Origin: Ranitomeya imitator
Taxonomy: Eukaryota
Direction of reading: 5' to 3'
Length of the DNA stretch: 64,000 bases
Assembly (NCBI RefSeq): GCF_032444005.1
Contig: NC_091285.1
Span: 11,532,001 to 11,596,000 of the forward strand
Shown piece by piece: positions 1 through 64,000 of this stretch. The notes below the pieces were generated by a model that was not told where the DNA came from, did not search any database, and worked only from the letters and a program-made list of their open reading frames with translations. The position numbers were made by a program, and so were the translations under genes. Numbering within the stretch: the first letter of the stretch is position 1; every line of letters begins with the position of its first letter.

Positions 1-1985
1 TTGGCCGCGCAAATGTCCCGCGCATGCTCACGTACACGTATTCTCAGCTCTCGAGACCTTAGTCCAATGTAGATCTTAGAGCAGCCACAGGTTGCGTAGT
101 AAATCACATTCGTACTACTGCACGATATCCTGTGTCTAATGTTAAATTGCTGCTTACCGTCCGAGGAGCCGAATGTGGAGCAGCGCAGGACATTTGCGCA
201 GGCAAGACAGCGACCGCGTGGTGTAGAGCCCAGCGTAGGACCTCTCGAGCCAAATGGATTGCTTCTAGTAGGGACATAGTGACTGCTCACTAATAGATCT
301 TTAAGATTTTTCGATCTCCTGGCAGTCATTAGGGGAAAGTCCCCGAGAGTTACTCCCAGGGAGGGTTCAGTACCTAAAATCGACCAATGACTTTTAAGGG
401 TCTGTCGCATCTCTTCCGATTCATGATTGAATGTTGAGATAAATCTAATAGGTCACGCTGTTACCATATTCTGGCGAGCCGTGGAGGGTCTCAACAGGTC
501 ACAGCGTGGAGTAGCCCTTGCTCTTTGATAACCTTGTTTAATAGAACGATTCGAGTACCCCCTTGCTCTAAATCGAGATTTTAAATCAGAGGCTTGTTTC
601 TCAAATCTGGCATCAGATGAGCAAATCCGCCTCACCCTGAGAAACTGTCCGACCGGGACGGCCCGTATAGTAGAGGGATTGTGAGCTGAGGACGCATGAA
701 TCAAAGAATTCACAGATGTCGGTTTGCGATAAACATCTGTTTGGATATATCCAGCCTGGTCAACCTCAAATGTAACATCTAGGAAGTTGACCTTCTTCTC
801 ATCATATGTATATGTGAGATGAATGTTAGAAGAATTCTGATTCAGTGTCCCCATAAAATCCCCGAGCTGCTGCGCCGTCCCGTCCCACAAAAAGAAAATA
901 TCATCTATGTATCTGTGCCAGCACAGCACATGAGAGGCGGCCCGGGGACCCTTGTCGCCAAAAAGAGATCTCTCCCAGGAACCCAGGAAGAGATTGGCGT
1001 TCGAGGGCGCACAGGCCGCGCTTTTGCAGGTAAAATTGATCTTTAAAGACGAAAAAGTTGTGGGTAAGGACGTAGCGCAGCAGCTCAAGGATAAGATCAC
1101 ACAGAGGGCCGTCGCGGTCGGAGGCCCCCAGGAAGAGGCGGACCGCGTCGATGCCTTGTTCATGGTTAATGCAAGTATAGAGGCTCTCCACGTCAGCCGT
1201 AACCATCAACGTGTCATGGTCCACAAGAATGCCATTGACCCTAGCCAGGGCGTCCGTAGTATCCCGTACAAATGACGGTAGAGTCTCTACCATAGGTTTC
1301 AAATAAAAGTCGATGAAATGACAAATTGGGTTACACAGGCCACCAATGCCCGACACAATCGGGCGCCCTGGAGGGTCAAGGGCATTCTTGTGGATCTTAG
1401 GTAGTAAATAAAACGTTGGCGTTTTTGGAGATTTGACAGTGAGCCAATCCAACACTTGTCTTGTAATTATGCCTCTATCCAAGGCTCTAACCAGAATTCT
1501 TTGGAGATCGAGAGAGAAAGAGGCAGTAGGATTATACGATAACTTCAAGTATGTCTCAGAATTTCTCAGTTGTCTGAAGGCCTCCAGTTCATATTTATCG
1601 TGCGGCCAGATCACAATGTTCCCCCCCCTTGTCTGCTGGTTTGAACACAACATCAGGTAAAGACTGAAGCTGCAATAGTGCAATACGATCAGTTGGAGTC
1701 AAATTGTTGTATCGGCGCCTCTGTGAGAGTTTCTTGAAATCTTCACTAACACATTTAGTGAATACCTCATTCGCAGGGCAGAGAAACAAGGCGGGGAACC
1801 TGGTAGATCTGGGAGAGGAGGAAGGTGGAAATCTGTTAGGGTAAGAACCAACCTGTTCAGCTAGGAGGTCCTCCAAATTCTGCAAAGTATCTCTCTCGAT
1901 CTCACTCATGATTTCACAACGGGACCTCTTTAGATGTAACTCCCTCAGTAACAGTTTTCGCGAGAATAAATGCAGATCTTTTATG
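1..1985 (-). mobile_element. Penelope-like retroelement (RT plus C-terminal GIY-YIG endonuclease), decayed, 5'-truncated, runs off the window start
   Basis: Minus-strand translation gives KPADKGG, TADVESLY (RT motif A), RYIDD (motif C), then RCLAC and NVIYYATCGCSKIYIG...RIRVREH (GIY-YIG) at about 1-200. Disrupted by frameshifts near 1620 and 1040 (the latter deleting the GxAMG motif) and one in-frame TGA at 453-455. Confidence 0.93.
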
Positions 1986-1989
1986 CACG

Positions 1990-2095
1990 TGTCTGTGCAC
2001 CCTCTATATACAACTACAAGTCCCAGCATGTGTCTGTGCACCCTCTACATACAACTACAACTCCCAGCATGTGTCTGTGCACCCTACAAGTCCTG
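1990..2095. repeat. 41-bp tandem repeat, about 2.5 copies, at the PLE truncation point
   Basis: gtctgtgca recurs at 1991, 2032 and 2073; unit contains actacaa(g/c)tcccagcatg. Confidence 0.8.
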
Positions 2096-2849
2096 GCGTC
2101 TGTATCTTAGAGACTAATATTATGTATTAGGAGTTGGGGGTCACATACTTTCTATCTGTATAGCCACCTCACATATGGAGGAATCACCTCCGAGGTCAGT
2201 GACATGAGGCGCCATCATTTCTAATGACCGGAGAGATGTCCTAGAAATGCCCGGACTGTGGATGTGGCTCCCAGTAACTTCCCAGTGGGCTCTGTGCCCC
2301 CACGGATAATGAGCACTCGTCCAGTGATGTGACACCCATAGAAGTGTATAGGGCCCGACTACCTCCAGCTCACGGCGCCACACAGAGGTGCAACCAAGCA
2401 CTGCACGGTCCGTACTTGCCCCAACAGCGACAAGACCCCCAAACTGCCATCTCCAGTGTCAGAACAGAGGTCACTGTGGCACCGCTGGATTACCAGAAGA
2501 TTGTACTGGGGACCTGTCACCCCTCCCCCTTATTTTACGGATAGATGAAGGGTCTTGAAGAAAAAACTGAAAAGGACCTGGTTTTCATGTGTAATGGAGC
2601 TGCTCGTCCCTCTTTCCATGTGGAAGGTTTGGGGTTTTGGCCATATTTCTCCCATGAAGACCACCTCTGGCCAGACTTCTCCGCCCTGTAGGTGGTGTAG
2701 CTGGTCCTTCTGGTTGCTGCCAGTTCTGAATTGATGGCACTGCTGAACATCTTCTGATTTCGGAGGGACACTTGTACCGATTACATCGGCCCCTCATTCG
2801 GTTCATACTATGGGGTAGACGTTCCTGCCACTGGCACTATTGTGTAGAT

Positions 2850-4851
2850 CGGGGGGTCCAACCTTTTGATGTCTCTGGGCCACATCGAAAGAAGAACAGT
2901 TGTCTTGTCGCGCACTTTAAATATAAAAACATTAATGAAAGCTGATAAGCAAATAAAAGGTCCATCCATAATTTTAGTAATTTCTGTCACCACAGAAAAA
3001 CAAATAATAATTTTAATTATGCATCGGCCTGTTCAGAGAAAAGTCACAACATTGTAATTACTAACAGAGAACATGTAGAATAAAACACTTCACTGAGACT
3101 GCTGTATACATATCTCATATGATACTCTGAGACTCTGCTGTGTACAAATCACATAGGATACACTGAGACTGCTTTATACATATCTAATAGGATACTCTGA
3201 GACTCTGCTGCGTATAAATCACATAGAAGACACAGACTCTGCTGAATATTCATCCCATAGGAGAAACTTAAACTGCTGTATATACATCACATAGGAGACA
3301 CGGAGACTGCTGAATATGCATCACATAGGAGACACCGAGACTGCTGTTTATACATCATGTAGGAGACACTGAGTCTTCCGTGTATACATCACATAGGAGA
3401 CACTGAAATTCTGCTGAATATACATCACATAGGAGACACCGATACTGCTGTATATACATCACATAGGAGACAAAGAAACTCTGCTGTATACACCTCAGAA
3501 AGGAGACCCTGAGATTTTAGAATGTACAGCACATAGGCTGATATACATCACATAGGATACACTGAGATTCTGCTGTATATACTTCACGTAGTTGACACTG
3601 ACACTGCTGTATGTACATCACATAGGAGACATTGAGACTCTGTTGTATATACCTCACTTAGGAGACACTGGGATTGCTTTATATACATTACATACAAGAC
3701 ACTGATGCTGCTGTATATACATCACATAGAAGACACTTAGACTGTTGTATACACATCACATAGACACTGAGACTGCTGTATATACATCATATAAGAGACA
3801 CTGAGACTGCAGTAAATACATCACATAGGGGACACTGATACTGCTATATATACATCACACAGGATACATTTAGACTGTTGTATATACATCATTGGAGACA
3901 CTGACACTGCAGTATACATCATAGGATACACTTACACTACTCTATAAAACAGATAAGAAGTTCTAAGACTGCTGTATACATTATAGAATAACTCACATAG
4001 GAGACACTGAGACTGCTGTATACACACCACATAGCAGACACTGAGACTGCTGTATATACATCACATAGGAGACACAAAATACTGTATATACATCGCTTAG
4101 GAGACATTTAGACTGCTGTATATACATCATATATGAGATTGATACTGCTGTCTATACATCTTATAGGAGACATTGAGACTACTGTCTATACATCATCTAG
4201 GAGACATTGAGAATTTTGTATATACATCACATAGGAAACACTGAAACTGCTGTATATACATCACATAGGAGACACCTAGACTGCTGTATATATATCACAT
4301 AGGAAATACAGAGACTCTGTTGTATATACAGTACATCACATAAGAGACAATGAGACTCTTCTATATATACATTGCATCACATAGTGGAGATGAGACTGCT
4401 ATATACACATCACGTAGGAAATATTGAGACTGCTGTAAGTGTATTCTAGTGTAACCCATGTGTTGTATATCGATTACATAGGAGAAAGGAGACTGGTGTG
4501 TACATCATACGATACACTGAGACTGTGGTGTATAGACTCAGTCAGACTCTGGAGATGCAAAGCTACGGAGCTACAGAGCTGCGATGGTGGGAGCGGGACA
4601 ACACAACAGAGCGTGTTAAATCCACCCTCAAATAAAGTCCTGAAGGTGGCTCTTTTGAGTGTCAGACTAAATCCAGTCTTCAGGCATGCACAGTTCTCTC
4701 TACAAAAATGAAACAGTCGGAAGTTGCAAAAACTGAGTCCGCGGCCCACTATGCATTTAAGCATTGCAGGCCATTGGAAATCTGTCCTGGGCAGCATTAA
4801 CAGCCACCTTGGGTCATGTGTGGCTCGGGGGCCGCAGGTTGGACACCCTCG
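2850..4851. mobile_element. Non-autonomous hAT-type DNA element carrying an internal minisatellite
   Basis: About 15-bp imperfect TIRs (cggggggtccaacct / aggttggacaccctcg) and an 8-bp TSD gtgtagat/gtgtagac (1 mismatch). No transposase ORF. Confidence 0.75.
3090..4540. repeat. Diverged 34-bp minisatellite (ataggagacactgagactgctgtatatacatcac), about 40 copies
   Basis: Direct periodicity, e.g. atag(c/g)agaca at 4031 and 4065. Confidence 0.92.
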
Positions 4852-5161
4852 GTGTAGACATTGCTGTGATAAACGTTGTTTATAAGATTGCAGCTACATT
4901 ATTACTGTTTGTGCAAATATGAGAATATGCTCAGGGGCGGTCTTAGAGGTGTGGCCATGGTATTCAGGGGTGGGGCTTAAGTTTTAAAAAGACACACCAG
5001 AGCAGCGTTATGAAAAACTTAACTCTGATTGGTTTCTATTATTAAAAAAGATAATATTGTTAAACGAGGCCCAAGATATTAAAAAGTCGGTGCAGTTTAA
5101 GTAAAACCAAGACACAAGAAACGAGAAGAAAAGTGCAACAGTAAAATACGACAGAATGAAC

Positions 5162-5167
5162 TTTATT
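5162..5167 (-). terminator. Putative polyadenylation signal of depolymerase paralogue A
   Basis: AATAAA on the minus strand about 155 nt downstream of the TAA stop at 5322. Confidence 0.55.
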
Positions 5168-5321
5168 GTAGAGTAAAAACTACAATCCAGAGTTTTCTAT
5201 GATCGAAAGATCCCGAACACGATGACGGAACAGCTACCACACCTAAAAGTCACCATATTTACAAGCAGAGATGTAACTGGCCGTCCTGCAGCTCCAGCTC
5301 CCCCCTCTCCCCTTTTCCACA

Positions 5322-8300
5322 TTAGTAGAGACCCAGGGTCCTGAGCATCATCCTCTCCACGCCGGTCATCTGATAACCATTCTTGTTAGCTGGAAATGTA
5401 AAGCATGGCATTAGAAATGTGTAAATCCTGCGCTAAGCCTCGATATCTAGGACAGCGCGGTGTGAACCAATGTGGCCGACATTGCTGCTCCTACAGAGGT
5501 CACCACTTACATGTTCATCATGGAACGTCTGCCAATTAACTGCTAAGTTAGGAAGAATTCCCAGAATGCACTGAATTAAATATGACCCCGCGGGGGCGGC
5601 GTACAGTGGTGTGATGTCATCAGGAGGCGGAGCTTGTACCACAACTATATATCATCTAGACTACATCAGGTCTATATATATGACCGGAAGAGATTAATGT
5701 CTTACCGTATGCAGAGCTGCTGAATCCCCACCTGTAGAGGGAGAGACACAGGATTAGATACACAGCTCATCTGCAGTATCACACAGGATAGGATTAGATA
5801 CACAGCTCATCTGCTGTATCACACAGGATAGGATTAGATACACAGCTCATCTGCTGTATCACACAGGATAGGATTAGATACACAGCTCATCTGCTGTATC
5901 ACACAGGATAGGATTAGATACACAGCTCATCTGCTGTATCACACAGGATAGGATTAGATACACAGCTCATCTGCTGTATCACACAGGATAGGATTAGATA
6001 CACAGCTCATCTGCTGTATCACACAGGATAGGATTAGATACACAGCTCATCTGCTGTATCACACAGGATAGGATTAGATACACAGCTCATCTGCTGTATC
6101 ACACAGGATAGGATTAGATACACAGCTCATCTGCTGTATCACACAGGATAGGATTAGATACAGCAGCTCAGCAAGCCACAAGTCCTATACTAACCAGTCC
6201 CAGCATCCGTTGGGGTTGGACAAGTTGGACTTGGCCTGAGGATACAGGATGATGAAGTTGTTCAGATCGGCCACCTGGTTGTACCCGGTGTATCTGGCAT
6301 ATTTGTCACCAAGTTTTTCCCTGTAAAACAAAAAGAAATGTGTCTTGTAATTATTCATCATCTGCACCGAAAACTGCTGTGATACCACAACTCCCAGCAT
6401 CCCCTAAAGGGGATGTGTCATCAAAAATCTAACTATTGTTTAGATGATGTGATGTCACAGCTCACCTCCTCCTCCTGTACAATGACTGATAACACCGCTA
6501 TATACAGTAGATAACACAGGATCCACCATTCACAATAGATGATGTCACAGCTCACCTCCTCCTCCTGTACAATGACTGATAACACCTCTATATACAGTAG
6601 ATAACACAGGATCCACCATTCACAATAGGTGATGTCACAGCTCACCTCCTCCTCCTGTACAATGACTGATAACACCGCTATATACAGTAGATAACACAGG
6701 ATCCACCATTCACAATAGATGATGTCACAGCTCACCTCCTCCTCCTGTACAATGACTGATAACACCTCTATATACAGTAGATAACACAGGATCCACCATA
6801 CACAATAGGTGATATCACAGCTCACCTCCTCCTCCTGTACAATGACTGATAACGCCTCTATATACAGTAGATAACAGAGGATCCACCATTCACAATAGAT
6901 GATGTCACAGCTCACCTCCTCCTCCTGTACAATGACTGATAACGCCTCTATATACAGTAGATAACACAGGATCCACCATTCACAATAGGTGATATCACAG
7001 CTCACCTCCTCCTCCTGTACAATGACTGATAACGCCTCTATATACAGTAGATAACACAGGATCCACCATTCACAATAGGTGATGTCACAGCTCACCTCCT
7101 CCTCCTCCTATACAATCACTGATAACACCTCTACATACAGTAGATAACACAGGATCCACCATTCACAATAGGTGATGTCACAGCTCACCTCCTCCTCCTG
7201 TACAATGACTGATAACACCTCTATATACAGTAGATAACACAGGATCCACCATTCACAATAGGTGATATCACAACTCACCTCCTCCTCCTGTACAATGACT
7301 GACAACACCTCTATATACAGTAGATAACACAGGATCCACCATTCACAATAGGTGATGTCACAGCTCACCTCCTCCTCCTGTACAATGACTCATAACACCT
7401 CTATATACAGTAGATAACACAGGATCCACCATTCACAATAGGTGATGTCACAGCTCACCTCCTCCTCCTGTACAATGACTCATAACACCTCTATATACAG
7501 TAGATAACACAGGATCCACCATTCACAATAGGTGATGTCACAGCTCACCTCCTCCTCCTGTACAATGACTGATAACACTTCTATATACAGTAGATAACAC
7601 AGGATCCATCATTCACAATAGGTGATGTCACAGCTCACCTCCTCCTGTACAATGACTGATAACACCTCTATATACAGTAGATAACACAGGATAGGTGATG
7701 TCACAGCTCACCTCCTCCTCCTGTAATGACTGATAACTCCTCTATATACAGTAGGTGACATTGGATCCATCGTTCGGCATAGATGATCACAGCTCACCTC
7801 CTCCCCTTCCCTTCACAATCCCCTTTGCCCAGATTACAGTTTGCCCAGTTTATACTTGGATACAAACATGGGGTCTCCGTCAGTCTTTTGCTTCTAATGT
7901 CACAATGAATAACATGAAGTACGAGTCCAACAAATCCTAAAGTCAGGGCTGTTCTCACCTTCCTTGCAGGCAGCCGTGGAAGACAATATGGAGTTTGCAT
8001 TCTGCAAAAAAAAAATACAAATCACTTAGAAGAAAGAATGGTAAAAAAGCTCAAACATCCCTGGTTATGGTTTAGGGGCAGAGGGACACAACTTGACCCT
8101 CACTTGTGCTGACCCTCGTGCTTCTTGGATCGCGGTTGCAGGCAGGAACTTCTATAATCAGGGTCCATTCTTTCATGCTATGCCCAACTCATTTATTTAA
8201 CGTGATTTTATAAAAAATGAGAACTTAGAAAACTAGAAAGTAGACCCTCAACCCATCCTACTTGCCATTTTTTTTAATAGTTTTTCTCATAATTTCAACC

Positions 8301-11300
8301 CACATAAAACATCATATAGTATACAGCTTCCAAGATCGTCATTTAATACCAACATGGCTAGATGTTACCAGGGTCACTAAATACTGCCAAGGGTCATCAT
8401 GTCCTGTCCAAACTAGACCACGGGACAGAGACTGCCAAGACCACTACATACCACCAGGACCGCCAGAAACTGCCAATACCACCAGATACTGCCAAGACAA
8501 CCAGATATTATTGGGACCACCAGAAACTGCCCAACCCACTAGATACTACAAGAACCACCGGAGACTGCATAGACCAGATGCTTCCAAAACCACTAGATAC
8601 TACCACAACCACAAAATGCTTCCAAGACCACTAGATTATATCAGTACCACCAGAAACTGCCAAAACCACTAAATATTACTAGGACCACCAGATGTTTACA
8701 AGATCAATAAATACTACAGTGACCACCAGAAATTGCCAAGACCACTATATAGTACCACGACGACCTGATAATGCCAAGGCCAGTAGACATTAGAACTGCC
8801 AGCAGATAAAATCAGCACCACCAGAAATGACCAAGACCATTAGATCCTACCAGGACCGCTACATGCTTCCAAGACCAGTAGATACTACCAGGACCACTAG
8901 AAAATGACAAGACTTCTAAATACTACCAGGACCAACAGATGCTTCCAATACCACTAGATACTACAACAACCACTAGATACTTCCAGGTCTGCAAAGACCA
9001 GTAGATACTACCAGGACCACCAGAAACTGCCAAGACCTGTAGATACTACCAGGACCACCGAAAACTGCCAAGACCACTAGATACTACCAGGATCACAAGA
9101 TGTTGCCAAGATCAGTAGAATTTAGAATGACCATCAGATACTATTAGACTTTCAAAGACCATGACATAATGTCAAGGATATCATAAGCTACCATGTTCAA
9201 CAAAGATCACTTGATACTTGGTACCGTTAGGTCTACTAGACATAACATCAAACTCATACACTACCTGGATTAGGAGATGTTACCAGGATGACTAGAGAGT
9301 ACTAAGACCACCAGATACTAGAACAATGAGACAAAAACCTAGATCATCACATATAATCAGGCCCCCCAGGGGCATATGATACTATGTAGAATGCTATGTA
9401 CCATCAGTATAGTCAGCTGCTGTCAAGACTAGTAGAAACTACCAAGATCACCAGATACTATGAGGACTGTGAGAAGAAAACCAAGAACATCAAATACTAC
9501 CAGGACAACCAAATACTGTCCTAGGCTTCTGTCAGGACCACAATATTCCACCAGGACCTCTGGACAGTATCAGAGCTATAAGACACCACAATGCCCATAA
9601 GGTACTGCCAAAGCTATCAGATACTACCAGGACCATAGGCTAAAATGCCACAGGCTAAAACACCATGGTCTAAAACAATGACCAGAAGAAACTATTAGGA
9701 CAACCAGATACAACCAGGAACACAAACACTATCAGATACAACCAGGAGGAACAAATATTACAAGTAACATCAAGAAACACCAGGGTCAAAACAAGACATT
9801 TACATGTTCCCCACTATTCAAACCACCAGTCACTGTGTCATGGTGGTAATGAGCACACGTTCCCAACGCCGTGCTACTCTCTGTGTTTGCTGCTCTGTTC
9901 CTCACTGTGTCAGGCTGCCGCGCTGAGTCCGCATGCAGAACTCATTGTCTTGTTTTCCCTGTTTCTGACTTGACTTGTTTACCTGTTGCGTCTGACCTCT
10001 CCACTCCTTACCCCAACTTCGTATAGTGAACCCCTGCTGCCTGCCCCATTCTCTGAACGTCTGACTACGCTTCTGTATCACCGTTCTGTACCTCGTATAC
10101 CTGCTCTGAACCATGGGTCAGCTACTGCAGGTCCAGGGACTGCCCTGGAGTAATGATGACTACCTGCGGCAAAGCCTATCCTCACCACCAAAGGCTTTAA
10201 CAAAAACCAGGTAGTCGCTTAGTCATGCCACTTCAGAGTAAGTATGACCTGTGGCCCAGTGATTCCACACCCACCACCATCACATACTGCCACCAAAGTC
10301 AGTCACTTACGTGCTCCACTCTGGCATGATGAAGGAACATAGACATATCCAGCAGTGTCCATTCCGTAAGTTGAAGGAGCAGCAAGTTTAAAGAATTCAA
10401 CCTGGTCAAACAAGATCAGCTGCAAGACAAAAGACAGACCATGAGTTGAAGAATTCTGAAGAAGGTCATGAATAACCAACGTCTTTTAAGGTCTCTCAGA
10501 TATGGACCTGATGTACAGAGGCATTCCACCTATATGTATTAATGTAGCAGTAAGAGACAGAAGTAATTGTTGTTAGTAGTTGCTCTTAAAGGGGCTATAA
10601 GGTGTATCGTGTTTGCCTTGAAAAATTAGCAACTGTTTTTGGAAGAAGGCAACCATAAACATTGCCCACCACATGTGCTCCTCTCCACTTTTAGCCTCAT
10701 CAACCATTGAGCAGTGCAGAAACTATTCATGGAACTCATTGCTCTGCAGCCCGGATTTCTACGAAACTGGAAGAGTCCTTTTTTGTTATGAGTTAGAAGA
10801 GGGACTGACTTAATTTTGGCTACTAGTCTGGACTTCTATGGAGGAAGATCCCCTTTAATCAACAAAAAAAGTTCTGGAACAACCACAAAATTAGAAGGAT
10901 GGAGGTGGCCTCTTTTTCATAGATGGATTAGAAATCTCAACATCAAGGTTTTACAATTAAACCTGGGATAAACTAAACTTCCTGATAGCTAATCTAGGTA
11001 TCTTGGGCAGAGTTGTTCTCGAAATGCTAAGTCAGACACAATCGTTCAGATAGAACTTTTTACCTGTCCAGTGAATGCCGCTCCGCTGCTTGGTTTCTGT
11101 GTCAAGAAAAAGGTCAGAAATCTAAGTAACAGAGCTTTGTCTCAATCTAGACCTTCAAATCTTACAGAGATCGAAGAACTGCTCACCTCCAGCCCTCCTC
11201 CGTAGATATGATTGAGAGCCTCATAGGCCCCATTATAGTTACAGTTGTTGATGTAATCAAGGTTTGTTGACCCGCAGACCCCTCCGTAGCTGTCTGTGGG

Positions 11301-12675
11301 CTGTAAGCAACCACAAATACCAGAAATGACTACATTACTTATGAATGTTCAATAGTAATTAAATTAATCTTCTCCAAAAGGTAAATATAATGAATTCAAC
11401 CTGGAGTGTCCGTCGATAGCTTCCACCCAATGTCAACCCCCATTACCACAGAGATATAGGTGGATACGACTCTCACCATTCCATGCTGAGCCGCAACGTC
11501 GTACACAGTCTTGAGAGCTCCGGAACCGGTGATGTAGGATGCATAATATTCCTCCTGCTTTTTCACCACACCTAAAATAAACAGTAGTGGTTGTAGAACA
11601 AATGGGACCCACAGAAACCAATGGACACCCCTTTCAGTTCACTTGGCATCAACTTCAGATAAGGTTCCTCCACTTAGAAGTAGCTCCTCACATGCTGCTC
11701 CCATGAGCAACTATGCCGAAGGAAATACTCTAACTAAAAGTGGTGGTCAAGAACAGAAAAATCTGTCTGAAAATTTATAGAATACCCTATAAAATATACT
11801 ATAGACCCTTTATAGAACTTTGAGGGTCTACACATTGCCCATGCTAAAATTAAATGAACCAGCCCTGGTATCTTATCGAGGTTGATTGTGTATAGGCAGC
11901 CCTAAGACAATTAGGGGTTACCTCTTCCACTACAAGTAGATGATTGACTCCAATGGCGGACCTCCACGTGAATAGCAGATATTCCAGGGTATACACACAG
12001 CAAAAGTTGGTTACACATGGTTTGGTTGGGTCAAAGAAGACTAAAAATGGATCTATATTATTTTACTCACCTGGAACTACTACAGTATCACGTGTTCCAG
12101 AAAAGATGTACACTCTGCTGTTGGCGAGGTTGGACAAGGGGTCGAGGAGTCCACTGTTGGCGTAAGTTTGAGTCTTGGACTTCAATGTGGCAACGTTGAT
12201 GCTTGTGGGCAGTTTCATACAAGCATTAGTTGCAGTGAGCAAGTTTCCTTGTGCACAATAGTATGGTCCTATGGGGACATCGAAAGAGAAGGTATTGTCA
12301 GAAAGAACCTTACCTATATAATAGCACAACAGCGTGACGCTCCCTTTAAGGCTGATAAATAATTGAAGGAAATTCTTTGTACCTCCAGCAAAGAGGCCAG
12401 CTCCAATGACCCGTTTTGACTGGGCAACATGGAACTGGTTAGCCATGTAGGATCCCGAGGACAGTCCAGATACAGACAAAGCACTTTCGAGATTGTACTT
12501 GGCTGTCAAAATAAATATTAAGTTTAGGAAACGGTATTTAGAAGCAAAACCATTTCACTTCGGGTATTGAAATTGATTATTCCTTCCTTCTAAATACAGA
12601 CAAATATAACTTACCAAGCTTTGACTGTCCATAGCAGAGGCCAACCAGAGAGAGCAAGATGATGAAAGCCTTCAT
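5322..12675 (-). CDS. Secreted poly(3-hydroxybutyrate) depolymerase-like esterase, paralogue A (11 coding exons, 330 aa)
   Basis: Exons (minus): 12615-12675, 12383-12502, 12071-12268, 11477-11571, 11187-11300, 11064-11096, 10311-10419, 7959-8001, 6195-6320, 5706-5731, 5322-5389. All introns are GT-AG, phases are compatible, total 993 nt with no internal stop. Signal peptide MKAFIILLSLVGLCYG; SVSGLSSG (Ser35); FSGTRD (Asp121); AQHGMPTD (His156); LHIVFHGC; GYNQVADLNNFIILYPQA; NPNGCWDWWG. The motifs match, in order, those of fungal-type extracellular PHB depolymerase as I recall it (no database search run). Confidence 0.92.
5746..6170. repeat. 40-bp tandem repeat (acacaggataggattagatacacagctcatctgctgtatc), about 10.5 copies, in intron 9 of paralogue A
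   Basis: Near-perfect 40-bp periodicity. Confidence 0.97.
6445..7800. repeat. 90-bp tandem repeat, about 15 copies, in intron 8 of paralogue A
   Basis: gatgtcacagctcacctcc recurs every 90 bp (6541, 6631, 6721); produces the 30-aa repeating spurious ORF. Confidence 0.97.
8350..9800. repeat. Degenerate 19/38-bp minisatellite (ccagaaactgccaagacca-ctagatactaccaggacca) in intron 7 of paralogue A
   Basis: 38-bp period visible at 9003 and 9041, built from two related 19-mers; heavily diverged elsewhere. Confidence 0.85.
9836..10284 (+). mobile_element. Solo LTR (Gypsy-related) in intron 7 of paralogue A
   Basis: TG...CA ends and 5-bp TSD cactg/tactg. The 3' part (gggactgccctggag...cctatcctcacca...aaaaaccaggtagtc...ccacacccacc) matches the LTR at 16190-16345. 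Confidence 0.7.
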
Positions 12676-12733
12676 GTTTTCTGCCTTAGGATACTTTGAG
12701 GAGAAAGTCCTGACTAATGAAAGAGATATAGGG

Positions 12734-12740
12734 TTTTATA
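12734..12740 (-). promoter_or_regulatory. TATA box of paralogue A
   Basis: TATAAAA(CCC) about 60 nt upstream of the ATG; the same 10-mer sits upstream of paralogue B. Confidence 0.7.
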
Positions 12741-15700
12741 TAACGGTCAAAACAAGTCTCAACCTTGTCGCGATAAGGACCTGATTTGAAGGCCTTGAAA
12801 AACATCTGTGCGAACAGCTTTAGCTTTAAATATAGGTTCATTCTGATATAAGATTGAGGAAAGTAAACAAATAATCCATACTCATTAAAGGTACATTAAT
12901 CTTTTCTGTCAAGGAGTTGATAAAACAAATTCGAGAGCAAAGTGACTTTGTAGGTTGTTTAATCTGTTAAACTTTTCCAGTAAACATTTACAGTATGAAC
13001 TATTCCTTTTATATTATACAGTATAGCTACCTACTCAGCATAAAACTATAACAAAGGTTAAATTCTATTCCTAATTAGCAAACAGAGGATTTTTTATAAA
13101 GATATATCACAATTACAAAGTAGCTGGATTTGATATTTTGTTACTGTTTTGTATAAAAAGCAGAACAGGCATGTGGTATAATCCCATTGCGGTTCCATGT
13201 TAGTAATTCCTAACTTATACCTATCCATGATATCTAAAAGAGAAAAATGACAACTTTTCAACTCCTATCTTGGTGACACAATTATCTTGTTTGACTACAC
13301 TATTGAAATTTTGTTACAAATTTTTTTTAAATTTGTAATCAGGCACAATATCTGACATTCTTTAAGAGTTTTGATTTATAGTCTATGTAGCTCCTTGATT
13401 ACATTTTTCATGAGCTGTTCTATACAACACATGGTAACTGCTTAAACACCATAAAAACCCAACAAAAGATTTTAGCAAAATGTGATTTTACTCATAATCA
13501 GTAAAAAAGAGACCTGTTATAAAGGTAAATTTCACACATAAAATGTGCATTTTATTTATTTTTCTGTGATAGAGTAGGCATGTGGTTTGATCCCATTGCG
13601 GTTACCTTTAAGTACCTCAGTACTTATATCTGGACATAAGAAATCTCCAGCAATGAGTGAAATATACTTAATATTGACTGATCAATGTTCTTCATCATCT
13701 ACTTACCCTTCTGTGGCCTCCCGTATATATAGAGCTCTTCAAACTTCCTTTTATGCTAGCTGATTGACTCTATTGGTAATACAACACTCTATTAATACCT
13801 GCCCAACCTTGGATCTAAAAATACAATGCATTATATAGTGCATTTCTGTGTTACAATTTAACTGGTCCTGCTAATACACAGATAATTATCTGATCCCTTC
13901 CTTGTGAACTGATCCATATTCAATGTGCACCATTAGGTTGTTGTTGGATTTGAATTATGTTGGTGTCTTTATAAGAAGGATATATCAAGATCACCATTCT
14001 ATATAGTTTTCAGGTAGGTTCTAAAGAAAAACCTTATAGAGGGCCTCCTCCAAGTGCTCACGACTAAGATGGAAAAATATCCTTTCCTCAACCTTCTCTA
14101 TAATCACTTTTGTCAATTTTGTACTTTTTATGCTACATGGCTAAGTCCATGGCTATGGTGAGTTTAGGCATGCAATTGGAGAATTTATTCATTGGAGACC
14201 CACTAACTCACTCTAAAGCCTGGAACCTTTAGTGGAGATTGGAGAAATAATGGAGAATGATAAAGTTCCAGATTTACAATTTATTTTTTTCTGTCTTATG
14301 TGGTGGAGAAGTCAAAAACTTGAGCTCAGTATCCCACTAAGTGAAGAACATGCAATTTGCAACTCCATCACAACTGGTCCAATTGTGGTCCGGGCTGGAA
14401 GAGCGAACGAGGAGACTGTCTTTTCTAGCGAAGATGGAATGTCACTGCTGCAGCCAATTATTTGCCTCTGACTGGCTGCAGCGGTCACATAACATCCCTA
14501 ATAGATCAGAGGGGACATGTCAGCCTGCCTCCTTGGTCAGCCATGCTTAGAGCTCCATTCCCAAATGTTGAAAAAAACAAAAACAAACAAACACTAAAGA
14601 CTATTAACTAAATGTATCTCTCTCGTGAGGAGGTCAGCTGAAAATCACCTTAAATTTCCTCTTTAAAATTATATTAAAATTCAGATACATTTGAGACTTG
14701 GAACATCTTTGTTTTACATTATTTGTATTTGCAAATGTTTTCTATATTGAAAAAAAAAAATTAGAAAAGAAAAAAAATCTTCCCATGTGAACCATTCCAT
14801 AGAGAAACAAATACTGAGCAGGTGTAACAAGGCCACCATACATTACACCTTATCTGTAAATTACAGCCTTGATGGCCTCATTAATGAGATACCAACTGCA
14901 CACTTTTGATGTTTTATCTGCCTTCCAGTTAAATTTAAAGAAAAATATATGAAACTTGTGAGAAACAAGTTGCCGGTGAAAACTTCATGTAACGAGCTGC
15001 CGTGATCGGAGGATTGCCCTGATAATCTGACTGTGATTGGCCAAAGTCAGACAAACCCCATACGCGGCACAAACCCTTGTCCATAACTAATTGTCAATCT
15101 TGCCTAAATTTCTGCCATTATTTCCCTTTCCAGTGCATTTCTAGTTAGGAGATAACTTGCAGTCAGAGACCACTGATCCCAAGAACGGGGCTTTAAAATT
15201 CCTTGTCCAAGTGTACCCTTGACCCCTCATGTGCACCACGGCTTCGGGTCCGCTCATTCTTTATGGGACGGCTGTCACATCGGTGACTCGCACATGTCGT
15301 AAGTGCCACCCTACTCACTGTGTGTCATCGCCCTGCTCTTCCCATTTGCGGGCTGTCTCGCTGAGCTGCCTCTTGTAACATTTCCAGCATTTCCAGCAAT
15401 AAAATACTGCATCCTCCTGCTGCTGGTAAGTCTCCACCTGGCTATAGTGAGGCACGGCCACTTTCTGTAGGTATTTAACCTCATCGTGACAGAGGTGAGA
15501 TCTTCTGGTCTATTCTAAGGGTATGGTCTGGACCCTGAAGACACCAATTGCGTTATTCGAAAAAGTGTTACGCGTCTTTTACATATATTGTTTCATGGTA
15601 ATATATAACGTACAGAGTTAAACATAGGTTAGCTTTAGGGCATAAGGAAGTGACTATAGGGTAAGATAGACTTTGGCAAGCATTATAAGTGTAATAGGTT

Positions 15701-15983
15701 TAATGTATGTAAATGCAGGGACAGACATAGGTAAAGTTCTGGACTAGCCCATAGTGGCAGGGGAAAGGCCCAGTAAAACGGGACTGCTTCCTGATAGCAG
15801 ATCAGATAGGGATGTTCATTAACTAACCAAGGTCAAGTTCAAGGTTCTATGGGCTGATAGATAAAGCAAGAATCTATCATTCGGGGCAGTGGGAGGCCTT
15901 ACTAGAATCTCTTGAGGACATTCCTGCAACGTCTGGAGCTCAAGGCTCGGTATAGGTACTATGAAATCAGGGGACGATGGACG

Positions 15984-18900
15984 TGTAACCGCGTGAAAGG
16001 AAGGTAACATAGCCCGGGTGCTCTGCGGAACCGGACGGGAAGTATCTGAGGCTTGTACCTTGTACCTTTGTCTCTGACCTTCCTGTCAGCCACCTTGTAT
16101 ATTGTATTATTGTATATGGAGATGGCTGCTCCTAGTATGCACCTACACTAGCTTGGAAGTGCCGGTCAGTCCTTTGTCACCTGGCAGCCACTGCAGACCT
16201 GGGGACTGCCCTGGAGTGGTTCCTGGTGACTACCCGCGGCTAAGCCTATCCTCACCATCAGAGGCTCTTGTAAAAACCAGGTAGTCAGGCTCTCCAGGGT
16301 TTGCCCGGCCTGTGGCTCAGTGAGTCCACACCCACCAGTGTTACAGTTAGATCAGGCCATGGACAAATTGGGACCCAGAGATCACAAATCTTATGTGCAA
16401 GTACTGTATTGTAATAACTCTGCCGGCATCACTGCATGGCCTCCCATCCCTTACACACCAACTTACTCACTGCTCCAGGTCATGCTGTGACTTCTGTCTG
16501 CTGCCGGCTCCATGTTCTGTGTCTCTTGCTTTCTGCCTGCTCTCTGCATGCTTCCTAGCTGTGTGTATAGGGGGGCGGTGCCAGAACTCTCTGGCTCTTA
16601 TGGAATCGGGGTGCACCTGTCTAATGTGTCCCTGACCAATTACCAAGAGACCTCTAGTATTTAGGGCAGCTCCACGCTGTGGAACTTGCCTTGTAATGTG
16701 TTAACTCAGTGTCTTGCTACTGAGCTGCCCGGTTTTGCTCTGTGTTCCTCCTTCTCTGGAGGCTCTGCTCCTCGCTTTGCTTGGTTATTCTCTGTCTGCC
16801 CTCCAGGAGGCTGTATATCCTGGTCTCAGTGTCTTTGTTCTAGCCTTGCTTTGTACTTGTCTGTCCGCCTTCCAGGAGGCAGAATATCCTGGTCCCTGAG
16901 TCTTTATTCCTGTACCTTGTCTCGTACCATTACCTTGTCTGAACTCTGTCCTACCTCCGTCTCCTTGTCTGTGGTTTCTTTCCCTGCTGTGTCTTTCCTT
17001 GTGTCCTCATTCTTTGCCTGTGCTCCGCACTCTTGCGGCTCTGCCTGCTCAGTACTTTTGTGACTCTGCCTGTGCTCTGCACTCTTGCAGTCCTGCTTAT
17101 GCTCCGCACTCTTGTGTCTCTACCTGTTTCTCCATACACCATTCCTTACTATCTGTACCAGTACCTGCACCTGCTGTGTGAACAGGACACTACCTAATCC
17201 ATACACCACTCCCGCCCTGTGTCTCAGCCGTGTCTGCCTGCCCTGTGTCTCAGCCGTGTCTGCCTGCCCTGTGTCTCAGCCGTGGCTGCCTGCCTACTCG
17301 TCTGAGTTTTCCGTGCTCATCTGACAGTCATGCCAGTTGACCACACTCATCCTAGAGTTCCTGTTTCCCAAGTGGGATCAGCAGCCACAGCCAGACACCG
17401 CCCTGGAGTAGCACCTGGCAGCTGCCTGCCGCACAATCCTGACCTCACCATCAGAGGCTCCAGAGAAAACCAAGGCAGCTGTCCTAGTCACGCCACCTTC
17501 CAGGGTAGTCTGATTTGTGGCACAGTGGGGCCACAACCCCTCTGGCTCATGCCTACCAGTCAGGGCATGAGTGTGACATGTATGAGGAGGTGTGCGCTCA
17601 ACGTGGGCATCAGGACCAGATTATGCAAAATGCCGCCATGTATACCCAGCCCTCCACCTCTTCATCTGGCCAATCCTCCTCAGGACTGTCAGTCGTGAAC
17701 TGCCTAGAGACTCAGTTCCTGATGGAACCGCCAAGCTCCAGCTTCCACTTAGGTCTCACTATAATGGAGATTCCAGGAAGAGCTGCGGCTTCATTAATCA
17801 GTGTATGATCCACTTCACACTCACATCTTTCCTTCAGACCAGACCAAGATAGCGTTTATGGTCTTTCCGCTGTCTGAATAAGCCCTGGCCTGGGCAAACC
17901 CCATTTGGGAGCATGATGGGTCAGAGACTCATGACTTTGGGAGGTTCTTGGAGATGCTCCGAGCGGCATTCGTGGTTTCCGACCGCATCTCCTCAACTTC
18001 TTCATCCCTTTTGTCTCTAAGGCAGAGCATAGATACCTTGGCCCAGTAGGTCTTATGCTTCCATACCTTGGCAGTGGAGCAGGCTTGGAATGAACAAGCC
18101 TTGGTGGTGACCTTCTGGCAGAGCCTGTCCTTTCGTATAAAGGACGAGTTGGCAGGCAGAAATCTACCATCCTCTCTAGATGCTCTTATTCACCTGGCCG
18201 CTAGGATAGATCTGTTTCCATGAGCTGGCTCTGAAACAAGCTTCGGTTTCTCCTTGTGCCAGAAGACTGGCACATAGAGAACTTATGCATGTACTGTGGA
18301 GGCTTGAGACATTTTGTTTTCCAGTGCCCTGTGACACCTAGGGTTGGCCGGAGTTGACAGAGTTACCCTGGCATGGAAGGAGAGGTCTATCTCTGTGTCT
18401 GCACATCTGGATTCCAGCTCTGCTGGCAACTTCATCCATCAGGATCTGGTCCATCGACTTCAGCTCCCTATACAACAGGTGCTGATCCCCCCCATTGACA
18501 GACAAATCCTGGCAGAGATTTTTCGATTCATCACTCTGCAAGTCACACTACGGATTGGAGCCCTGCATGATGAAAAAAAAACATTTCTCTCCCAATCTAC
18601 CTACCCATAGAAGACGTGTCTGTCAGGTTTTGCAGCGCCTATGGGAGAACGATCTGTTTGAAGAGTTATCCAATGTGTCTTCGAAAGACCCTCCCTGCCT
18701 TTCCTCGGCTACACGGTTTCCACCCAGAGCCTCGAGATAAACCAGGACAAGGTTTCTGCGGTTCTCTGCTAGCCTCATCCCCAAGGCTTGTGTGCAATCC
18801 AGCAGCTCATGGGTTTCGCCAACTGATATAGACAATTAATCTTGCACTTCTCATCCCTCGTGGCTCTCATCTTCGCCTTAACCAAGAAGGGGGCTAATGT

Positions 18901-20040
18901 CAGAGTCTGGCTCGCAGTTGAAACAGGCCTTCGCTAGAGTTCCAGCTTTGCACCACCCCGATTCCAACAAGCAGTTTCTCTTGGAGGTAGATGCCTCTTC
19001 TATCAATGCTGGGGCAGTGCTCCTGCAAAGATCTTCTTTGGGGAAGTCGTCTGTCTTTTTCTCCAAAACATTTTCATCGGCTGAGCAAAATTATACCATT
19101 GGGATCGTAAGCTTCTGGCCATTAATGATGGTGGCAACATCTACTGGAGAGCGTATACACGGACCATAAAAATCTGACGTTCCTGCAGTCCACCCTGCGA
19201 TTGAATCCTTGCCAAACCATGTAGGCACATTTCTTTGATTTTTTTGTAACTTTAAAGTACACTTCTGTCCTGCAGAGAAGAACGTCAAAGCAAATGGTCT
19301 GTCTCGATTTTTTGAGGTGACCGATTCTGTGGAGGAGCCTCAGCACATCATTGACATGGCCAGGATTATTGAAACAACCCTGATCGTTTTAAAAGACATT
19401 CCTCTGGGAAAGACCTTTGTCCCTACTACTAGGAGAATGCGAATTCTGTGCTGGGGATACAAAGTTAGCTGGTCATATGGGCATACGCAAGTCCACCGAG
19501 CACAGCGTGCCAGATACAAGTCCTCCAGGGGGACAAGCCTGCTAGTCTCTTTCAGCCTCTGTCGGTTCCTTCTGCTCCCTGGAAAAACATAGCCATGGAC
19601 TTCATCATGGACCTGCCTGTCTCTGGAGGTTGCAATACCCTCTGGGTCATGGTGGATCAGTTCTCGAAGATGGCTCACTTCTTTCCACTTGTCGGCCTTC
19701 CCATCGCACCTAAGCTCGCCATGCTTTTCTTCCTCTCCACATAGTCTCTGATCATGGAATTCATTTAACTTCAAAAGAGCAGAGAATTCTTTGCAAGCTG
19801 CTGAATATACACCGGGATTTTTGCTCTTCGTACCAACCACGATGCAACGGGAAAGTGGAACAGGTTAAACAGATTCTTGAAAATGACCTTCACCACTTTA
19901 CTCTGCCCATCAGGAGGACTCTGTACAACTACTCCTCTGGGTGAAGTTTTCCTACAACAACCACGTTGGAGAGTCTTCCACAGTTTCTCAATTCTTCATT
20001 GTATACTCCCAGCATCCATCCTCAAACCAAGCACCCTCTT
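15984..20040 (+). mobile_element. Degenerate Ty3/Gypsy LTR retrotransposon remnant (5' LTR, gag, protease, RNase H and integrase fragments; RT largely deleted)
   Basis: LTR ends at ...gtgttaca 16345 (its start is uncertain). Gag FHTLAVEQAWNEQAL...IKDELAGR near 18060; CCHC knuckle CMYCGGLRHFVFQCP near 18285; protease HLDSSSAGNFI; RNase H FLLEVDAS...FSSAEQNY near 18970-19100; integrase AMDFIMDLP...VMVDQFSKMAHF near 19590-19680. Many stops and frameshifts. Confidence 0.85.
16410..17578 (+). mobile_element. Solo LTR nested in the 5' region of the older Gypsy element
   Basis: Starts tgtaat, ends gtgaca, perfect 5-bp TSD tgtat (16405-16409 and 17579-17583). Contains internal short tandem repeats. 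Confidence 0.8.
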
Positions 20041-20419
20041 CTATGTCTATATCCCAGTAGTTACCGGGGGGCAGAGGGTGTGGTCGCCCTGGGCCCCGAA
20101 CTAAGAGGAGCCCACCCAGAGCTATGCTACCCTTAACTGTATCAGCGTGCACAGCGCGCCAATACAATTAATTCCCGAGGCAAAGCAGGGAGACACGATC
20201 TCCCTGCACTGCCGCTCTCTGTTCTGTAGACCACAGGATGCTATAAGCCTGCGATCTACCGAATGGCCGAGACGCCAACGCACGTGCAGAACGTCAAAGT
20301 CCCAATATGGTGACGTTATCGCACAACGCGGGGACTCTGACGTTCTGTGTGTGTCAGTGCCATGACAGCGTGCAAGTTCGCCCGAACCTTGTGAGCTGAG
20401 TCATTGGGATCTTGAATCT

Positions 20420-22420
20420 ATAATTCTGCCCCCTATGTACAATAATATAACTACTATAATACTGCCCCTGTGTACAAGAATATAACTACTATAATACTGC
20501 TCCTATGTACAAGAATATAACTACTATAATACTGCTCCTATATACAAGAATATAACTACTATAATACTGCCCCTATGTACAAGAATATAACTACTATAAT
20601 ACTGCCCCTATGTACAAGAATATAACTACTATAATACTGCTCCTATGTACAAGAATATAACTACTATAATACTGCTCCTATGTACAAGAATATAACTACT
20701 ATAATACTGCCCCCTATGTACAAGAATATAACTACTATAATACTGCCCCTATGTACAAGAATATAACTACTATAATACTGCCCCTATGTGCAAGAATATA
20801 ATTACTATAATGCTGCCCCTATGTACAAGAACATAATTACTAAATTACTGCCCCTATGTACAAGAATATAACTACTATAATACTGCTCCTATATGCAAGA
20901 ATATAACTACTATAATACTGCCCCTATGTACAAGAATATAACTACTATAATACTGCCCCTATGTACAAGAATATAACTACTATAATACTGCCCCTATGTA
21001 CAAGAATATAACTACTATAATACTGCTCCTATGTACAAGAATATAACTACTATAATACTGCCCCTATGTGCAAGAATATAACTACTATAATACTGCTCCT
21101 ATGTGCAAGAATATAACTACTATAATACTGCCCCTATGTACAAGAATATAACTACTATAATACTGTCCCTATGTACAAGAATATAACTACTATAATAATG
21201 CCCCTATGTACAAGAATATAACTACTATAATACTGCCCCCTGTGTACAAGAATATAACTACTATAATACTGCCCCTATGTACAAGAATATAACTACTATA
21301 ATACTGCTCCTCCTATGTACAAGAATATAACTACTATAATACTGCTCCTATGTACAAGAATATAACTACTATAATACTGCTCCTATGTACAAGAATATAA
21401 CTACTATAATACTTCCCCTATGTACAAGAATATAACTACTATAATACTGCCCCTATATACAAGAATATAACTACTATAATACTGCCCGTGTACAAGAATA
21501 TAAGTACTACAATACTGCCTCTACGTACAAGAATATAACTACTATAATACTGCCCCTACGTACAAGAATATAACTACTATAATACTGCCCCTACATACAA
21601 GAATATAACTACTATAATACTGCCCCTATTTACAAGAATATAACTACTATAATACTGCCCCTATGTACAAGAATATAACTACTATAATACTGCTCCTATG
21701 TACAAGAATATTACTACTATAATACTGCCTCCTATGTACAAGAATATAATTACTATAATACTGCCCCTATGTACAAGAATATAACTACTATAATACTGCT
21801 CCTATGTACAGGAATATAACTACTATAATACTGCCCCATGTACAAGAATATAACTACTATAATACTGCCCCCTATGTACAAGAATATAACTACTATAATA
21901 CTGCTCCTATGTACAAAATATAACTACTATAATACTGCCCCCTATGTACAGAATATAACTACTATAATACCGCTCCTATGTACAAGAATATAACTACTAT
22001 AATACCGCCCCTATGTACAAGAATATAACTACTATAATATTGTCCCCTATGTATAGGAATATAACTACTATAATACTGCCCCATGTACAAGAATATAACT
22101 ACTATAATACTGCCCCTATGTACAAGAATATAACTACTATAATACTGCTCCTATATACAAGAATATAACTACTATAATACTGCCCCTATGTACAAGAATA
22201 TAACTACTATAATACTGCCCCTATGTACAACAATATAACTACTATAATACTGCCCCTATGTACAAGAATATAACTACTATAATACTGCTCCTATATACAA
22301 GAATATAACTACTATAATACTGCCCCCTATGTATAGGAATATAACTACTATAATACTGCCCCCTATGTATAGGAATATAACTGCTATAATACTGCCCCTA
22401 TGTGCAGGAATATAACATTT
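20420..22420. repeat. 35-bp minisatellite (tgcccctatgtacaagaatataactactataatac), about 57 copies
   Basis: Direct periodicity of 34-37 bp. Confidence 0.98.
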
Positions 22421-22806
22421 ACAATAAGGTGACACAAATCTTGTTGTTGCTTCCATTTTATGAATAACTCGGAATAAATTAGAATTTGAAGATTTTTATT
22501 TTGCAATGTGCAATGTTAAGTAAAGTGCGTAAAATTAAGATCCAAGCTCCTTATTACAGACGTAGGAGGGTTGTGGATGAAGAATATGCAGTAAACATTA
22601 TTACAGGAAAATTCACCCATAAATTTACAGAGATAATGAAGGAAACCAAAGAAAATTAAAAGAAAAAAAAATTGTTAAAAAAATGTAAAAAAATTTGATA
22701 AAGTTACAAAAGTTTCTTGAAACCAGAAGCTTTGTCTCCGTTGGGAGGAATGGACAGATGAGCGATTCACCAATATAATAAAATGACCTTAATGTGAAAC
22801 TACGGA

Positions 22807-22812
22807 TTTATT
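22807..22812 (-). terminator. Putative polyadenylation signal of paralogue B
   Basis: Minus-strand AATAAA 70 nt past the stop; a second one near 22495-22500. Confidence 0.45.
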
Positions 22813-22881
22813 ATGATCAGATGACATGGTATCTTGGCCGGGGGTCTTCTCTGTAATGGGGGTAGTAACGACGGCGATCCT

Positions 22882-37424
<14,543 letters not shown>

Positions 37425-37453
37425 GTTCGGTGATGAATCCGCTCAGACACGGG

Positions 37454-37460
37454 TTTTATA
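37454..37460 (-). promoter_or_regulatory. TATA box of paralogue B
   Basis: TATAAAA(CCC) 30 nt upstream of the ATG, identical to the paralogue A motif. Confidence 0.65.
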
Positions 37461-37939
37461 TTCTCGCACAGACGAGCTGTAATCTCTGTAACCAGGTGTT
37501 TACGGGACCATGAGAAAAGCGCGAGCGGAGCAGCTCTCCGGCTTCAGTAATCATTAATCACCGATAACCTTCATTATATCACACAATCCCACCATGCTGA
37601 CTGTTTCCATACATCAAACCCCCCCCCCCATACTGCTGAGCAAACCTGCTCTACATCTGGAGAAGGAGGCAAGGAAGACAACGAAACGTGGAAGAGCTGA
37701 GCATCGAATACTGAAAATATGTACAGGGGCAAGGACTCCGCCAAAAGCCTCAGGGGCCAACTGGAGGCCTAAGCCGTCCTCCCTCCTTACAAGACTTCAT
37801 AGTTCCTCATGGGCGGAGTCTCAAAGATCATGTGCAGTCAGCACACCAATAGAAAAAAAAGGGAGAAATTTAGGAACTCTTCTATGCAAATATTTGATTT
37901 GTTATCCAAAGAGGATTACATGGGAATAGTTTATAGTTA

Positions 37940-39130
37940 TATTCTTGTACATAGGAGCAGTATTATAGTAGTTATATTCTTGTACATAGAGGCAGTATTA
38001 TAGTAGTTATATTCTTGTACATTGGGGCAGTATTATAGTAGTTATATTCTTGTACATAGGGGCAGTATTATAGTAGTTATATTCTTGTACATAGGAGCAG
38101 TATTATAGTCGTTATATTCTTGTACATAGGGGCAGTATTATAGTAGTTATATTCTTGTACATAGGAGCAGTATTATAGTAGTTATATTCTTGTACATAGG
38201 AGCAGTATTATAGTAGTTATATTCTTGTCCATAGGGAGCAGTATTATAGTAGTTATATTCTTGTACATAGGAGCAGTATTATAGTAGTTATATTCTTGTA
38301 TATAGGGGCAGTATTATAGTAGTTATATTCTTGTACATAGGAGCAGTATTATAGTAGTTATATTCTGTACATAGGGGCAGTATTATAGTAGTTATATTCT
38401 TGTACATAGGAGCAGTATTATAGTAGTTATATTCTTGTATATAGGGGCAGTATTATAGTAGTTATATTCTTGTACATGGAGCAGTATTATAGTAGTTATA
38501 TTCTTGTATATAGGGGCAGTATTATAGTAGTTATATTCTTGTACATACAGGGCAGTATTATAGTAGTTATATTCTTGTACATAGGAGCAGTATCATAGTA
38601 GTTATATTCTTGTCCATAGGGAGCAGTATTATAGTAGTTATATTCTTGTACATAGGAGCAGTATTATAGTAGTTATATTCTTGTATATAGGGGCAGTATT
38701 ATAGTAGTTATATTCTTGTACATAGGAGCAGTATTATAGTAGTTATATTCTGTACATAGGGGCAGTATTATAGTAGTTATATTCTTGTACATAGGAGCAG
38801 TATTATAGTAGTTATATTCTTGTATATAGGGGCAGTATTATAGTAGTTATATTCTTGTACATGGAGCAGTATTATAGTAGTTATATTCTTGTATATAGGG
38901 GCAGTATTATAGTAGTTATATTCTTGTACATAGGAGCAGTATTATAGTAGTTATATTCTTGTACATAGGAGCAGTATTATAGTAGTTATATTCTTGTACA
39001 TAGGAGCAGTATTATAGTAGTTATATTCCTATACATAGGGGGCAGTATTATAGCAGTTATATTCTTGTACATAGGGGCAGTATTATAGAAGTTGTATTCT
39101 TGTACCTAGGGTGGCAGTATTACAGTAGCT
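37940..39130. repeat. 35-bp minisatellite, inverted relative to the 20420-22420 array, about 33 copies
   Basis: Unit gtattatagtagttatattcttgtacataggggca is the reverse complement of the earlier unit. Confidence 0.97.
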
Positions 39131-39272
39131 ATTTGTTAGTCTATGATTACTATATGTATAATAGTATAAATGTTATTGTTTAGGATGGATTTTGACCGCA
39201 TTGGTGGTGTATACAGCAGCATGAAACAGATCTGGCGCAGTTTAGGTTTTGAGCTGCATATTAACACATTTC

Positions 39273-39278
39273 TTTATT
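39273..39278 (-). terminator. Putative IPO8 polyadenylation signal
   Basis: Minus-strand AATAAA about 390 nt after the stop. Confidence 0.45.
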
Positions 39279-39666
39279 TAAAGATGAAGCTGTTAAAGGC
39301 TAGCCTTCAGATTTACATCAGTTATTTAGATTTAAAAGACTTGTGGTTTAGTCCATTCGCCAGCTCCTCGGGGGCGGGACCAACAGCACATCACAGTTAT
39401 GAAGTGCCAGAGCTGCATTGTTTCAGTCCATCAAGGATCAGTGGCAAATACTGGATGAGAAATGAGTGAAAAGTGCAGAAAACAGAATCCGGGATCCCAT
39501 CTCATTCTGCACGCAGTCCTCAATCTGTGGCACAATTCTCAAACTAGAAAAAAAAAACCCTCTGTTGTCCGAATAGTCTGGACCTTGGCAAGTAATCTCC
39601 TCATGTCGATACAATTTACAAAATATGTAAATACAGATTTCCCAGAGTTCCTTGTAACATCCTCCT

Positions 39667-58815
<19,149 letters not shown>

Positions 58816-58982
58816 GACGACCCCCGAAGAGACAATAACAGATTGAAAAAAAAAAAATCAAACGGCCGTAAAGCAGGAGGGCATCATCTCTGCGCCTTCC
58901 TTTACAGCTGTCGTAAAATGACAGCCGAATAGATGCTCTTTGAAAAGAGAATGTTAGCCTAGGGGTAGCGCAATAAAGCTCA

Positions 58983-59380
58983 GTACGGAATGCGGCGTGG
59001 GACAATTTGTACGGAAAGCAGCTCTGTGTACTGAATGCGGCTGTGTACGGAATGCGGCGTGGGACAATTTGTACGGAAAGTAGCTCTGTGTACGGAATGC
59101 GGCGTGAGACAATTTGTACGGAAAGCGGCTCTGTGTACTGAATGCGGCTGTGTACGGAATGGGGCGTGGGACAATTTGTACGGAAAGTAGCTCTGTGTAC
59201 GGAATGCGGCGTGGGACAATTTGTACGGAAAGTAGCTCTGTGTACGGAATGCGGCGTGGGACAATTTGTACGGAAAGTAGCTCTGTGTACGGAATGCGGC
59301 GTGGGACAAGTTGTACGGAAAGCGGCTCTGTGTACGGAATGCGGCGTGGGACAATTTGTACGGAACTGGACGTGCTGTGT
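58983..59380. repeat. 45-bp CpG-containing tandem repeat just upstream of the IPO8 start codon
   Basis: Unit tacggaatgcggcgtgggacaatttgtacggaaagtagctctgtg, about 8 copies. Confidence 0.93.
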
Positions 59381-59719
59381 ACGGATCGCGATTTGAGTCA
59401 TTCTGTACGGATAACACATAAGAAACACTTTCGCGGTCGTTGCCAGGGGCACATTCGGGGGAGATGTGACTCTTACTAGTCGCCTCCCACCACAGTCTTC
59501 ACCATAGTCACCTGTTTATAAGCTAAACACCTAATTAGTCAAATTAGACAAATCATGTGACAAACATTCACTCGTCTGTAACCGCCAGTTGTAAAAACCT
59601 GAAGTCCTGTTGAACTTTTTTTTTTTGGGGGGGGGGAAGATCCAGTGGGATTTTGCCCCTTTTACGCCATTTTTGGGCCTCTATACTTGCAGCTAATGGG
59701 AGGACTCTTCTTAGGTGTC

Positions 59720-59925
59720 TGGCAGGCGTGGCTAAACCCGTGCAGCCTGGTGGGCGTGTCTAGAGCGCAGCGGTCTGATGGGCGCGGCTAAAGCTCAGCT
59801 GTCTGGTGGGTGTGGCTAAAGCTCAGCTGTCTGGTGGGTGTGGCTAAAGCTCAGCTGTCTGGTGGGTGTGGCTAAAGCTCAGCAGTCTGGTGGGTGTGGC
59901 TAATGCTCAGGTGTGGCCCCGCCCA
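59720..59925. promoter_or_regulatory. 28-bp tandem repeat with CACCC/GC-box motifs in the IPO8-CAPRIN2 divergent promoter region
   Basis: gctcagctgtctggtgggtgtggctaaa at 59793, 59821, 59849 and 59877, flanked by ggcgtggc and ccccgccc. Confidence 0.5.
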
Positions 59926-60844
59926 GCACAGGTGTATATAGTTGGGCTCAGGTGGGCTTTTTTCTTGTAGGAAGATTTTGGGTGTTGTGATATCTTGGAG
60001 TGTTGGGACAGAGGACGTTCAGTTATCGCTGGTAATTAACTTCTGGTGGGATTTTGGGGGTCTCTGTTTATTAATTGGGTTATTTTTAATGGCTTTATTA
60101 ACCCTTTATGTGCAGTTGGTGTTTTTTTTTTTTTTTCTTGGAGGTTTTGGTGCCTTCATTGTTTGTTCAGTAATATGTGATGTGTAAAGTGGCTGATAAC
60201 TGTGAGCGGTAGCGGAAAGGTGCGAGTGCTTCAGAATAAATCTGGATTTTGGGCCCCGAACTATCATTTTAGGAACCAATGGGGCCCCTGGGTGCAGCGC
60301 AGGTCTGGCATCCTGGGCTCTGTTAATACAATATGTGATCAGATTGAACATCACAGCTGAGGGTTTGTTGCAGTGTTATATTTTTTTTTGTGGATTTTTA
60401 TATAAATTTATTTTTTTTATATATATTTTTTTTTTCTCCCCATCAAAACGTATAAACAAACTTTCTTTAAGTCAGTATTTGTCTCCAAGCTCCTATCCCA
60501 ATATGTAGTAGGTGTAATATTTTGCTAATGTCTCAAAATAGAGATGTAGTGTAGTTCTTCTGATTCGCCGTGTGCAGGGCATTGCAGTAGCTTGGATAGA
60601 TGACCACGAACAGTTAAGTGTCACTATGAGTGGTCTTTATCCATGGCTACGGAAGCCACTATAATGCCCTTCACATGGGGTAAGAAATGGTGAATCAGAA
60701 GAACTAGGCCTGAGACGACTCGTGAAGTACCACACTTGTGGTGTTATTATAACAGAACCCGAGACCGGCAGATGATGAGTTGTAGTTCGGCCCCATCGAC
60801 ATGATATTCTCTATACGTTTTTGTCCCCAGGCTATCCTGGCGCC

Positions 60845-63592
60845 ATGGTCCAGCTGTCGCCGTCCAGTCCCGCGGGGGACGGGAAGCCCCATGCTGAGCG
60901 TGGTCTGGCCTCGCTGCTGTCCACGGCGCCCCCGCTCCAGGTGTACGAGACGTACATGGAGAATGGCTTCATCAGCCTGAAACACAAGATCCGCAACATT
61001 GAGAAGAAGAAGGTAGAGGCCGCCGCTGTGCCGCTGGCCGGGGCTATCGGAGCTTGTGTTTACTCGTTAATTCAAAATGGCCGCCTTGTATCCACCATCT
61101 TGGTGTTGGCCTAAATAAACCAATCAGTGCTCAGCTTTCATTGTTTTTCCCTTCTCTGAAAAATGAACCCTGCTTTGTGATTGGTTGCTATGGGCAACAG
61201 TCAATTGTTCTCATAATTGAGGCCTAGTGTCTAAGTTGTGGGGGGACGTGGTTCTTTATCTATGCATTTTTTTATTTTATGGGAGTGCAGAGACCAAAAA
61301 ATAAAAAAAATTACCAAATGAAAAAATGCATTTTTTTTTTTTTTTTTTTTGTCAGGTAAAACTAGAAGATTACAGAGAACGTCTTAGAAATGGAGAGAAT
61401 CTGAATCCTGATCAGCTGGTATGTGGGGTGTTTTTTTTTTTTTCTGACCATTTTTGTGTACACAGCTCCTGTGCAGACATGCGTGTCTCCATGGTAACAG
61501 ACTACCACTATTTCTTACTAGTCTTTGGTTGCCATGTTCAAGGAAGGCATAAAATTGATCGTCTTCGATGTTTCTAGCAACTGTCCCTCTGACTACACTT
61601 CGGCTCCTGAGCAGGAAGTGTTATCATAGGGCCATGTTTGAGGTTTTTCTCATGGATTTCCTGTAAATCTGCAGTAAAGTCTTTGCGTGCTGGGAGTTGT
61701 AGTTTCCCCACAGCTTTGTGTTCACCGTGTCTTGCAGGAGGCCGTGGAGAAGTACGAGGAGGTTGTTCACAACCTGGATTTTGCTAAAGAGCTACAAAAA
61801 GTCTTCTCATCCCTGAGCCAAGATGTGAGTCTGAGGTCAGCGTGCTTGTTTCCTGAAATACTTTGTGCTGCTGGAGACCCACAAAACGTCTCATAACTTG
61901 GGTTTTCCCGTCTGTCCTGTGACCGCTCTTATCCCAGTTCTGATGTGTAGCTGGGGGTTTGTTACAGTGTATCAGGATCAGTACAGCTGTTCAGACTAAC
62001 TACTGCTTTCCTCCCAGTTACTTAAGGCTCAGAAGAAATCCGTCAGACGGGAGCAGGTCCAGAAGACTGAGGCGGAGAAGAAGCGTCTGCGCTCGGTGCT
62101 GGAGGTCCAGTACTTGTTACAGGCGTTCTGCCAGGATCACGTCCAGCAGGACTTCAAAGATGGCGTGAACGGAGCCATGTACATCTCCTCTAAGGAGCTG
62201 GACGGTCTCTCAAAATTCGCCAAACTCGTCTGTCACAAAAGGTTTCCACACATGAGGTGAGATGGTTGGAAAAAAAAAATGATGGACTCCGGAGCTGCAC
62301 TCGCTTTTTTTGCTTGGTGCATACGTTACTGATTCAGTTCTGGACTCCAGTGCTGCACTCGCTGTGCTGCAGTGTTATTGGTGTTGTCTCTTTTCAGTCT
62401 AGAAGACGAGATGGATCAGTTGTCTGTTTATCTGTGGAACCTTCTGGAAGGCAATGATAAGACGGTGGCAGGGACGAACTGTGAGTAGTCCTGGAGTTCT
62501 TGGCCTTCACTTTATGGTGGTGACTTCTGACATTGGGGAGGTAGATTGTCCCGTGCTCCATATTGACCTCCCAGGGTGTCGTACATCACAGCATCTACTC
62601 GTCATTGCCTTGTGACTTCTTCTAGTCTGAAGTCTCTTGTCTGTTGTATCCCTTAGATAAGTCCCTGAAGGACCTGGTGGCCCGGATGCTGGACTGTGGA
62701 TACTTCGAAAGTGTGCCAGATCCTCCACCTGAGAAACCGGTAATCTTACCGGAGAAACCATTGAAAACTGAAACCAGCCCAGTGTCTCCAACTAAAGCAG
62801 ACGATCAAGGAGTAAAGTCCAACATGGCAGGAGGTGGAGGTGACAACCGTTCTATTCACGCCGGTCAATAGCTTGTTTCTGTAGAACACTACCTATGTCT
62901 ACCGGCCATGTTTGGTATGGCAGTTCGGCTCCACTGAAGTGTGTGGGTTACCTCTCAACCCCCTACAAAGGGGATGGTACTCCTGCGTGGTTGCCCAAAA
63001 AAAACTACAGCCATGTTGAGGGAGGGTGGAATTAGCAGGAACTTCAGTGTATATAGCATGGATCAAGTGGACTGCTGAGTCTCAGAGATGGGTATAAAAT
63101 ACCTGTGACAGTACAGATCAGGTGGAGTGATTGATCAATGTCAACTAACTTGCAGATTTTGTCCCTAGAGTCTTCTGTGGTGCATGTGAAGTCAGGCCCT
63201 CCTTCTCTCCAGGATCAAATGACAGTGAGTCGGGTAATTCAGCCACTAAGGACACCTAGGATAAGTCTATGGCCGGCTTGTTGTATTGGGCATACCTGGT
63301 ACCGGCAACCTTGTGTTCTTCCTGCTGCCCTAACTGTTCTCCTGACTTCTAGCCCGCCATCAGGCATTGTGAACCAAAAATCGAGCGCTCTCCTCAAACT
63401 ACTGAGATGCCGAAACCAGTGCTGGTGATGAAACCCTGGACGGGGGCCACTGCTGTGAAGCTACAAGAACAACCAAAGAGGTGGCAATCTCCATTATCGC
63501 TGTTGCCTCTGACAAAGCCCTGGGAGACTAAGAGTGTCCCTCAACCTGCAGTCCCTCAACCAAAGAAATGTGAACTGGAGGCCCCGAAGGAG
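60845..63592 (+). CDS. CAPRIN2: Caprin-2, 5' part (continues beyond the window)
   Basis: Exons (plus): 60845-61012, 61356-61418, 61738-61824, 62018-62256, 62398-62480, 62657-about 62833/62839, 63169-63224, 63353-63592. YETYMENGFISLKHKIRNIEKKK-VKLEDY...LNPDQL-EAVEKYEEV.HNL.FAKELQK match the caprin HR-1 region; MVQL start and IPO8 adjacency indicate CAPRIN2. The last three exons are less certain. Confidence 0.9.
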
Positions 63593-64000
63593 GTAATCGG
63601 TTCCTGCCTGGTGCAGAGTCTGGGCATCTAGATGCCCATCCATCTAATAGCTGGGGTTTCTTAGATGTGCGGTGGTGGCACGTCGCAATTTTGACTTCAT
63701 TGCCAAAAAATAGAGGGGGAGAGACTTAATGGAGTAATGGGCAAGTCTCCTAGAAGCTGGTATTTCTGAGATCTGAAACCTGGCATCCTACTGGGTCTTC
63801 TGGTGCAGGAACATGGACATGGCCTTTTAAGTGGGGCATGGTAATGCATTGGCTATTCCTTAAAGGAGAAGGCTGGGACTATTTCTTCAAGGTGAAATTA
63901 GTCTTTTGTTCCCTAGTGGGTTCAGGAACAGTTATGTTTCCTTGATAAATCAAGCTTCTGGGTGTAGGTGCCAGCGAGGCCACTTAGACCTGGTACCTCC

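Follow-up and report, generated by a model that had tools for sequence, protein, structure and literature searches.

An old tandem pair of predicted polyhydroxyalkanoate depolymerase genes in the poison frog Ranitomeya imitator

Do two neighboring genes of a poison frog encode enzymes that break down bacterial storage polyesters, and have the two come to do different work? Until 2026, the depolymerization of polyhydroxyalkanoates (PHAs) was credited to bacteria and fungi only. We analyzed 64,000 nucleotides of Ranitomeya imitator contig NC_091285.1 (the window), which hold two intact, adjoining PHA depolymerase (PHAD) paralogues, A and B, arranged head-to-tail on the minus strand. Our preferred explanation, to which we assign a probability of roughly 85%, is that A and B are functional, single-domain, type-2 extracellular short-chain-length PHA/poly(3-hydroxybutyrate) (PHB) depolymerases that stem from a tandem duplication early in the history of frogs and have both been kept since under strong purifying selection. 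The locus comprises two intact, conserved vertebrate PHAD genes, of which B is demonstrably expressed. Because one gene has an ancestral-like loop next to the substrate-recognizing tryptophan and the other a derived one, the two can be compared as a natural experiment.

Gene models, transcripts and upstream sequences

Both genes are intact (Table 1). Their ten introns are all GT-AG and lie at matching positions, with the same phases after exons 1-10 (1,1,1,0,0,0,1,2,2,1), and neither reading frame contains an internal stop. The exon-finding method regenerated the NCBI models P0208 and P0218 exactly, and the translation of A equals RefSeq XP_069617980.1 (P0328) at every residue. A preliminary description of this DNA had proposed that the genes share their orientation and all 10 intron positions and phases, are both intact, and are about 70% identical (230/330). 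The gene models bear this out, with open frames, canonical splice sites and all exons present, and realignment gives exactly 230/330 identical aligned columns with 2 gaps. The residue differences that it had quoted (KSNLS/RTIAT, FSSSA/YTGLV and GLSSGS/GISSGA) are each present in the translations.

Table 1. Genes, exons, repeats and other features located in the window.
Feature	Position	Strand	Remark
Gene A, coding range	5322-12675	-	11 exons, 330 aa; A-type PHB/PHA depolymerase (predicted)
A exon 1	12615-12675	-	ATG and hydrophobic signal-peptide-like N-terminus MKAFIILLSLVGLCYG, read from sequence
A exon 2	12383-12502	-	lipase box G-L-S35-S-G, nucleophile Ser
A exon 3	12071-12268	-	catalytic Asp121 (GTRD) at its end
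A exon 4	11477-11571	-	catalytic His156 (AAQHGM)
A exon 5	11187-11300	-	
A exon 6	11064-11096	-	33 nt
A exon 7	10311-10419	-	
A exon 8	7959-8001	-	oxyanion-hole motif H-G-C254
A exon 9	6195-6320	-	KSN-L-S (sole N-X-S sequon of protein A) and NPNGCWDW
A exon 10	5706-5731	-	26 nt; completes W300 (codon split TG/G across exons 9/10), then W301, G-FSSSA-Y
A exon 11	5322-5389	-	stop codon
Gene B, coding range	22882-37424	-	11 exons, 328 aa; B-type PHB/PHA depolymerase (predicted)
B exon 1	37364-37424	-	ATG, signal-peptide-like start; RNA joint 35511/37363
B exon 2	35393-35512	-	G-I-S35-S-G
B exon 3	35083-35280	-	Asp121
B exon 4	32944-33035	-	His155
B exon 5	32442-32552	-	
B exon 6	32291-32323	-	
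B exon 7	31997-32105	-	
B exon 8	31611-31653	-	H-G-C252
B exon 9	31014-31139	-	RNA contig with loose end at 31610 continues into exon 9
B exon 10	23154-23179	-	completes W298 (split codon TG/G), then W-G-YTGLV-Y
B exon 11	22882-22949	-	stop codon
TATAAAACCC upstream of A	12731-12740	-	65 nt before ATG
TATAAAACCC upstream of B	37451-37460	-	36 nt before ATG; inside RNA contig of run X4
Minisatellite, 40-bp x 10.5	5750-6170	.	A intron 9
Minisatellite, 90-bp x 14	6449-7692	.	A intron 8
Minisatellite, 41-bp x 45	33157-34970	.	B intron 3
Tc1/mariner-type transposase remnant (HTH_Tnp_Tc3_2)	36443-37189	-	B intron 1
Assembly gap (N run)	26016-26185	.	inside B intron 9 (23180-31013), A/T-rich non-coding sequence

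The introns are repeat-rich, but not in the way first described. Their "heavy TE invasion" consists mostly of minisatellite arrays, together with one Tc1-like remnant that is embedded in a high-copy repeat spanning roughly 35880-37280. The assembly gap touches no exon and no exon of B is missing; the length of the gap-bearing intron 9 (7834 nt) is an estimate only. A tblastn search with 16 family proteins found no further family copies in the window outside A and B. Its sole extra match (2806-2913) corresponds to the last 36 residues of GenBank model CAJ0960722.1, which looks mis-built, since its translation takes in the 90-bp intron repeat as well.

B is expressed and correctly spliced across exons 1-8. 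RNA contigs from three runs carry these junctions exactly as modeled and, in addition, read on into exon 9. The preliminary description would have been contradicted by a silent copy. B is clearly not silent, while the RNA evidence for A consists of word matches: the runs contain 13-15% of the words of the A stretch, for which repeats are another possible source.

A short TATA motif recurs upstream of the genes. TATAAAACCC, listed earlier as a shared motif, occurs exactly twice in the window, on the minus strand ahead of each gene. It is indeed common to both genes and conserved across species: the TATAAAACC box is kept upstream of 6/6 genes examined from four species. One B transcript, however, passes straight through it.

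Family, fold and predicted catalysis

Profile and structure comparisons place A and B among the type-2 PHADs. The NCBIfam model NF050059 (e_dPHAscl_type2; curated cut-off 280 bits) scores A, as P0328, at 361.7 bits, with the alignment spanning positions 9-302 of the 305 in the model, and scores P0218, the orthologue standing in for window B (86% identical, 283/328), at 345.1 bits. This whole-model score settles the family assignment. In a phmmer comparison, residues 23-318 align with the Penicillium funiculosum enzyme 2D80 at E 2.3e-52 and 35% identity. The AlphaFold model of the A-type orthologue P0208 (pLDDT 94.5) matches the circularly permuted alpha/beta-hydrolase fold of 2D80 and superposes on 2D81 (TM 0.87/0.90, rmsd 1.9 A), whereas the second-ranked PDB entry has TM < 0.3. 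The Pfam profile PF10503 (Esterase_PHB), in turn, falls short of its gathering cut-off of 23 bits (A, 22.0; P0218, 20.6 bits) because the domain order is circularly permuted; its alignment is limited to profile positions 14-82 of 219, and Pfam searches with single exons returned PF10503 matches below threshold only. By their sequences, A and B are related to PF10503 and do not qualify as members.

The residues needed for catalysis are in place. The predicted triads (S35, D121 and H156 in A; S35, D121 and H155 in B) align with Ser39/Asp121/His155 of 2D80, the triad assigned in the fungal enzyme (PMC5445757). The H-G-C254 (A) and H-G-C252 (B) motifs align with Cys250 and lie downstream of the His, which is the type-2 order, defined by an oxyanion-hole motif after the triad (PMC13642032). 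W300 (A) and W298 (B) align with fungal Trp307, which has been reported to recognize the ester bond (PMC9878459). The Ser, Asp, His, H-G-C and C-W-D-W-W residues are conserved in A, B and the other aligned frog sequences where the columns are present, except that a single Trp is replaced by F or I in three sequences. By eye, both N-termini read as M, two to three polar residues, a hydrophobic stretch and G-L-C-x-G followed by Q-S; the P0208 model has a low-confidence helix at residues 2-12.

The frog proteins belong with the metazoan PHADs: their nearest matches outside amphibians come from lamprey, molluscs, hemichordates and echinoderms (45-54% identity), and in a tree built from animal sequences the order lamprey, salamanders, frogs agrees with the species tree.

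Each predicted protein combines a signal-peptide-like N-terminus with a single catalytic domain, for which homology suggests the following mechanism. Ser35 of G-x-S-x-G, activated by His156/155 and Asp121, would attack the ester bond of PHB; the backbone amides of Ser36 and the H-G-C Cys would stabilize the oxyanion, and the second Trp of C-W-D-W would hold the neighboring ester group. Cleavage would release 3-hydroxybutyrate as monomers and oligomers, which the animal could oxidize, and the most likely role would be the digestion of PHB granules of ingested bacteria. PHB as the putative substrate is suggested by 35% identity to the fungal enzyme and ~45-50% to annotated animal members. If the enzymes are active, tadpoles or frogs could obtain the ketone body 3-hydroxybutyrate straight from bacterial PHB, and the proteins would be animal-derived candidates for bioplastic hydrolysis.

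Age of the pair and meaning of its differences

The pair is old. Anuran sequences form an A-type and a B-type clade, each with pipoids, Bombina and neobatrachians. AU tests, on groups picked after the tree was seen, reject a single clade of all pipoid copies (p 0.0011) and one of all hyloid copies (p 0.00016); on these phylogenies, the A/B split is older than the pipoid-neobatrachian divergence. A tandem duplication on the anuran stem, after the salamander split, is probable and is favored rather than proven. The tests are borderline for the Bombina pair (p 0.064) and the Rhinophrynus pair (p 0.054), and we therefore claim no firm stem-anuran date. Among vertebrates, our database searches found the family limited to lamprey and amphibians.

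Both copies have been constrained. Against orthologous DNA from Leptodactylus, Engystomops and Dendropsophus loci, A has a dN/dS of 0.10-0.12 and B one of 0.06-0.12, far from the value near 1 that would have undermined the preliminary claim of an old duplication under purifying selection. That claim is upheld by the clades, the AU tests and dN/dS of ~0.1 in both lineages. Between A and B, dS is saturated, so the pair is not a recent or collapsed copy.

Several readings could explain why both copies persist. It is quite possible, although we would put it at somewhat below even odds, that A and B form a redundant or dosage pair doing the same job in the same cells, with differences that represent neutral drift in tolerant surface loops. 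The catalytic and motif residues are all identical, the differences occur in every exon (21-56%), and RNA runs X2, X4 and X5 contain words of both stretches. Copy number also varies among frogs, with two B copies in Leptodactylus, two A copies in Phyllobates and three genes in Rana; these lineage-specific extras fit a simple dosage benefit as well as they fit divided functions. Redundancy sits poorly, however, with the fact that almost every frog lineage sampled has kept both types for a long time, and with upstream sequences that have diverged into two conserved types.

Those same observations suggest, more tentatively, that the pair is subfunctionalized, with both enzymes active and split by polyester substrate or by tissue or life stage, and with the loops flanking the Trp causing any substrate difference. 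Retention for so long at dN/dS ~0.1 is rarely explained by redundancy, and the conserved upstream blocks of A-type genes differ from those of B-type genes. The preliminary description had placed the A/B differences next to a conserved motif and just after the nucleophile, and proposed that they plausibly shape the substrate cleft. Two five-residue difference blocks do flank the Trp307 equivalents, W300 and W298 (the fungal residue is that of PMC9878459), and each block is paralogue-specific among neobatrachians. Their clustering, however, is not significant: at least 2 runs of 5 differences arose in 509/5000 shuffles (10%), and the densest difference block lies at residues 80-100, away from the motif. 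Only 3 sites (S/T99, V/L124 and S/G305) are diagnostic for A versus B across all frogs, so the 100 differences in the window are mostly not ancient diagnostic changes.

In A-type proteins, the sole N-X-S sequon (N290) immediately precedes the motif, whereas B-types of hyloids lack such a sequon. One of the diagnostic sites, three residues after W-W-G, shows a G-to-S change across all frogs for which the A state is derived. On the other side, "YTG" is simply the ancestral state, and "KSN" is still present in early-branching B copies. The variable segments fall in a long coil region of the confident P0208 model, and they may plausibly shape the cleft. Since these loops lie on either side of the Trp307 equivalent, different substrates for A and B are likewise plausible. 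In bacteria, multiple PHAD isoforms go with different PHA types (PMC13642032), which is consistent with such a split. Taking both sides together, we regard subfunctionalization as possible but rather unlikely.

A bolder version, which we consider speculative and doubtful, is that A and B represent a vertebrate enzyme specialization on bacterial storage polyesters, divided by substrate, step or life stage. A would then be glycosylated at N290 by the Trp and carry a derived G-F-S-S loop, while B would keep the ancestral G-Y-T-G loop. The two might act on polymer surface versus soluble oligomers, or on PHB versus polyesters with longer side chains, or might serve a biofilm- and detritus-feeding tadpole and an insect-eating adult, respectively. 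If this were true, gene retention would be tied to larval feeding ecology, since lamprey and amphibians have microbe-rich larval diets.

Adult poison frogs eat arthropods, not detritus. Such a diet would suit enzymes that had kept the fold and catalytic machinery but shifted to a non-PHA substrate, such as dietary lipids, waxes, plant or arthropod polyesters, or small acetyl esters. Across animal PHADs, conservation of the binding site is partial, at 8-42% identity (PMC13642032), and the frog enzymes lack the 11-residue insert of the fungal enzyme, as a shifted substrate might lead one to expect. We nevertheless judge such a shift improbable. The score on an equivalog-type NCBIfam model is far over its cut-off, the Trp307 equivalent, the oxyanion Cys and the entire crevice-forming loop motif are conserved, and 4/4 distant animal PHADs tested degraded PHB (PMC13642032).

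That one copy is dead or silent, or that assembly or contamination has produced the pair as an artefact, is very improbable and largely refuted: the gap inside B and the failure of a protein database search to find a B-type protein in R. imitator (or in R. variabilis or Phyllobates) are outweighed by intact frames with canonical splice sites, B splicing in three RNA runs, the identity of A with its RefSeq model, the saturated dS, tandem orthologous pairs in other frogs, and introns full of frog repeats. Horizontal transfer or contamination was rejected separately, because the genes have introns and tandem orthologues in other frogs, and their phylogeny agrees with that of the species. Two functional tandem paralogues, both retained since an early-frog duplication, remain our preferred explanation.

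Comparison with known systems

The closest known systems are other animal PHADs. These enzymes, chordate members among them, were published in 2026 by Zeidler et al. (Nat Ecol Evol; PMC13642032), with PHB degradation by members from an oligochaete, a sponge, an earthworm and a springtail. The Olavius algarvensis PHAD has 333 aa, with S42, D127, H167 and C259 (PMC13642032). The frog pair resembles the animal PHADs of that study in size, single type-2 domain, triad, oxyanion Cys and motif order, has a signal-peptide-like start where those enzymes have a signal peptide, and shows ~45-50% identity to annotated members from molluscs, echinoderms and hemichordates of the kind surveyed there. The main text of that paper neither assays nor discusses a vertebrate member, although its tree includes chordates; it gives no account of a tandem pair in frogs, of how old such a pair is or of the selection acting on it.

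The frog enzymes also align over their whole length with the Penicillium funiculosum PHB depolymerase (2D80/2D81; Hisano et al. 2006). Both have a single domain without a separate substrate-binding domain. The frog enzymes differ in lacking the fungal 11-residue insert, which precedes S-N-P-N-G-C-W-D-W, and in their C-terminal helix, and they are encoded by animal genes with 10 introns.

Bacterial type-2 dPHAscl depolymerases (NF050059) are matched by the frog proteins from end to end of the profile and likewise have the lipase box before the oxyanion-hole histidine motif. Many bacterial clusters in an atlas search, however, are ~400-510 aa long with fibronectin type III, whereas the frog proteins are the catalytic domain alone. 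The type-1-order esterases of PF10503 and TIGR01840 (e.g., 8DAJ) share the H-G-C ... N-P-N-G-C-W-D-W block with the frog proteins, but the order is permuted, about 70 residues align, and both curated cut-offs are missed.

The enzyme family and gene A are already known and annotated. The product of A is named "poly(3-hydroxybutyrate) depolymerase-like" in RefSeq, an automatic name; like-named automatic models exist in frogs, salamanders and lamprey, and both types are annotated in many frogs. A literature search on the frog LOC numbers and on PHB depolymerase with tadpole or Xenopus found nothing relevant. Our analysis therefore discovers no new system, but confirms and refines an existing annotation. 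What is new here is the age of the duplication, the dN/dS of both lineages, the splicing of B in RNA and the conservation of the TATAAAACC box.

Two tandem genes and transcripts of B

The window carries two co-linear sets of coding pieces, both on the minus strand. They were located by six-frame comparison of the window halves and by tblastn with frog homologues, and splice sites were set by eye and by script. The resulting PHB/PHA depolymerase genes, A and B (table), have GT-AG borders in 20/20 introns. Intron phases are identical, which bears out the shared intron positions and phases claimed in the preliminary description, and its hand count of 230 identical residues among 330 aligned positions agrees exactly with the computed alignment. 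A and B differ in length by one codon in each of exons 4 and 5.

The translation of A is identical to XP_069617980.1, the RefSeq protein of Ranitomeya imitator, whose coding range likewise covers 7354 nt. The same exon-finding routine recreated the Engystomops A-type protein P0208 and the Leptodactylus B-type protein P0218 residue for residue. The approach is thus validated by exact matches to three NCBI models. A GenBank model from R. imitator, CAJ0960722.1 (P0230), treats the 90-bp minisatellite in a gene A intron as coding sequence, and its C-terminal 36 residues are encoded at 2806-2913, downstream of the real stop of A. It looks like a mis-built model; the RefSeq protein instead agrees with ours.

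Features of the window, by position (x, number of repeat copies)
Feature	Position	Strand	Structure or location
Gene A	12675..5322	-	11 exons, 330 aa
Gene B	37424..22882	-	11 exons, 328 aa
Exon lengths, A/B (nt)			61, 120, 198, 95/92, 114/111, 33, 109, 43, 126, 26, 68
40-bp x 10.5 array	5750-6170		A intron 9
90-bp x 14 array	6449-7692		gene A intron
38/76-bp arrays			gene A introns
35-bp x 57 array	20418-22416		between A and B
Long spurious ORFs	23142-24530	both	produced by 15-bp array
15-bp x 54 array	23458-24263		begins 280 nt from B exon 10
N run	26016-26185		B intron 9 (23180-31013)
388-bp x 7.6 array	27077-30043		B intron 9
41-bp x 45 array	33157-34970		B intron 3
21-bp array			gene B introns
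High-copy repeat	35880-37280		contains the Tc1-like ORF
Tc1-like HTH ORF	36443-37189		B intron 1
Stop-free stretch	40388-43299		upstream of B
Stop-free stretch	47246-48157	-	upstream of B

The sole N run in the window is flanked on both sides by A/T-rich low-complexity sequence. It lies inside intron 9 of B, and reading-frame continuity is therefore unaffected; the true length of this intron is uncertain. B has the full set of exons seen in A and in every orthologue. The link between exons 1-9 and exons 10-11 across the gap, strictly uncertain, is supported because the latter two encode B-type sequence (G-Y-T-G-L-V-Y-A-T-K-N, as in the Anomaloglossus B protein) and because a contig from RNA run X5, with a loose end at 31610, extends beyond exon 8 into exon 9.

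B is transcribed and correctly spliced. RNA contigs were placed on 31480-37479, the region of B exons 1-8. Those from runs X5, X4 and X2 have joints at 31652|31996, 32105|32291, 32323|32442, 32552|32944, 33032|35080, 35278|35391 and 35511|37363, which, given the cut offsets, are exactly the modelled boundaries from exon 8 to exon 1. Every joint has CT..AC ends, equivalent to GT..AG on the minus strand. Words of both gene stretches are present in RNA-type runs, although word shares alone are weak proof because the introns of both genes carry high-copy repeats; run X6 covers B repeats only. Silence of one copy, which the preliminary description gave as counter-evidence to its reading, thus does not apply to B, and putative expression of A rests on the RefSeq model and the RNA word share. 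At 37428, 4 nt before the ATG of B, an X4 contig has T where the window has C (+ strand), probably a polymorphism.

An old duplication under constraint

Frog A-type and B-type proteins form separate clades. The maximum-likelihood tree (41 proteins) places frogs in one clade (100/100), sister to salamanders and divided into B-type (95/90) and A-type (86/80) groups; both include Bombina, Rhinophrynus, Xenopus and neobatrachians. The window's A protein stands beside Anomaloglossus A, and its B protein beside Anomaloglossus B. Constraining all pipoid copies together cost 46 log-likelihood units (AU p 0.0011) and all hyloid copies 137 units (AU p 0.00016); the AU test was borderline for the pairs of Bombina (p 0.064) and Rhinophrynus (p 0.054) alone. 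Because of the tree and these tests, the duplication is certainly older than the pipoid-neobatrachian split, and it probably occurred on the anuran stem, which frog time trees place roughly 200 million years ago or earlier.

Frogs differ in copy number, and some copies are later than the A/B split. Leptodactylus fuscus has two complete tandem B-type genes (locus L001, 10001-17507 and 23628-29144), both with 11 exons and 328 aa, identical at 285/328 residues with dS ~0.5-0.6; the first is P0218. Phyllobates terribilis has a pair of 330-aa A-type proteins (P0326, P0330), and Rana temporaria three consecutively numbered genes, one B-type and two A-type (P0269, P0283, P0284). In the searches done, Ascaphus, Spea and Pelobates each yielded a single type.

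Both copies are under strong constraint. From coding sequences of three frog loci, A gave pairwise dN/dS of 0.10-0.12 with the A genes of Engystomops and Dendropsophus, and B gave 0.06-0.12 with the Leptodactylus B pair, dS being 0.6-1.0; between A and B, dS was saturated (>3). Neither copy therefore approaches the value near 1 that would mark decay. Comparison with Engystomops, Dendropsophus and Leptodactylus gave no relaxed constraint in A or B, and branch lengths in the 41-protein tree no acceleration; any relaxation would be recent, within poison frogs, which are closer than these relatives. The evolutionary half of the earlier interpretation, an old duplication under purifying selection, is thus supported by the tree, the AU tests and low dN/dS in both copies.

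Introns, neighbours and upstream regions

The introns had been described as heavily invaded by transposable elements. Their repeats are mostly minisatellites, with one clear transposon relic, a Tc1/mariner helix-turn-helix sequence in B intron 1. In each of the four runs, RNA word depth in the surrounding high-copy repeat ranges from hundreds to tens of thousands, against 7-23 in gene exons. The 40-bp and 41-bp units are related (…TATCTAATCCTATC.TGTGTGATACAG…), and their arrays, in introns of A and B that are not homologous, run in opposite directions. The stop-free stretches upstream of B may be importin gene exons; the window's stop-free pieces there gave no Pfam match. Importin (IBN_N, Cse1, TPR_IPO11) lies upstream of B in Leptodactylus, TMTC downstream of A in Engystomops, and CAPRIN and ZCCHC3 near B in Anomaloglossus.

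A motif noted earlier as common to both genes, TATAAAACCC, is indeed present upstream of both ATGs, at 65 nt in A and 36 nt in B (two occurrences in the window, 0.14 expected). When 200 nt upstream were aligned, A-T-A-T-A-A-A-A-(C/G)-C was found in 6/6 genes of four species, at -60 to -70; in window B it is nearer the ATG because ~33 nt are absent downstream of it. Its occurrence in all six genes marks it as an ancient, conserved TATA-box-like element common to both paralogue types.

An X4 contig (954 nt) spans 37363-37479 unbroken and has 128 more letters on its 5' side. Since it runs through the motif, at least one B transcript starts at least 183 nt upstream of the ATG and includes it. N-terminally extended NCBI models from Anomaloglossus and R. 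variabilis hint at an upstream start for A too. Either an extra upstream start exists, or the TATA-like box is not the main promoter.

Upstream of this box, blocks are conserved within each type and differ between types (window 37480-37620 and 12741-12870, both minus strand, and upstream regions of frog loci L001, L002 and L003). B-type genes share GGTGATTAAT(G/C)ATTA and CATGGTCC.GTAAACACCTGG, presumably recalling an HNF1 site and a forkhead core, respectively; A-type genes share TTTTCAAGGCCTTCA, which we take to resemble an NR5A2/LRH-1 site.

Catalytic residues, variable blocks and animal relatives

A and B belong to the extracellular short-chain-length polyhydroxyalkanoate depolymerases with a type 2 catalytic domain (NCBIfam NF050059), with end-to-end matches scoring 361.7 bits (A) and 345.1 bits (orthologue of B) at a cut-off of 280. 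By itself, the longest stop-free piece was enough to match the Penicillium funiculosum PHB depolymerase 2D80, and a full-length A-type orthologue aligned with it over residues 23-318 (E 2.3e-52). Pfam PF10503 fell just under its cut-off, only the H-G-C ... C-W-D-W block aligning, as the permuted order predicts. The AlphaFold2 model of P0208 (pLDDT 94.5, pTM 0.92) superposes on the fungal structure 2D81 (TM 0.87/0.90, rmsd 1.9 A), and the second-best PDB entry stays at TM <0.3.

Fungal residues were mapped by counting along the 2D80 alignment (SEQRES index + 20 = published numbering). The triad and oxyanion-hole residues (PMC5445757) Ser39, Asp121, His155 and Cys250 correspond in A to S35, D121, H156 and C254, and in B to S35, D121, H155 and C252. 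Trp307, the recogniser of the ester bond (PMC9878459), is the second Trp of C-W-D-W (W300 in A, W298 in B). These residues are retained in A, B and the other aligned frog, salamander and lamprey sequences wherever columns are present, except for a single Trp to Phe or Ile change in three frog sequences and an Ambystoma model that diverges after C-W-D. Read by eye only, both N-termini appear signal-peptide-like. In their mature part, B-type proteins contain a ninth cysteine (…T-E-T-C-A-S…; exon 3, 35083-35280), hence an odd cysteine count, at a site where A-type has Y-A-N.

The preliminary description had proposed that A/B differences cluster beside C-W-D-W (KSNLS vs RTIAT before, FSSSA vs YTGLV after) and after the nucleophile. 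The blocks are real and flank the Trp307 equivalent, but their clustering is not significant: two runs of five differences were reached in 10% of shuffles. Residues 285-312 are confident coil throughout the P0208 model. Polarisation against salamanders, lamprey and invertebrates makes G-Y-T-G the ancestral form following W-W, and G-F-S-S a derived form of the A lineage. Before the motif, A has K-S-N in common with B copies that branch early, and neobatrachian B is where R-T-I-A-T or R-S-I-L-T originated. An additional Ser following the lipase box is for the most part specific to A. K-S-N-[LMF]-S forms an N-X-S sequon, the sole one in the R. imitator, Engystomops and Dendropsophus proteins of A type, and is absent from window B and both Leptodactylus B-type proteins. 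It is reasonable that such blocks would shape the substrate cleft, and that substrates may differ. A strong claim is weakened by the shuffles, by there being only three A/B diagnostic sites across all frogs, and by the densest difference block lying at residues 80-100.

The family is already known, and gene A is already annotated in RefSeq. A representative search returned 1487 clusters; relatives named 'poly(3-hydroxybutyrate) depolymerase-like' come from molluscs, annelids, crustaceans, echinoderms, hemichordates, a sponge, lamprey, salamanders and many frogs. Vertebrate matches in these database searches, which are no census, were from lamprey and amphibians only, suggestive of a restriction to these groups. 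Zeidler et al. 2026 describe this very family in animals (PMC13642032), from 66 species in nine phyla including Chordata; the main text is silent on frogs and the tandem pair, and the enzymes assayed include none from vertebrates. These animal depolymerases have the type-2 domain order, a triad and oxyanion hole conserved relative to 2D81, and signal peptides in ~75% of cases; those of an oligochaete, sponge, earthworm and springtail degrade PHB and PHB/PHV to 3-hydroxybutyrate (PMC13642032).
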